Assembly (NCBI GenBank): GCA_963678065.2
Contig: CAXXVZ010000005.1
Location: forward strand, 384,001-448,000
Source: Treponemataceae bacterium
GTDB taxonomy: Bacteria > Spirochaetota > Spirochaetia > Treponematales > Rectinemataceae
Length of the DNA stretch: 64,000 bases
Direction of reading: 5' to 3'
Within the stretch, counting starts at the first letter, position 1. Every line of letters begins with the position of its first letter. Under the pieces are notes generated by a model. It saw only the letters and a program-made list of their open reading frames with translations, did not search any database and was not told the origin of the DNA. The position numbers were made by a program, and so were the translations under genes. Of this stretch, positions 1-64,000 are shown one piece after another.

Positions 1-2
1 CC

Positions 3-107
3 GAGGTCCCGAAAGGCATCCGCGGAATACTGACCGATGTGTCCCACCTCGATCCTGCGATACCGGGCGAGAAAATCATCGTCGATACTATCGCGTGCAC
101 CGCGTGA
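3..107 (+). CDS. 3' end of an unidentified CDS entering from the left edge (EVPKGIRGILTDVSHLDPAIPGEKIIVDTIACTA*)
   Basis: Open frame from position 3 to TGA at 105-107 with GC-rich third positions; converges on the URO-D-family gene. Confidence 0.45.
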   Translation, partial: EVPKGIRGILTDVSHLDPAIPGEKIIVDTIACTA

Positions 108-188
108 GTCGCGGATCGCCCGGCTGGCCGCTGGAAAAAGGACTGCCGGGCATGGTCGCGACGCGTCCAGGCGGCCGCAGCGCTTCCC

Positions 189-1325
189 TCAGAATTCCTC
201 TCTGAACCTCTCGCAATAGTAGGCGACACAGTCCCACTCGGCGTCGGGCGGAATTCTGTGGTCGGGGCAGGGGATGTAGCCGCCCAGCTCGACGAGGGGT
301 TTCAGTCTCTCGATCTCGGCATCGACTGCCGCTCTGCCGCGCGAAAAAACCACCTTGTCCACGCCGCCGACACCGCGCAGAGACCTGCCGTAGCGCTCGC
401 GCCAGGGGGCGATCGAGGCGCGCCAGGTGCCCACTTCGATGGGGAACATCGTGTTGACTCCGTTTCCGAGCCAGGTCGGGATGAGGGAATCGATGAGGCC
501 GTCGCAGTCGAGGGAAACGATCGAAATGCCGCTCCGGGCGAGGCGCTCCGTTATGCGCGCGTACCAGGGGCCGACCAGAGCTTCGAACACGGCGGGGTTG
601 ATGAGAGGGCCGTTCTTGAAGCAGATGTCCTCCCAGAAATGCCCGAAATCGAAGGTGAGGCCGAGTCCGGCGGCCCGGTTCAGAGTTTCGTCGACGAGGG
701 AGAGCGCGAGCTGCCCCACCCTGTCGATGATCTCGCAAAAGAGTTCCTGATCGTCGACCTGCAGGTATGCGGAGTTTTCCACGCCGAGCATGTTGCGTAT
801 CTCGCCGAAAAGACTGCCGCACCAGAGACCCAAAGGTTTATCCGCGAGCTTTCCGGCGGCCTTTGCCACGGCGAGACGCGCGAGTCCCGCGCCGTCGACG
901 CGATCGGGCGACCACCTCAGTCTCGGTTCGACGAGCCTCTCCCATGAATCCCTGTCTTCGAGCGTGTAACCGACCTCGGAAGGGATGCAGACGATGCCGG
1001 GCTTCTCGATGACGATGGCGCCCGAGGAATTACGGACTTTCATGGAGCCGTCTTTCAGGGTTTCGAGCACGGTCTTCTCGAAAGGAGGAAAGAGCGCCGC
1101 GGTTCCTTCCACGCTCTGCCCCCAGCCGAAATCGAAACCGAGCGCACGCGCCACGGCATCTTCGCGGTCGCTCTGGTAATGATACCCTTCGGCGATGGCC
1201 TGTTCGATCCGTCCTTCCTGGGCCCATTTTTGCACGGTCTCGGGCCAGAATCCGAAATGCACGATGGGCACCCGGTCATACGTCCCGTAATTCAGAATCG
1301 CCAGCGCGTTTTCCCTGTCGGTCAT
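189..1325 (-). CDS. Uroporphyrinogen decarboxylase (URO-D)/MtaA-CmuA superfamily protein
   Basis: MTDRE..DRVP N-terminus, FWEDICFKNGPLINP, LDCDG, GGVDK, GGYIPCPDHRIP; RBS GAGGGGAAGGA; start overlaps the DeoR stop (ATGA). Confidence 0.8.
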   Translation of the reverse strand: MTDRENALAILNYGTYDRVPIVHFGFWPETVQKWAQEGRIEQAIAEGYHYQSDREDAVARALGFDFGWGQSVEGTAALFPPFEKTVLETLKDGSMKVRNSSGAIVIEKPGIVCIPSEVGYTLEDRDSWERLVEPRLRWSPDRVDGAGLARLAVAKAAGKLADKPLGLWCGSLFGEIRNMLGVENSAYLQVDDQELFCEIIDRVGQLALSLVDETLNRAAGLGLTFDFGHFWEDICFKNGPLINPAVFEALVGPWYARITERLARSGISIVSLDCDGLIDSLIPTWLGNGVNTMFPIEVGTWRASIAPWRERYGRSLRGVGGVDKVVFSRGRAAVDAEIERLKPLVELGGYIPCPDHRIPPDAEWDCVAYYCERFREEF

Positions 1326-2188
1326 GGGTCGTTCCTTCCCCTCGTGGATACGAGACTGGCGCCAGCCGGAGCTGTCGTGGCAGGTGTGGTCAGCACCTTG
1401 ATGCCGAGCCTGTCGAATTCGGCGATATTCTCCGGATCCATTCCTGCGTCAGTCACGACGATGGACACGGCGGAGAGGGCAGCAGTCCTGAAATTGGCGA
1501 CTCGCCCGAGCTTGCTGGAGTCCGCGACCAGAATGACTGATCCGTGCGTGTTCATGATCATGAGCCTGTTTATCCAGGATTCGGCCTGGGTCGAATTCGT
1601 GAGTCCGTACTTGATGCTGAAACCGTCGACTCCGATGACAGCCTTGTTCGCGTAGACGCCCTTGATCGCTTTCACTGCGAGCTCGCCCACGAGCGTGAAA
1701 GATTCCCGTCGGATTTCCCCGCCGGTCATGATGACATTGACGCTTTCGGAATGGACGTGAATGGGCGCGAGAGGATTGTTGGTGATGATCTTGACCCGGG
1801 GAATGTCGAGATGCTTGAGGAACTCGATCGTCGTGGAGCCCGAGTTGACGAAAACAGTGTCGCCTTCTTCGATGAGGGAGGCCGCGAGCTGGCCGATTGC
1901 CTGTTTTTCCGCCTGCTTCAGGGCGCTCTTCTGGGCGAATTGCGGCTCGAAGCCTATTCTGTCGTTGTAGATGGCTCCGCCGTGCGTCCGTTCGATGAGC
2001 CCTTTGCGCTCCAGAAGCTCCAGGTCGCGGCGGATGGTCATTTCCGTCACGCCGAGCGATTCCGCGAGCTCGGCGACACGGAGCGCGCCCTTCTGCCTTC
2101 CGAGAGCGCAGATCGCCTCCCGCCTTTGCTGAGGCGCCCGGTAGCTGCCGCCATCACCATTGGCCATCGCTGCCTCCACAGGCCCCAT
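1322..2188 (-). CDS. DeoR/GlpR-family transcriptional regulator
   Basis: HTH ELAESLGVTEMTIRRDL..RTHGGA; sensor domain EKQAIG, SGSTT, ITNN, TGGEIR, VADSSKLG, VTD; exact start uncertain. Confidence 0.95.
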   Translation of the reverse strand: MGPVEAAMANGDGGSYRAPQQRREAICALGRQKGALRVAELAESLGVTEMTIRRDLELLERKGLIERTHGGAIYNDRIGFEPQFAQKSALKQAEKQAIGQLAASLIEEGDTVFVNSGSTTIEFLKHLDIPRVKIITNNPLAPIHVHSESVNVIMTGGEIRRESFTLVGELAVKAIKGVYANKAVIGVDGFSIKYGLTNSTQAESWINRLMIMNTHGSVILVADSSKLGRVANFRTAALSAVSIVVTDAGMDPENIAEFDRLGIKVLTTPATTAPAGASLVSTRGRNDP

Positions 2189-2194
2189 GCGGCC

Positions 2195-3526
2195 TCAGTC
2201 TGGAACGTATTCGCTGAAATAGCGCGGGGAAAACACGGCGTCGACCGCCATATCGAGAACTCCGAGCTCGGAAATCAGATCCAGCACACTATATCTCGCG
2301 CGAATGAGCGACGCAATCCGCATGCTGTCGGCACAGGCCTTTCGGGAAAGCCCGATCTGGCCAGGTTCGACGGGGCAGGAGGCGTCGCGCAGCGCTCTTT
2401 TCAGCACGGCGAAGTCGGGTATCTGGCGGCGGACGCGTCCGGAAATTTCCTGCCAAAGCAGGGAGGCTGTCTGAGCCCGCCGGACAATTTCGGCTGATGG
2501 CGGGGTCTTTGCCTGGATTGTCTTTATAGCCTTCGGTTTCATGGGATTCCCGGCCGGAATGAGTTCCGCAAGTCTCATTCGGTAGCCAAGAAGGTCCCGC
2601 GAGGGCATGAAGCCCTCGCGCCGTATATGCCTGCCGATCGCCCCCTCTTCCGCGAACAGTTCCCGCATGAGGGCTGCTGCGATGAGGGTGCCGACAGCCA
2701 CCTTGAAGCCGTGGGAAATATCCTGTCCGTCTTTTTTCAGGTGGAACATTTCCCAGGTGTGCGACATGAAGTGCTCGGTGCCGGAGGCCGGACGGGAGTC
2801 ATGGTACCGCTGTATCGCGAGACCGGTGGAAATGAGCCCTTTGTACAGAATTCCTATGGACCTGCTGTCCCCCTTCTGTATTTCCGCGCCCCATGGAAGG
2901 AGGCTGACTGCCGCGGACTGGGCCAGATCCCAGGCGACGGGGTCTATCGCCTCGATTCCCATGAGATCCGCTATGAGCCAGTCCGCTCCTCCGGTCAGCT
3001 TCGCGATGATGTCGCCGTAGCCGGAAGCGATCATGGCACCGGGCGCGTGGACAATGATATCTTCGTCCGCGACTACGCACAGAGGGGGCGGACATTCCAG
3101 TGTGGTTTTGAATCCCGCGACGGTGATGGCGGCGCCGGAGGAAGAAAAGCCATCGACCGAAGGGGCGGTCGGGACACAGACATACCGCATACCGCATTCG
3201 AAAGCGGCGCGCTTGACGATGTCGTTGATGGTTCCCGAACCTACGGCTACCGGCACGGCTCCCGTCGCGGCAAGGACAGCGGCGATTCTGGCCACGAGTT
3301 GGTCACAGGCATAGGGAGGAGGGAAAGCGGGCAGGATGTGGAGGGTGGTTTCAGGCCGCCCTTCGAGGAATGCGGCGAAGCGCGAGGCCGCGACCTTCCA
3401 TATTGTCCCGTCAGTCACGATGATAAAGGGTCCCGGGCCGAAAAAGGGTTCGATGATTGTATGCAGGCGGTCAAGGATGCCCGGACCGTAGAGATTGATC
3501 GCTGTATCCGTCCCGGGAAAATTCAT
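2195..3526 (-). CDS. egsA: sn-glycerol-1-phosphate dehydrogenase (AraM/EgsA-type)
   Basis: GSGTINDIVK, PTAPSVDGFSS, ASGYGDIIAK, SRPASGTEHFMSH and HGFKV metal/NAD motifs; start placed at MNFPG because the upstream extension lies in the promoter region. Confidence 0.9.
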   Translation of the reverse strand: MNFPGTDTAINLYGPGILDRLHTIIEPFFGPGPFIIVTDGTIWKVAASRFAAFLEGRPETTLHILPAFPPPYACDQLVARIAAVLAATGAVPVAVGSGTINDIVKRAAFECGMRYVCVPTAPSVDGFSSSGAAITVAGFKTTLECPPPLCVVADEDIIVHAPGAMIASGYGDIIAKLTGGADWLIADLMGIEAIDPVAWDLAQSAAVSLLPWGAEIQKGDSRSIGILYKGLISTGLAIQRYHDSRPASGTEHFMSHTWEMFHLKKDGQDISHGFKVAVGTLIAAALMRELFAEEGAIGRHIRREGFMPSRDLLGYRMRLAELIPAGNPMKPKAIKTIQAKTPPSAEIVRRAQTASLLWQEISGRVRRQIPDFAVLKRALRDASCPVEPGQIGLSRKACADSMRIASLIRARYSVLDLISELGVLDMAVDAVFSPRYFSEYVPD

Positions 3527-3559
3527 GTTTGAATGTTCGATTTTGCTGTTCACGGAAGC

Positions 3560-3589
3560 ATTATATTCAGTGTATGTTCGAATAGTCAA
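3560..3589 (-). promoter_or_regulatory. sigma70-type promoter for the egsA-deoR-uroD operon
   Basis: Minus strand TTGACT (3589-3584), 18 bp, TATAAT (3565-3560). Confidence 0.65.
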
Positions 3590-3593
3590 CATA
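3573..3593. promoter_or_regulatory. Putative DeoR/GlpR operator
   Basis: TATGTT-CGAATAGTC-AACATA palindrome resembling the GlpR half-site WATGTTCG; further half-sites near 3532 (AATGTTCG) and 3619-3632 (AACATAAATATGTT). Confidence 0.6.
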
Positions 3594-3631
3594 GATAACA
3601 ATATTAAGATCGTTTTCTAACATAAATATGT

Positions 3632-3659
3632 TTGACAAATTGCGAATCAGTAGTATGAT
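3632..3659 (+). promoter_or_regulatory. sigma70-type promoter for the ABC-GDPD operon
   Basis: TTGACA (3632-3637), 16 bp, TATGAT (3654-3659); RBS AAGGAGG before ATG 3698. Confidence 0.7.
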
Positions 3660-3697
3660 GACCTTGAAAACATTCATGGCTCAAGGAGGCTGATCGT

Positions 3698-4933
3698 ATG
3701 AAGAAGATTGGATTCGCATGCGTGCTGCTGATTTTGGCGGGCACTCTGTTCGCGCAAAGTCCGGTGAAAGTGTCATTTTGGTACTCGGTGGGCGGCTCCG
3801 TGAGGGACGCAGTCGAAGCCAACATCAAGGAGTACAACGCTTCGCAGAGCAAGTACCAGATCGAAGGCGTCTTCGCGGGGAACTACGAGGAATCCCTGCA
3901 GAAAATCGTCTCGGCCATAGCGACCGGCAACGCTCCGGTGCTCATCCAGCAGGCGCATGTCTACGCGCCGCAGCTTATCGACGCGAATGCCCTGGAATCC
4001 CTCGATTCCTACATCGCGAAAGACAAATCCTTCCAGCGCGACCAGTTCTTCGAGCCCCTGTTCCAGTCCAATGTCTTCAAAGGAACGACCTACGGAATAG
4101 CCTTCAACTGCTCGACGCCGATCATGTACTACAACAAGGATATGTTCCGCAAGGCTGGCCTGAATCCCGACAAATTCCCCGCGACCTGGCAGGAACTCGC
4201 CGACGCCGCGAAGAAAATCAACGCGCTCGGAAAAGATACGAACGGCTTCATTCTGAGCTACGGTTCGGGATGGATCCTCCTGGGATTGACCTGGGAGCAG
4301 GGCGCCGACTGGCTGGCCAAGGACAATTCAAAGGTTCTCTGGAATGAGAAGGCCCATGTCGACGCCATATCCTTCTACAAGAAAATGGTCGATCAGAAGA
4401 CGGCGCTGTACAAGGGCGGCGAACCCGACTTCATGAGCGGCAAGGCCGCCATCATGATGGAATCGACAGCCTCCCTCACCCGGTTCAAGTCGACGGTTAC
4501 CTTCGATCTCGGCACGGCCGAGTTCCCGGCGGGGACCCGCAAGGCCGTTCCGCTCGGCGGCGGCAGCCTCTATGTCTTCAAGCGCAACGCGCAGAACCTG
4601 AAAGACGGCGCCTGGGACTTCATCAAGTTCATGACGAACAAGGAAACGCAGATGAAGTGGGCGGAGGCCACCGGTTACCTTGTCGTGCGGAAGGATGCCA
4701 AGGAAGCTCTGGACAAAGAAGGCTTCCTGCAGAAAGACAAGCGCTACAACACGACCTATCTCCAGCTGCCCAGTATCCGGCCGGAAAACGAGACCGCCTA
4801 TCCGTATTACATCAACCTGAGGAGCATCTACAACGACGCCTGGGACAAGATCATGATGCAGGGCGCCGATATCCAGACAACGATGGATGAGGCGACGAAA
4901 AAAGCAAACGCGGTCATCAAAGAAAACAAGTAG
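3698..4933 (+). CDS. ABC transporter substrate-binding protein, UgpB-like (CUT1 family)
   Basis: Signal peptide; VSFWYSVGG, YNASQSKY, GNYEE, FNCSTPIMYYNKDMF, PATWQEL, GGGSLYV, WAEATGYL. Confidence 0.9.
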   Translation: MKKIGFACVLLILAGTLFAQSPVKVSFWYSVGGSVRDAVEANIKEYNASQSKYQIEGVFAGNYEESLQKIVSAIATGNAPVLIQQAHVYAPQLIDANALESLDSYIAKDKSFQRDQFFEPLFQSNVFKGTTYGIAFNCSTPIMYYNKDMFRKAGLNPDKFPATWQELADAAKKINALGKDTNGFILSYGSGWILLGLTWEQGADWLAKDNSKVLWNEKAHVDAISFYKKMVDQKTALYKGGEPDFMSGKAAIMMESTASLTRFKSTVTFDLGTAEFPAGTRKAVPLGGGSLYVFKRNAQNLKDGAWDFIKFMTNKETQMKWAEATGYLVVRKDAKEALDKEGFLQKDKRYNTTYLQLPSIRPENETAYPYYINLRSIYNDAWDKIMMQGADIQTTMDEATKKANAVIKENK

Positions 4934-4950
4934 CGCCAGCGCTCGGAAGA

Positions 4951-4980
4951 AGCCAGCCGGACAACACTGCCCGGCTGGTT
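4951..4980 (+). terminator. Stem-loop after the substrate-binding gene (mRNA stabiliser or partial terminator)
   Basis: AGCCAGCCGG-N10-CCGGCTGGTT. Confidence 0.5.
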
Positions 4981-5051
4981 TCATATGCTGGCGCCGGATT
5001 ATCCTTGAGATCCGGTCGATCCGATCTTCACATCGCGTTTGAGAGGCATAC

Positions 5052-5957
5052 ATGGGAATTCAGAACAATAGGGGAAAAAGAACATTCCTGTTTTTTTCAC
5101 TCGCTCCCACCATTGTGTTGATGTTCGTGTTCAGCTACTTCAGCCTTTTCTATTCCTTCGGCGTATCCTTCCTGAAGTGGAACATGCTGGGCACCCCGAA
5201 ATGGATAGGGCTCAGGAACTATACCCAGATGTTCACGAATCCCGACTTCTGGAATTCGCTCAAGGTCACCGCCGTATACGCACTCTGGAGCGTGCCGCTC
5301 TGCCTCATTTTCGGGCTTCTCGTGGGGATGGTCCTGAAAGGCGCCTCGCTGGGGCGGTCCTTTTTCCGCGTCATGTTTTTCATTCCCGTCATCATTTCCA
5401 TGGTTGTGGCCTCGCTCATCTGGCGCTGGATTTTCAACCCTGGCCTCGGGATACTCAACACCTTCATTTACAGCACCGGCCTTGCGGATTCGGCTTCCCC
5501 GCCCCACTGGATGCAGTGGGTTCTCGACCCGAGCGGCGGCTCGATGGCCGCGCTCCTTATCGTCGGCATCTGGAAACGGATCGGCTACAACGGGGTAATC
5601 TTCCTGGCCGGGCTCCTCAACATTCCGGGCGAATACTACGAGGCCGCGACGCTGGAGGGGGCGTCAGCCCTCACGAAATTCCGCTACATCACCCTTCCCG
5701 TCCTGTCGCCGACAACATTTTTCGTGCTGATCATCCAGCTGATATCCTCGATCAAGGTTTCCGTCTCCCCCCTCGTCCTGACGAACGGAGGGCCGGTCGA
5801 CAGCACGAAAACGCTCGTCCTCTATATTTACAAAGAAGCTTTCGAAAACTTCCGCATGGGGTACGCTTCCGCAGTCGCGGTGTTCGTATTCCTCCTGATC
5901 CTGGCATTCACCGGCATCCAGATGCGATTCGGGGAAAAGAAGGTACACTACCAATGA
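5052..5957 (+). CDS. Carbohydrate ABC permease, UgpA/MalF-like
   Basis: WIGLRNY, multiple TM segments, EAA loop YYEAATLEGAS, MGYASA. Confidence 0.92.
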   Translation: MGIQNNRGKRTFLFFSLAPTIVLMFVFSYFSLFYSFGVSFLKWNMLGTPKWIGLRNYTQMFTNPDFWNSLKVTAVYALWSVPLCLIFGLLVGMVLKGASLGRSFFRVMFFIPVIISMVVASLIWRWIFNPGLGILNTFIYSTGLADSASPPHWMQWVLDPSGGSMAALLIVGIWKRIGYNGVIFLAGLLNIPGEYYEAATLEGASALTKFRYITLPVLSPTTFFVLIIQLISSIKVSVSPLVLTNGGPVDSTKTLVLYIYKEAFENFRMGYASAVAVFVFLLILAFTGIQMRFGEKKVHYQ

Positions 5958-6808
5958 AAGCGCCGACACCGATCAGAAATAAAACCAGGAAATTCCCGAA
6001 ACCGCTGGCGATGGCCGGATATGCCCTCCTCTTTTTCGTGGTCATCCTGTACGACTATCCCATCATCTGGATGATCATCACCGGATTCAAGGACAGCAGC
6101 GAGGTGTACACCTTCCCTCCCAGAATATTCCCCTCGCATCTGTCGTTCGACACCTTCGTGCAGGCGTGGAAGGCGACGCCGTGGATGCGCTACCTGGCCA
6201 ATACGCTTTTCGTGGCGACCATGATACCGCTTCTCAAGATCGTCCTTTCGGCCTTTGCCGGCTATGCCCTGACCTTCAGGTTCAAGGGATCGAATCTCAT
6301 ATTCCTCGCGATACTCGGCACCATGATGATTCCCGAAGAGACGACGCTGGTCGCAAAATATCTTGTCGTCAGCCGCCTCGGCTGGATCAACACCTATCTG
6401 GCTCTCATCGTGCCCGGGATGGTGGGCGCTTTTTCCATATTCATGTTCCGCCAGTATTTTCTGACGGTCCCGAAAGAGCTACAGGACGCGGCCGCGGTGG
6501 ATGGCTGCGGCCATTTCCGCTACATGCTGTCGATAGGGCTTCCACTTTCCAAATCGGTTGCGCTCACCGTGGGACTTCTCTCGTTCATCGACGAGTGGAA
6601 CTCGACGCTCTGGCCCCTCATCGTCATCAACAACGACAAAATGCGTCTGATGCAGATAGCGCTGAAGGCATTTTCCGATGACCGCGGCACGACCTGGAAT
6701 CAGCTGATGGCCGGCTGCTGCTTCGTCACCCTGCCCGTGCTGATTCTCTTCATGTTCGTGCAGAGGCAGTTCATCGAAGGCGTGGCGACCTCGGGCATCA
6801 AGGGCTGA
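5954..6808 (+). CDS. Carbohydrate ABC permease, UgpE/MalG-like
   Basis: ATG 5954 overlaps the upstream stop; VPKELQDAAAVDG EAA loop; QRQFIEGVATSGIKG C-terminus. Confidence 0.92.
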   Translation: MKAPTPIRNKTRKFPKPLAMAGYALLFFVVILYDYPIIWMIITGFKDSSEVYTFPPRIFPSHLSFDTFVQAWKATPWMRYLANTLFVATMIPLLKIVLSAFAGYALTFRFKGSNLIFLAILGTMMIPEETTLVAKYLVVSRLGWINTYLALIVPGMVGAFSIFMFRQYFLTVPKELQDAAAVDGCGHFRYMLSIGLPLSKSVALTVGLLSFIDEWNSTLWPLIVINNDKMRLMQIALKAFSDDRGTTWNQLMAGCCFVTLPVLILFMFVQRQFIEGVATSGIKG

Positions 6809-6869
6809 TGCGCCCGGCATCGCCTCGATCCGTCGCGACAATCCATGACGGCAATCACGGAGGAACACA

Positions 6870-7787
6870 GTGATACATGAAGGGATGCGCGGGATAGGCG
6901 GCGCGGTATTTTTCCAGGCTCACCGCGGTGGCGGCGGATTCGAGCGGCCCGACAACACGCTCACCGCGTGCAGATACGGCTGGGGCCTGGGCGGAATCGC
7001 GGAGCTGGATGTCCGCAAGACTCTCGACAAGCGGATAGTCTGCCTCCACGACCCGACCCTCAGGCGAACGACGGACGCGCCCGCCGCGATCGCGGACCTC
7101 CCCGTAAACGAACTTCCCTACGAGGCCTTCAGGCATCTCGACGCGGGGCGCTACTTCGGGCCGGAGTATGCCGGCGAACGTGTGCCGCTTCTCTCCGATG
7201 TCTTCGAAATAATGGCGAAGGATCCCTCCCTCTACGCCTATCTCGACTTGAAAGAGAGCGGACTCGCGGACATCACGGAGCTGATCGGAGAATATGGCCT
7301 CCAGGGCCGGACCATCGTGGCGGGCCCGGACCGGGGCTGGCTCGCCGACATCAAGCGCTCGCTTCCGCAGGTCTGCACACTGCACTGGCTCGGCAGAAGC
7401 GGAGCGGAAATCGAGTGTCAGTTCCGGGCCGACGCAGCGCGGGAATTCGCCGGATTGGACCAGATTCAGATCCATCTCAACGACGATCCCGACCGCGCAG
7501 GAGGCTGGCGCTATACAGCCAAGAAGGGATTCCTCGAAGAGGCCCTGGCCCTGTGCAAAGAGGCAAAGATCGATCTCGAGGTCTTCCCTTGGCACTTCGA
7601 AAAGAGCGATATCGACGATCTTCTCGGGATAGGACTGCGCTGGTACGCCACCGATGAACCCTCGCGCTTTCACGGCTATGTTTCGGAATGGCTCTCGCCG
7701 CCTTGTATCACTTCTTGGCGGCGGGAACTGGAGTCTTCGCAGGAGGCGCCTCGATGGACAGAAGGTCGACCTCGAAGACGAGGGTAG
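6870..7787 (+). CDS. Glycerophosphodiester phosphodiesterase (cytoplasmic, UgpQ-like)
   Basis: AHRGG, PDNTL, ELDV, CLHDPTLRRTT, LDAG, VPLLSDV, ATDEP; no signal peptide; 3' end overlaps the FKBP gene. Confidence 0.88.
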   Translation: MIHEGMRGIGGAVFFQAHRGGGGFERPDNTLTACRYGWGLGGIAELDVRKTLDKRIVCLHDPTLRRTTDAPAAIADLPVNELPYEAFRHLDAGRYFGPEYAGERVPLLSDVFEIMAKDPSLYAYLDLKESGLADITELIGEYGLQGRTIVAGPDRGWLADIKRSLPQVCTLHWLGRSGAEIECQFRADAAREFAGLDQIQIHLNDDPDRAGGWRYTAKKGFLEEALALCKEAKIDLEVFPWHFEKSDIDDLLGIGLRWYATDEPSRFHGYVSEWLSPPCITSWRRELESSQEAPRWTEGRPRRRG

Positions 7788-8454
7788 TGTTGGGCTCGAT
7801 CACGTTGCCGGCGCCCCGCTCGCCGTAGGCCAGAGCGGAGGGAATGTAGAACTTGTACTTGGATCCGACGGCCATGAGCTGGATGCCCTCGGTCCAGCCG
7901 GGGATGACGCCGTTGAGGGGGAAGACGGCCGGTTCCTTGCGCTTGATCGAGCTGTCGAACTCCGTGCCGTCGGTGAGGGTTCCCACGTAGTCGACCTTGA
8001 CGGTGTCCGTGGCCGCAGGCTTCAGGCCCGTCCCCTCTTTCAGCACTTCGTACTGGAGTCCGGAGGCTGTCGTCAGAACACCTTTTTTGGCCTTGTTGGT
8101 TTCGAGGAATTTCTTTTCGGCGACGAGATTGATCTCTGTTTTCTTGACGCGGGCGTCAGCGATGGCTGTCTGAACGGTTTCGCTCGCAGCTTCGTTGGTG
8201 ACCTTGGTCTTCTTGTTGACGAGGGCATCCTTGACGCCCTTCTGGAAAGCCGCGAGGTCGACGTCCACCGCGGTGGTTTTGAGGTCGGCGCCGATGAGGA
8301 CGCCGAATGCGTAGCCGATGTCGGCCTTGGTCGGCTTCGCGGCTGTGGCGGCGCTCTTGTCGGCCGTCGAGGCTGCATCGGTGGATTTGGGGGTCTTGGC
8401 CTGGCATGACAGGAGGAGGAGCGCGGCGAGCGCGGCGAACAGGATCTTTTTCAT
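7708..8454 (-). CDS. fkpA: FKBP-type peptidyl-prolyl cis-trans isomerase (FkpA/Mip-like lipoprotein)
   Basis: Lipobox LLLSC; TASGLQYEVL, VDYVGTLTDGTEFDSS, VIPGWTEG, YIPSALAYG, LVFEVDL. Confidence 0.93.
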   Translation of the reverse strand: MKKILFAALAALLLLSCQAKTPKSTDAASTADKSAATAAKPTKADIGYAFGVLIGADLKTTAVDVDLAAFQKGVKDALVNKKTKVTNEAASETVQTAIADARVKKTEINLVAEKKFLETNKAKKGVLTTASGLQYEVLKEGTGLKPAATDTVKVDYVGTLTDGTEFDSSIKRKEPAVFPLNGVIPGWTEGIQLMAVGSKYKFYIPSALAYGERGAGNVIEPNTTLVFEVDLLSIEAPPAKTPVPAAKK

Positions 8455-8625
8455 GTCCTTTCCTTAGGATCGGAGAATGTCGGCCGCGCGGATCACGGGC
8501 CGGCGGAGCGCCGGCAAGGATCCGGGAACGGACGCTGGGCGGACCGATATCCGCCACGATCAACTACCATACGGACAAACGGTTAAAACCGCAAGGAGGC
8601 CATGCGGCCCCGGGTCGCGCGGGGC

Positions 8626-8973
8626 TCAGCCGAGAATGCGGAGGAATCCCGATCTGTCGATGAAATTGCTCTCCCGCACCAGGACCCCGTCACGGTAATA
8701 GCGGAGGTAGGGGATCTCGTAGTTGTGGAAGGTCGACTCTTTGAACTCCATGAAATCCTCGTAGAAATCCTCGCGGTCGTACTCAATCCAGAACACAGCG
8801 CGGCCCGGGGCCTCGGCGGCCTGGGACAACCACGCCTTCATCCAGAGCCACTGAGGACACCAGCTCTGCGTGAGGACCACGGCCACGGCGGGCCCGGCCT
8901 TCAGGATTTCGGGGCCGAACTCCTTTGCAAAAATCGCGGCCCTGCACTGGGCCTCGGTCAGTTTGGTCAGCAT
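8626..8973 (-). CDS. Thioredoxin-fold hypothetical protein with a single-Cys WCPQW motif
   Basis: VAVVLTQSWCPQW and EIPYLRYYRDG resemble the Trx active-site and cis-Pro segments; start placed at MLTKL. Confidence 0.6.
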   Translation of the reverse strand: MLTKLTEAQCRAAIFAKEFGPEILKAGPAVAVVLTQSWCPQWLWMKAWLSQAAEAPGRAVFWIEYDREDFYEDFMEFKESTFHNYEIPYLRYYRDGVLVRESNFIDRSGFLRILG

Positions 8974-9052
8974 GGCCCTGAGTATATGGATGCCGGCATG
9001 CCGGGACAAGGCCGGCCGCAGCGAGCGCAACCGATCACGCCGGCACAATCGA

Positions 9053-10099
9053 TCACGCAAGCGTGATCTTCAGGAAAGTGCCGACTTCGTCGAGGGCCTG
9101 GCGGCCTTCGGGCAGGTAGGAAGCCATGAGGTGCCAGTCGTGGAACATGCCGGGCCACTCGTCGAGGCAGACCTTGACCCCGCTCGCCCTCGCCTTGGCG
9201 ACGAAGGCGCGGATGTCCTCGCCCAGAAGCTCGTCGCCTCCGATGTGGACGAGGAGGGGCGGAAGGCCGCGCAGGTCGGCGTAGCGCGGGGAGACATAGG
9301 GATCGCGAAGATCGGCGCAGCTCGGGTCGGGCGCGCCGAGATACTTCCGGGCGTCGTCCTGAAGGCTCTCCGGCGTGAGAAGCCAGTCGCTCGCGGCGAG
9401 CTTTTCCCAGGAGCCCTTGGCGTCGGAGAGGTCGACCCAAGGAGAAAGCAGAGCGACGCCGACCGGCAGGGTGGCCTGTGCGCCCCCGCGCGAGCGCGAG
9501 TCGCGCAGGAAAACGAGGAGAGCCATGGCGAGCCCCCCGCCCGCGGAATCGCCGGCGAGTGCGATGCTGTCCGGCTGGTAGCCTTGCGAAAGCAGCCAGC
9601 GGTATGCGGCGATCGCATCGTCGAAGGCCGCAGGGTGCGGGTTCTCGGGCGCGAGCCGGTAATCGACACTCAGGACGCGAATCTTCGAGGCCTTCGCGAT
9701 GTACGAGACGAGGGCACGGTGCGTGACGATGGAGCCTGTCGTATAACCGCCGCCGTGAAAGTAGAGAATGACTTTGCCCTCGCGCGCGTCGCGGGGGATG
9801 GCCCAGAGGGCGAGGCGCTCGGGCACGCGCGCTTCCTCGAAATCCACGAAGCGGGCCGTCCGGATATGCATGCCGAGGGCATCCTGGGATTTTCTCATCT
9901 TCTCGAGACTGCGCGGCTGGAGGGTTGTCCAGTGGCGGTAACCCTGGAGGGCCAGAACGAGAAGCCTTCCCTGCAGGCTCACGCCGGAGCGGAGTTTCGC
10001 GATGAGCATGCCGAGGCGGACGAAGAGTCCCCAGAGAATCAGTCCGGGGAGGAAGACGAGACGGATAAGGAGGCGGGCGAACCTGGTCCTCTTCCTCAT
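9053..10099 (-). CDS. Alpha/beta hydrolase, HSL-family esterase/lipase
   Basis: HGGG oxyanion hole, DYRLAPE, GDSAGG nucleophile, GMFHDW; hydrophobic N-terminus. Confidence 0.92.
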   Translation of the reverse strand: MRKRTRFARLLIRLVFLPGLILWGLFVRLGMLIAKLRSGVSLQGRLLVLALQGYRHWTTLQPRSLEKMRKSQDALGMHIRTARFVDFEEARVPERLALWAIPRDAREGKVILYFHGGGYTTGSIVTHRALVSYIAKASKIRVLSVDYRLAPENPHPAAFDDAIAAYRWLLSQGYQPDSIALAGDSAGGGLAMALLVFLRDSRSRGGAQATLPVGVALLSPWVDLSDAKGSWEKLAASDWLLTPESLQDDARKYLGAPDPSCADLRDPYVSPRYADLRGLPPLLVHIGGDELLGEDIRAFVAKARASGVKVCLDEWPGMFHDWHLMASYLPEGRQALDEVGTFLKITLA

Positions 10100-11310
10100 G
10101 TCAACATCGTGGCGATGATCGCCTCACAGTCCGCGAGGTCAAGGACCCTCGGCACAGGGTAAGGAGTGCGGCGGGCTTCGCGCAGGGCGCCCTCGGCGAT
10201 GGCGGGGATATCCTCCCTCCGCAGGAGGTCGAGGGTCGAGGGAAGTCCGAGCCCGGCGATGAGGGCCCGGACTTCGTCGATGAAACCTCCGGCCTCGTCG
10301 ATAACCGATCCATGCGACTCCGCCGGTTTCCCTTCGGAGCCATGCGCCGCGCGTCGGAGGGCGGCCAGCCTCGGGGCGGCGGCATCGGCGATGAAATCGA
10401 GGACAGAGGGCAGAGCGACCGCGTTGGCGAGGCCGTGCGGCACGTGGTAGCGCTCGCCGAAGCGGTGCGCGATCGCGTGCACGTAGCCGACGAAGCCCTT
10501 GGTGAATGCCCTGCCCGCGAGGAAGGAGGCCTTGAGCATGGCCTCGCGGGCCTCGATGTCCGCCCCGTCGCGATAGGCCCGCGGCAGGAAGGCGAAAACC
10601 AGCCTGACGGCCTCGGTCGCGTCCGCGTCGACAGAGGGAATCCTGAGAGTGTTCGTGTAGGCCTCGATCGCGTGGGTGAGCGCGTCGATACCGGTCGAGG
10701 CGGTCACTGCCGGCGGCAATCCAAGGGTGAGGCCCGCGTCCAGAACGGCCAGGAAGGGGGTCAGGCGCGGATCGAGGACGGTTCGCTTCATGTGGGCCGC
10801 CGTGTCGGTGATGACGGCCGCGCTGGTCGTCTCCGAACCGGTTCCAGCCGTGGTCGGGACGCAGATGAAGGGCAATCCCGCATTGCGGCAGGGAAGGAGG
10901 CCCGCAAATTTCTCGATCGGCTTCCGGTGGGTGGCTCCCATCCGTATCAGTTTGGCCGCGTCCATCACGGAACCGCCGCCGAGGGCGATGACCGAATCGC
11001 AGCCGGCGGCCCGGAGCGCCGCGAGCCCCTGAGCGCAGACTTCGTAGGAAGGGTCGGGCACGACGCCCGCGAAGACGGCGCAGTCCAACCCACTGTCGGC
11101 GAGGACTGACTCCAGTCTCGACACGAGGCCGGCACGGACAAGGGAGGCATCGCTGACGATGAGGGGTTTGCGTTTTCCGATTGCGGCGAGCTCGGCGGGA
11201 ATGTGCGCGATGCCGCCGTTTTCGATGATTACCCGGGGAAACCTCTGGGGAACGACGCTGAGTGTCCAGGCTCCCGCGTGGAACCATGCTTTCGTGAGGG
11301 TCGCGTTCAT
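10096..11310 (-). CDS. Iron-containing alcohol dehydrogenase
   Basis: GGGSVMDAAK, PTTAGTGSE, DALTHAIEAY, HAIAH, PHGLANA; RBS GGGAGG before MNATL. Confidence 0.93.
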   Translation of the reverse strand: MNATLTKAWFHAGAWTLSVVPQRFPRVIIENGGIAHIPAELAAIGKRKPLIVSDASLVRAGLVSRLESVLADSGLDCAVFAGVVPDPSYEVCAQGLAALRAAGCDSVIALGGGSVMDAAKLIRMGATHRKPIEKFAGLLPCRNAGLPFICVPTTAGTGSETTSAAVITDTAAHMKRTVLDPRLTPFLAVLDAGLTLGLPPAVTASTGIDALTHAIEAYTNTLRIPSVDADATEAVRLVFAFLPRAYRDGADIEAREAMLKASFLAGRAFTKGFVGYVHAIAHRFGERYHVPHGLANAVALPSVLDFIADAAAPRLAALRRAAHGSEGKPAESHGSVIDEAGGFIDEVRALIAGLGLPSTLDLLRREDIPAIAEGALREARRTPYPVPRVLDLADCEAIIATMLT

Positions 11311-11400
11311 TGTGCCTCCCTTTGCCCCATTATATGTCCCGAAAGGGAGCACAGGCAATGAACGCAAACCCCGGCCTCGGCGGCTGGCCGGAGGCCGGAT

Positions 11401-11748
11401 TCAGCCGTCCAGACGCCTGAGTCGCGCGGGTTTCAGCACAATCTTGTCGGGTGAGTCCCCGGAATCGGAGCGGCAGCCTTCCAGCCTGATCCTGTCGCCC
11501 TCCGAGAAGTCTTCGCCGGCGCTGCCGGGAAAATCGGGCAGGCGCACGATATAGGTGACTCCATCGCTCTCCACGGCCAGCATACCCTCGATGAGTCTCA
11601 GCGTTCCTTCTATGCTCACGAACCCCGAATCCTGCTCCTGGAGCGCGGAAGGAGAAGCTCCCGTGGCGCTCTGTCTCACCTTCGTCTGAGAGGAAACCGC
11701 TCCGGTCAGCGCGATTACGAGAACGACGGGAAGTACGATGCTTTTCAT
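11401..11748 (-). CDS. Small exported hypothetical protein (possible OB-fold-like)
   Basis: Signal peptide MKSIVLPVVLVIALTGAVSS; RBS GGAG; beta-rich body. Confidence 0.6.
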   Translation of the reverse strand: MKSIVLPVVLVIALTGAVSSQTKVRQSATGASPSALQEQDSGFVSIEGTLRLIEGMLAVESDGVTYIVRLPDFPGSAGEDFSEGDRIRLEGCRSDSGDSPDKIVLKPARLRRLDG

Positions 11749-11932
11749 TGGCTGCTCCAACGCGTTCCGACTCGATCAGGGACTCCGCGCGGACTTCATA
11801 TTCCGAAGGGCCCAGGCGGAAACCCTCACATAGAATATATCGCGAATATTCTCCGGGATACATCCGGATGCCGGGAATATCGATGTCCGTTTCCCGGTGG
11901 CACGAACTGAAGAGTCATCTTATATTGAAATC

Positions 11933-13192
11933 ATGAACGACGAACTACCCTTCGACCTTCCACGTGCATATTCCGGAACGGCCGACTCAAGCGGACAGGC
12001 TCGACAGAACGAAGCCCCGATCGAGCCGAGCCTGAGCCGCCGCGAGATGGAGAGCGCCTTCATGTCGCGCAATAGCGCCTTTGACGGACTGTTCTACGCA
12101 GCGGTCACGACGACGCGCATCTTCTGCAAACCGTCCTGCCCGGCGCGAAAGCCTTTACCGCACAACGTCGAATACTATGCGACGGCGCGGGAGGCTCTCT
12201 TCGCCGGATTCCGCCCCTGCAAACGCTGTCGCCCCATGGAAACGGACGATTCTCCGGTCTGGCTTTCCCGGATTTTCGAGGCCGTCGACGCCGATCCGGA
12301 CCGCCGTTTCCGCGACGCCGAAGTCGCGGAGTTCGGAGCCGATCCCGCGACAGTGCGCCGCTGGTTCAAGAAGCGATACGGCATGACCTTCCAGGCCTAC
12401 AGCAGGGCAAGGCGCCTTTCGCGCGCCTTCGACGCGATACGCTCTGGCGGAAGCGTCGACGAGGCCAGCCTCTCCCACGGTTGGGAATCCTTCTCGGGCT
12501 TCCGAGAAGCCTTCGGGAAGCATTTCGGCGCCCCGCCCACCTCTGCTGCGAGTCCGGATTCGCCGGTTTTGCCCGCGATCACAGTAGGCTGGATCGAGAC
12601 CCCGCTCGGGCCGATGGTCGCGGGTGCGGTGCGCGTCCTTGCGGACAGCGCCGCCGATCCAGCGAGGGCCACTGGCGTCGACGCCCTCTGCCTCCTCGAG
12701 TTCAGCGACCGGCGCATGCTGGAAGCTCAGTTCGAGACTGTGTCGCGAAGGTTCGGGATTCAGAAGGGAGCTTCCATTCTGAGGGCGCCCCTCCTCCCGG
12801 GCGAGAGCCCTGTCTTCGACATGGTACGCGTTCAGTTGACCGAGTATTTCGCGGGAAAACGCCGGAATTTCGATGTTCCGCTCGCGTTGCGCGGCTCCGA
12901 GTTTCAGGAGAAGGCCTGGCGCGCGCTCTTGCGGATTCCCTGCGGCGAGACCCGCAGCTACGCAAGGCTCGCCGCCGATCTCGGCGAACCCGGAGCGGCG
13001 CGTGCGGCGGGGCACGCCAATGGCCTCAACAGGATAGCCATCCTCGTTCCCTGCCACCGGGTCATCAACGCAGACGGGGAATTCGGCGGCTACGGCGGAG
13101 GCCTGTGGCGCAAGCGCGCGCTTCTCGAGCTGGAACGAGGCGAGCGGAGTTTTTCACTCTCGGCTCTTCCTGCGGAAAACAGGAGCCCGTGA
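11933..13192 (+). CDS. ada: Bifunctional Ada regulator / O6-methylguanine-DNA methyltransferase
   Basis: Zn site FCKPSC..FRPCKRC, AraC HTH, active-site PCHRV, GGYGGG. Confidence 0.93.
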   Translation: MNDELPFDLPRAYSGTADSSGQARQNEAPIEPSLSRREMESAFMSRNSAFDGLFYAAVTTTRIFCKPSCPARKPLPHNVEYYATAREALFAGFRPCKRCRPMETDDSPVWLSRIFEAVDADPDRRFRDAEVAEFGADPATVRRWFKKRYGMTFQAYSRARRLSRAFDAIRSGGSVDEASLSHGWESFSGFREAFGKHFGAPPTSAASPDSPVLPAITVGWIETPLGPMVAGAVRVLADSAADPARATGVDALCLLEFSDRRMLEAQFETVSRRFGIQKGASILRAPLLPGESPVFDMVRVQLTEYFAGKRRNFDVPLALRGSEFQEKAWRALLRIPCGETRSYARLAADLGEPGAARAAGHANGLNRIAILVPCHRVINADGEFGGYGGGLWRKRALLELERGERSFSLSALPAENRSP

Positions 13193-13981
13193 AGCGAGGG
13201 CTAACGCGATGAGGCCCGCGGCCGTGATGGCGGCGATCCAGACCGCGCGCGAGAAGTCGGGGTCGACCTGAGTGCGCTTGATGGCGATACCAGCGTAGGC
13301 CCAAATCACGACGAGAGGAGCGGCCACAGCCTCGCGAAGAAAGATGAGGAGGAGGGCGACAGCGGCTCCCATGGCTATGGCTATCACCGTCCAGAGACGG
13401 GGATCTAGCCCGAGACCCTGCCAGCCCGAAGTCACGAGAAACGCGGTAACATTTGCCACCGTGGCAACGCATATCCAGCCGAGATAAACAGAAATCGGGG
13501 TGGAGAGGAAAAATGCCCTGATTCCCCCGACCTTCCCCCCTTCCGCCGACAAACGTTTTTCATGGATCCGCTCCTCCAGCATGACAAGGGTGACAAGGAT
13601 CACGAGCATGATGCCAAGAGAAAGGGCGACATGCCTGTATTGCCAGGCGAAGATCCACGAGACATTGGCCACCATGTTGACGACGAAGATGCGGTTGTCT
13701 ATCGCGTCCCAGCGGCCGGAAGGATTCCTCCCGAATGCCTCGGAGAGAACAGCCGCAGAATGACCAGCCAGAAGCAGATAAATGAGTCCCCAGATCGAGA
13801 AAGTCAGACCGGCGGGGACGAAAAGGTTCGGAATCTCATCGGAGAGGGTTCCCGTGTTGACCCCATTGATGGGAAGGATGTTCGCCAACGCGTTCACTGT
13901 GACGACGGCTACGAATCCTGCAAAGGATAGAAGTGCCCACACTTTTTCAGTGGTTCCTGATTTCGTGGAAACAGCGTGCAT
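13154..13981 (-). CDS. TspO/MBR-like tryptophan-rich membrane protein
   Basis: VNALANILPING, FVPAGLTFSIWGLIY, SVYLGWICVATVAN; multi-TM. Confidence 0.8.
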   Translation of the reverse strand: MHAVSTKSGTTEKVWALLSFAGFVAVVTVNALANILPINGVNTGTLSDEIPNLFVPAGLTFSIWGLIYLLLAGHSAAVLSEAFGRNPSGRWDAIDNRIFVVNMVANVSWIFAWQYRHVALSLGIMLVILVTLVMLEERIHEKRLSAEGGKVGGIRAFFLSTPISVYLGWICVATVANVTAFLVTSGWQGLGLDPRLWTVIAIAMGAAVALLLIFLREAVAAPLVVIWAYAGIAIKRTQVDPDFSRAVWIAAITAAGLIALALASRAPVFRRKSRE

Positions 13982-14154
13982 GAAACGTCTCCTTTGTGCC
14001 CGAAAACGGGCTCAATCATGACTTTTCCCCCGCAACGGACCGGGTGGTCCATCCCGGATACTAGAATTCAATATACAAAGCTGTTGACGCTCAGGGAAAT
14101 GTTTCCGGATGGCTGGCGCGGGCCAAAGCGGAGGGCCGCCCCGCGCCTTTGAAC

Positions 14155-16083
14155 TCAAGCCGCCTCGGGGTTCTCGAACTGGCTGTTGTAGAGATTCGCG
14201 TAGAAGCCGCCCGCCGTGAGAAGCTCCTCGTGCCGTCCCTGCTCGACGATGTCCCCCTGGTTCATGACGAGGATGAGGTCGGCGTCGCGGATCGTCGAGA
14301 GCCTGTGGGCGATGACGAAGCTCGTGCGGCCGTGCATGAGATTGTCCATGGCCTTCTGGATGAGGACCTCCGTGTGGGTGTCCACCGAACTCGTCGCCTC
14401 GTCGAGAATGAGGATTCCCGGATCGGCGAGAATGGCGCGCGCGATCGTGAGGAGCTGCTTCTGGCCCTGCGAGATGTTCGTCGTCTCCTCGTTGAGCACG
14501 GTCGCATAACCTTCGGGGAAGGCGCGGATGAAATGGTCGGCGTGCGCTGCCTTCGCGGCCGCGACGACCTCGGCGTCGGAGGCTCCTGGCCTGCCGTAGC
14601 GGATGTTCTCCATGATCGTGCCGTTGAAGAGCCAGGTGTCCTGGAGGACCATGCCGAACATGCTCCTGAGGTCTGCCCGGCTGAGGCCCGCGGTGTCGCG
14701 GCCGTCCACGAGTATGGAACCCGAACCGATGTCGTAGAAGCGCATGAGAAGCTTGACTATCGTCGTCTTGCCGGCTCCGGTGGGACCGACGATGGCCACT
14801 TTCTGTCCCGATCCGACCGAGGCGGAAAAATCGTTGATGATCGTCTTGTCCGCCGAATACCCGAACTTCACGTTTCTGAACTCGACATTCCCGGCCACCG
14901 TGGCGGGCCGCGGAGCGACATTGGGCTCGGGTTTTTCCTCAGGCGATTCGAGGAAGCCGAACACCCTCTCGGCGGCCGCGGCCGTCTGCTGCAGGATGTT
15001 GGAGATGTTGGCGAGCTGAGATACCGGCTGGGTGAAGGAGCGCACATACTGGATGAAGGCCTGGATGTCGCCCAGGGAGATCGCGTTGCGGACGGCGAGA
15101 GCGCCGCCCACGATGGTGACGCCGACATAGCCGAGGTTGCCGACGAAATTCATCATCGGCATCATGATGCCCGAGAGGAACTGCGATTTCCACGCGGAAT
15201 CGTATAACTTGTCGTTGAATCCGCCGAATTTCGCGATGTTCTTTTCCTCGCCGTTGAAGGCCTTGACGACGGCGTGGGCGCCGAACATTTCCTCGACATG
15301 GCCGTTCACGTGGCCGAGGTACTCCTGCTGTTCCTTGAAGAACTTCTGGGATTTTCCGACGATGAACTTGATGATGACGAGGGAGAGCGGCAGGATGAGC
15401 ATCGCGACGAGGGTCATCTGCCAGCTGATGCTCAGCATCATCACGAGGACGCCGAGCACCGTCGCGACCGAAGTGATGATCTGCGACAGGCTTTGGCTCA
15501 GGGTCTGGTTGACTGTGTCGACATCGTTCGTCATGCGGGAGAGCACTTCGCCGTGGTTGGTCCCGTCGAAGTAGCCGAGAGGCATCCGGTTGATCTTCGC
15601 GAGGATTTCGTTCCGCAGGCTGTAGGTGATCTTCACCGACACTCCCGACATGATCCAGCCCTGGATGTAGCTGAAGATGGCCGACACGATATACAGCGAG
15701 AGAACAGTGAGGAGTATCTTCCCGATATATCCGAAATCGACGCCGGCATTGCCGCTGGCGGCGCCGCCAGCGGCAATGCCGACCACGCCTTCGAATAGCT
15801 TGGTCGTCGCCTTTCCGAGGATCTTGGGCCCGACTATCGAAAAGACCGTGGAACCGAGAGCGAACACCATCACGACCAGTATCGCAAGCCTGTATTTTTC
15901 GAGGTAGGCGACGAGTTTCTTCATGGTCCCCGCGAAGTCCTTGGCTTTCTCGCCTTTCATCATCGCGCCGGGACCGCCGGGACCCATCATTCCGCCGCCG
16001 GGGCGCATTCCCCCCGCGCGGGGCATCGCCGCGCCCGGCGTCGCGCCTGGTTTTGTGCTTTTATTGTTCTTCGTATCGCTCAT
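14155..16083 (-). CDS. Heterodimeric ABC exporter subunit (TMD+NBD, consensus Walker B)
   Basis: GPTGAGKTT, ISQGQKQ, ILDEATSSVD, IAHRLST. Confidence 0.95.
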   Translation of the reverse strand: MSDTKNNKSTKPGATPGAAMPRAGGMRPGGGMMGPGGPGAMMKGEKAKDFAGTMKKLVAYLEKYRLAILVVMVFALGSTVFSIVGPKILGKATTKLFEGVVGIAAGGAASGNAGVDFGYIGKILLTVLSLYIVSAIFSYIQGWIMSGVSVKITYSLRNEILAKINRMPLGYFDGTNHGEVLSRMTNDVDTVNQTLSQSLSQIITSVATVLGVLVMMLSISWQMTLVAMLILPLSLVIIKFIVGKSQKFFKEQQEYLGHVNGHVEEMFGAHAVVKAFNGEEKNIAKFGGFNDKLYDSAWKSQFLSGIMMPMMNFVGNLGYVGVTIVGGALAVRNAISLGDIQAFIQYVRSFTQPVSQLANISNILQQTAAAAERVFGFLESPEEKPEPNVAPRPATVAGNVEFRNVKFGYSADKTIINDFSASVGSGQKVAIVGPTGAGKTTIVKLLMRFYDIGSGSILVDGRDTAGLSRADLRSMFGMVLQDTWLFNGTIMENIRYGRPGASDAEVVAAAKAAHADHFIRAFPEGYATVLNEETTNISQGQKQLLTIARAILADPGILILDEATSSVDTHTEVLIQKAMDNLMHGRTSFVIAHRLSTIRDADLILVMNQGDIVEQGRHEELLTAGGFYANLYNSQFENPEAA

Positions 16084-18365
16084 GCGAGTTCCTCCTTCTT
16101 CAGCTGGGACTGCGCTATGTCCCTGTACACCTCGCAGCTCTCCATCAGCTCACGGTGCGTTCCCGAGCCGACGAGTCTTCCCTCGTCGAGGACGAGTATG
16201 CGGTCGGCGTTTTTTATTGTCGCGACGCGCTGAGTCACGATGATGACGGTGCTGCCTCCGACCTCCTCCTTGAGAGCATGGCGGAGCTTCGTGTCGGTCC
16301 GGTAATCGAGCGCGGAGAAGCTGTCGTCGAAAATATAGATCGGGGCTTTCTTGACGAGGGCCCGCGCGATGGCGAGACGCTGTTTCTGCCCGCCGGAGAC
16401 GTTCGTGCCTCCCTGGGCGATTTCCACGCCCGAGCCTTCATCCTTCTCCATGACGAAATCGAGGGCCTGGGCGGTTTCCAGCGCCTTCTCCATATCGGCC
16501 TTGGATGCGGAGGCTCTGGCATAGAGGAGATTGGACTCCACCGTTCCGGAGAAGAGGTTGCTCTTCTGCGGCACGAACCCGATGGCCTCGCGCAACTCTT
16601 TCTGTACGAGATCGCGCACGTCGATTCCGTCCACGGTGATCGAACCTTCCGTGCAGTCGTAGAAGCGCGGGATGAGACTGACCAGAGTGGATTTCCCCGC
16701 GCCGGTCGTACCGATTATCGCCGTCGTCTCGCCCGGCTTCGCGGTGAAGCTGATATCGTGCAGGACGTCCTCGGAGGCTCCGTGATACCGGAAAGAAACG
16801 GAATCGAAGCGGACAAGGCCTCGGACTTTTTCAGGCAACGCGCTGGGCTTTGCCTTGTCCACGATGGCCGGCTCGACGGCGAGCACCTCGGCGACGCGGT
16901 CGGCGGAAACGCTGGCCCTCGGCAGAATGATAAACATGAAGGACATCATGAGGAAGGCGAAGAAAATCTGCATCGAATACTGCATGAAGGCCATCATGTC
17001 GCCGACCCTGATCGCCGAGTTGGCGACTTCGTGGGAGCCGACCCATATGATGAGGAGGGACACGAGGTTCATGACGAGCATCATGACGGGCATCATGACG
17101 ACCATGACGCGCGATACGAAGAGCATGGTGTCGGTGAGTTTTTTGTTGGCCTCGTCGAAGCGTTTTTCTTCGTGACCCTGCATGCCGAAGGCGCGGATGA
17201 CCATCATGCCCGAGAGGTTTTCGCGCACGACGAGGTTGAGTCCGTCCACGAACTTCTGGATGCTCTTGAACTTCGGAAGGGCGATCGAAAACACGGTGAC
17301 GATGATGGCTATCAGGATTCCGACGGCGAGCGCGATGATCCACCACATGCCGGTGGCCTTGCTCATCGCGCGGATGACGCCGCCAATGCCGATTATGGGG
17401 GCGTAGAAGACCATGCGCATCAGGATCATCGAGACCTGCTGCAGCTGGGTGATGTCGTTGGTCGACCGCGTGATGAGGGAGGCCGTCGAGAACTTGTCGA
17501 GCTCGGCGAGAGAGAAATTCTCCACTTTGACGAAGACTCCACGCCTCAGGTCCCTGGCGAATCCCGCCGCGGTGCGCGCGGCGAGGTAGCCGACGAGTAT
17601 CGTGGCGATGACCGATATCAGCGTGAGGAGGAGCATGTAGCCGCCGGTCGCGAGTATGTAGAGAGTCTGGATCGACGCGGTGTCGGCGCCCATGGCGGCG
17701 TACTCGTCGCGCAGGGCTCGGATCGCGGCCTGATCGGCCACCATCGGATCGAGGGCGTCGAGTTTTGTCCGTATTCCCGCGATGATGGCCGAAGACTGCG
17801 CCGCGGGCATCATCCTGAGCGCGGTGAAGAGATCCATGCCGGGGGGAAGCTTCGAAAAGTCGAGGCCGGAGCCGAGCGACATGGATTGTCCCGGCGTCGC
17901 AGCAGGAGCAGCGGAACCGGAAGACTGTGCCTGACCCGCGGCAGGAGCGGAGCCGGCCTTCGCGATGAAGGACATCTCGGCGAGGCTTCGCGAGAGACTC
18001 TTGCCGGCGTCGCTGCCCGCGAGGACGGCGTTTTTGGCGAGGACGTAGACGGATCCCCCGGAAAGCGAGGGATACTTCTTCGCGATTCCTGCGTAATCCG
18101 GCGATCCGGATTCGACGAGGGTGTACGAGGCGAGGATGGCCGCCTTCGGCGCCTCGCCGACAAAGAGAAGTGCGTTCTCGAGCTTCTCCTTCCGCATGGC
18201 CGCGGGGATGGGGGACTCCACGCCGCCCTGCTGGATGCCGACGTTGACGATCTTCGACATGTAATCGGGAAGGGCGAGGTCGGCGTTCGCCTGCGCGAAC
18301 AGCAGGGCTATCGCGAGGAGAACCTGAAAGAGGTAGGGTTTGAGGTATTTTGCGAGTTTGATCAT
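16080..18365 (-). CDS. Heterodimeric ABC exporter subunit (degenerate Walker B; large extracytoplasmic insertion)
   Basis: GTTGAGKST, VSGGQKQR, degenerate FDDSFSALD and VTQR; start MIKLAKY overlaps the MarR stop. Confidence 0.93.
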   Translation of the reverse strand: MIKLAKYLKPYLFQVLLAIALLFAQANADLALPDYMSKIVNVGIQQGGVESPIPAAMRKEKLENALLFVGEAPKAAILASYTLVESGSPDYAGIAKKYPSLSGGSVYVLAKNAVLAGSDAGKSLSRSLAEMSFIAKAGSAPAAGQAQSSGSAAPAATPGQSMSLGSGLDFSKLPPGMDLFTALRMMPAAQSSAIIAGIRTKLDALDPMVADQAAIRALRDEYAAMGADTASIQTLYILATGGYMLLLTLISVIATILVGYLAARTAAGFARDLRRGVFVKVENFSLAELDKFSTASLITRSTNDITQLQQVSMILMRMVFYAPIIGIGGVIRAMSKATGMWWIIALAVGILIAIIVTVFSIALPKFKSIQKFVDGLNLVVRENLSGMMVIRAFGMQGHEEKRFDEANKKLTDTMLFVSRVMVVMMPVMMLVMNLVSLLIIWVGSHEVANSAIRVGDMMAFMQYSMQIFFAFLMMSFMFIILPRASVSADRVAEVLAVEPAIVDKAKPSALPEKVRGLVRFDSVSFRYHGASEDVLHDISFTAKPGETTAIIGTTGAGKSTLVSLIPRFYDCTEGSITVDGIDVRDLVQKELREAIGFVPQKSNLFSGTVESNLLYARASASKADMEKALETAQALDFVMEKDEGSGVEIAQGGTNVSGGQKQRLAIARALVKKAPIYIFDDSFSALDYRTDTKLRHALKEEVGGSTVIIVTQRVATIKNADRILVLDEGRLVGSGTHRELMESCEVYRDIAQSQLKKEELA

Positions 18366-18832
18366 CTGTTCTTTCCTTCGTGGATACAGGTGGGAGCGAG
18401 GCCTTTGGAACGTTCGACGAGGAGATCGAGCGCGCGGGCTACGCTGCGGGCTTCGTCTCCCTCGAATTGAGCCGCGAGTTTTAAAAGCCATTCCTGGCGG
18501 CTCTCGAAGCCTTCCTTTATGATCTTCAGTCCGGCCCCGGTGAGCGCGAGCCTCTTGCCGCGCCTGTCGTCAGGATCTTCAGAGCGGTCGATGATTCCTT
18601 CCCTGACGAGGCGATCGAGCATCTGGCTCGCGGCGGCGCTGGTCACGCCAAGGTGTTCGCCGACTTCGGTCACGCTGCAACGCTTGTCCCGGTATATGCG
18701 CATGAGGGCGGCCATCTGAGGCATGGAAAGTCCGTTTTCCTTCGAGTGTCTGACGAAGCCGTGCATCGAGTACCGCATGGAGACACGCATCCATTCGTGG
18801 AGTTTTTCCGCGAGGATGTCCGGTTTATCCAT
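18362..18832 (-). CDS. MarR-family transcriptional regulator
   Basis: LSMPQ, LGVTSAAASQMLDRLV, DPDDRR..LALT. Confidence 0.93.
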   Translation of the reverse strand: MDKPDILAEKLHEWMRVSMRYSMHGFVRHSKENGLSMPQMAALMRIYRDKRCSVTEVGEHLGVTSAAASQMLDRLVREGIIDRSEDPDDRRGKRLALTGAGLKIIKEGFESRQEWLLKLAAQFEGDEARSVARALDLLVERSKGLAPTCIHEGKNR

Positions 18833-18846
18833 ATCCTAAGGACTCC

Positions 18847-18872
18847 TTATATTTAAGTTGTCTTTAATATAA
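18847..18872. promoter_or_regulatory. Putative MarR operator
   Basis: AT-rich palindrome TTATATTTAAG-TTGT-CTTTAATATAA (1 mismatch) immediately upstream of the marR RBS. Confidence 0.6.
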
Positions 18873-18938
18873 AGAGCCCAACGATAATAGTCCAGTCCGA
18901 TCGCCCGCAAAGAGACAAACTGCTCCTTCGGTATCCGG

Positions 18939-19391
18939 TCAACCGAAATCCTTTCCCAGGAGCAGGTACTCTTCCGTCAGGCCGGCTTTCCGGTAAAAAT
19001 CCTGGGCAGTCAGGTTCTCGTTTTCCACACCGACCTCGATCTCGTCCATACCCCTGTGGCGCGCTTCGTCCTCGACGGTCCGCATCAGGGTCGACCCTAT
19101 CCCCCTCCCCCTGCATCCGTCCTTCACGACAAGCTCGTTGACCAAGGCAGTGCCCCGACAATGAAATACCGAGACATAGAAGACCGCGGAGACGAATCCC
19201 AGAATCTCTCCGTCTTCCGCACAGACATACGAGCGGTATTCCTGTGGCTTTTCATGCATTTCACGGAATTGGGAAGCGAGCCTCTCCGCTTCGAAGGTGA
19301 AATTGTAGTGAAGGTGCCACGCCAGCTCCCCGAGCAGCGCCTGAATGCCGGGAAGGTCCCCCTCCTCCCATTCGCGCACGATGATGGCCAT
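18939..19391 (-). CDS. GNAT-family N-acetyltransferase
   Basis: VNELVV, RGRGIG acetyl-CoA loop, AQDFYRKAG; RBS GGAGGAG. Confidence 0.9.
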   Translation of the reverse strand: MAIIVREWEEGDLPGIQALLGELAWHLHYNFTFEAERLASQFREMHEKPQEYRSYVCAEDGEILGFVSAVFYVSVFHCRGTALVNELVVKDGCRGRGIGSTLMRTVEDEARHRGMDEIEVGVENENLTAQDFYRKAGLTEEYLLLGKDFG

Positions 19392-19479
19392 TCCGCTCCT
19401 CCTTCCGTGAAGCATACCACGGACAGCCTTCCGATTCAGACTCGGCTACGCAATTGGAGGCCATCGGATGACGATCGGG

Positions 19480-19925
19480 AAAGCAGATTCGGTTCATGGT
19501 CTTTCTGAATGAGAGCTGGAGCGACGTATCCCTGTGGAGGCGCGAGGCGCGAAAGCTGTTCAAAGGATTCATCCTCGCTCCCGACCGCCGCGAAGCCGAA
19601 GGCGGAGGTCAGGGACAGAAAGCATTTCGACGGTCTTGTCGTCGAGGAGCTTGCGTGGAATCTGCCCTACGGTCTGCCGACGCGGGCGTACTTCCTCAAG
19701 CCGGAAAAGGCGACGGGGAGGCTGCCGGCAGTGCTGGCCTTCCATGATCATGGGGGAACAAGTATTTCGGGAAGCGGAAGATCGCGGACTCAGAACCAAC
19801 TATCTCGCGGGAACGGCCCCTCGCATCCGCTGCTCCGTCACCGCGGGTTTCATGACGACCTGTGCCGATGTCGCCATGCAGGAAGAAGCCTTCGCCTGGT
19901 TCAACAGGTGGGCTGTAAGGATTGA
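19480..19925 (+). pseudogene. Decayed alpha/beta hydrolase (dienelactone hydrolase/acetyl xylan esterase-like)
   Basis: Segments SF/LNESW..WRREAR, EELAWNLPYG..LPAVLAFHDHGG, KYFGKRKIAD, GLRTNYLAG..SVTAGFMTT and MQEEAFAWFNRW lie in different frames, with large internal parts missing. Confidence 0.75.
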
Positions 19926-20039
19926 AGGCACAGTAAGCGGGTGTGAAAACACCTGCGAATCATAAAAACGATTTTTCTGGACTTAGCGGCTCAATCCGCG
20001 CGACGGAACGTACAGCAGGCACTTTGGGGAAAAGAGCGT

Positions 20040-20465
20040 CTATCGTTTCTTTGCCTTGAACTTGCGTTTCGAGGCTTCGACTTTGCTTTTGAATGTCCTG
20101 AATTCCTTCGAGCCTGGCTTGATTCCGTACTCTTTCGCGAACTCGCCCCAGCCTCTGTACGTGTGCTTGCTGTATGAAAGAAGGATGACATCGATCGGTT
20201 TGCCCGAGACGGACGCGACAAAAGCCACCAGGTAGAGCTCGGCGGGCGACACCCGGTATGAGACAGCCTGTAGCTGACGGACCGGAATCCCCCACTGGAG
20301 GTTTATTTCGGCATAGAAACCGGGAAGATCGTAAAGGGCCACCGAGTTCATCCCGTTGAGCGAGGATTCGAGAGCTGAGTCGGAGAATCCGAACCTGATT
20401 GTCTGTGACATCGCGAACGTCGTCCCCGCCAAAATCATAAGGCCAAAAAGCAATATTTTTTTCAA
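20040..20465 (-). CDS. Exported hypothetical protein
   Basis: TTG start with RBS AGGAG; signal peptide; C-terminal GWGEFAKEYGIKPGSKEF motif and Lys-rich tail. Confidence 0.75.
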   Translation of the reverse strand: MKKILLFGLMILAGTTFAMSQTIRFGFSDSALESSLNGMNSVALYDLPGFYAEINLQWGIPVRQLQAVSYRVSPAELYLVAFVASVSGKPIDVILLSYSKHTYRGWGEFAKEYGIKPGSKEFRTFKSKVEASKRKFKAKKR

Positions 20466-20530
20466 GTATATTCTCCTGAAGCTAGAATATACTGCTAAAC
20501 GTCCAAATTCTTCGCATAGAGGAAAAGCTG

Positions 20531-20555
20531 CGGAGCTGCCGGTCCGGCAGCTCCG
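20531..20555 (-). terminator. Intrinsic terminator of the patatin-VanX gene
   Basis: CGGAGCTGCC-N5-GGCAGCTCCG followed on the minus strand by CAGCTTTT, just after the stop at 20562. Confidence 0.6.
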
Positions 20556-20561
20556 GTACCT

Positions 20562-22454
20562 TCAGGCATAAATGTCGAGAAGGGGGCTCCCCCGGAGTTC
20601 GGGGTCGACGTAGTGCCACCACTCGTTGACGTAGGACGCGAATCCGGCGCCTTCCATGATCGCGCGGAGTTTGTCCCTGTTGGTGAGCTCCGCCGGGTCG
20701 CCGCCCGCGTAGTCGTGCGAGGCGCGCTCAGAGAATTCGTCGAAGTCGCTGGGCATGGGAAGAAGGCGCCCCTCGGAATCAGCGAGAGTGACATCGACGG
20801 CGGCGCCCCGGTTGTGGACCGAACCCCGGCTCATGGGCGCGACAAAGTCCTCATCCGGCATGATCCTCCACATGAGAGCCTGGACGGAGAGCGGCCGATA
20901 CGCGTCGAGGACGACGAGCCGCAGCCCGGACTCGCATGCGGCGCGCTCAGCCGCCTCAAGCTTGCGCGCACTTCCTTCCAAAAGCCAGGCCCCGGCGGAA
21001 TCGTATAGCTTCCGGCCGAAAAAATTACCCTCGGTAGCGTAGCGCATGTCGACGAGGATGCCGGGCACGGTGTCGGCCAACCTGACGAGACCGGCCGCCC
21101 GCAGATCCGATGCCGTTGCAGGCATAGCCGCCGCGCTCTCCGTCTCGGGCACGCGGAGAGCCATGTCGATCCAGGCCATCCCGGCCTCGAGTTCGGGCAC
21201 GAGGGCCGCGAGGGCCTTTTCGGGAAGAGGGCCGGTTTTTCTGACCGCGGGGGCGCGCGCGATCCTGACATAGAAGTAGGGGCAGTCGGTGAGGCGCGCC
21301 TGGCGCACCGCCGAGAGGACGATGGACGCGAGTTTTTTCGGACCGCCCTTGGCTCCCTGGGCGCCCGCGGGCGCGCTCTCGGGGGAGGCGATGATCGCGC
21401 CCGCGCGCGCGTTCTCGACTTCGATGCGCTCGGCTATCGCGCGGGCGAGTTCCTCATAGGTGTAGGCCCTGACACGCTCGATGTCGAGGGTGATGGCAGC
21501 GCACTCCAGCATTTTCAGAAGGAGCCTGCGGTCGTGGCGCATCCGCGCGGGGAAGAGAGAAGATGAAGGCTCGAGGAGGGCCCTGGCACGCCCGTCGTCG
21601 CGCGACGCGAGCATGTCGCGGAAGCTGCGTTCGGCTCTGTCGTCGGGCATTATGAAATACGAGTAGCCCTCGAGCCGGCCGAAGACGCGCATGGTGTCGA
21701 GGTAGCCGAGCAGGGTGAACCTGTCCATGAATCCCCGGTTGAAATCGAGGGGCCCGCCCATGTCTATCGAGTTTTTGATGTAGATGGTCTCGCTGCCCGC
21801 GATTTCGGGCCGGCGGTTTATGCCGACGCCCGAAATGTCGACGACGATGATGTGCCTGTAGCCCCGCCTGCGGGCGACGGCGTAGGGCAGATTGTCGTAC
21901 AACCCTCCGTCGACATATTTCTTCCCCTTGATGACGGGTTGGACGAAGCCCGGCAGCGCGGCGCTCGCCATGAGGTAGTCCGGAAGACTGCCCGGCTCCA
22001 TGGCCTCTATGAAGACCTCGCGCGGCGCGAGGTCGGACATGTTGACGGTGACGATGCCGAGGTCCACGCCCGACGCGCGGATTTTGTCCTCGTCGATGTG
22101 CGCTTCGACCAGCGCCCGAAGGGGCGACGTATCGAGTCCCTTCGAGGAAAGAAAATCGCGGGTGAGTTCGCGCAGGCGCGGAAGCGCATCGAAATCCAGC
22201 TTGAGATCGCCGTCCTCGACGAGATCCTCAGGGAGTTTCAGGACAGAGTAGATCCCCATCCCGGCGCCGATCTCCTCCAGCTCGGCGTCGAGCCCCTGCG
22301 CGAGGAATCCCGCGATGATCGCGCCGATCGAGTTGCCGATGAAGCCCACGACCGGCACGCCGAGTTCCCTGAGGGCGCGCCACGCGCCTATGTGATAGAC
22401 ACCCTTCGCTCCACCGCCGCTCAGGACGAGACAGTATCCGCCCCGCATATCCAT
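20562..22454 (-). CDS. Fusion: patatin-like phospholipase + VanX/DdpX-type D-Ala-D-Ala dipeptidase (M15D)
   Basis: N-terminal LSGGGAKG, GNSIG, DGG; C-terminal DMRYATEGNFFG, DAYRP, SVHNRGAAVD, EWWH. Confidence 0.88.
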   Translation of the reverse strand: MDMRGGYCLVLSGGGAKGVYHIGAWRALRELGVPVVGFIGNSIGAIIAGFLAQGLDAELEEIGAGMGIYSVLKLPEDLVEDGDLKLDFDALPRLRELTRDFLSSKGLDTSPLRALVEAHIDEDKIRASGVDLGIVTVNMSDLAPREVFIEAMEPGSLPDYLMASAALPGFVQPVIKGKKYVDGGLYDNLPYAVARRRGYRHIIVVDISGVGINRRPEIAGSETIYIKNSIDMGGPLDFNRGFMDRFTLLGYLDTMRVFGRLEGYSYFIMPDDRAERSFRDMLASRDDGRARALLEPSSSLFPARMRHDRRLLLKMLECAAITLDIERVRAYTYEELARAIAERIEVENARAGAIIASPESAPAGAQGAKGGPKKLASIVLSAVRQARLTDCPYFYVRIARAPAVRKTGPLPEKALAALVPELEAGMAWIDMALRVPETESAAAMPATASDLRAAGLVRLADTVPGILVDMRYATEGNFFGRKLYDSAGAWLLEGSARKLEAAERAACESGLRLVVLDAYRPLSVQALMWRIMPDEDFVAPMSRGSVHNRGAAVDVTLADSEGRLLPMPSDFDEFSERASHDYAGGDPAELTNRDKLRAIMEGAGFASYVNEWWHYVDPELRGSPLLDIYA

Positions 22455-22493
22455 GACATCCTCCTCCGAAAGCCCGGGCGTCGCCGTCCGGAA

Positions 22494-24203
22494 TCAGCCG
22501 CGCGCCATTTTCGCCTGGTAGAGATCCGCGTCCGCCCTCTCGACGAGTCGCTGAAAACCTTGTTCAGGAATGGGGCCTGCTTTATGGCTGCCCGCCATGC
22601 CGATGCTCGCCGAATAGCGTATGATCCCACCGTTATCGCCTCCGCTATCCCCTCCGGACGTGACGGCCTCCCTGTCGACGCAGTCCTCGCCGGTCCCAGG
22701 CAGCGCACAGGCCATCTCGCCGCGCAGCTCCGAGGCGAGGGAACGCGCGGTTTCCGCCGGACAGCGGGGAAGTATGGCGAGAAATTCATCGCCACCGGTT
22801 CTGACTATGTAATCGTCCTTGCGGAAGGCCTGTCCCATCGCGGCGACGAAATCCTGGAGAACTCTGTCGCCCGCGAGGTGACCGTAGCGGTCGTTGATGG
22901 ATTTGAGCCCATCCATGTCGAGAGCGACAAGGGAGAATGGCTCCGTCAGACTCTCCCGCACGAAGGGGATAATGTTCCTGTTGAAGGCGCCTGTCAGGGG
23001 ATCGCGCATGCTCGCCTCACGGTAACGCTCCGCCCTGCGCTTTTCGCGCACAAGCTGCCGGTTGCGATCCGCCATGTCGGTCACGACATAGCCAGCCACC
23101 GAGAGGATGAGAATCATGAACCCGAAGTGGGAGACGAGTACGGCGTCGGGCCAGAGGAAGGCCGCCAGGATATCCCTGATTACGGCCAGGACAGCGACGC
23201 TGACGCCGAAAAGGAGGAATTGGTGGCTGGCTTTGGATTTTCGCTCGCGGATCATGAGGTAGAACAAGTAAAACTGGAGGGGAAGGACTGTCAGATAGGT
23301 CCGGTCGTAGAGTCGTTTCATATCGACCATCGTTCCCGGAAAAAGAACGAGAATGGCGCAGACCCCTTGGATTGCCATGAAGACGCGGGCAAACCAGTCA
23401 GTCTTCCGTCCGAGAAGTCTGAGGCATCCCGCCATGAAGACGATGGCCACGAGGTGCCGGAGGATGACGACAGCGCGCTTGAACTCGAGAAGAGGCAGAG
23501 GCAGGTATTCGAAGGCGAGGAAATCCGCCATGAAGAAGGCCGTCGCGATGCCGGCGACCCCGAGGAGAATCCTCGGGTCGAACTCGGGCAGGGTCGCGAG
23601 ACCCAGCGTAATGATGGTCAGACCGATGATGAGGATGGCGCCGCAGAGCATCCAGATGGCCGTGTCGCTCGCGAACAACAGCGATGAAAGGCGCAAGGCG
23701 CCTGTCTTCGTGTCGACGATGTAGGGCGCCACGATGATGCCGGCCTCGTAAACTCCGCGGATCGTGACCTCGATCCGGTTTTCTTTCCGGAGCAGGTCGG
23801 GCCTGAGCGGAAAGACCTTGGCCGCGTTCCAGATGCTGGAACGGCCTTCGGCCATATCGCCCCGCGACCCGACCCATTCGCCGTTGACACGTACTTCCAT
23901 GGCGCTGCCGCCGACATAGGGAAAAACCAGGGAAAAAGAGCGATGAGAGCCGAGAGCCCCTTCCGGAACGGCGATATCCATGACCATCTCGAAAAGTCCG
24001 GGCCCGAAAGCCGCGTCTTTAGTCGCGCTCCGGTACCAGATGAGGGGCGATCGGATCGCTTCCCGGCCCGGTGCCTTCAGTAAGATGGTGCTGTCGGCGA
24101 CAGAGGCTCCCTCCGGCGTCCTGTACAGCGAGCTGAAGCTCCAGTAAAGTGCCGCAGCGACGACGATGCCGGCGGCAAGCCCGATCAGGGGTCTCAGACG
24201 CAT
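22494..24203 (-). CDS. Membrane-bound diguanylate cyclase (extracytoplasmic beta domain + multi-TM + GGDEF)
   Basis: DPLTGAFNR, DMDGLKSINDRYGHLAGD, RTGGDEF, ADADLYQAK. Confidence 0.9.
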   Translation of the reverse strand: MRLRPLIGLAAGIVVAAALYWSFSSLYRTPEGASVADSTILLKAPGREAIRSPLIWYRSATKDAAFGPGLFEMVMDIAVPEGALGSHRSFSLVFPYVGGSAMEVRVNGEWVGSRGDMAEGRSSIWNAAKVFPLRPDLLRKENRIEVTIRGVYEAGIIVAPYIVDTKTGALRLSSLLFASDTAIWMLCGAILIIGLTIITLGLATLPEFDPRILLGVAGIATAFFMADFLAFEYLPLPLLEFKRAVVILRHLVAIVFMAGCLRLLGRKTDWFARVFMAIQGVCAILVLFPGTMVDMKRLYDRTYLTVLPLQFYLFYLMIRERKSKASHQFLLFGVSVAVLAVIRDILAAFLWPDAVLVSHFGFMILILSVAGYVVTDMADRNRQLVREKRRAERYREASMRDPLTGAFNRNIIPFVRESLTEPFSLVALDMDGLKSINDRYGHLAGDRVLQDFVAAMGQAFRKDDYIVRTGGDEFLAILPRCPAETARSLASELRGEMACALPGTGEDCVDREAVTSGGDSGGDNGGIIRYSASIGMAGSHKAGPIPEQGFQRLVERADADLYQAKMARG

Positions 24204-24427
24204 GGACGAATTTTCCCGCCTACTTTGTACATCACCCCGTCTGGGCGGGTCCGAAGGATCATAAGGGCTATCATATATTCATTTTCGGTTGAACGGAACC
24301 AGGCAGGAGCGGGAAAGTTGCGGGGGACGCGACTGCCATTCCGGCCTGGGAACGGCAGTGGTATACTGATATCAATCCGCGGGGACACGCCCTGGAGTAT
24401 TCCCGTTCCGCGGATGAGGGAGGCATC

Positions 24428-25510
24428 ATGCGCTTCGGGCAGTTCCGTGTACCGTCACCGCGTCCGACTCCTGTTTCCGTCCTGATTCTTTCACTTACGA
24501 TCCTCGCGTCCTCCGCGCCACTGGCGGGGGCCTGCTCCGACATCCAGATCATGAAGCTAAACGTAAGGGAAGGCGACATCGTGGTTTCGGCACGCACGAT
24601 GGACTTCTCCATCGACCTCGCCTCCGACATCAAGATCGTTCCGCGCGGCGTCACGATGACGAGCAACGCGCCGGGCGGGGCTCCGGGGCTCTCGTGGACG
24701 AGCTTGTACGGCTTCGTCGGCGTGAACGCCCTCGACATGGAAAAGTACAACGACGGGCTGAACGAAAAAGGGCTTTCCGTGGGGACGCTCTGGCTCGACC
24801 CGAGCGAGTATCCGACCCCGACTTCGGCGGCGGCCGCGCTCTCCATCCACGACATCGGCGCCTGGATCCTCGGCAATTTCGCGACAGTGGATGAGGTGAA
24901 GGCCGCGCTCGCTGATGTCGCTGTCTGGGGCGAGTTCTCCCTCGAGGTTCTCGGCGTGCCGCCGCTCCACCTCGCGATCCACGATGCGCAGGGAAAAAAC
25001 CTCGTCGTCGAATTCCAGAATGGCGAGACCAGGGTCTACGACAACCCGGCCGGCGTGCTGACGAACGGTCCTGCCTTCGACTGGCAGCTCGTCAATCTGG
25101 CGCAGTACATGGAGCACCTGAAAGAGTACGGCACCCTGCCCTCCTCTCTCTCGTCGGCATCGCGATTCGTCGCGCTCTCGACCTTCCGGAAGGAGCTCCT
25201 GCCGCCGGAGTCGGCGCGCGAGGCCATCCAGTTTCTGTCCTTCATCATTGGGAGGGTCTCGGGCGTGCCCGGCGAGGACAAGTGGCTAATCCCGCTGGCC
25301 GCGATGAAGTATTCGGGGAGCTACACCCAGTGGACGGTCTTCCGCGACCACGCGAATCTCGTCCTCTATTACAGAACGGCGCTCAACGGCTCATTGCGCG
25401 CGATCGACCTGAAAAAGCTGGACTTCTCGCCCGGCCGACCCATCATCACGATCAACATGGAGAACGACGGGGCTCAGTGGTACGCCGAAGCCGCGCCGGT
25501 CCCGAGGTAA
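24428..25510 (+). CDS. Exported linear amide C-N hydrolase (penicillin V acylase/choloylglycine hydrolase family)
   Basis: Signal peptide then N-terminal nucleophile Cys (A|CSDI), ARTMDF, DGLNEKGL, VLTNGP, SRF, YTQWT. Confidence 0.9.
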   Translation: MRFGQFRVPSPRPTPVSVLILSLTILASSAPLAGACSDIQIMKLNVREGDIVVSARTMDFSIDLASDIKIVPRGVTMTSNAPGGAPGLSWTSLYGFVGVNALDMEKYNDGLNEKGLSVGTLWLDPSEYPTPTSAAAALSIHDIGAWILGNFATVDEVKAALADVAVWGEFSLEVLGVPPLHLAIHDAQGKNLVVEFQNGETRVYDNPAGVLTNGPAFDWQLVNLAQYMEHLKEYGTLPSSLSSASRFVALSTFRKELLPPESAREAIQFLSFIIGRVSGVPGEDKWLIPLAAMKYSGSYTQWTVFRDHANLVLYYRTALNGSLRAIDLKKLDFSPGRPIITINMENDGAQWYAEAAPVPR

Positions 25511-25594
25511 GAAGGGCGCTGTCAGGATGCGTTCACGCGTCGGGACGGCCGGTCCGGGAGACTCCGGAGCCGGTGCCCCTTGAGTGGGCCCCGC

Positions 25595-26833
25595 TCACCG
25601 GGTATTCCCCAGCGCGTCGACGATCGGGAGGCGGGCCGCCCTGAATGAAGGGACGAGGGAGCCGACGAGGGCCGCGCCCATGGCGGCCGCGATCGCCTTC
25701 AGCGCGTCGGCGACCGAATAGACGGCGTACAGGCGGGAGCCGAAGGGTATGGGGACGTCGCGGGGCAGGAGCCACGAAACATCCAGTCCGATCCCTCCCA
25801 GGAGGAGGCCGAATACTGTCGACGGCAGAGCGGCGACAATGCAACCCGCCAGGCCGAGGAGGAGTCCCTCGACCAGGAAGAGCTTCTCGAGTTTCCTGCG
25901 GCGCATGCCTATCGCGCGCAGGGTGCCGATCTCGCGGTAGCGTTCCTGAACGTTCATCGCCATCGAGTTGAAGATGCCGGCGATGATGAGGGCGTAGAGC
26001 GCGGAGAGGACGGCCCCGAGCAGGACGAGGCGGGTCTCGATCGTCGACACGAGGATCTCCGCGAAGGTCTTCCATTCGTAGGCGACGAGGTCCACCCTGC
26101 CTGAGCGGGCGAGCGATGCGGAAATTGTCCTGGCGAGCCGCGCGCTGTCCCAGGGATTGTCGCCGCGTATCACGAGCCGGGTCGCCTCGTCCCCGAGGCC
26201 GAGAAAAGTCCGCGCCTGGTCGATGTCGATGTAGACCGTCATGTCGTCCATGAGGGGATACCCGAAACTGAAAATTCCGACGATCTTCGCGGCGCCCAGG
26301 TTGCGCGCCGATTTCTTGTCGAGAGCGGTGTAGAAGACAGGATCGCCGATTTTCAGGCCGAGCTTCTGTGCGAGTCCGCTGCCGATGAGGAGGCCGGGCT
26401 GCCCGGGCTCCAGGAAGGAGCCTTGCACGAGGGCGCGCCTGACGGAGGTGACGTCGGCCTCGGCGGCGCTTATGCCGCGGGCCATGACGCGGATGCCGCG
26501 CTCGCCGTTCGTGACTTCGAACGAGGCGTCTACGCGGGCACTGATCGCGGCCACGCCGGCCTCGTGGTGCAGAGCGTCGATGAGCTTTTCGGGTTCCCGG
26601 ATCGTGAAATCGAGAGGAAGGCGGCGCGCGTCGGCGCGGTAGCCGCGGACTTCGATCTGCGCCTGCGCGGTGTCGATGTCCATCATGTGAGAGTACGAGA
26701 CCGAAGTCAGGCCGCGGAGCAGGCCCTGCATGTTCATGAGGACGGTCGTTCCGATGACGATCGAGAGTATCGTGAGCATGCTCCTTCGCCTGTTGCGGAC
26801 GATGGAGCGCGCGGCGATCCGTATGGTTTCCAT
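25595..26833 (-). CDS. ABC permease, FtsX/LolC-E/MacB-like
   Basis: RNRRRSMLT, ERYREIGTLRAIG, PSFRAARLPIVDAL; start METIRIA. Confidence 0.9.
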   Translation of the reverse strand: METIRIAARSIVRNRRRSMLTILSIVIGTTVLMNMQGLLRGLTSVSYSHMMDIDTAQAQIEVRGYRADARRLPLDFTIREPEKLIDALHHEAGVAAISARVDASFEVTNGERGIRVMARGISAAEADVTSVRRALVQGSFLEPGQPGLLIGSGLAQKLGLKIGDPVFYTALDKKSARNLGAAKIVGIFSFGYPLMDDMTVYIDIDQARTFLGLGDEATRLVIRGDNPWDSARLARTISASLARSGRVDLVAYEWKTFAEILVSTIETRLVLLGAVLSALYALIIAGIFNSMAMNVQERYREIGTLRAIGMRRRKLEKLFLVEGLLLGLAGCIVAALPSTVFGLLLGGIGLDVSWLLPRDVPIPFGSRLYAVYSVADALKAIAAAMGAALVGSLVPSFRAARLPIVDALGNTR

Positions 26834-26840
26834 GGCGCAC

Positions 26841-28136
26841 CTACCGTATGGACGAAAGACTCTCGGCGACACCCATGCGGGCGACCGAGCGGGCCGCGCG
26901 CGCGGCGGCTATCGAGCCGACAGCGACGCTCGCGAGCGTGCACAGCGCGTACCACGCAAGCGAGGGCGCGGGCCTGTTGTAGCGCGACAGCCCGAGGTTT
27001 TCCATGAGACCTCCGAAATCGACGCCGCTTCCCGACAGGGCCCGCACGACCGCGGCGCCGAAGACAAGGCCGACAGTCGCGCCCGCGAGGCCGAGAATGG
27101 CGCCTTCGAGGGTGATGAGGCGGCGCAGCTCGCGGGCCTTGAGTCCGATGGCGCGCATCGTGCCGAACTCCCGCATGCGCTCCATCACCGACATGAGGAC
27201 GGTGTTCGTGACGATGGTCCCGGCGACGAGGCCGAAGAGAGCTATCATGAATCCGAGGGCGATCTTGATGATGACCAGGAGGGAGAGCATCGACGCGTTG
27301 ATCGAGCGCCAGTCGGTCACTTCGAGGCCAGCCCCGGACTGGGCGCCGGCTTTGGTACCGGACTGAGCGCCGGCTTCGACAGCGGCCCCGGAGCCCAGTT
27401 TTTTCGACAGCTTGGCCGCGAAGGCCGGAGCCTTCGCGCGGTCGCGCAGAAGCACGCGCAGTTCACGCGCGGACCCCGCGACATCCAGCATCTCACCGGC
27501 CTTGTCGAAGGACATGTAGAAGGTCGTCTCGTCGAAGTCCGCGCTCTCGGTGGAGAAGATGCCCGTGACGGGGAGCTCCTCGTACCAGGGCTGGGAGTTG
27601 CGGTCCTGCACGAGGACGAGAACTCCCTCGCCCAGGCGCACGCGCAGAAGGCGCGCGGCGGCGGCCGAGATCAGGATACCCTTTCCTTCAGGCAGAAAAG
27701 CGCCTTCCCTGAGGCCGCCTCTCGCGCTCTCGGCGAAATAGGTATCCGGGCGGAGGCCCGAGCCCCTCATGGGGAGATTGCGCGGTTCGGTGACCTCCTG
27801 TCCGGCCTTTTCGACGAGAAGGGCGCCGAAGCTCAGCACGGGCTCCACGTCGAGGACATCTTTTCCGCCCGAGTCGAGGATGCGGGTCGCAAGGGCCTGC
27901 GCGTCGGGGATGAGGGAGTCGAGTCCCAAGAGGTCGATCGCCGAGGCCTCCGCGGCGCTCCGCACGCGGACGTGGCCCGCGCCGGTCGCAAGCCCGCTGT
28001 AGAAGCTCTCCGTGACGCCGTTCAGCACGCTGCCGATAGTCACCATCACCATGCAGGCGACGGCCACCGCGACCACGACCATCAGACTGCGCCTCCAGTG
28101 CTTGATTGCTCCGAGCAGGGCGAGGCGGAAGGTCAT
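26841..28136 (-). CDS. ABC permease, FtsX/LolC-E/MacB-like
   Basis: HWRRSLMV, ERMREFGTMRAIG, 4-TM topology with large periplasmic domain. Confidence 0.9.
   Translation of the reverse strand: MTFRLALLGAIKHWRRSLMVVVAVAVACMVMVTIGSVLNGVTESFYSGLATGAGHVRVRSAAEASAIDLLGLDSLIPDAQALATRILDSGGKDVLDVEPVLSFGALLVEKAGQEVTEPRNLPMRGSGLRPDTYFAESARGGLREGAFLPEGKGILISAAAARLLRVRLGEGVLVLVQDRNSQPWYEELPVTGIFSTESADFDETTFYMSFDKAGEMLDVAGSARELRVLLRDRAKAPAFAAKLSKKLGSGAAVEAGAQSGTKAGAQSGAGLEVTDWRSINASMLSLLVIIKIALGFMIALFGLVAGTIVTNTVLMSVMERMREFGTMRAIGLKARELRRLITLEGAILGLAGATVGLVFGAAVVRALSGSGVDFGGLMENLGLSRYNRPAPSLAWYALCTLASVAVGSIAAARAARSVARMGVAESLSSIR
27334..27376. repeat. 24-bp-period in-frame tandem duplication (AGAQSG x2)
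   Basis: CCGGACTGGGCGCCGGCTT at 27334 and CCGGACTGAGCGCCGGCTT at 27358. Confidence 0.75.
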
Positions 28137-28909
28137 GATTGTCCCTCGTCCCTCGCGGCGCCTTGCGCCGGGCCCCGGCCTGTGCTTCGATCCGCGTCCT
28201 TGTGGCGGTGGATCGCGCGCTCGCCCGTGATGAGGCCGTCTTTCATGTGGATCACGCGCTTCGCGTAGCGCTCGATGAGCTCGTTGTGCGTGGAGAAGAT
28301 GAAACTCACACCCTCTTCCTCGTTGAGCTGTCGCATAACCTCCATGATGACGGTCGAGGTGTCGGAATCGAGATTCGCCGTCGGCTCGTCGGCGATGACG
28401 AGGGATGGACTGTTGGCGAGAGCCCTCGCGATGGCCACACGCTGGCGCTGGCCGCCCGAGAGCTCGTCGGGCTTGTGGTTCACGAATTCGCCGAGTCCGA
28501 CAATCTCGACGAGGCGGTCCACGCGGAGCCTGCGGTCGGCCTTGGGCATTCCGGCGAGGACGAGCGGATACTCGATATTCTCGCGCACGTCGAGCACGCC
28601 CACGAGGTTGAAGCTCTGGAATATGAAACCGATCTTTCCGAGCCGCGTGTCGGCCTCGAGGTCGTCGTTGAAGGTGGAGATGTCGATGCCGTCGAGCGCG
28701 ACCGAGCCCGATGTCGGCTTGTCGATGCAGCCGATGATGTTGAGCAGCGTGGTCTTGCCGCAGCCCGAGGGCCCGACGATGGAGACGAAGTCGCCGCGGG
28801 CCACGGTGAAGCTGAGGCCCCGGAGCGCGTGGATGACGGTCTTGCCGAGATGATAATCCTTGCGGAGGTTTTCGACCTGGAGAATCGGAGTCGGATTGCG
28901 GGTTGACAT
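28133..28909 (-). CDS. ABC ATP-binding protein, LolD/MacB-like
   Basis: GPSGCGKTT, IGFIFQSFNL, LSGGQRQR, ADEPTANLD, STH. Confidence 0.95.
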   Translation of the reverse strand: MSTRNPTPILQVENLRKDYHLGKTVIHALRGLSFTVARGDFVSIVGPSGCGKTTLLNIIGCIDKPTSGSVALDGIDISTFNDDLEADTRLGKIGFIFQSFNLVGVLDVRENIEYPLVLAGMPKADRRLRVDRLVEIVGLGEFVNHKPDELSGGQRQRVAIARALANSPSLVIADEPTANLDSDTSTVIMEVMRQLNEEEGVSFIFSTHNELIERYAKRVIHMKDGLITGERAIHRHKDADRSTGRGPAQGAARDEGQS

Positions 28910-28925
28910 CGCGGAAGTCCTCTGT

Positions 28926-30152
28926 TCAGAAATGGATTCGGGCGGCGAGTCCGGCCGAGGAACGCATGGATCCAAGGGGAGCCGGCAGACGCGAAAACTC
29001 GGCGCCGTCTTTCCCGATACCGAAGGCGCCCGTCAGCTCGATCTCGAAGTCCGGAAGGAAACTCAGAGTCAGGCCTGTGGAGAGAAGCGCGGAGCCGCCA
29101 TCCAGGTCGACGAGGGATCGGACAAACACCGCACCCTTGTCAGTGATGGAGAGAAAGGCTACGGGCAGGAGATAGAGAGTGCCCTCAAGGCCCCTGCCGC
29201 CGCCATATTCGCCGTCGAGGGAGAGGGAGAGCTCGAAGGCATCGCTGTAGAGCGTGTAGCGCGCCCCGGCCGTCCCGTACCAGTCAGGGGCGCCCATGAA
29301 CTCGACAGCGCCCTCGGCCTGGAGGATGAGACCCGCGATGTCGGCCGAGAGGCCGAGCGAGGGGCGAGCGACGCGATCCGGCTGGAAGTTTCCGCCGAGC
29401 GCAATCTGAAGGGTCCCGAGCTGCAGCTCGGCCGAGCCTGCCCAGATGAAGAGAGCGGGATCGGCCGAACCGGCGGCGCCGTCGAGGGCCGTCGCCGCCG
29501 CCGCGGCTGCGGCCGCGTACCTGGGGTCTGTCGCCCCGTAGGCCGCGAGAGCCTGGGCCGCTTTCGTCGCGGCCGCGTAGGCGTCGAGATTCCTGTCGAA
29601 GGAGAGGGCGGCGCGGAGCGAAAGATCGGCCCCCACGCTCCCCGCGAAGGAGATTCCCCTGAATCCGTCCTTCTGGTCCCAGAAACCGCTGCGCGGGTTG
29701 ATCATGTCGCCGGGCGCGAAGGCCGTGCCGATGCCGAGCTGCATCCGCCTTTTGCCGATCGCGAGGGAAGCGGCCTCGCCCAGGTCGACGCGGGCGTAGG
29801 CCTCGTGGACGCTCCCCGAAAAGGCGAGCGGCAGGCCGAGAAGGGCGGTGTTGCCCGAGAGATCGACCGTGTGGTTGAGGACGGCGCCCCAGCCGCGCCC
29901 GCCGAAGCGGTGCAGGAAGTTGGCCGACAGCGTCCAGAGCGCGGCGGTCCCGGCGGCGCCCGGATCGAGGGATGGGGAGGCGGCGACGAATCCCGCCGCC
30001 GCGTCGGCCGCGAGCGAGTATGAGGGCTCGCCCACATCGCCGGCAGAGGCCGGAGCCGCGGCGACAAGCGTTGTCAGGAGCATCGCGAAGAAAATGGCCG
30101 GCCCAGACAGAGCGCGAGCGCGACATCCGACCCCGGAGGGCATACATTTCAT
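28926..30152 (-). CDS. Putative outer-membrane beta-barrel protein
   Basis: Signal-like segment, VHEAYARVDL..IGKRRMQLG..FAPGDMINP pattern, amphipathic strands, C-terminal ARIHF; start uncertain. Confidence 0.65.
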   Translation of the reverse strand: MKCMPSGVGCRARALSGPAIFFAMLLTTLVAAAPASAGDVGEPSYSLAADAAAGFVAASPSLDPGAAGTAALWTLSANFLHRFGGRGWGAVLNHTVDLSGNTALLGLPLAFSGSVHEAYARVDLGEAASLAIGKRRMQLGIGTAFAPGDMINPRSGFWDQKDGFRGISFAGSVGADLSLRAALSFDRNLDAYAAATKAAQALAAYGATDPRYAAAAAAAATALDGAAGSADPALFIWAGSAELQLGTLQIALGGNFQPDRVARPSLGLSADIAGLILQAEGAVEFMGAPDWYGTAGARYTLYSDAFELSLSLDGEYGGGRGLEGTLYLLPVAFLSITDKGAVFVRSLVDLDGGSALLSTGLTLSFLPDFEIELTGAFGIGKDGAEFSRLPAPLGSMRSSAGLAARIHF

Positions 30153-30163
30153 CGTCGTCGCCT

Positions 30164-30952
30164 TCAGCGGGTCAGGTAGACTTTGCTGAAGACCGAGAGC
30201 GGCACCTCGCGCTTCTCGATGGACTGCATCGTCATGGTGGTGATGGTCCCCTTCTTCTCGGTGCTCTCCATGCGCAGGACCGAGGGCCGGACAAAACTCC
30301 CGAAGTCCCTGATGCCGGAGAGTTCCATTTTCTTGAACAGAAGGCCGCTCTTCGCGTAGTACTCCATCCGCAGCGGCATGTAATCCGACTTGCGGGCCCA
30401 CATCACGATCTTGCCGTAGGCGGCTTCGTCATTTTTGGCCACCGACTCGACGACGAGGCAGGCCACCTTGCCGAGATCGGAGTGGAGGATGGTGGCCTCG
30501 GGGGCGAGGCTCGGCGAGTAATCATCGGCAAAACGTGTCTTGCCCACGTCGGCGTTCGAGAAGGTCGAGCCCTGAAAACTCTCCCGGGCGGAGAGCCTGA
30601 GCGCGCTCGAGGAGCCTGATTTGGGGTTGTACATCCACAGGCTCCCCTCGAGCTGGAGGAAGCGCGTCCCCTTGGACCTGGCGGGTGCGACGACCTCGAG
30701 GTAGCTGCCCTTGTCGCGCCGAGAAAGCGTCTCGAATGTCATCGACCGCACCGCGCCGTTCGCATCCTTCGTCTCCATGACGACGGTGGACGCATAGGAT
30801 TCGAGGGCGAGCGTTTTGTCTATCGCGGCCAGAACGTCCTCGGCTCGAGGAGCTTCCTGGGCCCCGAGGGCCGGAACGACGAGCGTCGCGATCAGAATAC
30901 TTACAAATGGCAGAAATACCGCGGCCGCGGGACCGCGTCGGCCTGTGCGCAT
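30164..30952 (-). CDS. Outer-membrane lipoprotein-sorting (LolA-like) protein
   Basis: Signal peptide; PARSKGTRFL, LWMYNP, ESFQGSTFSNAD, YGKIVMW, EYYAKSGLLFK, VFSKVYL; RBS GAGGAG. Confidence 0.85.
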   Translation of the reverse strand: MRTGRRGPAAAVFLPFVSILIATLVVPALGAQEAPRAEDVLAAIDKTLALESYASTVVMETKDANGAVRSMTFETLSRRDKGSYLEVVAPARSKGTRFLQLEGSLWMYNPKSGSSSALRLSARESFQGSTFSNADVGKTRFADDYSPSLAPEATILHSDLGKVACLVVESVAKNDEAAYGKIVMWARKSDYMPLRMEYYAKSGLLFKKMELSGIRDFGSFVRPSVLRMESTEKKGTITTMTMQSIEKREVPLSVFSKVYLTR

Positions 30953-31096
30953 CGGTGTGCTCCTCGTTTCAGGAATCGATCGGAGCTCAGATATACAGAG
31001 CCAGCAGTATTTAATCAACATACCGCGCCGCATCGCTTCGGCTTTCGCCCAGGTGCTCCGGCACGTCATCATGAGTGTACCGAAAAAGACCGGAGA

Positions 31097-32605
31097 CTAG
31101 AATCCGATCGTGACCTCGATCTTCAGGGTGCCTTTGTCGAGCTTTCCGCCTTCGAGGAACTTGCTTCCCTTCCCGTCGTTGAGGATGGAGCCGACCTCGT
31201 AATTCAGCAGGAAGACCGTGTTGGGGAAGAGCTGAAACTCGACTCCCGTGTCGAGGTAGATGTTGGAAGGATCCTCCGAAGGATCGTCGAGGCTGTAGCC
31301 GACAGCCTCATAAGGTTCGATGTAGTTCTCGTCGCGGAGCATAAACTTGTACAAGAGGCGCTCGAGGAAGGTGAGCGGAAGCGGATCGTGGCTGTAAAGG
31401 ACATCGTCGGCGAAAACCCCGATCTCGCCTCCGAGCCCTCCCTTCATGCCGACCTTGCTGATCAGACGGAGGGCGAGGTCGAGCTCGCCGAGCGCCGGCC
31501 GGTTGATCGCCGAGGGATCCGCGCAATAGGCTTCCAGCACGAGGGAGCCGATCCTGTCGTCGTCTTCGTCGCCCTCATCGAATATCCAGGCGGCGTTCGC
31601 CTTGTAATCTGCCCTCCAGACGGGGCCGATGCGTTCCGCGTCCGCTCCGGCGTAGAAAGACAATCGCGGCGCGGGATCGAGGGCGATACGCCCGGTCAGC
31701 CCGATCGCGTCCGTGTCGTTCCGCGTCTGGGCGCCGAGGGCGAGGAAAAGGAACGGGAAGGGCCTCAGCTTCGCGTGAACCCCGAAGCTGTATTTATCGC
31801 TCGCCTTCCCGATTACCGAAACATCCTCCCTGAGGTAAAGCTTTCCTTTGACGAGCTTCGCGGGAGCCGGAGTCACTCCGTCGGCTTCCCAGTACAGAAT
31901 GCCATCGAGGGCGTCATCTGTGGTGTCTTCCTTGCCGGTGGCGATGTAGGGGATTCTCGGCGGGGTGTCTTCGTCCGTCAGACCCCAGTTTCCCAGCGAG
32001 CCGAGGCGGATTTCCAGGTTCGCCTGCTCGGAAAATGCGTACCCGAGACTGATTCCTCCGACCGCGGGGATGGTAGGCGCCACGTAACTTTCTTCCTCGT
32101 AATCCGTGACGCTGTAGGGTTCGATGAAGGGAGCGTTCTCCATGGTGAATCCCGGGCGCGAGTACAGACCGAGGTTGAACTTTCCGGCGACGATCCTCGA
32201 TGTGACCGTGATTCCGGACAGGTCGATGTAGCCTTTTCTGCCATCGGTCGTGAGGGAGAGGTCGATGTTCGATATTTCGATGTCGCCGTACAGGGATTTG
32301 CCCGAAAGCGATTCTTTACGCGGTTTGATTATCGGGAAGGTCAGCTTGAAGGTAGCGCTGTTGGTGAAGCCGCTGGAGCCGGTCCCGAGATTCACGCCCC
32401 AGGCTGCCGTGGTGCTCGCCGAAACCGTGTAGTCGGAAGCCTGTTTCGCGGGTGGAGTCACAGGCTCTTCCGCGAGGACCGGCCAGGCACACACGAAAAG
32501 GCATGCCGCGAGAAAACCGCGGCGGACTCCGCTGTGCGGTTCTAGGAAGCGGAATTTCAGGAAGCACGATGCGCTGACCGGGAAGCGCAGGCCGGATGTG
32601 TTCAT
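31097..32605 (-). CDS. Major outer sheath protein (Msp/Tpr MOSP)-like beta-barrel
   Basis: After the signal peptide, VSASTTAAWGVNL..GFTNSATFKLTFPII resembles the MOSP N-terminal motif; FPNTVFLLNYE and KGTLKIEVTIGF C-terminus; start uncertain. Confidence 0.7.
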   Translation of the reverse strand: MNTSGLRFPVSASCFLKFRFLEPHSGVRRGFLAACLFVCAWPVLAEEPVTPPAKQASDYTVSASTTAAWGVNLGTGSSGFTNSATFKLTFPIIKPRKESLSGKSLYGDIEISNIDLSLTTDGRKGYIDLSGITVTSRIVAGKFNLGLYSRPGFTMENAPFIEPYSVTDYEEESYVAPTIPAVGGISLGYAFSEQANLEIRLGSLGNWGLTDEDTPPRIPYIATGKEDTTDDALDGILYWEADGVTPAPAKLVKGKLYLREDVSVIGKASDKYSFGVHAKLRPFPFLFLALGAQTRNDTDAIGLTGRIALDPAPRLSFYAGADAERIGPVWRADYKANAAWIFDEGDEDDDRIGSLVLEAYCADPSAINRPALGELDLALRLISKVGMKGGLGGEIGVFADDVLYSHDPLPLTFLERLLYKFMLRDENYIEPYEAVGYSLDDPSEDPSNIYLDTGVEFQLFPNTVFLLNYEVGSILNDGKGSKFLEGGKLDKGTLKIEVTIGF

Positions 32606-32651
32606 CGCCGTTTTCCCATGACAGATGCGCCTGGACCCCGGAAACGCGCTT

Positions 32652-33188
32652 TCAGAAAGCGATGTCCGCAGATGGGAGGACCTCGGCGCCCCCTGCAGCC
32701 AGCGCGGCGTTCCACTCGTCGACAAGGGCAGAGGCCTTGGGCGAAAAACTCGAATGCGCGTCGGCGGCGAGGACTGCGCCGAAGCCTCTCGCCAGGGCGC
32801 CGAGGCAGGTCGCCTTGACGCAGCCGTGGGTCACGAGCCCGCAGATGACTACCCTGCCTGCTCCCAGTACACGCAGGCGAGCCTCGAGGTCGGTCTCCTT
32901 GAAGGAATCGGGATGACGCTTGAGTATGCCGATATCGCCTGAGTCTGACCGGAAATCGCCGTGGAGCGACCAGCCTTCGGAGCCTTCCTTCAGATAGGAA
33001 TCGTTGCAGTGCTGGATGACAAAGACGGGGCTTCCCGCGGCGCGGGCGCGCGAGGCAAGCAGATTGATGTTCGCCAGCAGGGTTTCGGCCCGGTAAACCG
33101 GTGTCGCTTTGTCGAACTGCCCTTTCTGGACATCGATGACGAGGAGGGCAGTCCTTGCCGTCTCGGTTTTTTCCGGATTGTGCGCCAT
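32652..33188 (-). CDS. Isochorismatase-family cysteine hydrolase
   Basis: ALLVIDVQ, K..PDSF.ETDL, GLVTHGCV..T, DAHS. Confidence 0.9.
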   Translation of the reverse strand: MAHNPEKTETARTALLVIDVQKGQFDKATPVYRAETLLANINLLASRARAAGSPVFVIQHCNDSYLKEGSEGWSLHGDFRSDSGDIGILKRHPDSFKETDLEARLRVLGAGRVVICGLVTHGCVKATCLGALARGFGAVLAADAHSSFSPKASALVDEWNAALAAGGAEVLPSADIAF

Positions 33189-33344
33189 TCTTCGACCTCC
33201 TTCGCCTCATGCCGGGCATGATCGCGTGTCGCAGCTGAAACATAGCATACCTGAAAACACCGGGGAAATAGCGCTCTCATGAACGACGCCCAGCCTGCCG
33301 CGCAAAGGCTTTACATCAGGCGGCAGGAGAATACAAAATGTATC

Positions 33345-33887
33345 ATGTATCGGTACGCCGCGTTTCTCAGGGCAGTCAATGTCGGTCGGGGAAGAACCGT
33401 GAAGATGGATGAATTGCGGAAGATGGCCGAAGACCTCGGCTTCGTCGATGTCCGTACCTTTATCCAGAGCGGCAATCTGATCTTCGCCTCTGCCTCGGAA
33501 GACAAAGTCGCCCTCGCACAATCGCTGGCCGGGAAAATCGGGGAGCGATTCGGCTTCGTCCCGGAAATCATCCTCAGAACCAAGGACGAAATGGAGCGGA
33601 TCATGAGCTGCATCCCGCTTCTCCCCGACGGAAGGAGCGACGCTTCCGATCTTTACGTCGTCGTTCTGTCGGGAGAACCTTCGGAGGCCGCAAAGGCGAG
33701 GCTCGCGGAATACTGCGAGCCGGGGGAAAGTTTCGCCCTCGTCGGCGATGTCATCTACGTGCGATACGGGAACGGCGTCGGGCGCTCGAAGTTTTCCAAC
33801 GCCTACATCGAAAAGAGACTGGGACTTTGCGCCACGACGAGAAACCGGGACACGATGACCCGGATACTCGACATGATGAAGGAATGA
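33345..33887 (+). CDS. DUF1697-family protein
   Basis: YAAFLRAVNVG, VRTFIQSGNL, ATTRN. Confidence 0.85.
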   Translation: MYRYAAFLRAVNVGRGRTVKMDELRKMAEDLGFVDVRTFIQSGNLIFASASEDKVALAQSLAGKIGERFGFVPEIILRTKDEMERIMSCIPLLPDGRSDASDLYVVVLSGEPSEAAKARLAEYCEPGESFALVGDVIYVRYGNGVGRSKFSNAYIEKRLGLCATTRNRDTMTRILDMMKE

Positions 33888-33956
33888 GGTCGACGACCAG
33901 AAAATTGTGTCTCCGGGACACTAAAGGCCGTCGCACCGCAATGCGGAGGTGAACTC

Positions 33957-34934
33957 ATGGATCTTCCCGTACCGGACAGCCCAGCCTGCGGCGAGCCTTG
34001 TGGAAGGCCCGAAGTTGCGTCTGACAGCTCGCCCTTGTGCACGTTCTTCGGCGCGCCTTTCGACGACAAGGTATCCGCCATGATCCGCGAACTCGCAGAC
34101 TGGCCCGGCCCGGTCATCTCGAGCCACAAAAGCGCGCGCCAGTATTTTCACAAGCTCGGATTCCTGGCCGACATCGGCGTCAAGGTCGACGAGCCCGGAA
34201 TGTCGGCCGTGATCGCAAAAGTGCTCGCGCACCGCGACGCGGCGGGAATACCTTCGATATTGATGGCCATCCCCGTCGCTTTCGGCGGCACAGGCAAAGA
34301 AATGCCGGTCTGGATGCTCTGCGACGCGCCGGTAACCCTGCGCGCCCTCGCCATGATGGGGGTCGACGAGAGCGAACTTCTGCCCGCGGTCGATTTCCTC
34401 GCCGCCGCGGTCGGCGGGCGCGGATGGGGCTGCCGCGGCGCGGCGGAACTCGGAACCTGGCGCGGCCCCGGAAAGAAAAGCGACCCCTGCCCCTACGCCA
34501 CTCTCATCATGGTCAGACTTCTCTCGTGCTTCGGAACGCGGTATGCGGCTGAACTCCGCAACGGCGCAGAGACCCTGCTCGGCCTCTGGGAAAACAGCCG
34601 CACAGAACATCCCTACCTGTTTTACATGGGCGATGATTTCCGCAAGCTGAAATTGCCTCTCTTCTGGTACGACATCCTCCACGTCGTCGACGCGGTGAGC
34701 TGCGCCTGCGATGCGGGCCTCCAGGGGATCGCAGATGACCCGCGCTTCCTCGAGATGTGGTCCATCATCGAGAGCAAGAGGACGGCGCCCGGCGGCTTCA
34801 TTCCCGAATCAGTCTACATGGAATTCAAGGGCTGGGATTTCGGGCAGAAGAAGACCGAATCCGCCTGGATGGGGCATTTTGTCGGAAGGATCCGGGAGCG
34901 GATCGCGCGCAACGGGCAAAGGATGCCGGAGTAG
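33957..34934 (+). CDS. Conserved hypothetical protein (possible alpha/alpha-barrel, prenyltransferase-repeat-like)
   Basis: RBS GGAGG; GWGC, GPGKKSDPCPYAT, FRKLKLPLFWYDILH, WDFGQKK motifs. Confidence 0.7.
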   Translation: MDLPVPDSPACGEPCGRPEVASDSSPLCTFFGAPFDDKVSAMIRELADWPGPVISSHKSARQYFHKLGFLADIGVKVDEPGMSAVIAKVLAHRDAAGIPSILMAIPVAFGGTGKEMPVWMLCDAPVTLRALAMMGVDESELLPAVDFLAAAVGGRGWGCRGAAELGTWRGPGKKSDPCPYATLIMVRLLSCFGTRYAAELRNGAETLLGLWENSRTEHPYLFYMGDDFRKLKLPLFWYDILHVVDAVSCACDAGLQGIADDPRFLEMWSIIESKRTAPGGFIPESVYMEFKGWDFGQKKTESAWMGHFVGRIRERIARNGQRMPE

Positions 34935-34970
34935 GGGCAGGATCGGATCAGCCGGCGTTTGCGTCGACAT

Positions 34971-35702
34971 TCAGGAAGAAAATCCCCTCTGGCGCATCTG
35001 AAGTTCGCGGAGGACGACGTTCAGGGTGAGCTGTACGTGCTCGCGGGCGATGCGCTCGGCAGCGTCGCCATCGCGGGAGTCCAGGGCGTCAATCAGCCCC
35101 TGGTGCTGTTCGGCGACGGCCCTGTCATCCTCGGCGGAAAAAATCACGGGGACGCTCAAGTCCCAGTAGTTCATCTTGGTCTGCGCGTGCAGGCTGGAGA
35201 GTGTGGGATTGTCGGCGGCCTCCGTGATTATTTTGTGGAAGCGGTCGTTGAGGACGTTGAATTCGTAGCGGGTGAGCCCCTGCGCCGCCATCGTGGAGGC
35301 CACTTCCCTCAGCTCCCTGAGCTGGTCCTCCCTGCGTCGGGCCGAGGCCAGACGGGCGGCGTAGCCCTCCACCGCGAGCCGGCATTCGAGCCGGGAGCGT
35401 ATCTCGGCGGGATTGTACTCCCGCACCACCCAGCCATGGCTGCGCTCGACCAAACCTTCCTGCTCTAGACGCAGCAAGGCTTCGCGGACGGGCGTACGGC
35501 TGACATTGAGCCAGACGGCCAGTTCGTCTTCGACGAGGCGCCTGTTCGGCCTGAGCTCGGCGCTCATGATGGCATCGTGCAGGCGATCGTGGACGGTGTC
35601 GGTGACGACACGGGTGCTCGAGCGCGATTTCCGGCCCCTGGGGAGGGAGCCCAGAGACTCTCCGGAGTTCCGGATCGTGGTCGAATCGTCGCTTTCATTC
35701 AT
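34971..35702 (-). CDS. GntR/FCD-family transcriptional regulator
   Basis: LVEDELA..VSRTPVREALLRL; FCD NDRFH, EQH, REHV. Confidence 0.92.
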   Translation of the reverse strand: MNESDDSTTIRNSGESLGSLPRGRKSRSSTRVVTDTVHDRLHDAIMSAELRPNRRLVEDELAVWLNVSRTPVREALLRLEQEGLVERSHGWVVREYNPAEIRSRLECRLAVEGYAARLASARRREDQLRELREVASTMAAQGLTRYEFNVLNDRFHKIITEAADNPTLSSLHAQTKMNYWDLSVPVIFSAEDDRAVAEQHQGLIDALDSRDGDAAERIAREHVQLTLNVVLRELQMRQRGFSS

Positions 35703-35809
35703 GACTTTTCCAGTCTACCACAGATCGACGGGATGCCGCCAGCGCGGGAGTTTGGAGGTTTCAGACTGAATTCTATGGCGGCAGGAACATAAAGTATGGC
35801 GATTTCGGT

Positions 35810-36483
35810 TTACAGGTTGTCGAAAATCGCGAGCGCAAACTCCACACATACATCACGAACATAATTCCAGTCAGTCCATGGCTTGCGGAGATTCTCGTAT
35901 TCTCCCAGATCTGTCTCGTCAAGGTCGAAAGGCATGGGATCGGCGAGTTGAACCTGAAGCTGCACAAGCGCAGATTCGCCGTTCGGCTGTGGATAGATGT
36001 CGTCGAAAGCGTCGAGCGAAGCCAAGAATTTCTCCTTCCCCATATGATCGGCAAGCGCCGCGAAATCCAGATAATCCCTGGTGGCGTTTCGCTTGAGGAT
36101 GAGTACGCCTTTGATGCGTAGAATCTCCGCTTCTGTGGGCACAGTGAGCTTCTGGCCTTCGATTTCCATTACTGCAGTCTCGAGCGGGGTATCCCGGATC
36201 AATTGGCGAACACCTGTCTCGATTCCATCGAGGCTGCCAAGAATCAAGACAGGACGTCTGACACGAGCGGTCTTCCAGCCAGCGACCGATTCAAGATCGG
36301 TAAGGATGTCGTCAAATCGCTCCTTCAGATCGATGAGGACATGATCTGCGTCCCGGGAAAAACGGTGCTCCGCAAAGAGTGCCGAAGCGGTACCCCCTAC
36401 GAGGACAGCACAGGGACAAAGTACTGATTGGGAGCTGCCGACGAAAGCACCAGCTCCCAATCAGGCATCTTTTCGTTCGACAT
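35810..36483 (-). pseudogene. AbiEii-like nucleotidyltransferase toxin, frameshifted near its N-terminus
   Basis: LVGGTA, HRFSRDAD, RDYLDF motifs in ORF 35810-36460; probable native N-terminus MSNEKMPDWELVLSSAA (ATG 36483) is in another frame that stops at 36397. Confidence 0.7.
36424..36464. repeat. Perfect 14-bp inverted repeat with 13-nt loop
   Basis: CTGATTGGGAGCTG (36424-36437) / CAGCTCCCAATCAG (36451-36464). Confidence 0.95.
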
Positions 36484-36685
36484 AGATTTTCCACAACCGC
36501 TGTCTCTGGGCATGGGAATCCTGGGCGTACGCGTTGCATGCCGCAAGGATTTTAGGCTTGATTTCCTTCGGTCTGGAATCAAGGACATCTTTTAGCTGTG
36601 CCCAATCGGCTCGCTTTCCACGGGCGATGATGTCATCTATGGACGCGATGGTGTAACCGGTATGATTGAGGTGGCGATGCTGCAT
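36461..36685 (-). CDS. Small (74 aa) putative antitoxin partner of the nucleotidyltransferase
   Basis: MQHRHLNH..ASIDDIIARGKRADWAQL; overlaps the toxin start in typical TA arrangement. Confidence 0.65.
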   Translation of the reverse strand: MQHRHLNHTGYTIASIDDIIARGKRADWAQLKDVLDSRPKEIKPKILAACNAYAQDSHAQRQRLWKIYVERKDA

Positions 36686-36732
36686 GAATATATAATAGTA
36701 GATGAGGCACCGGTCGCGATCAAGTGAGCGAA

Positions 36733-37042
36733 TTGCCTCATCCAAATTCAAACCCGGGAGGGGGCGTTGCCTCATCGAGAAAATCTAACCCGAGACTGAT
36801 CCTGCCGGCCCTAAGGCGGTGGGGGAAGTATGGGGTTAGGAATGAAAGAACGACATCGGCTAACTGACGAGGTAGCCCAGCGCTATCGGGTGGCAAGCCA
36901 GCAGAAAAACAGGTCATTCTCGACGAGTTCATTGCCACGACTGGCTACAACCGGAAATACGCGAGCCACCTGCTGTCGCGTTGGGGAAAGTCGACATACC
37001 TGTTTCTCCGCGCGAGATGCGGTAGCTGGCACAGTCGGGACT
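36733..37042 (+). mobile_element. Truncated IS remnant: putative left end plus frameshifted N-terminus of an integrase-core (rve)-type transposase
   Basis: From ATG 36830 MGLGMKERHRLTDEVAQRYR, frameshift in the A-run near 36905, then QVILDEFIATTGYNRKYASHLLSRWGK; upstream imperfect direct repeats TTGCCTCATC..AACCCG at 36733 and 36767. Confidence 0.7.
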
Positions 37043-37151
37043 CTTACGCTCTCGGGCATTGATTGAAAAGCCTAACTTCGTCCCGCCTGCCTTGTCGATT
37101 TTCTGCATCTGGCCGTATGGGCGGGAAATGCCTCAGGTGCGCCACCCGCGC

Positions 37152-38471
37152 TCAAACCCCGAGAGTCCAGCGTATGACCGGTTCAATGTTGATTACACAA
37201 CCATCGATGTGAAGAACTTCCCGCTCGCCCTCTTCGACGACAAGGAGGGATTCGCCGCCCGCAAGGTAGGGTTCGGCGTGCAGAAACGAAGCCATCTCGC
37301 GGGCTTGATTCTCGTCGGTCAGCCGTTTCGTCACCTGGATTTTCTGCCACTTCCGCTCTGGAAGTTCCGCAAGGAAGTCGAGTCCCTTTCCGTTTTCAAG
37401 GGCGCCGAAATGGAGCTTCTGCCCGCGCCTGCGCAATTCCAGAAACACGGCGTTCTCTACAAGGAATGAACGATTCTCGGTCTCCGACCTGTACAGCGAG
37501 GCTAGACCTGTGTCTATGGCGTAGTATTTTCTCGTCGTGTCGAAGTATCTGCCCTGTTTCCAGTCGAATCGCGAAAGATCGAATACCGCGAATGCCGCCT
37601 TGAGATAGGATACGTACAGGATTACAGTATCGATCTTGACGGTCGTGCCGAAAGCGCACAGGCGCCGCGCGAGGGCCGCATAGGATACGATCTGCCCCGG
37701 AGCGGACACTAGGAAAGCGACAAGCCGTTCAAGCACCGCCACATGCTCGACCTTGAATCGCCGTATGACATCATCGAGGATGACCTTCGCGACGATGCCC
37801 TCCTGATAGGATCGCACGGCCTGCGGATCGGAGACGGAGAAGCGTTCCGGGAGACCTCCGAGAGAGAGATAGTCGTTCCATAGCTTCAGGAATTCCCCGC
37901 GATGCCGGAAATAGTCCCCTTCATCCTGAATCTGTAAACCGCGATACGCCGTCAGCTCTGAAAAACTGAAGGGCAGGAGTTCGAAGGTCATGTGTCTGCC
38001 GGCGAGCTTGCCCGCGAATTCGGAGGACAAAAGTTCGGCATTCGATCCTGTGGCCAGGATATCCCATCCCTCGTCCCTCTCGTGTAGAGACCGGAGAAAG
38101 AGCTCCCAGTCGGGAACATTCTGTATTTCATCCAGAACGAGCAGGCGGGGCCCGGGGTTTGCGACTCGTGCCGTGAATAGTTGAAGTGTTCTGTCAAGAT
38201 CGGCCGGACCGCGGAGCCCGGACAGTCGATAATCCTCGAAGTTGAGAAAGAGAATATTCTCCAGAGGGAAGACGCCCGATCGTTCCAGATCCCTGGCAAC
38301 TTGCATGCAGAGCCATGACTTGCCGCTTCTCCTGAATCCGATGACCACCTTGATGGGGCGTGAAGGGAAGGCAGCGACCAATATGTCGTGCATTCTCCGC
38401 CGCGTGCCGCCTACCCGCATAAGGCGATTCTGGTTTTCGTAGATGATGGCAAGAAGCGATTCATCGGTCAT
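37152..38471 (-). CDS. AAA-family ATPase (AAA_14 + DUF4143)
   Basis: GFRRSGKS, LNFED, LDEIQNV, TGSNA, LAGR, GGLPE, KYYAIDTGL, ENAVF; start MTDESL. Confidence 0.9.
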   Translation of the reverse strand: MTDESLLAIIYENQNRLMRVGGTRRRMHDILVAAFPSRPIKVVIGFRRSGKSWLCMQVARDLERSGVFPLENILFLNFEDYRLSGLRGPADLDRTLQLFTARVANPGPRLLVLDEIQNVPDWELFLRSLHERDEGWDILATGSNAELLSSEFAGKLAGRHMTFELLPFSFSELTAYRGLQIQDEGDYFRHRGEFLKLWNDYLSLGGLPERFSVSDPQAVRSYQEGIVAKVILDDVIRRFKVEHVAVLERLVAFLVSAPGQIVSYAALARRLCAFGTTVKIDTVILYVSYLKAAFAVFDLSRFDWKQGRYFDTTRKYYAIDTGLASLYRSETENRSFLVENAVFLELRRRGQKLHFGALENGKGLDFLAELPERKWQKIQVTKRLTDENQAREMASFLHAEPYLAGGESLLVVEEGEREVLHIDGCVINIEPVIRWTLGV

Positions 38472-38591
38472 GGCATTATCCCTCTTGTGAAGTGATAATA
38501 TTGCATATATTATCACTTCACAAGAGGATATTTTCAGTATCCATGATGAAAATTTCTCCCGCGTTAGCGATCGCAGAGAGTAGACCGGAAG

Positions 38592-38625
38592 CGTGCGAGG
38601 CCCCGGATTGCCGGGGCCTCGCACG
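38592..38625. terminator. Perfect 15-bp hairpin downstream of aor
   Basis: CGTGCGAGGCCCCGG-ATTG-CCGGGGCCTCGCACG; no clear U-tract. Confidence 0.55.
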
Positions 38626-38654
38626 GTGAGGACTACTCGCGAAGAGAGCGACCG

Positions 38655-38686
38655 CATGAACGTGGCGTGGCGACGCCACGTTCATG
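38655..38686. repeat. Second perfect 14-bp hairpin downstream of aor
   Basis: CATGAACGTGGCGT-GGCG-ACGCCACGTTCATG. Confidence 0.8.
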
Positions 38687-38716
38687 GGGAAACGCCCATT
38701 CATGTGGTAGAAAGCT

Positions 38717-41047
38717 TTACAGGTTCGCTTTCACGACTTCGAGGACTTCCGGCAGGTCCATGCCGATCCCGGCGAGGTGTTCGGGGGTCGGGATGCCGTC
38801 GGAGGTCCAGCCGCGGCGCTTGTAGACGGCGTCGACGAGGCTCTCGTAGCGGTCCATGCGATAGGCGCGGTGGGCGGCGATCTTCTGGGTCAGGGTCATG
38901 GCTGCGGGATCGAGGCCCATCTTGTCGCGGATCTGGCCGTCGTAGCGCTCGGCGCGGGAGAGGTACTCCTCCTCGGTTACGGGGCCCATGGCGCGGTAGG
39001 GCGGGTAGTCGTCGATGCGCCGTCCGTGGCCCATCCGGAGGTTGAAGACGCGCTGGAAGTTGTAGACGCGCTCGGACTGGCGGATGAGTTCGGGCCAGGC
39101 CAGAGGCTCGCCTGAGATGGCGGTGTAGAGTTCGCGGTAGTTGTCGACGTGCTCGGGAACCTTGTTGGGCTCCTGCCAGCGGGAGTTGTCGCCCGGCTCG
39201 ATGTCGTTCCAGGGGAGTTTGCAAAGGCCCTGGAGGCCGAACCAGGTGCGGAACATGGGGAAGTAGTGCAGAGCCTCGGCCTTGTTCTCGAAGCTGGGGA
39301 TGCGGTTGTTCACCATGTCCATGAAGATGAGCCAGGCTTCGTCGTGCTGGGGGCCCTTGTTGGTGAGGTAGTAGCCGCCCTGCTGTGCCAGGGATTCCTT
39401 GGAGATGTACTGGCTCTGCTCGAGGCCTTTGCCCTGCAGGGCGATGTCTTTCATGAACTGCGGATCGGCGCCGTACTCGCGCGCCATGTATCCGGCGAGG
39501 AAGCGGCAGCCCTTTCCGGCGAGGACGCCGAAGGGCCGGCCGTCGGCCATGGCGTGCAGGAGCTCGCAGGCGCCGCGCCAGTTGCCCCAGGCCAGATCGA
39601 TTCCGCCCGTGCGCTCGAGGTTGAGGATGCCGTTCTCCCAGCACTCCATGAGGAAGCTCGTGATGGTGCCGAAGCTGATGGTGTCGACGCCGTAGGTGTC
39701 GCAGTAGAAGTTGATTTCGAGGATGCCGTGGGGGTCCCATATGGCGAGGTTGGAGCCGCAGCCGGCGGCTGTCTCGTACTCGGGGCCGTCGACGCAGACC
39801 CGCTGACCGGCGTAGGGACCGGTTTCCAGGAGGAATTTGTCCACGGCGTGGGCGCAGGCGAGGGTGCAGCCGTACCAGCAGCCGTCGGGAAGGTTTTGGG
39901 AGAAGAGTTTTTCCCAGACCCAGGAGGCGAGTTCGGGGCCTCTGGGGTCCTGGCCGAACTTGTGGTTCTTGGTGGGCAACAGGTCGTAGTCGTTCATGAC
40001 CTCCATGAGGTGGGCCGTGCCCTGCTTGCGCATCTTGCACTGCCTGTCGTCGAGCTGGACGATCTCGCGGTGGAGTTTGAGGCCGATGCGCTGGACTGCC
40101 GCCGGGTCGGCCGCGGCGTTGGAGTCCTGCTTCACGCCTTCGTAGCGGCAGACGAGGGCCTTGATCTTCTTGTCGCGGAGGACAGAGCCGATGCCGCCGC
40201 GCCCTGCCTGTTTGACGCGGATGCCGGCGCGGCGCTTGTCGTAGAGCGAGAAGTTGAGGACGCCGAGGGGGGTGTTTTCGGCGCCGCGGCCCGCTGAGAC
40301 GCAGGCGATGGAGTGGAGTTGGGCTTCAGTCGGGGCAGCCCGGACTGCGCCCGGGGCCGTGGATGCCGTGGCAGAGCCGCCCCCGCCTGCGGCTGCCGCG
40401 ATCGCGCCTGCGGACAAAGCGCAGTCCGCGAAAACGCGGGTCAGCTTTTCGGCGAGGATGTGGGTGTCGGATTCGAGCCCCTCGGGAGCCGCGTAGACGC
40501 GCACTAGCCGCTCGACGCCATCGATGAAAACGACGGTCTCGCGGTCGGCCTTTCCGGAGACTTCGAGGGCGTCAAAGCCGGAGAATTTGAGGAAGGGACC
40601 GAAGTAGCCGCCGACGTTGGAGTCGATGGGGATGCCGGTCAGCGGCGAGAGACTCGTCACGAGGCTTTTGCCGGAGCCGGGGTAGTTGGTGTTGCCGCAG
40701 ACGGGGCCCATGGCTATGACAATCTCGTTCTCGGGGTCGTTCCACTTCGTGGCAGGTGTGACGGCGTCCCAGAGGAGTTTGAGGCCGAAGCCTTTGCCGC
40801 CGATGAAGCGCTTTTTCATATCCTCCGAGACGGGCTTTTCGGCGAAGGCGGGAGTGGAAGGCGGCGAGCCGAACTTGCCGGAGGGTGTGCTGCCAACGGC
40901 AGCGGACTTGCCACCGGCAGCGACCTCGCCGCCTGTGGCGGCACCGACGTCGATGGCGAGGGTCCGCATGTTGTAGCCGCGGTAGATGGGCTTTTCGTCA
41001 TATTTCCACTCGGCAAGAAGGCTGAAGTCTTTCATGGACAGGCTCAT
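38717..41047 (-). CDS. aor: Aldehyde:ferredoxin oxidoreductase family (tungstopterin) enzyme
   Basis: FIGGKG, SPLTG..DSNVGG, QAGRGGIG, CWYGCTLAC, GPEYET, CDTYGVDTIS, GLCKLPW, YKRRGW; RBS GGAGG. Confidence 0.93.
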   Translation of the reverse strand: MSLSMKDFSLLAEWKYDEKPIYRGYNMRTLAIDVGAATGGEVAAGGKSAAVGSTPSGKFGSPPSTPAFAEKPVSEDMKKRFIGGKGFGLKLLWDAVTPATKWNDPENEIVIAMGPVCGNTNYPGSGKSLVTSLSPLTGIPIDSNVGGYFGPFLKFSGFDALEVSGKADRETVVFIDGVERLVRVYAAPEGLESDTHILAEKLTRVFADCALSAGAIAAAAGGGGSATASTAPGAVRAAPTEAQLHSIACVSAGRGAENTPLGVLNFSLYDKRRAGIRVKQAGRGGIGSVLRDKKIKALVCRYEGVKQDSNAAADPAAVQRIGLKLHREIVQLDDRQCKMRKQGTAHLMEVMNDYDLLPTKNHKFGQDPRGPELASWVWEKLFSQNLPDGCWYGCTLACAHAVDKFLLETGPYAGQRVCVDGPEYETAAGCGSNLAIWDPHGILEINFYCDTYGVDTISFGTITSFLMECWENGILNLERTGGIDLAWGNWRGACELLHAMADGRPFGVLAGKGCRFLAGYMAREYGADPQFMKDIALQGKGLEQSQYISKESLAQQGGYYLTNKGPQHDEAWLIFMDMVNNRIPSFENKAEALHYFPMFRTWFGLQGLCKLPWNDIEPGDNSRWQEPNKVPEHVDNYRELYTAISGEPLAWPELIRQSERVYNFQRVFNLRMGHGRRIDDYPPYRAMGPVTEEEYLSRAERYDGQIRDKMGLDPAAMTLTQKIAAHRAYRMDRYESLVDAVYKRRGWTSDGIPTPEHLAGIGMDLPEVLEVVKANL

Positions 41048-41496
41048 GCGCGTTCCTCCCTTGTCGGATCGGCCGGCGCCGCGACCTGCGGGGCGGGGGT
41101 GGGTTCCTTTGTCGTCACTTCGAGGGCGGCCTTGGGGCAGGCCCTCGCGCAGGCGCCGCAGGAGATGCATTTGAAGGGCGTCGGATTGCCGGGGTACCAG
41201 CGCATGGCCCCGGTCGGGCAGACGGCCACGCAGGCGAGGCAGCCGACGCAGAGTTTTTTGTCGATGACGACGATGCCGTTTTTATTGACGCTGATGGCTT
41301 TGACAGGACATTCGCGCAGGCAGGCGCGACATTCCTGGTCGCAGGCAACGAGGTGGAAGCTGCCCGATCCGACCTCGTTGACCATGATGGTCGACTTGGC
41401 GGGGTTCTCTTCCTTGAAGTAGAGCTTCGAGCAGACCGAGGTGCAGGTCATGCAGCCGACGCACTTCGCGTCGTCGGTTTTCAGGTATCTGATCAC
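41044..41496 (-). CDS. 4Fe-4S polyferredoxin subunit of the AOR
   Basis: CVGCMTC..C, CDQEC..C..CP, CVGCLAC..CP, CISCGAC..CP; GTG start with AGGAGG; stop overlaps the aor start. Confidence 0.92.
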   Translation of the reverse strand: MIRYLKTDDAKCVGCMTCTSVCSKLYFKEENPAKSTIMVNEVGSGSFHLVACDQECRACLRECPVKAISVNKNGIVVIDKKLCVGCLACVAVCPTGAMRWYPGNPTPFKCISCGACARACPKAALEVTTKEPTPAPQVAAPADPTREERA

Positions 41497-41748
41497 GGCT
41501 TTCCATCCTCCTTGATGGGGGAATGCGGCGGGCTCACGCGCAAAGTCTGTGCCGACCGGCGGAGCGGGCCTGCGACACTTTCAGTATACGGTCTGTTTGG
41601 TTTTTCCGCAATCATGGCATACGGAACGGTATACGAACAACGCGCGAAATTGCGCGGTCCAAGGAACCGCGCCCGCACCTGCACCAGCGCCGCGGCGTCC
41701 CGGCCGACCGACTTGCGGGCCTGTGCCCCCGGCACCTATGATAAGGAT

Positions 41749-41952
41749 GTGACGATTACACTCAATTTCGAGCAGTACAGCTGGCCCGAAGATGCCCTCA
41801 CCGTCGCCGCAATCATGGAGCGCAAGCGCTGGTCCTTCCCCCTCATCATCGTCAAGGTGAACGGGACCGTCGTGCCGCGAGAAAACTGGGGCGTTCAATC
41901 CGTGAAAGACGGCGATGCGGTCGAGATGTACCACTTGGTTTCGGGCGGCTGA
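41749..41952 (+). CDS. ThiS/MoaD-family sulfur carrier protein
   Basis: 67 aa ubiquitin-like (IVKVNG..V.DGD.VE) ending in GG; GTG start. Confidence 0.85.
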   Translation: MTITLNFEQYSWPEDALTVAAIMERKRWSFPLIIVKVNGTVVPRENWGVQSVKDGDAVEMYHLVSGG

Positions 41953-42046
41953 AGAGCTTTACGCGACACTTCCCGATCCGGCGTTCTCTTCCCGCCCTGT
42001 ACCTTGACCCTGATGCCGGACCCCGCGGCCCCGGCGCAGAGTCGCC

Positions 42047-43708
42047 TCAATACATCGGAGTGATGCCGGCCCCGATCCGATAGCCGACGCCGGCCGAGAG
42101 GGCGTACTTCGTGCCCGAGTCCCTGAAGGACAGCGAAGCGGATCCGAGGAGGATGGTCCTGGCATTGGGGCTGTAGCTCGCCGTGAGACGGAGGTCGAAT
42201 CTGTGGCTGACGGGAGCCTGGGGCCCGAGCCAGTCCTGCAGATACGGCGGCTCGCCGTAGGTCGTCTGCCCAGCCTGGGAGCCGATAATCCTGTATTCGG
42301 CCGAAAGGGAGGACTCGAGCCTCCCCGCCGCCCAGGAGAGTTCGATACGGTTCAGCCACGTGTCCGGTCCGACGGGGTCGGAGAAAAACGGGGTGACGAG
42401 GGGCCAGTACTCCTCGGAAGCCGTCATGGTCTGAAGGAAGTAGCGGGTCGTGAAGGCCTCGTTCGCCTTGGAAGCCCTCCGCCTGTAGAGATAGGTCGAG
42501 GCCAGGTAACTTTCTCCTTTCAGGAAAAGACCGCCACTGCGCTCTGCCCCTTCTCCTCGCGCGAAAGGCTCTTCTCCGGGTCCCGCGGCCCCGGAACTCG
42601 CGGCTTTGGCTCCCGCGGCAGGCAAATTCTGACCGAGACGCAGCGTATGATCGCCGCGGAGCAGTGCCGGGCGCGCGATCCTGCGAGCATCCAGGATCTT
42701 CCACTCCGTCCCCGCCATGAAGCCCATCGCCGTGGGATTGGAAGTCGATCCTTCGGCCGTCGTCTGAAAATCGTCGAGGAGGGCCTCGCCGTAGATTCGC
42801 AGAGAATCGGCCGGGCGCGCGGCGAGCTCCAGGTTGATCATGACATTCGAGTTTTCCTTGTACAGATGGTGGTAGATGAGGAAGGGGCCGACGTCGCTGA
42901 AATCCACGGAATCCCCGACGATGAGGTTGAACTCGTTGACCGCCACCGAAAACCGCCTTCCGCTCCACGAGAAGCGATGTATGAAGAGGTTTTTCTGGTC
43001 CAGACCCGGTATCGTGGTCGTTGCTGTCGTGATCGTCTTCGTCCTCTGGACATTGAGGGCGACGAAGGCGTATCCGACCTTCCCCGACCCGAGCGGCAGA
43101 TCGATGGCCCCGATGGCGTGGTCGTAGTGGGGATTCTGCGGCGACACGGTGAGCGAGTACGTTCCCGCCCCCAGCCCTATCCTGCGCCGGCCCGCTGAAA
43201 CCAGCCAGTCAGCGGATCTGAGTTCGATGTAGCCCACATTCGGATAGTTGCTTCCGAACATGATGGCCGGCGAGTCGGGGGCGAGGATGAGGTTGGACCA
43301 GCCCCCATTGCCAAGGTAGGCCCCCACATCCTGGTGCAGTTCGACGGCCATAACGGCGGAGAGACCTTTCCTGCGCATGGCGAAACCCGCCGAGAGAAAG
43401 GCAGGCCTGTCCGCGAAGGCCGCGAGCTCTTCGGCTGTCATGCTGCGGTCTTTCAGGCTGAAGGAATCGCGGTTCGAGAGTTCGAAGAGCGGAAAGACAT
43501 CGAAGAAAAGTCCCGCCCCGACAGCCGAGGCGAGGGAGGAAGCGGGGGAGGAGGCGATGGCGGATGCGGCGGGGGTTCCGGCAGTGCCCGGCGGTGCCGG
43601 AGCTGGTTCCGGCACCACCGTTTCCGGGTCCGCAGTCGCCATCGGCGGCAGAAGGAAGGCCATGACGAGGATGAAAGCCGCGACAGGCTGATTTTTCTGT
43701 ATTCGCAC
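42047..43708 (-). CDS. Wzi-like outer-membrane beta-barrel, paralog 1
   Basis: Signal peptide; NYPNVGY, SAGRRRIGLG, KNLFIHRF, PFLIYHH, SNVM, IYGEALLDD, GPDT. Confidence 0.7.
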   Translation of the reverse strand: MRIQKNQPVAAFILVMAFLLPPMATADPETVVPEPAPAPPGTAGTPAASAIASSPASSLASAVGAGLFFDVFPLFELSNRDSFSLKDRSMTAEELAAFADRPAFLSAGFAMRRKGLSAVMAVELHQDVGAYLGNGGWSNLILAPDSPAIMFGSNYPNVGYIELRSADWLVSAGRRRIGLGAGTYSLTVSPQNPHYDHAIGAIDLPLGSGKVGYAFVALNVQRTKTITTATTTIPGLDQKNLFIHRFSWSGRRFSVAVNEFNLIVGDSVDFSDVGPFLIYHHLYKENSNVMINLELAARPADSLRIYGEALLDDFQTTAEGSTSNPTAMGFMAGTEWKILDARRIARPALLRGDHTLRLGQNLPAAGAKAASSGAAGPGEEPFARGEGAERSGGLFLKGESYLASTYLYRRRASKANEAFTTRYFLQTMTASEEYWPLVTPFFSDPVGPDTWLNRIELSWAAGRLESSLSAEYRIIGSQAGQTTYGEPPYLQDWLGPQAPVSHRFDLRLTASYSPNARTILLGSASLSFRDSGTKYALSAGVGYRIGAGITPMY

Positions 43709-43757
43709 TTCAGCACTCCCTGTATTTGTGGGGCTCAAGGCCCGGTATAAAGCAGAG

Positions 43758-45263
43758 CTAACGCCGGGCCCGGGCCGCGCCGATTCCGAAACGGTAGCCG
43801 AGGCCGGCCTGGATGGACATCCTGGTCTCCGACTCCCGGAACGACAGCGAGGCCCCTCCCGTGAGGACGAGGCGATCATTGGGGGCGTACAGGGCTTTCA
43901 GGACAAAATCCAGCCTCCGGGTGACCGGGTCCTGCGGGCCGAGCCAATTCTCGGCGTAGGGATACGCAAAATACAGCTGCTCCGATTCCGCCCCGAGAAT
44001 GCGGTACTCGACCGCGGCGGCCGCTTCGAAGCCGCCGCGGTCCCAGGCAAGTTCGAGGCGGTTCAGCCAGGTGTCGGGGCCGAGAGGAGAAGAGAAGAAC
44101 GGTTCCACGAGCGGGAAGCCGAGGCTCGTGCTCGTCTGGAAAAAATAGCGCGTCGTCCAGGTTTCATAGAGGCTCGAGGCGCCTCTCCGGTACAGGTAGG
44201 TCGAAGTGAGGTAGCTCTCGGCCCTGAGCCTGAGACCTCCCGGCTCATCGCCCCCTGTATCGTCGCCGGAGAGGGCGAGCGGAGGGGCAGCGAGTCTGAC
44301 TTCGTGGTCGGCGCGGAAAAATGCGGGGCGAAGGGCGCGGGCATTTTTCAGAATGCTCCACTCGGCTCCGGCCATGAAACCCATCGCGTTCGGATTAGAA
44401 CCTGATCCTTCGCCCGGTATCTGGACGTCGTCGAGGACGAACTCGCCATACAGCCTGACGGGATCGATGGGGCGGGCCTCCGCTTCGACCTCGAACATGA
44501 CATTGCTGTTCGAGTTGAAGAGATGATGGTAGACGAGAAAAGGGCCTATGTCCTGAAGGTCCAGGCTGTCGCCGACAACGAGATTGAGTTCGCCGAGGGC
44601 GAGGGAAAAGCGCTTCGTTCTCCACGTAACCCGGTGGATGAAGACGTTTTTCTTCGACAGCCCCCACCAGCGCTGCACCCCGAGGGCGGTGAAGGAGTAG
44701 CCCAGCCTGCCCGCGTAGGCGGAGGTTCCGACGGGCGCCTCCACGCGCGCGAGGGCGTGGTCGTACCAGGGATTGTCAGCCGAGACGGCGAGTCCGTAGC
44801 TGCCGGGCCCGAGGCCGATCCTTCGCCTCCCCGCCGAGACCTGCCAGCCTTCGCCCTGCGCTTCGGCGTAGCCGACCTGCGGGTAATTGTTGCCCCACAT
44901 GAGGGTCCAGGAATCGGCGGCTTTCGGCAGGTTGGACCAGGCTCCGCCCATGAGCCAGGCGCCGATGTCCTGGTGCAGATCGATCATCATGGTGGCTTGC
45001 AGCCACCCGCGACGGATGAAGAAGCCGGCCGAGAGGAAGGCCGGCCTGTCGACGAAGGCTGACAGGTCCTCCCCCGTGGGCGTGTAGCCGGCCGGAACCG
45101 CCGGCCGGTTCGTCAACTCGAAAAGCGTGAAGAGATCGCAGAAAAGACCTGCCTCGATGGCGCCCGGCGATTTCGCCCCGCCTCCCGGATCCTGCGCTCC
45201 GACCCGGAAGACGAGAGCGAGGGCGAGAAAGAGGAAGGGGCCGGCGCGCCGCTTCGATATCAC
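43758..45263 (-). CDS. Wzi-like outer-membrane beta-barrel, paralog 2
   Basis: Colinear with paralog 1 (NYPQVGY, SAGRRRIGLG, KNVFIHRV, PFLVYHH, SNVM, LYGEFVLDD, YLYRR, GPDTWLNRLEL). Confidence 0.7.
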   Translation of the reverse strand: MISKRRAGPFLFLALALVFRVGAQDPGGGAKSPGAIEAGLFCDLFTLFELTNRPAVPAGYTPTGEDLSAFVDRPAFLSAGFFIRRGWLQATMMIDLHQDIGAWLMGGAWSNLPKAADSWTLMWGNNYPQVGYAEAQGEGWQVSAGRRRIGLGPGSYGLAVSADNPWYDHALARVEAPVGTSAYAGRLGYSFTALGVQRWWGLSKKNVFIHRVTWRTKRFSLALGELNLVVGDSLDLQDIGPFLVYHHLFNSNSNVMFEVEAEARPIDPVRLYGEFVLDDVQIPGEGSGSNPNAMGFMAGAEWSILKNARALRPAFFRADHEVRLAAPPLALSGDDTGGDEPGGLRLRAESYLTSTYLYRRGASSLYETWTTRYFFQTSTSLGFPLVEPFFSSPLGPDTWLNRLELAWDRGGFEAAAAVEYRILGAESEQLYFAYPYAENWLGPQDPVTRRLDFVLKALYAPNDRLVLTGGASLSFRESETRMSIQAGLGYRFGIGAARARR

Positions 45264-45291
45264 GATTCTGTCCGCGTTTGCGTGACCCGAA

Positions 45292-46905
45292 TCAGTAGTT
45301 CCAGCGAATGCCGCCGGAATAGAGGAGGGAGTCGGCCGAAACGCCGGAAACATTGCCGTAGTTCTGCCACATCGTGTATTGGACCTTGAGCTTGGCCTCG
45401 AATCCGGCGCCGATCGGCAGGACAGCGGAGAGGCCGACGCTGTCGCTGATCTGGTCGGGCTTCGCGCGGATGACGGCGAGCTTGGCGGCGTCGTAGTCGT
45501 AGTAGATGGGAACGCCGTCGGAATCGATCATGCCCATGCTGATCGGCCCCTTGATCAGGTGCTCGTAATCGAGTCCGACCGTCATGCCCTTGGGCAAAAG
45601 GACGTTCAGCCAGGCGCCCATGTGGTCGGCGTCCGGGCCGTAGGCGAAGCCGAGGGGATAGTCGACGCCGATATAGCCGCCGTTGAGGAGGTGACGCTGG
45701 TACATGGTGAGGTAGGGCTGCCAGCGGCAGTAGGCCCACTCGCTCGTGTGCGTGTACTCGCCTCCTATCGTGACGAGAAATTTGTCGACCGGCGCGAAGG
45801 AGTAGCGGCCGCCCGCCTGCCAGGCGTCCTGGGTCGGCTTGGAATCGGCGGCCTCGTCCGGCCCCTTGATGTCGTCCAGCGTGTAGTTGCCGAAGAGCAT
45901 GAGTCCCTTGAAGGGCACGAGGGACGCGTCGAGGTTGATCATGACGTTGGAGAACCCGGCGGTGTAGGCGTTGTGCCAGAAGTTGCCCGGCATGAAGTTG
46001 AGAAGGTCGGGGGTCTTGCCTCCGATGAGGTTCATCTCGCCCAGGCCAAAACGGAAGCGGTCGAAGAAGCGCGCCTCGATCTGATGGTAGGCGAAGAACT
46101 TGGCCGCCTCCGTCGTCGTCATGTAGTCGTGGTCATTGATGGGGTCCCAGATGTACCGGGTGCCGTCGCTGTCAGTCTTGAACTGGATGTCGGCCTCGTT
46201 CTGGTACAGATGCGGTGTCGTGGAGGAGAGCATCGACATGAACCTGAGGTTCTTGCCGTGGATGACTCCCTGGATCTGGTCGTACCACTCGGCCCTGCCG
46301 TTCAGGAATGTCGAACCGAAATGTCCGTTGCCGATGCCTGTCTTGAAGCGTCCAGCGGCTATCCAGGCGTTTTCGGAGGCGGCGGAGATCCAGCTTTCCT
46401 GCGGAAATTCCCAGACCGCGATGTATTGCCTGAAAATTTCGGAGGGTTTCCACGGGGCGATGAGCGTACCCGCGGAAAAGAAATCCGGCCTCAGTTTCAG
46501 ATCCATCTTCACGAGTCCCGCGACGGAATCCCCGCCGGAGAACCGGGCGCCCAGCTCGGCGAAGGGGTCGAGGGAGTCGATGAAGAGAGGCAGAGTCGGA
46601 TCGGCGCCGGGACCGGTCGTCCACGAGGGAGTCGACGAGTTTCCGGTGACGGAAGGGTCGATGGAGAACACGAGACGGGAGCGGAATCCGGGGCCGGCAA
46701 GCTTTCCTCTGTAGCCGAAACCCGTCGCGAGTTCATGGCCGGAATAGGGGAAGGCGTTGGTGTACGGCACTTCGCCCGCGAGGATGAGGTCGGCGAAGGC
46801 CCTCTGCACTTCCGTATCCGAGGGCATGAAGAGGGCCGCGCCCTGGGCGAAGGCCAGATTGGCGACGAGCGCGAGGGCGAAGAATACGAAGGCATATCGT
46901 TTCAT
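45292..46905 (-). CDS. Wzi-like outer-membrane beta-barrel, paralog 3 (divergent)
   Basis: Signal peptide; EFPQ, AGRFKTGIG, KFFAYHQIE, SNVM, GNYTLDD, PLGFAYGPD, C-terminal IRWNY. Confidence 0.7.
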   Translation of the reverse strand: MKRYAFVFFALALVANLAFAQGAALFMPSDTEVQRAFADLILAGEVPYTNAFPYSGHELATGFGYRGKLAGPGFRSRLVFSIDPSVTGNSSTPSWTTGPGADPTLPLFIDSLDPFAELGARFSGGDSVAGLVKMDLKLRPDFFSAGTLIAPWKPSEIFRQYIAVWEFPQESWISAASENAWIAAGRFKTGIGNGHFGSTFLNGRAEWYDQIQGVIHGKNLRFMSMLSSTTPHLYQNEADIQFKTDSDGTRYIWDPINDHDYMTTTEAAKFFAYHQIEARFFDRFRFGLGEMNLIGGKTPDLLNFMPGNFWHNAYTAGFSNVMINLDASLVPFKGLMLFGNYTLDDIKGPDEAADSKPTQDAWQAGGRYSFAPVDKFLVTIGGEYTHTSEWAYCRWQPYLTMYQRHLLNGGYIGVDYPLGFAYGPDADHMGAWLNVLLPKGMTVGLDYEHLIKGPISMGMIDSDGVPIYYDYDAAKLAVIRAKPDQISDSVGLSAVLPIGAGFEAKLKVQYTMWQNYGNVSGVSADSLLYSGGIRWNY

Positions 46906-47106
46906 CGGGTTCACCTGCCAGGGTAAATTCGCAATACCCGATCATAACACAACTCCCCATACCCGGCAAACAGGTTTTCTTTTTCAAAGCCCCCCGGCAT
47001 CGATTTGAAAAACCTTCCTTCTGCGGTACATTCTATGGTGGAACGAAATGCCTGACGGTGGGAACATGAGCCCGCATGCATCGGAAAACCCTAAAGGAAG
47101 GTCGAC

Positions 47107-47532
47107 GTGAGAAAAGCTGTTGTCCTGCTGGTTCTCTTCGTGGCTGCAATTTCGATCGCCCAGGCTGATTTCCTGTGGTGGAAAACACGCGATCCCGTCA
47201 GGGACGTCGGAAAATCCGTGGGACACAGACTCACCGACGAAGAGGCGGAAATTGCGCGCTTCGGCATGACTTTCTACTGCGTAAAATTCGGCTACATCGC
47301 GGACGGAGCTTCGCTCGACGACGCGTACAGGCGGATGACCGACGACGAATATGCGTTCTCAGTGAAACAATCGGGCAAACTCTGCACGAACGGCGCGGCG
47401 AAAGGCGTTCTCAAACTGGGAAAGGTCGGGGAAAAAATCCTGAAGGCCATCATCGTGACGGCGGAGGATGCCGCCAAGGCGGCCGGCGAGTACATCGACC
47501 GGAAAGCCGAGAGCTACGACAAGCGGAAGTGA
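47107..47532 (+). CDS. Exported hypothetical protein
   Basis: GTG start with RBS; signal peptide ending AQA; helical, Lys/Ala-rich body. Confidence 0.7.
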   Translation: MRKAVVLLVLFVAAISIAQADFLWWKTRDPVRDVGKSVGHRLTDEEAEIARFGMTFYCVKFGYIADGASLDDAYRRMTDDEYAFSVKQSGKLCTNGAAKGVLKLGKVGEKILKAIIVTAEDAAKAAGEYIDRKAESYDKRK

Positions 47533-47570
47533 CATAGAAATCCTTGACTTCGTCGCGCGAGGGGGTTGCC

Positions 47571-49613
47571 GTGAACGCCTGCATGGGAAAGATACTGACA
47601 GTCGATCTGTCCAAGGGGACAGTCACCGAATTCGCGGTCCCGGACAGACTCTATGAAGCCGTGCTCGGCGGCGTGGGACTCGCGGTGTCCCTGCTCTCGG
47701 AGATGATTCCGGCAGGTGCGGAGCCCCTCGGTCCGGACAATGTTCTCGGATTCATGAGCGGGCTTCTGACTGGCTCGGGATCCATGATGACGGGACGCTG
47801 GATGGCGGTCTGCAAGTCGCCATTGACGGGAGGATGGGGAGACGCGAACTGCGGCGGCACCCTCTCGCCCGCCATAAAGCAGTGTGGCTACGACGGCATT
47901 TTTTTCATGGGGAGGGCGGAGAAACCGGTCGCGTTCATCGTCGACGAGGCCGGCCCGCGACTCGTCGACGCGACCGGGCTGTGGGGAAAGGACGCTGTCG
48001 AAACAGAGGAAGCCATCAAAGCTGCCTGGACGGGAAAGAAAAAACCGGCCGTCGCGGCGATCGGTCCCGCGGCCGAGAAACTCTCCCTCATAAGCGGAAT
48101 ATCGAACGACGGCGGCAGATACGCGGCGCGCTCCGGCGTCGGCGCGGTCATGGGTTCCAAAAACCTCAAGGCCATGGCGCTCTCAGGTTCGCAGCGGATC
48201 TCCTGCGCGGATCCCGCCGGGGTCAAAGAGCTGTCGCGGCGATACACCGCGGCCGTGCAGAAACTGAAACTGCCCGCATTCGTGAAAGGCTCCTTCATGC
48301 CCCTTCTCGGGAAAGCTCTCGGCATGAAGATGGTTTTCCCCGTCGACGGAATGCTGAGCGCCGCCATCCTCCGCAAGTGGGGAACCATCTACAACAACAC
48401 GGCCGGAGTCGTGAACGGCGATTCCCCCCTCTCGAACTGGGCAGGCTCGGTGGCCGATTACGGCCGCGACAAGTACCGGCAGCTCAATCCCGACCACATC
48501 GTCAGGCGGGAGACAAAAAAATACCACTGCTACTCCTGCGTCATCGGCTGCGGGGGGGTATGCGACACCACCGGCCTCGGAACCGCGGCGAACCACACGC
48601 ACAAGCCCGAGTATGAAACAGTCTGCGCCTTCGGCGGACTCGTCGGGAACGACAATCTCGACGCGATATTCCTCTGCAACGACCTGTGCAACCGCGCGGG
48701 CCTCGACACGATATCCGCCGGGTCGACGATCGCCTTCGCGATCGAGTGCTACGAGAGAGGGGCGATAGGCGACGACGACACCGGTGGGCTTGTCCTGCGC
48801 AAGGGCGACCCCGAATGCGTCGTGAAGCTTCTCCGCCTGATGATCGCGCGGCAGGGAATAGGCGACATTCTCGCCGACGGCGTCGCCAGGGCGGCCGCGA
48901 GGATCGGCGGCGGGACGGAAAACTACGCGATACACTCCGGGGGCCAGGAACCGGGAATGCACGATTCGCGCTTCGATCCGATGATGGGAGTCTCGTATTC
49001 CGCCGACCCGACGCCCGGACGGCACACGATATCGGCCTCCGTCTACTACAATGTGGAGCGACTCTGGGAGAAGGTTCCCGATCTTCCCAAATGCGCCCGG
49101 CCCTATCCCAAATCCGAAGAGTACGAGGCCAGCGCGCGGGAAGCGCGGAAATCCGTCGCGGGAGCATGTTTCAAGCAGCTACTCGACGCGGCGGGAGGCT
49201 GCCTCTTCGCGGCGACGACCGGCCTGGACGCGTGGCCGCTGTTCGAATACCTCAACCTAGCGACAGGGCTCGTCATGAGCCCCGCGGAGTACATGGCTAT
49301 CGGCAGGCGCATCCAGACGATGCGCCAGGCTTTCAACCTCCGTCACGGCATAGATCCGGCGCGCTTCATCATGCACGACCGCATGGCCGGCCTGCCTCCG
49401 CTCGAAAGCGGCCCTCTGCGCGGGAAGGCCGTCCCGATCCGCGACATGGTCCGGGAATATTGGAGGGCTATCGGCTGGGACCCCGAGACGGGGGCGCCGG
49501 AAGCGGAAGTCATGGAGGCCATGGGCATCGGGAAAGTCGCAGCTCTGGCCGCGGAGGCTCTGACTTCGGGAAGAGTCGTCGCGCCGGCCACCGCGACCAC
49601 CGCGGTCTCCTAA
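47571..49613 (+). CDS. aor: Second aldehyde:ferredoxin oxidoreductase family enzyme
   Basis: GKILTVDLS, KSPLTGGWGDANCGG, AARSGVGAVMGSKNLKA, CYSCVIGC, KPEYET, GLDTIS, GCLF; start 47571 (GTG) or 47583 (ATG). Confidence 0.93.
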   Translation: MNACMGKILTVDLSKGTVTEFAVPDRLYEAVLGGVGLAVSLLSEMIPAGAEPLGPDNVLGFMSGLLTGSGSMMTGRWMAVCKSPLTGGWGDANCGGTLSPAIKQCGYDGIFFMGRAEKPVAFIVDEAGPRLVDATGLWGKDAVETEEAIKAAWTGKKKPAVAAIGPAAEKLSLISGISNDGGRYAARSGVGAVMGSKNLKAMALSGSQRISCADPAGVKELSRRYTAAVQKLKLPAFVKGSFMPLLGKALGMKMVFPVDGMLSAAILRKWGTIYNNTAGVVNGDSPLSNWAGSVADYGRDKYRQLNPDHIVRRETKKYHCYSCVIGCGGVCDTTGLGTAANHTHKPEYETVCAFGGLVGNDNLDAIFLCNDLCNRAGLDTISAGSTIAFAIECYERGAIGDDDTGGLVLRKGDPECVVKLLRLMIARQGIGDILADGVARAAARIGGGTENYAIHSGGQEPGMHDSRFDPMMGVSYSADPTPGRHTISASVYYNVERLWEKVPDLPKCARPYPKSEEYEASAREARKSVAGACFKQLLDAAGGCLFAATTGLDAWPLFEYLNLATGLVMSPAEYMAIGRRIQTMRQAFNLRHGIDPARFIMHDRMAGLPPLESGPLRGKAVPIRDMVREYWRAIGWDPETGAPEAEVMEAMGIGKVAALAAEALTSGRVVAPATATTAVS

Positions 49614-49731
49614 TCGCGCGGGCCCGAAGGCGCATCCTGACCATGCCTCCGGACGGTTTTCCGCTTCCGCCGGGCCCGGAGCTGCCCATCTCTTCCCTAA
49701 GCCGCATGGATATGCAATATTTCGTGGCACG

Positions 49732-51708
49732 ATGAAAACATTCCGGGAAATACTGGCCGAAGGCTCGGCCCTTCTCTTCGACGGCGCGACGGGGACAGAA
49801 CTCTACAAGCGCGGCATCTTCATAAACCGCTGTTTTGAAGAGGCGAATCTCACGAACCGCGCCATGATCCTCGACCTGCACAGAGAGTACGCGGCGGCGG
49901 GCGCCGATGCCCTGTCCACGAACAGCTGGGGAGCCGGCTACTACAAACTCAAAGGGCACAACCTCCAGAACGATGTGTACAGGATCAATTTCGAGGCGGC
50001 GAAGATCGCCGTGCAGGCAGCCCGGGAGGCCGGGGAGAATGTCGCCCAGGGCAGGAAGTGGATAGCGGGCTCCGTCGGGCCCCTGGGCGTCCGGATGGAA
50101 CCCTTCGGGGCGATACGGGGAGAAGAGGCTTTCGCGGCCTACCGGGAACAGATTCGGGGACTCGCCGAAGGCGGCGTCGATCTCATTCTCCTCGAGACAT
50201 TCGCCGATATCGCGGAGGCCCAAGAGGCCATGAGGGCGGCCCGCGCCGTTGCTCCTGCCCTTCCTGTCTTTGTCTGTCTGACGCTGGACCTTTCGGGGAA
50301 GCTCGCCCTCGGTCCCTCCCTCGAGGAGGCGATGGGCCGGCTCGTGGCAGACGGCGCGGACGCGGTCGGGCTCAACTGTTCGGTCGGACCCCAGCCGATG
50401 CTCTCCGCCATCAAGAGAGTCAGGGAACTCGTCGACCTTCCCGTCATCGTGCAGCCGAACGCGGGGCTCCCGAAGGAAGTCGACGGGCGGACGATCTACA
50501 TGTCGACGCCCGAGTATTTCGCGCAGTACACGAAGTACTTCCTCCAGGAAGGCGTCAGATTCGTGGGGGGCTGCTGCGGAACGTCGCCTGAGCATACGCG
50601 GGCCATGGCCCAGACCATGCGCCAGTTCCGGGCGATGAGCCAGGACAGAAACGCGGACAGACTCGGCGGAGACGGCGCCGCGGATACGGTGCAGGCCGGG
50701 TCCCGCCTCGCGGCGCGGCCGGTGTCACATGGCCCGACCTCCGCGCGGGAAACCGCGGCCACGGGGACTGCGGGCGCAAAGAAGAGCCCCGAGCCCGCGG
50801 CGCAGCGCCTCCCCTTCGCAGAGAAGTCGAACTGGGCGGCGAAGCTCGCGCGCGGCGAAAAAGTCTACACCATCGAGCTTCTGCCGCCATCGGGCATCGC
50901 CCCGGACAAGCTCCTCGAGAACGCGCGGCAGGTGAAAGCCGCCGGCATCGACGCGATCAACATTCCGGACGGGCCGCGCGCGAGTTCGCGCATGAGCACG
51001 ATCGTGACCGCCATCATGATCGAGCAGAGGGTCGGCATCGAGACAATCCTCCATTATACCTGCCGCGACAGGAATCTCATCGGCATGCAGTCCGACATGC
51101 TCGGCGCGCACGCGATAGGACTCAGAAACATCCTCCTCATCACGGGCGACCCGCCGAAGATGGGCGACTACCCGAACGCCACCGGCGTCTTCGACATCGA
51201 CGCAATCGGTCTGACAAGAATGGTCCACCGCCTCAACGGCGGCGTCGACATCGGAGGAAGGCCCATCGGCGCGCCGACAGCCCTGTCGAACGGAGTCGGG
51301 GTGAATCCCGTCCACCGCGATTTCGACTACGAGATGGAGCGATTCCTGAAAAAGGTCGAGGCGGGGGCCGAGTGGGCGATAACCCAGCCTGTCTTCGACA
51401 TAGGCGCCATGGAGAAATTCCTCTCGTTCTTGGTCAGGCACAATCTGAAGATTCCGATCGTCATGGGCATCTGGCCGCTCACGAGCCTGCGGAACGCGCA
51501 ATTCATGAACAACGAGGTGCCCGGCATCGAGATTCCGGAATCGACGCTTGCGCGGATGGCGCGGGCATGCTCCCCGCAGGAGGCGCGCGACGAGGGGGTC
51601 GCGATCGCGCGCGAGCTCTGCGAAGCCCTGACGGGCTCGATACAGGGCGTCCAGCTCTCCGCCCCCTTCGGGCGCATCGATCTCGCCCTCAGGGTAATCG
51701 GGAAATAG
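49732..51708 (+). CDS. yitJ: Bifunctional homocysteine S-methyltransferase / 5,10-methylenetetrahydrofolate reductase
   Basis: N-terminal DGATGT, GLNC, PNAGLP, GGCCGT; C-terminal [27 protein letters not shown]. Confidence 0.92.
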
Positions 51709-51719
51709 GGGGAAGGACA

Positions 51720-54700
51720 GTGGAAAAATCGCCGCGTTTCCTCCTCCTCGAAAAGCTGCTGGCGGAGCGCATCCTCATCCTGGACGGAGCGATGGGGACC
51801 ATGATCCAGGGCTACGGTCTCTCCGAATCAGACTTCCGGGGAGAGGAATTCGCGTCGCACCCTTCGCCGCTGGCCGGAAACAACGATCTTCTGAACCTGA
51901 CGAGGCCCGACATCATACGCACGATCCACGCGGCCTACCTCGAGGCGGGCGCCGACATCGTCGAGACGAATACTTTCAACGCGAACGCGATCAGTCAGGC
52001 CGACTACGGCCTGTCAGGACGCGCGGGAGAAATCGCGCGCGCGGGTGCGCGGCTGGCCAGGGCAGAGTGCGACGCGGCCGAGGCGGCCGAACCTTCCCGC
52101 CCCCGCTTCGTCGCCGGTTCCATCGGCCCGACGAACAAGACTCTCTCCATGTCTCCCGATGTCGGTGATCCGGGATACAGGGCCATCTCCTTCGATGAAT
52201 TGGCCGCCGCGTACGGGGAATCGGTGCGCGGACTCGTCGATGGCGGAGCCGACATTCTCCTCGTCGAGACTGTCTTCGACACGCTGAACGCCAAGGCCGC
52301 GCTCTGGGCCATCAGCTCGGTTTTCGAAGAAAGGGGTACGGAGCTGCCTGTCATGATCTCCGGCACGATCACCGACGCGGCGGGAAGGACACTCTCGGGG
52401 CAGACCGCCCTCGCCTTCTGGCACTCGCTGCGCCACGCGAGGCCGATTTCGATCGGCTTCAACTGCTCCCTCGGGGCGAAGGACCTCATCCGGCACGCGG
52501 AGGAAGTGGGGCGGGTCGCGGATTGCGCCCTCAGCCTACACCCGAACGCGGGCATGCCCAACGAGTTCGGGCAGTACGACGATACGCCGGAGAATATGGC
52601 GAAGGTGCTCGGAGCCTTCGCTTTGAAGTCTGGCGTCAACATCGTCGGCGGCTGCTGCGGCACCAGGCCTGAACACATCCGCGCCATCGCCGCGGCTCTC
52701 GCGGGCCTCGAGCCGAGAAAAATTCCGCCGCGCACGGCGGCACAAACCTGCCTCGCCGGCCTCGAAGCTCTCGTGATCACGAAGGACAGCCTCTTCGTCA
52801 ACGTGGGAGAGCGCGCAAACGTGGCCGGCTCGCGGAAGTTCGCCCGCCTGATCCGGGACGGAAAGTACGCCCAGGCTCTGGAGATCGCCCGCGCCCAGGT
52901 CGAGGCCGGAGCCCAGGCCATCGACGTGAACATGGACGAGGCCCTCATCGACTCGGAGCGGGAGATGGGGCGCTTCCTCGACCTCGTCGCCTCGGAGCCC
53001 GACATCGCGCGGGTCCCGGTCATGATCGACTCGTCGAAGTGGGAGACCATCGTGACGGGCCTGAAACGTCTCCAGGGGAAGGGACTCGTCAACTCGATCA
53101 GCCTGAAGGAGGGCGAGGCCGAGTTCCTCAGACAGGCCGGGATCGTCAGGAGGCTCGGGGCCGCCGCCGTCGTCATGGCCTTCGACGAGAGGGGCCAGGC
53201 CGACAGCCTGGAGCGCAAAGTCGCGATCTGCTCCCGCGCCTACCGGCTTCTCGTGGAAAAAGCGGATTTCGCGCCCGAAGACATCATCCTCGATCCGAAT
53301 ATCTTCGCCATCGGAACGGGGATCGACGAGCACAGGAACTACGCCCTCGACTACATGGAAGCGGCGTCCTGGATCAAGAAAAACCTTCCCGGCGCCCTCG
53401 TTTCCGGCGGTGTCTCCAATGTCTCCTTCTCGTTCCGGGGCAACGAGCGGCTCCGCTCGGCGATCCACGCGGTATTCCTGTACCACGCGAAGAAGGCCGG
53501 GATGGACATCGGGATCGTCAACCCCGAACAGCTCGTCCCCTACGAGGAAATTCCTTCCGAAGCGCGGGAGCGGATCGAGGATCTCGTGCTCAACCGGCGC
53601 CCCGACGCCACGGAGCGCCTCGTCGAAATCGCCGGAACTTTTTCCGGGAACCAGGCGGAGGGCGACGGGGACCCCGCCTGGCGCCAGCTCCCCGTCAGGG
53701 ATCGCATCGCTCATTCTCTCGTCAAGGGACTCTCCCTCCACATCGCGCGCGATATCGAGGAAATCCGCCCGAGCCTTTCGCGCGCGATCGACGTGATCGA
53801 AGGCCCCCTCATGGAGGGGATGAACCTCGTCGGAAAGCTCTTCGGAGAGGGGAAGATGTTCCTTCCCCAGGTGGTCAAGAGCGCCCGCGTCATGAAAGAG
53901 GCTGTGGCGACGCTTTTGCCCTACATCGAGGCGGAGAAAGCCGAGGGCGGCTCGAGCCGGGGGCGCATGGTCATCGCTACCGTGAAGGGCGACGTCCACG
54001 ATATCGGAAAGAACATCGTTTCGGTCATCCTTTCCTGCAACAACTACGAGGTGATCGACCTCGGTGTCATGGTGAGCGCCGAGACGATTCTCGACACGGC
54101 CGCGGCCCACAATGCCGACCTGATCGGGCTCTCCGGCCTCATCACTCCCTCGCTCGAGGAGATGACACGGGTTGCGGCGATGATGGAGGAGCGCGGAATG
54201 ACGATTCCCCTCCTCATAGGCGGCGCGACGACCAATCCCATGCACACATCCACGCGGATCGCCCCCGAGTACTCCGGCCCCGTCGTCCATGTCGGAGACG
54301 CGTCGCTCGCCCCGGGCGTGATGGAGAAGCTCCTGAACCCCGGCCGGCCAGGATCGGGGCGGACAGGAACCGGGGCTGGGCAGGCAGAGGGGCAAAGCTA
54401 CCTGGACGAACTCGCGGCCATGCACGAGAGGAACCGCGAGATCCAGCGAAAAAAGCGCGAGACGACAGTCTATGTCGGCCTGCCGGAGGCGAGGCGGCTC
54501 GCGTTCCGCCCCGAGACCAGCGAGTACCGCCCCGAGGCTCCGGCGTATCCCGGCCCTGAAACCGTAGGGTATGGCATTCCGGAACTCATTCCGTACATCG
54601 ACTGGAGCTACTTCTTCCTCGCCTGGGAGATGAAGGGCAGATATCCGGCGATCCTCGACGATCCCTCGTCGGGCCATGAGGCCCGGAAGCTGCTCGTTGA

Positions 54701-55448
54701 CGCGAAATTCATGCTCGCCCGCGCCGAAAAGGAAAGCCTTCTCGGCATCGCGGGAGCCTACGGCGTTTTCCCCGCCGCGCGCGAGGACGACGACATACTG
54801 ATTTATTCCGATGAAAACAGGCGGGCCATCCGCGCCAGGCTGCCCTGCCTCCGCCAGCAGAGGAAAAAGGAAGACGGAGGATACCTCTGCCTGGCCGATT
54901 ACCTCCAGGATGCCGCGAAAGGCGCGCCGGACTGGATCGGAGCCTTCGCGGTCACGGCGGGGACGGGCCTGCGCGAACATGCGGGGCGGTTTTCCGGATC
55001 CGGCGATGAGTACAGCGCCATACTTCTCAAAATCCTCGCGGACAGGCTCGCGGAGGCGGCGGCCGAAAAGCTCCACGAGGAAGTCAGGAAGTGGCGTTGG
55101 GGCTACGCCAGCGACGAAAACCTGGAAACCGGCGCGCTCATCAAAGGAGCATACCGGGGGATCCGTCCCGCCCCAGGTTATCCGCCCTGCCCCGATCATC
55201 GGGAAAAACGCGCGATTTTCGAGCTGCTCGGGGCCCGCGAACGGACTGGCATCGAGCTCACCGAGTCCTGCATGATGAGCCCCGCCGCATCGGTCTCGGG
55301 CTGGTATTTCAGCCACCCCGAGTCGAAGTATTTCGCCGTCGGAAGGATCGGCCGGGATCAGGCTGCGGATTTCGCCTCGCGGCGCCGCGAGGATCAGACC
55401 GAGACCGAGCGCTGGCTCCGGAACGAGCTCAATTACGGGCTGGAGTGA
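51720..55448 (+). CDS. metH: Cobalamin-dependent methionine synthase (full length)
   Basis: [35 protein letters not shown]12 motif [14 protein letters not shown], activation domain [12 protein letters not shown] start after RBS. Confidence 0.97.
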
Positions 55449-55549
55449 GGCTTTGCGCGGCTCACCGCCCGACTGGCTTCGCGGCCGGACTGGCGGGCCC
55501 GATGTACTGACTTGTTAATGGATTCTCCTTATTCTATTATCGGTGAACT

Positions 55550-57727
55550 GTGATTCCCGAAAGCCGAGTCGGTATACGGCCTGAACTTGACAGGCTGTAC
55601 GACGAATCCTATGGACTCCTCGGAACGGATCCCCGCAAGGCGGTGTCCGTGGCGGACGAGCTTTTCAGCAAGTCCGCCGCCGCGGGTTACGCGAGGGGCA
55701 TGGCTTTGTCCCGATACACTGCCGGGTTCGCGCATTTCAACCTGGGCGACTATTCCCGCGCCATCGAGATATACACCGAAGGCGATTCCATCGCGTCCGC
55801 CTCCGGGCTCGAGGATGTCGCCATCAAGTTCCGGAATGGGTTCGGAGTTGTCTATTTTCACCTTGGCCGCCTCAAGGATTCGATCGAACAGTACAAGGCG
55901 GGACTCGAATCGGCCAGGCGGCTCGGGCTGAAACGCGATCTCGGCAACCTGCTCATCAATCTGAGCATCAATTATCTGAAGGTCGGGAATGTTCCTCAGG
56001 CCCTCGAACTGCTCGATGAAGCGAGGATCATCGCCAAATCGTACAAATCTGATTTATTTACACTATATACATACTTCAATTACGCCGAGGCACTTCAGCG
56101 TGCCGGAAAAACGGCAGAGGCCGAGGTGGCATTCTCTCTCTGCCTCGATCTCGCCGTCAAAAACGGCAGATCGATAAACCAGGTCGAGACTCTCGTCAGG
56201 CTGGGAGCGATCAGAGCCTCCCGGGGCGACGAAGCGAAAGGCCTCGCGATGATCGGCGAGGCCCTTGCCATCGGAGAGAAGGCCGGATATCTGCGCGAGA
56301 CTGTCGAAGCCTTGCTGGCCGCCGCGGCGATCAAGAGCAGACTCGGGCAGGCGGAAAGGGCGCAAAGGCTCTCGGCCAGAGCGGTGGAGATAGCCGAATC
56401 CCGCTCGATCATTTCCCTCCTGCCCGAAGCCCTGGAGTCGCGCGCCGCCGCGGAGAGCGCATCGGGTCGCCACGAAGAAGCGTACAAGTCGATTCTGCGA
56501 TCGGCGGAGGTCAGACGGACGCAGCAGGCGGTCGAGAGCAGCCGACTCATGGCCGAGCTGGAAACCGTCTATCGACTCGAAGCGGTGAAGAAGGAAGCCC
56601 AGCTCGAACGACAGCAGCGCGAAAGCTTCCAGTCGGCGAACGAGAGGCTCGCCCTCGTCACGCGCATCGGCAAAAGTCTCGCCGCCAGCCTGAAACCGAT
56701 CGAAATACTGACACGCCTCTGGGAAGGGCTTTCCCCTGCGGTCGATATGAGCGCACTCGGCCTCGGAATACTCGCTTCCGATTCGCGCGTCATCGAATTC
56801 TCGTCGTGGATCGAGAATGGCAGCTATGTCGCGCCGGGCGCGATACCGATCGGAAACGAAGCGAGTTTCGCGGCGCGCTGCGTACGCGAGGGAAAGCTGC
56901 TCTATTTCCGCGCCGCCTCCGAATGGGAAGCGGCTCTGAACGGCAAAGTGCCATTCCGTCTCAGAGAGTACGGGAACCCGGAATCCCTGCTCTATCTGCC
57001 GCTCGCCAGGGATGACAAGGTGATGGGGGTCATGAGTCTCCAGAGCCAGAAGCGCGATGCGTACCCGCCCGACGAGATCGAGATGATCGCCGCAATTTCC
57101 GCCTTCGCGTGCATCGCGGCGGACAATTCGGTCATTCTCGCGAAGCTCGACGCGATCAACCGCGTAGTCCAGGACGAAAAAGAAGCCATCGAGAAGGTCG
57201 CCCTCCACAATTCATGGAAGGCCGAACACGACACGCTCACCGGCCTGCCCAACAGGGTCCTCCTCGACAAGATGCTCGAAGGATTATCCACCTCCCACGC
57301 CGAAGAGAGTCTCATCGGGATAATCTATCTCGACCTCGACGGCTTCAAGGATGTGAATGACCGCTATGGCCACGATGCAGGGGACAGAACCCTGATCCAG
57401 GTTGCCGAAAGACTGAAGGCGGTGCTCAGGTCGGGCGACCACATCGCCCGCATCGGCGGGGACGAGTTCGTCGTCGTCGCGCCGGGGATCAAATCCCGCC
57501 AGAACCTGCCGCGGATCATGGAAAAACTCGCTGAAGGTTTTTCCGAACCCATAAGACTGGATGAAGGCGACATGGATATACGGTTTTCGGCAGGCGTCGC
57601 CTTGTTCCCGCTTGACGGGCGCGAATTCAAGGATCTCATCCGCTACGCCGACGAAGCGATGTATCGGGTGAAACGGGGCTCGAAGAACGGCTGGAGTTTC
57701 TGGTCGGATTCCGACTGCGCGGAATGA
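55550..57727 (+). CDS. TPR-GAF-GGDEF diguanylate cyclase
   Basis: Multiple TPR helices, GAF (SLLYLPL..GVMSLQS..AY), HDTLTGLPNR, RSGD I-site, RIGGDEF. Confidence 0.92.
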   Translation: MIPESRVGIRPELDRLYDESYGLLGTDPRKAVSVADELFSKSAAAGYARGMALSRYTAGFAHFNLGDYSRAIEIYTEGDSIASASGLEDVAIKFRNGFGVVYFHLGRLKDSIEQYKAGLESARRLGLKRDLGNLLINLSINYLKVGNVPQALELLDEARIIAKSYKSDLFTLYTYFNYAEALQRAGKTAEAEVAFSLCLDLAVKNGRSINQVETLVRLGAIRASRGDEAKGLAMIGEALAIGEKAGYLRETVEALLAAAAIKSRLGQAERAQRLSARAVEIAESRSIISLLPEALESRAAAESASGRHEEAYKSILRSAEVRRTQQAVESSRLMAELETVYRLEAVKKEAQLERQQRESFQSANERLALVTRIGKSLAASLKPIEILTRLWEGLSPAVDMSALGLGILASDSRVIEFSSWIENGSYVAPGAIPIGNEASFAARCVREGKLLYFRAASEWEAALNGKVPFRLREYGNPESLLYLPLARDDKVMGVMSLQSQKRDAYPPDEIEMIAAISAFACIAADNSVILAKLDAINRVVQDEKEAIEKVALHNSWKAEHDTLTGLPNRVLLDKMLEGLSTSHAEESLIGIIYLDLDGFKDVNDRYGHDAGDRTLIQVAERLKAVLRSGDHIARIGGDEFVVVAPGIKSRQNLPRIMEKLAEGFSEPIRLDEGDMDIRFSAGVALFPLDGREFKDLIRYADEAMYRVKRGSKNGWSFWSDSDCAE

Positions 57728-57837
57728 ACGAGCCCCGCAGCAGCTTCGAGGTGTGGACCCGCATGCGAATCGAAGTGACTCGCCGAAGATACTCGAGCCG
57801 ATACATCGCGCAGATGCGGCGTTGACAGGGGGTTTTC

Positions 57838-58611
57838 ATGTCCATCGCTGTTTTGATCGCGCTGCAGGCGGAGGCGACTGCGATACTCGCCGATGCCCGC
57901 TTCGGGTGGACGAGGGGCGCGGATGACGTCTACCGCTCCACGACGACGGGCGAGCAGGTGAGCCTCGTTCTCACCGGGGTCGGCAAGGTGAACGCGACCT
58001 GGGGTCTCGCCCGCGCCTATTTCAGCCCTGCCGGCGGCCCCACCGCCGAGGGCGGGCGGAGCGACGGAAGGCCACGCGACGCAAAGCCCGGGAACGGTAT
58101 CTTCCCCCGACTCGTCCTCTCGCTCGGCACCTCGGGAGCCCTCGACGCGACTCCGGTCGGAACGATGGTCCTCTGCGATGAATTCGTCGAGCACGACATG
58201 GATGTGACAGTCTTCGGATACCCGGCCGGTGTGACTCCAAGATCGCTCTCCCCCGACCCCGTCTACCGTCCCGCCGACCCCACGGAGGTCTCGGAAATCA
58301 GAGTCAGACTGAGCGAGGCGGGAATCCCGACGATCCCCGGGCGGGAACTCTCGGGCGACCTGTTCTTGGGCGACGCGGTTCTGGCCGAACAGAAACGCGC
58401 TCTCTTCGGCGGAGGGGGAGCTGTCCTCATCGACATGGAGTGCGCGGCCGCCGCGAAAATCTGCGCCACCGCGATCAAGACACCCTATCTGGCCCTCAGG
58501 TATGTGAGCGACAACGCCGATCACAAGGCCGGGACGAGCTGGGACGCGGAAGTCGGGAAAGCCGCGGTTCTTTTTGACAAAATCCTGAATATTCTGGTCT
58601 TCAACCCTTAG
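57838..58611 (+). CDS. mtnN: 5'-methylthioadenosine/S-adenosylhomocysteine nucleosidase
   Basis: TGVGKVNA, GTSGAL, EHDMDVT.FGY..G, SGDLF, DMECAA, RYVSDNAD. Confidence 0.85.
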   Translation: MSIAVLIALQAEATAILADARFGWTRGADDVYRSTTTGEQVSLVLTGVGKVNATWGLARAYFSPAGGPTAEGGRSDGRPRDAKPGNGIFPRLVLSLGTSGALDATPVGTMVLCDEFVEHDMDVTVFGYPAGVTPRSLSPDPVYRPADPTEVSEIRVRLSEAGIPTIPGRELSGDLFLGDAVLAEQKRALFGGGGAVLIDMECAAAAKICATAIKTPYLALRYVSDNADHKAGTSWDAEVGKAAVLFDKILNILVFNP

Positions 58612-58652
58612 ATCCGGGCCATCCAGTTCGGGCGGAAGCCCGGCAAGACCGG

Positions 58653-59105
58653 TCAGAGCGCCGCCAGGATCTCCTCGGCATGCCGGACGGGCTTCACCTT
58701 CGGGAAAATCTTCTTGATTTTCCCATCCGGCCCGACGATCACGGTGGAGCGGATGACGCCCTCGTACTTCCTTCCGTACATCGACTTCTCGCCCCAGGCT
58801 CCGTAGGCCGAAAGGACAGCGTGCTCAGGGTCCGCGAGGAGAATGAAGGGCAGTCTGTACTTCGACCTGAACTTCCCGTGGGCGGCAGTCTTGTCGGGGC
58901 TCAGGCCGATCACTACCGCGCCCTTCTCGAGGAAGCGGTCGAAGGCGTCGCGGAAGCCACAGGCTTCTTTTGTGCAGCCGGGGGTATCATCCCGGGGATA
59001 GAAATACAGGACAACAGTCTTGCCGGCAAAATCCGAGAGACTCACAGTCCCCTCCGAATCCGACTCGAGAGAAAAAGCGGGCGCGGGCATTCCTACTTCA
59101 AGCAT
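58653..59105 (-). CDS. bcp: Thioredoxin-dependent peroxiredoxin (BCP)
   Basis: YFYPRDDTPGCTKEACGFRD, RST. Confidence 0.95.
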   Translation of the reverse strand: MLEVGMPAPAFSLESDSEGTVSLSDFAGKTVVLYFYPRDDTPGCTKEACGFRDAFDRFLEKGAVVIGLSPDKTAAHGKFRSKYRLPFILLADPEHAVLSAYGAWGEKSMYGRKYEGVIRSTVIVGPDGKIKKIFPKVKPVRHAEEILAAL

Positions 59106-59161
59106 CGGGATCCTCCATCAGTGCCCTGTAAGGTACTGGTTTCGGAGGCGGTCGCACAGTT

Positions 59162-60304
59162 TCAGTACAGGACGCACCGCACCTTGTGCCCGCCGCCGAG
59201 ATCGCGCAGGGCAGGGATCTCCTTTTTGCACACATCCTTCGCGTAGGGACAGCGGGGGTGGAAGCGGCACCCGGAAGGCGGATCGATAAGGGAGGGAATC
59301 TCCCCCCGCGCCTCCAGCCTCGCCTTCGGGCCACCCCGGATCGCCCTGTCGCGCGGTTCGGGGGAGGCCGACTTCAGGAGCCGGACGTAGGGATGGAGGG
59401 CGCGAGAGATCACTTCGTCGGTCGGGCCCGTCTCCATGATCATTCCCGCGTACATCACCGCGATCCGCGGACACATGTACCGTGCTCCGGCCAGGTCATG
59501 CGTGATGTAGAGGTAGGAGACGGAAGCCTTCTCCTTCAGGTCGAGCATCATGTTCATGATGCCCATGCGGATCGACACGTCGAGCATCGACGTCGGCTCG
59601 TCTGCGAGGATGATCTCGGGTCCCACGGCGAAGGACCGCGCGATGTTGACCCGCTGGCGCTGACCGCCTGAGAGTTCATGGGGGAATCTGCGGAGAAATT
59701 CGCGCGGAGGGGTCAGGCCGACTTTCTCGAGTATGTTGCAGAGTTGGTCTTCGAGATTTGCCCCGGCCCCGGAGGCGCCAAAGCTTGCGGCGGCTCTGTC
59801 TCCGGCTGCGGACGGGACCGCATGCCTGCCGGCCAATCCATGGATCAGGAAGGGGCGCTCCAGGATCGATCTGATGGTGTGGGTCGGGTTGAGGCTGCCG
59901 AAGGGGTCCTGGAAGATCATCTGGACTTTTTTCTTGTAGGCGAGAGCTTCCCGGCGGGTCCGGAAGGTCGAGACCTCTCTGCCTCCGACCCGGACCGTCC
60001 CGGAACTGTGGGCGTAGAGCCTCGCGATGACGCTGGCGGTCGTCGTCTTGCCGGAACCCGATTCCCCCACGAGGGCCAGGGATTCTCCCCTGTCCAGGCT
60101 GAAAGAGACATCGTCCATGGCATGGACGACCTTCCCGAATTTTCCGAAGGACCTGATCGGGAAATGTTTGCAGACGCCGCCGAGTTCGAGAACCGTATCG
60201 GAGCGGGTGGGGACAGTGGCCTCGCCGGCCGCTCCCTCCTCCATCGATGGGACAGAGTCTGTCTGCCTGAGACCGGTCCGCTCGTTTTTCTGTTCGATGC
60301 TCAC
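59162..60304 (-). CDS. Opp/Dpp-family ABC ATP-binding protein (OppF-like)
   Basis: GESGSGKTT, LSGGQRQR, ADEPTSMLDVS, GCRFHPRCP; GTG start overlapping the upstream stop. Confidence 0.92.
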   Translation of the reverse strand: MSIEQKNERTGLRQTDSVPSMEEGAAGEATVPTRSDTVLELGGVCKHFPIRSFGKFGKVVHAMDDVSFSLDRGESLALVGESGSGKTTTASVIARLYAHSSGTVRVGGREVSTFRTRREALAYKKKVQMIFQDPFGSLNPTHTIRSILERPFLIHGLAGRHAVPSAAGDRAAASFGASGAGANLEDQLCNILEKVGLTPPREFLRRFPHELSGGQRQRVNIARSFAVGPEIILADEPTSMLDVSIRMGIMNMMLDLKEKASVSYLYITHDLAGARYMCPRIAVMYAGMIMETGPTDEVISRALHPYVRLLKSASPEPRDRAIRGGPKARLEARGEIPSLIDPPSGCRFHPRCPYAKDVCKKEIPALRDLGGGHKVRCVLY

Positions 60305-61302
60305 AGGCCACCTCCGGGCAATCTGCAGGCGCAGCTCCGCCCGGGACCGAGGAGGGTCAGCGCGGGCTCCTCGCGGTCGCATCCCGCGAAAGCCATCGGG
60401 CAGCGCGGAGAGAAGCGGCAGCCCGGAGGAGGAGAGAGCAGGTCGGGCGCCCTCCCCTCGATCCCCCCCATCCGGGATATCGGGCCGGTCAGCGAGGGGA
60501 AGGAGTTCATGAGGCCGCGGGTATATGGGTGCTTCGGGTGCTCGAAGAGTTCCCACGCGGGGCCGTACTCGCAAATTTTCCCCGCGTACATGATGGCGAG
60601 CGAGTCCGATATCTCGACGAGGAGCGAGAGATCGTGCGTGATGAAGATCACGGAGAACCCGAGGGCTCTTCGCAGATCTTCGATCTTTTCGAGGATGGCG
60701 CGCTGGACGACGACGTCGAGAGCTGTCGTCGGCTCGTCCATGATGAGAAGGTCCGGTTTGAGGATGAGGGCCATCGCTATCATGACGCGCTGCTTCATGC
60801 CGCCGGAGAGCTGGTGCGGATAGCTCTTCATCCTGTCGGCATTGATGTCGACGAGTTTCAGCATCTCGACGGCCATCTCCCGCGCCTCGGCCTTCGGGAC
60901 GTTCCGGTGGGCATGCACGGCGTCCGTGAGCTGCTCGCCGACATCCAGAACCGGGTTCAAGGCGTTCATGGCCGACTGGAATACCATGGACATACCCGTC
61001 CAACGGTATTCCTTCATGGCCTCGGAGTCCAGACGGGCGATGTCGCGGCCCTTGTAAAGGATTTCGCCCGATTCGATCTTCGCGTTGTCGCGCAAGAGGC
61101 GCATGATCGCGTAGGCGAGCGTCGATTTCCCGCAGCCGGATTCGCCCGCGATGCCGAGAAATTCTCCGCGCCCGACGGAGAAGGACACGTCGTCCACGGC
61201 GCGGACAAAGCCCTTCATCGTGCCGTAGCCGGCCTTGAGAGAGCGCAGCTCGAGCGTGGGTACCGACGCGTCGACGACGTGGTCCGATTTATTGGTCGCC
61301 AT
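60301..61302 (-). CDS. Opp/Dpp-family ABC ATP-binding protein (OppD-like)
   Basis: GESGCGKST, FQSAMNALNP, LSGGMKQR, DEPTTALDVVVQ, GCRFSPRCP. Confidence 0.93.
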   Translation of the reverse strand: MATNKSDHVVDASVPTLELRSLKAGYGTMKGFVRAVDDVSFSVGRGEFLGIAGESGCGKSTLAYAIMRLLRDNAKIESGEILYKGRDIARLDSEAMKEYRWTGMSMVFQSAMNALNPVLDVGEQLTDAVHAHRNVPKAEAREMAVEMLKLVDINADRMKSYPHQLSGGMKQRVMIAMALILKPDLLIMDEPTTALDVVVQRAILEKIEDLRRALGFSVIFITHDLSLLVEISDSLAIMYAGKICEYGPAWELFEHPKHPYTRGLMNSFPSLTGPISRMGGIEGRAPDLLSPPPGCRFSPRCPMAFAGCDREEPALTLLGPGRSCACRLPGGGL

Positions 61303-61309
61303 CTTGAGC

Positions 61310-62287
61310 CTACCTCTTCCTGAGCCGCGGGTTCGATATTTCGTCGATCCCGAAATTGATGAGGACGAAGGAAGTCCCGAGAAGGGCGATACAGAGGCCG
61401 GGCGGCAGGAACCACCACCAGGCGCCCGCGAGGAGGGCACCGTTGCCCTGGGCCCAGAAGAGGATCGTTCCCCAGCTGACGACGGCGACATTGCCGAGCC
61501 CGATGAACTCGAGGGTCGCCTCACCCATGATGGCCGCCATGCTGATGGCGAAGAACTCGGCCATCACGATCGAGATCATGTTCGGCAGAATTTCGCGGAA
61601 CACGACGTAGAGAGGGGATTCTCCGAGCGATCTGGAAACCCGCACGAAGTCCCGGCTCTTCAGGGTCAGAACCTGGGAGCGCAAGAGGCGCGTCGGCCAG
61701 GGCCAGCCTGTGAGCCCCAGGATGAGGACGATGGGCAGGACCCCCTTCATGGTCACGTAGGCCGCGATAACGATCATGAGGGGAAGTCCGGGAAGGACGA
61801 GGAAGACGTTGGTGAAGAAGGAAATCACGTCGTCGACGACTCCGCCGAGATAGCCGGACAGAAGCGCGAGGGTGAGGGAGACGAAGGTGACGAAGAGTCC
61901 TGTGGCGAGTCCGACTGAGAGCGAGATCCGCGTGCCCATGACGAGCTGGCTGAAGAGGTCGTTGCCGGCGTGGTTCGTGCCGAGAATGTGGGCGGCGCCC
62001 GGCTTTGCGCGGAGGGGGAAATACTGGACGCGCTTCGAGTACTCGCGCGTCGTCGTCACGCTGTAGGTGGACAGATCCTCGTCTTCAGACGGAGAGTCCT
62101 CGCTCAGTATCTCCTTGTCGCCCGTCGTTTCCTTCACGAGGGTCTCGGTGACCCGCCTGTCTATCTTAGGACCGTAGGGCGCGATGAGGGGAGCGAAGAG
62201 GGCGACGAGAATGAAGAAGCCCAGGATGCAGAGCCCCGTGAGCGATTTGCGGTTCGATACGAGGGTCTTAAAAAAATCCTTTATCAT
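61310..62287 (-). CDS. Opp/Dpp-family permease (OppC-like)
   Basis: HILGTNHAGNDLF, GWPWPTR, EILPN, WWWFLPPG; start MIKDFF overlaps the OppB stop. Confidence 0.92.
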   Translation of the reverse strand: MIKDFFKTLVSNRKSLTGLCILGFFILVALFAPLIAPYGPKIDRRVTETLVKETTGDKEILSEDSPSEDEDLSTYSVTTTREYSKRVQYFPLRAKPGAAHILGTNHAGNDLFSQLVMGTRISLSVGLATGLFVTFVSLTLALLSGYLGGVVDDVISFFTNVFLVLPGLPLMIVIAAYVTMKGVLPIVLILGLTGWPWPTRLLRSQVLTLKSRDFVRVSRSLGESPLYVVFREILPNMISIVMAEFFAISMAAIMGEATLEFIGLGNVAVVSWGTILFWAQGNGALLAGAWWWFLPPGLCIALLGTSFVLINFGIDEISNPRLRKR

Positions 62288-63264
62288 TGGACACCGTCCC
62301 TCACCCTGGGGTCCAGGATCATGACGACGATATCCGCGAGGAAGTTGGCCACGAGAACCGAGGCGGCGATGAAGAGGAATATCGCCTGCATGAGGGGATA
62401 ATCCTTGGCGTTTATCGCCTGATAGAGCATGTAACCCACACCGGGGTAGGCGAAGACCATCTCCGTGAGGAGTCCGCCGCCCACGATGAAACCGAGCGAC
62501 ATGGCGAAGCCGGTCACGGAGGGGAGGACGGCGTTCTTGGCGGCGTAGAGAGTCTTGATCCTGGAGAGAGGAAGCCCCTTGGCCAGAGCAACCGCTATGT
62601 AGTCCTCGGCGAGAACGTTGATCATGTTGTTGCGCATGGTGAGGATCCAGGCCCCCATCGAGCTGAGGCAGATGGTCAGGGCCGGCAGCGCTCCGTGCTT
62701 CACGACGGAGAGGATCCATGCCCAGGAACCCCGGCTGGCCTCGTAGTCATAGGCTCCGCCCAGAGGAAAGAGTTTCAGATTGAAGGCGAGAAAGTAGATG
62801 AGAATCAGTCCGAGCCAGAAGTAGGGGAAGCTGCGGATGAAGGAGAAAACACCCACCGTGAAGGAGGCCAGCTTCGTCTCGCGCTTCCAGGCCGCCGCGA
62901 TCCCGATGAGCGTCCCCAGGGTGAAGCTGATGAGGGTGCAGAGCCCGAGGAGGCCGAGAGTCCAGGGAATGGCGATCCTCAATATGGAAGAGACAGGCAT
63001 GGGGAAGCGCGACAGCGAAATCCCGAGATCCCCCTTGGCCGTGTTGACAAGGTATTTGCCGTACTGGACGACAAGAGGATCCTTGGTATCGAGTCCGAAG
63101 GCCGCGCGGATCGAATCCAGCTGCTCGGGCGGAACCCCCTCCATCTTGTCGAGAAGAGCCCGGGCGGGATCGCCCGGCATCATCCTCGGCAGGAAAAAAT
63201 TGATCGAGACGGAGACGAGAAGGGTGAACAGAAGCAGACTGAACTTTCGGAGGAAATACTTCAA
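62284..63264 (-). CDS. Opp/Dpp-family permease (OppB-like)
   Basis: NFFLPRMMPGDP, GDLGIS, EDYIAVALAKGL, DYPLMQ, LDPRV; TTG start. Confidence 0.93.
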   Translation of the reverse strand: MKYFLRKFSLLLFTLLVSVSINFFLPRMMPGDPARALLDKMEGVPPEQLDSIRAAFGLDTKDPLVVQYGKYLVNTAKGDLGISLSRFPMPVSSILRIAIPWTLGLLGLCTLISFTLGTLIGIAAAWKRETKLASFTVGVFSFIRSFPYFWLGLILIYFLAFNLKLFPLGGAYDYEASRGSWAWILSVVKHGALPALTICLSSMGAWILTMRNNMINVLAEDYIAVALAKGLPLSRIKTLYAAKNAVLPSVTGFAMSLGFIVGGGLLTEMVFAYPGVGYMLYQAINAKDYPLMQAIFLFIAASVLVANFLADIVVMILDPRVRDGVQ

Positions 63265-63314
63265 CGCGACCTTCCTTGCGGGAACAGTGACTGAACCGGG
63301 GACAGATATCGTTT

Positions 63315-63368
63315 CGGGCAGCGACCGCGCCGGGACAGAATCCTGTCCTCCGGCGCGGTCGCTGCCCG
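63315..63368 (-). terminator. Long stem-loop between the substrate-binding and permease genes
   Basis: 19-bp perfect arms CGGGCAGCGACCGCGCCGG / CCGGCGCGGTCGCTGCCCG plus inner GACAG/CTGTC stem. Confidence 0.65.
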
Positions 63369-63419
63369 CACTGAAAACCGGCTTGCCATCACAAAAGACG
63401 GCAGGCCGGCATCAGCATA

Positions 63420-64000
63420 CTATTTTTTCTGCAGGCGCAGGAGGATGGGCGCCTTCTGCATGCCGGGAACGACGGGCCAGGCGTAGGGATCGTCCTCGCT
63501 CGGCCAGCCGACGAAGTTCTTGGTCGTGTACTCGAACCAGGTCGGGTTGAAGAACAGCGGCACGCAGGGAGCATCCTTCATGAACTGCTCGACGATTGCC
63601 GACAGGTACTTTTTCTGCGCTGTCGGGTCGGGCTCGGAGCGGTATTCGGTCAGGTTCGCGTCGATGTCCGCGTTCTTGTAGCGCATGTTGCTGAAGACCG
63701 GTGCCTTCTGTCCCAGGGGGGCGAACTTGGAGGAGTGGAGCCAGCGGTTGAACATGTACTGAGGATTGGAGCCAGTGGAGATGAAGTTGATCGCCAACTC
63801 GTAGTCGCCCTTCTCGAGGCTGGTCTGGTAGGGATCCGGCCAGGCGGCCTGGATGATGGTGGCATCGACGCCGATCTCTTTCAGCATGCCACAGATGGTC
63901 TCGGAGGCACCGATCCAGTCGGTCCAGTCGGTGGGGACATAGAGCTTGAAGGAGAGGGCTTTGCCGCCCTTCTCGTAGATTCCCTTGGAGTTGAGCTTGT
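63420..64000 (-). CDS. Opp-family (class 5) substrate-binding protein, C-terminal part (runs off window)
   Basis: Open to the edge: LYVPTDWTDW..LKEIGVDA, PCVPLF, WFEYTTKNFVGWPSEDDPY. Confidence 0.9.
   Translation of the reverse strand, partial: KLNSKGIYEKGGKALSFKLYVPTDWTDWIGASETICGMLKEIGVDATIIQAAWPDPYQTSLEKGDYELAINFISTGSNPQYMFNRWLHSSKFAPLGQKAPVFSNMRYKNADIDANLTEYRSEPDPTAQKKYLSAIVEQFMKDAPCVPLFFNPTWFEYTTKNFVGWPSEDDPYAWPVVPGMQKAPILLRLQKK

Follow-up and report, generated by a model that had tools for sequence, protein, structure and literature searches.

A spirochaete gene cluster with a putative role in the catabolism of sn-1-glycerophosphodiesters through sn-glycerol-1-phosphate

A seven-gene locus in a 64,000-nucleotide stretch of a Treponemataceae genome (the window; GCA_963678065.2, contig CAXXVZ010000005.1, positions 384,001 to 448,000) may well import sn-1-glycerophosphodiesters, hydrolyse them to sn-glycerol-1-phosphate (G1P) and oxidise G1P to DHAP, a reading we favour with modest confidence and for which we infer the ligand, the stereospecificity and the direction of the reaction. 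A UgpB-type ABC importer would bring in G1P or diesters of it, an atypical GDPD would split the sn-1-glycerophosphodiesters with release of G1P, and an AraM-type dehydrogenase would turn G1P into DHAP, the unit probably being governed by a DeoR-family regulator. DHAP is the sole product that needs no extra gene, since no isomerase, epimerase or aldolase is encoded in the window.

The first-pass annotation described two divergent operons with a shared control region, and ORF and family checks agree with it: all seven genes were found in this arrangement, with two outward promoter-like sites (Table 1). Counted up to the ATG at 3526, the control region is 171 bp long; counted up to the likelier GTG at 3553, it is 144 bp. 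None of the proteins reached an NCBIfam equivalog cut-off, and the ORF and family search of the locus revealed no ABC ATPase gene (ugpC). Two metatranscriptome runs gave short scattered pieces only (8/30 and 11/30 bins). The UroD-like gene, which has a 4-base overlap with the deoR stop, was without match in Pfam and NCBIfam searches. It had been counted as a member of the system, but was present in none of nine related spirochaete loci (duplicates L048 and L133 left out), and its homologues (55%) in 3/68 genomes of the family are located elsewhere. It was therefore rejected as a core part and is a local addition outside the conserved system.

Table 1. Features of the locus (positions in the window)
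Feature	Position	Strand	Basis or remark
UroD/MetE-like protein, 378 aa	189..1325	-	Atlas URO-D clusters 0.95-0.97
DeoR/GlpR-family transcriptional regulator	1322..2188	-	PF08220 + PF00455
AraM/EgsA-type NAD(P)-dependent polyol-phosphate dehydrogenase	2195..3553	-	452 aa from likely GTG start 3553
Three like half-sites, candidate DeoR operators	3532-3539, 3573-3580, 3627-3634 (3532..3634)	.	overlap both promoters
Promoter-like site for araM-deoR	3560..3589	-	sigma-70-like, 11/12 matches
Promoter-like site for ugpBAE-GDPD operon	3632..3659	+	sigma-70-like, 11/12 matches
UgpB-like CUT1 solute-binding protein	3698..4933	+	top PDB match E. coli UgpB, E 7e-40
UgpA-like permease	5052..5957	+	NF007852 top match, 126 bits
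UgpE-like permease	5954..6808	+	NF008210 top match, 142 bits
GDPD-fold phosphodiesterase, cytoplasmic	6870..7787	+	PF03009; start 6870 (GTG) or 6885 (ATG)

The assignment of the dehydrogenase to the AraM/EgsA type stands, the catalytic motifs being retained. B. subtilis AraM (9H4X) was the top PDB match by sequence (E 1.5e-40) and first by fold too, and the closest solved relatives are G1P dehydrogenases. Residues D126, D173, H253, H257, H273 and the S245-R-P motif (P0001 numbering), which we take to be the metal and substrate motifs of AraM, are shared with 9H4X in the alignment and were invariant across 36 sequences. Judged from its sequence, the enzyme is likely an sn-glycerol-1-phosphate dehydrogenase; its NCBIfam EgsA score was 171 bits against a cut-off of 413, and comparison across neighbourhood groups showed that the AraM motifs fail to separate glycerol-linked from FGGY/RpiB/PTS-linked clades. 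The closest dehydrogenases (56-65%) adjoin a PhnS-like ABC system without GDPD, and the GlpA/GlpD-type enzyme of the genome adjoins a 69% araM paralogue. Oxidation of glycerol phosphate with NAD is uphill, by about +25 kJ/mol. The idea that the enzyme stands instead of a G3P dehydrogenase was not borne out: a GlpA/GlpD-type enzyme occurs alongside in 5/9 spirochaete and 9/17 Opitutaceae loci. In these relatives both enantiomers would be channelled to DHAP.

The GDPD fold was confirmed (a TIM barrel bearing the catalytic His-Arg and Glu-x-Asp motifs and the second His), but the NCBIfam UgpQ score was 64 bits, below the cut-off of 264, and the protein falls in a distinct AraM-associated clade (support 1.00). 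The GDPDs characterised so far act strictly on sn-3 substrates and do not cut lipoteichoic acid (LTA), and in GlpQ this specificity resides in E70/D72/E152, Q188 and a hydrophobic wall formed by F190/Y259/F279 (PMC7086022). In 119 homologues of the clade, mapped on GlpQ by sequence alignment with the C-terminal positions taken from a weak HMM segment, H43, E70, D72 and H85 were conserved in 119/119 and R44 in 118/119. E152 was replaced by Asp, and Q188 by Ala, Cys, Thr or Ser, in 119/119, while F190 and F279 were Phe in 0/119, so that none of these four sn-3 pocket residues is retained in any homologue; W168, Q195 and H197 are invariant instead. By this mapping the enzyme appears to be an atypical GDPD with a remodelled glycerol pocket, and it is predicted to cleave sn-1-glycerophosphodiesters, which are not accepted by ordinary GlpQ.

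Novelty does not lie in the importer: UgpB is reported to bind G1P as well as G3P, and uptake of G1P by ordinary UgpB has been shown (PMC12718374). When the ligand residues given there were mapped, 7/9 were found in the binding protein of the locus: the phosphate contacts Tyr, Ser, Ser and Tyr (Y63, S139, S256, Y327) and the glycerol contacts G288, R375 and W192. A glycerol-contacting Glu is changed to His87, and the first Trp of the two-Trp clamp corresponds to Tyr188 or Gly189, depending on an alignment gap. The NCBIfam UgpB score was 166 bits, below the cut-off of 411, and a second, canonical UgpB is encoded elsewhere in the genome (470 bits to 4AQ4); the protein of the locus is therefore a specialised paralogue. 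The ugpE-like gene overlaps the ugpA-like gene by 4 bases. A stand-alone UgpC/MsmK-like ATPase gene, over its cut-off, is located at C3:227597, and its product presumably powers the importer.

Shuffled sequence gave a mean of 2.5 sigma-70-like matches and the actual 8 kb gave 2, which leaves their position alone as informative. The araM-deoR promoter-like site stops 6 bases short of the GTG at 3553, and the araM-deoR mRNA is likely leaderless; an equal spacing of 6-7 bases was seen, by eye, in the upstream regions of 9/13 relatives. The cluster of three half-sites is unique among 231 half-sites in 5.27 Mb and was reached by 0/20000 shuffles of the region, for a pattern picked after the region was seen. 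The operator claim is weak, since a literature search yielded no published GlpR operator. Orthologues of deoR (63-79%) are present in 8/9 related loci, and the regulators among related loci are of DeoR or SorC sugar-phosphate types. We infer that the unit is regulated, and control by the DeoR-family regulator is likely.

A search for conserved neighbourhoods showed araM, GDPD, transporter and regulator kept together with two unrelated transporter types, and this association exceeds chance. The ugpBAE-GDPD genes are divergent from araM-deoR in 7/9 related spirochaete loci, the remaining two ending at contig edges, and the layout was found again in other spirochaete genera. The GDPD clade adjoins AraM-type dehydrogenases in Spirochaetota, Opitutaceae, one Cytophagia genome and some Planctomycetota (1/4 fetched loci). 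Among 160 AraM-centred loci, 17 hold the GDPD clade and a further 4 have an ordinary GDPD; the set includes two duplicate pairs, and most of the 17 had gone into building the profile. The clade occurs in 18/251 Opitutaceae genomes, with AraM in 18/18 of these versus 13/233 others, and tblastn placed AraM beside GDPD in 17/20 fetched loci (including L214, a member of the profile). These 17 loci include a GlpT-like antiporter in 12 cases and GlpD in 9, and the Opitutaceae GDPD has a signal-peptide-like N-terminus. Linkage in Lentisphaeria, counted from simple gene calls, was 0/20 fetched loci and 1/38 genomes by coordinates, AraM lying elsewhere in 34/38 GDPD-clade genomes versus 91/213; the simple caller used for fetched loci missed some genes, among them AraM in L217, L233 and L248. 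Another locus, L205, combines AraM with GlpT-like, GlpA/D-like and GlpB (over cut-off) proteins and a CCG-domain gene. The system is patchy, since the GDPD clade was absent from 400 other sampled Spirochaetota genomes and from plasmids; in the genome-contig scan a single sequence gave no match, whereas the alignment scan did. Independent AraM-GDPD linkages number about three to five, kin not being independent. Homologues are also named in Paenibacillus, Cohnella and Victivallales.

The substrate could instead be a longer polyol phosphate or diester, such as tetritol- or pentitol-phosphates from ribitol or erythritol teichoic acids, although we regard this as unlikely. The wider GDPD pocket, with bulky residues swapped for small ones, and the His87 change would suit a larger polyol, and RpiB/DerI-like genes occur in 3/9 related spirochaete loci as well as in L056 and L113. 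The RpiB of L131 has a DerI score of 172 bits, which is higher than for the RpiB equivalog models but under the cut-off. L113, which has a binding protein like that of the locus, adds Zn-ADH, DhaK/L and RpiB. An FGGY (ribulokinase-like) kinase is found in 1/9 related loci, L206/L030 carries an FGGY kinase, actinobacterial AraM-like genes adjoin FGGY, RpiB, GpsA-like or sorbitol-type PTS genes, and an AraD or transaldolase-like gene lies beside some Opitutaceae paralogues. On the other hand, the window holds neither RpiB nor a kinase, the top RpiB match of the genome is 47%, and among the 17 Opitutaceae loci RpiB occurs once and FGGY never. Erythrulose-1-phosphate requires a second TIM-family isomerase, but the genome has a single TIM-family gene, and the locus has neither a second TIM-like isomerase nor the RpiB-like one of tetritol pathways. 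The extra RpiB and kinase genes of relatives could, moreover, process the alcohol freed by the GDPD.

Import of free G1P or racemic glycerol phosphate, with the GDPD acting on another diester (glycerol 1,2-cyclic phosphate) or without sn-1 selectivity, is more doubtful still. It would account for 14 Opitutaceae AraM loci that lack GDPD, all with a GlpT-like antiporter and a HAD phosphatase, for the unlinked GDPD of Lentisphaeria and for the co-occurring G3P dehydrogenases. Against it, the GDPD clade in Opitutaceae is almost confined to AraM-bearing genomes, and the GDPD is altered at exactly the residues reported for sn-3 specificity. A main role in phosphate scavenging, with Pi and glycerol released by GDPD and a HAD phosphatase and only a side branch left to the dehydrogenase, is very improbable: HAD phosphatases are often neighbours and L079 has PhoD, but the window has no HAD gene and the DeoR or SorC regulators are those expected for carbon catabolism. 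Equally improbable is a biosynthetic dehydrogenase that makes G1P to build archaeal-type or heterochiral lipids, the role proposed for B. subtilis AraM together with PcrB. We rejected it because the 99.94% complete genome has no PcrB-family match (0, controls positive) and the neighbours are importers and hydrolases, even though AraM/EgsA has been characterised in the G1P-forming direction (PMC5059525, PMC13400652) and PlsY/PlsC are reported to accept both enantiomers (PMC13400652).

Returning to sn-1-glycerophosphodiester catabolism, a broader proposal is put forward tentatively, at slightly less than even confidence. The locus would represent a mirror image of the glp/ugp pathway, comprising a catabolic AraM and the first sn-1-specific GDPD family, able to strip G1P from LTA, from the head groups of phosphatidylglycerol and from residues of archaeal lipids; it would have arisen independently in spirochaetes, around Ugp-type ABC importers, and in Verrucomicrobia, Bacteroidota and others, around GlpT-type antiporters, and most bacterial AraM would be nutritional rather than lipid-biosynthetic. 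As the G1P source, LTA, phosphatidylglycerol head groups and archaeal lipids are all candidates, and nothing points to archaea. In listings and abstract openings of openly accessible literature, neither a locus of this kind nor an sn-1-specific GDPD was described. Bacteria can grow on G1P and transporters for it are known (PMC12718374), and the searched parts and supplement file of that paper name no catabolic enzyme for G1P. The locus supplies candidate enzymes for two missing steps, G1P catabolism and sn-1 diester cleavage. If the proposal is true, a missing step in the recycling of bacterial wall polymers, lipid head groups and archaeal lipids is supplied and an sn-1-specific phosphodiesterase could serve as a tool in work on LTA and on the stereochemistry of lipids. 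The locus also advises caution against taking bacterial araM genes as marks of archaeal-type lipid synthesis.

The closest known systems include E. coli ugpBAECQ, glpTQ and the glp regulon. In mirror image, the spirochaete form would correspond to ugpBAECQ and the Opitutaceae form to glpTQ. The CUT1 importer with a UgpB-like pocket and the cytoplasmic GDPD resemble ugpBAECQ, the Opitutaceae antiporter and GDPD resemble glpTQ, and the DeoR-family regulator and the G3P dehydrogenase of relatives recall the glp regulon. The locus differs in its AraM-type dehydrogenase, its remodelled GDPD pocket, the lack of an ATPase gene and scores that are all under the UgpB/UgpA/UgpE/UgpQ equivalog cut-offs. 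The erythritol and threitol pathways (EryABC-H-I, EltD-DerK-DerI) share a GlpD-like dehydrogenase, an RpiB-like isomerase and FGGY/DhaK kinases with some related loci, but kinase, RpiB and a second TIM are missing from the window and from most Opitutaceae loci; to our knowledge, the known tetritol pathways include neither a phosphodiesterase nor AraM. Predicted UgpB-type uptake of G1P links the locus to the G1P/G3P transporters UgpB and GpxB of Phaeobacter sp. MED193 (PDB 9LFF; PMC12718374), relative to which Glu88 is His and Trp188 is Tyr or Gly. The dehydrogenase shares fold and motifs with AraM 9H4X and archaeal EgsA, but it is only 26% identical to 9H4X in the structural alignment and lies in a catabolic glycerophosphodiester context, in a genome without PcrB, rather than in an ara operon or in lipid synthesis. 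The GDPD has the fold and the H43/R44/E70/D72/H85 core of B. subtilis GlpQ (PDB 5T9B/5T9C; PMC7086022), from which it is set apart by Asp for E152, a small residue for Q188, the loss of F190 and F279 and the new invariant Trp, Gln and His of its clade.

The seven genes of the first-pass annotation and their divergent layout were both confirmed by ORF and family checks.

Positions of the features discussed (window coordinates unless another locus is named)
Feature	Position	Unit
araM/egsA-like gene	2195-3553	leftward
deoR	1322-2188	leftward
UroD-like gene	189-1325	leftward
ugpB-, ugpA- and ugpE-like genes and GDPD gene	3698-7787	rightward
-10 hexamer to probable start codon, araM-like gene	3553-3565	
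Overlap of GDPD gene with FKBP-type isomerase gene	7708-7787	
Locus of the dehydrogenase paralogue	G000:C2:38700-44300 (L001:6673-12258)	
Further Ugp-like importer locus	L003:4301-10176 (G000:C4)	

The gap between the units carries two promoter-like sites, both pointing outward. The leftward site stops 6 bases short of an in-frame GTG at 3553, the probable start codon of the araM-like gene; this spacing from the -10 hexamer is 6-7 bases in 9 of 13 relatives, and translation of the gene is likely to be leaderless. Three like half-sites, matching a pattern picked after the region was seen, overlap both promoters and form the sole such cluster in the genome. No ATPase gene was found at the locus; a stand-alone UgpC/MsmK-like gene lies elsewhere in the genome. 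The named relatives of the locus proteins are spirochaetes, and close strains were present in groundwater and sludge runs, where all 30 bins were covered. The GDPD is about 25 residues longer than its orthologues; its gene shares its last 80 bases with a convergent gene for an FKBP-type isomerase, and the extra C-terminal tail was modelled with low confidence.

The locus is a real, conserved system. After removal of duplicates, ugpBAE and the GDPD gene were found with araM-deoR in seven of nine related spirochaete loci, the other two ending at contig ends. A type II G3P oxidase-like gene is present in 5 of these 9 loci, RpiB in 3, a HAD hydrolase in 3, an FGGY kinase in 1 and a UroD-like gene in none. 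The source genome encodes a 69% paralogue of the dehydrogenase elsewhere; its gene diverges from a pair of type II G3P oxidase-like genes, and after it come a HAD hydrolase and a luxS-like gene. This region is the portion of the relatives' locus missing from the window. The first-pass annotation had a G1P dehydrogenase "instead of a G3P dehydrogenase", which is wrong at the system level because G3P oxidase-like genes occur in the relatives and beside this paralogue. The nearest UroD-like homologues (54-56%; loci L235-L237) come directly after a gene resembling a GH1 beta-glucosidase, and some twelve further UroD-like matches in the genome are more distant.

The phosphodiesterase is the most telling component of the system. 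AraM-adjacent GDPDs of spirochaetes, Opitutaceae, Planctomycetota and one Cytophagia genome group in a single clade with support 1.00, and the ordinary GDPDs of the same genome fall outside it. Among 68 further genomes of the family, 5 were found to carry the clade, and a sample of 400 genomes from the phylum yielded none. A search from the GDPD side found it in 18 of 251 Opitutaceae genomes, with AraM in all 18 vs 13 of the 233 others, and AraM adjoined the GDPD gene in 17 of 20 fetched loci. These 17 hold a GlpT-like antiporter (12), GlpD (9), RpiB (1) or FGGY (0), and many Opitutaceae GDPDs have, as judged by eye, a signal-peptide-like N-terminal stretch. Opitutaceae AraM loci lacking the GDPD combine the antiporter with a HAD phosphatase (14 of 14). 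Counting against linkage, AraM adjoined the GDPD gene in one of four fetched Planctomycetota loci (clade in 5 of 351 genomes) and, in Lentisphaeria (38 of 251), none of 20 fetched loci had a called AraM gene and coordinates placed AraM next to the GDPD gene in 1 of 38. AraM was nevertheless encoded elsewhere in 34 of the 38 Lentisphaeria genomes with the clade vs 91 of 213 without it. Since kin are not independent, these counts are descriptive. AraM-like genes occur in 125 of the 251 Lentisphaeria genomes, mostly without a conserved neighbourhood.

According to PMC7086022, the strict sn-3 specificity of GlpQ and its orthologues arises because Ca2+ (E70, D72, E152) and Q188 hold the glycerol hydroxyls and a hydrophobic wall (F190, Y259, F279) would collide with an sn-1 hydroxyl; LTA is not cleavable by GlpQ. 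The window's GDPD was confidently modelled as a GDPD barrel. GlpQ positions were transferred by HMM alignment and residues counted in 119 homologues (120 listed minus the window's own). The phosphate and catalytic residues are retained and W168, Q195 and H197 are invariant. On the other hand, the E152 position is always Asp and that of Q188 always a small residue, Phe never occurs at the F190 or F279 positions, and Y259 is mostly replaced by Trp or Phe. As aligned, these changes hit residues reported to set chirality. Such a pocket would fit inverted stereochemistry and also a larger polyol. A C4/C5 polyol phosphate is the main rival substrate, in line with RpiB/DerI-like, DhaK/L and FGGY neighbours at some related loci and with actinobacterial AraM contexts; it is weakened by the absence of these genes here and from most Opitutaceae loci.

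Actinobacterial AraM-like genes accompanied by FGGY kinase, GpsA-like, GlpD and RpiB genes (L057, L065, L073, L078, L083, L106, L108, L119) or by a sorbitol-type PTS (L092, L098, L109) are candidates for an undescribed polyol-phosphate pathway. Opitutaceae AraM paralogues (L253, L255, L256) lie with ordinary GDPDs, GlpT-like transporters and AraD or SDR plus transaldolase-like genes (the latter two named by eye), which suggests longer polyol-phosphate substrates. Contig C4 of the source genome carries a further Ugp-like importer with an ordinary GDPD and a SorC regulator. Divergent from these is a gene for a GpsA-like NAD dehydrogenase, which falls into one cluster with the GpsA-like neighbours of the actinobacterial AraM genes; this locus is possibly an opposite-enantiomer counterpart.

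The best solved relative of the dehydrogenase is B. subtilis AraM, both by sequence (E 1.5e-40) and by fold (TM 0.72/0.81; model pLDDT 94); archaeal EgsA and glycerol dehydrogenases rank lower. The enzyme's score does not reach the cut-off for EgsA equivalogs. The metal and substrate motifs that it has in common with AraM, made up of acidic and histidine residues and an SRP motif, are invariant across 36 close homologues. In a tree of 144 homologues (each >330 aa and taken from a locus where four or more genes were called) the dehydrogenase falls in a spirochaete clade (support 1.00), with deoR, ugpB and GDPD on most deep branches. AraM motifs did not separate clades with differing neighbours, so the substrate cannot be read from sequence alone. 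The closest dehydrogenases (56-65%; L046, L047, L126, L128-L130) retain deoR opposite a PhnS-like ABC importer and a HAD-like gene, which replace ugpBAE-GDPD. AraM is described as making G1P for an ether lipid whose function is unknown (PMC5059525, PMC13400652); a biosynthetic role is unlikely here because the genome has no PcrB match.

The UgpB of Phaeobacter binds G1P and G3P with affinities within three-fold, and Phaeobacter grows on G1P (PMC12718374); in the portions of that paper covered here, no enzyme catabolising G1P is named. Seven of the nine UgpB ligand residues given there are retained in the window's UgpB-like protein. All 11 spirochaete rows of the same binding-protein type have His87 in place of Glu88, and in the window's protein Tyr or Gly stands where UgpB has Trp188. 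A canonical UgpB is encoded elsewhere in the same genome.

Import of G1P or its diester, GDPD hydrolysis and AraM-type oxidation to DHAP is the best explanation, and one that we somewhat favour. The ABC system would likely import the G1P diester or G1P, the GDPD would then free G1P and an alcohol, and the AraM-type enzyme would convert G1P to DHAP with NAD(P)+, for probable entry into glycolysis via the single TIM. NAD(P)-linked oxidation of G1P to DHAP is uphill and would require pull by glycolysis or NADH re-oxidation, which a pairing of GpsA with a flavin G3P dehydrogenase could supply. The variable extra genes (RpiB, FGGY, UroD-like) may process the released alcohol. G1P units derive from LTA, phosphatidylglycerol and archaeal lipids (PMC7086022), and nothing here picks one of these as the source.

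Neither a catabolic araM-GDPD locus nor an sn-1-specific GDPD was found in literature listings and the opening lines of abstracts, and a look-up with the GDPD sequence found nothing either; subscription papers and supplements could hold one. The system lies outside the UgpB, UgpQ/GlpQ and EgsA equivalogs, and from its genes we propose that it works like ugp/glp.
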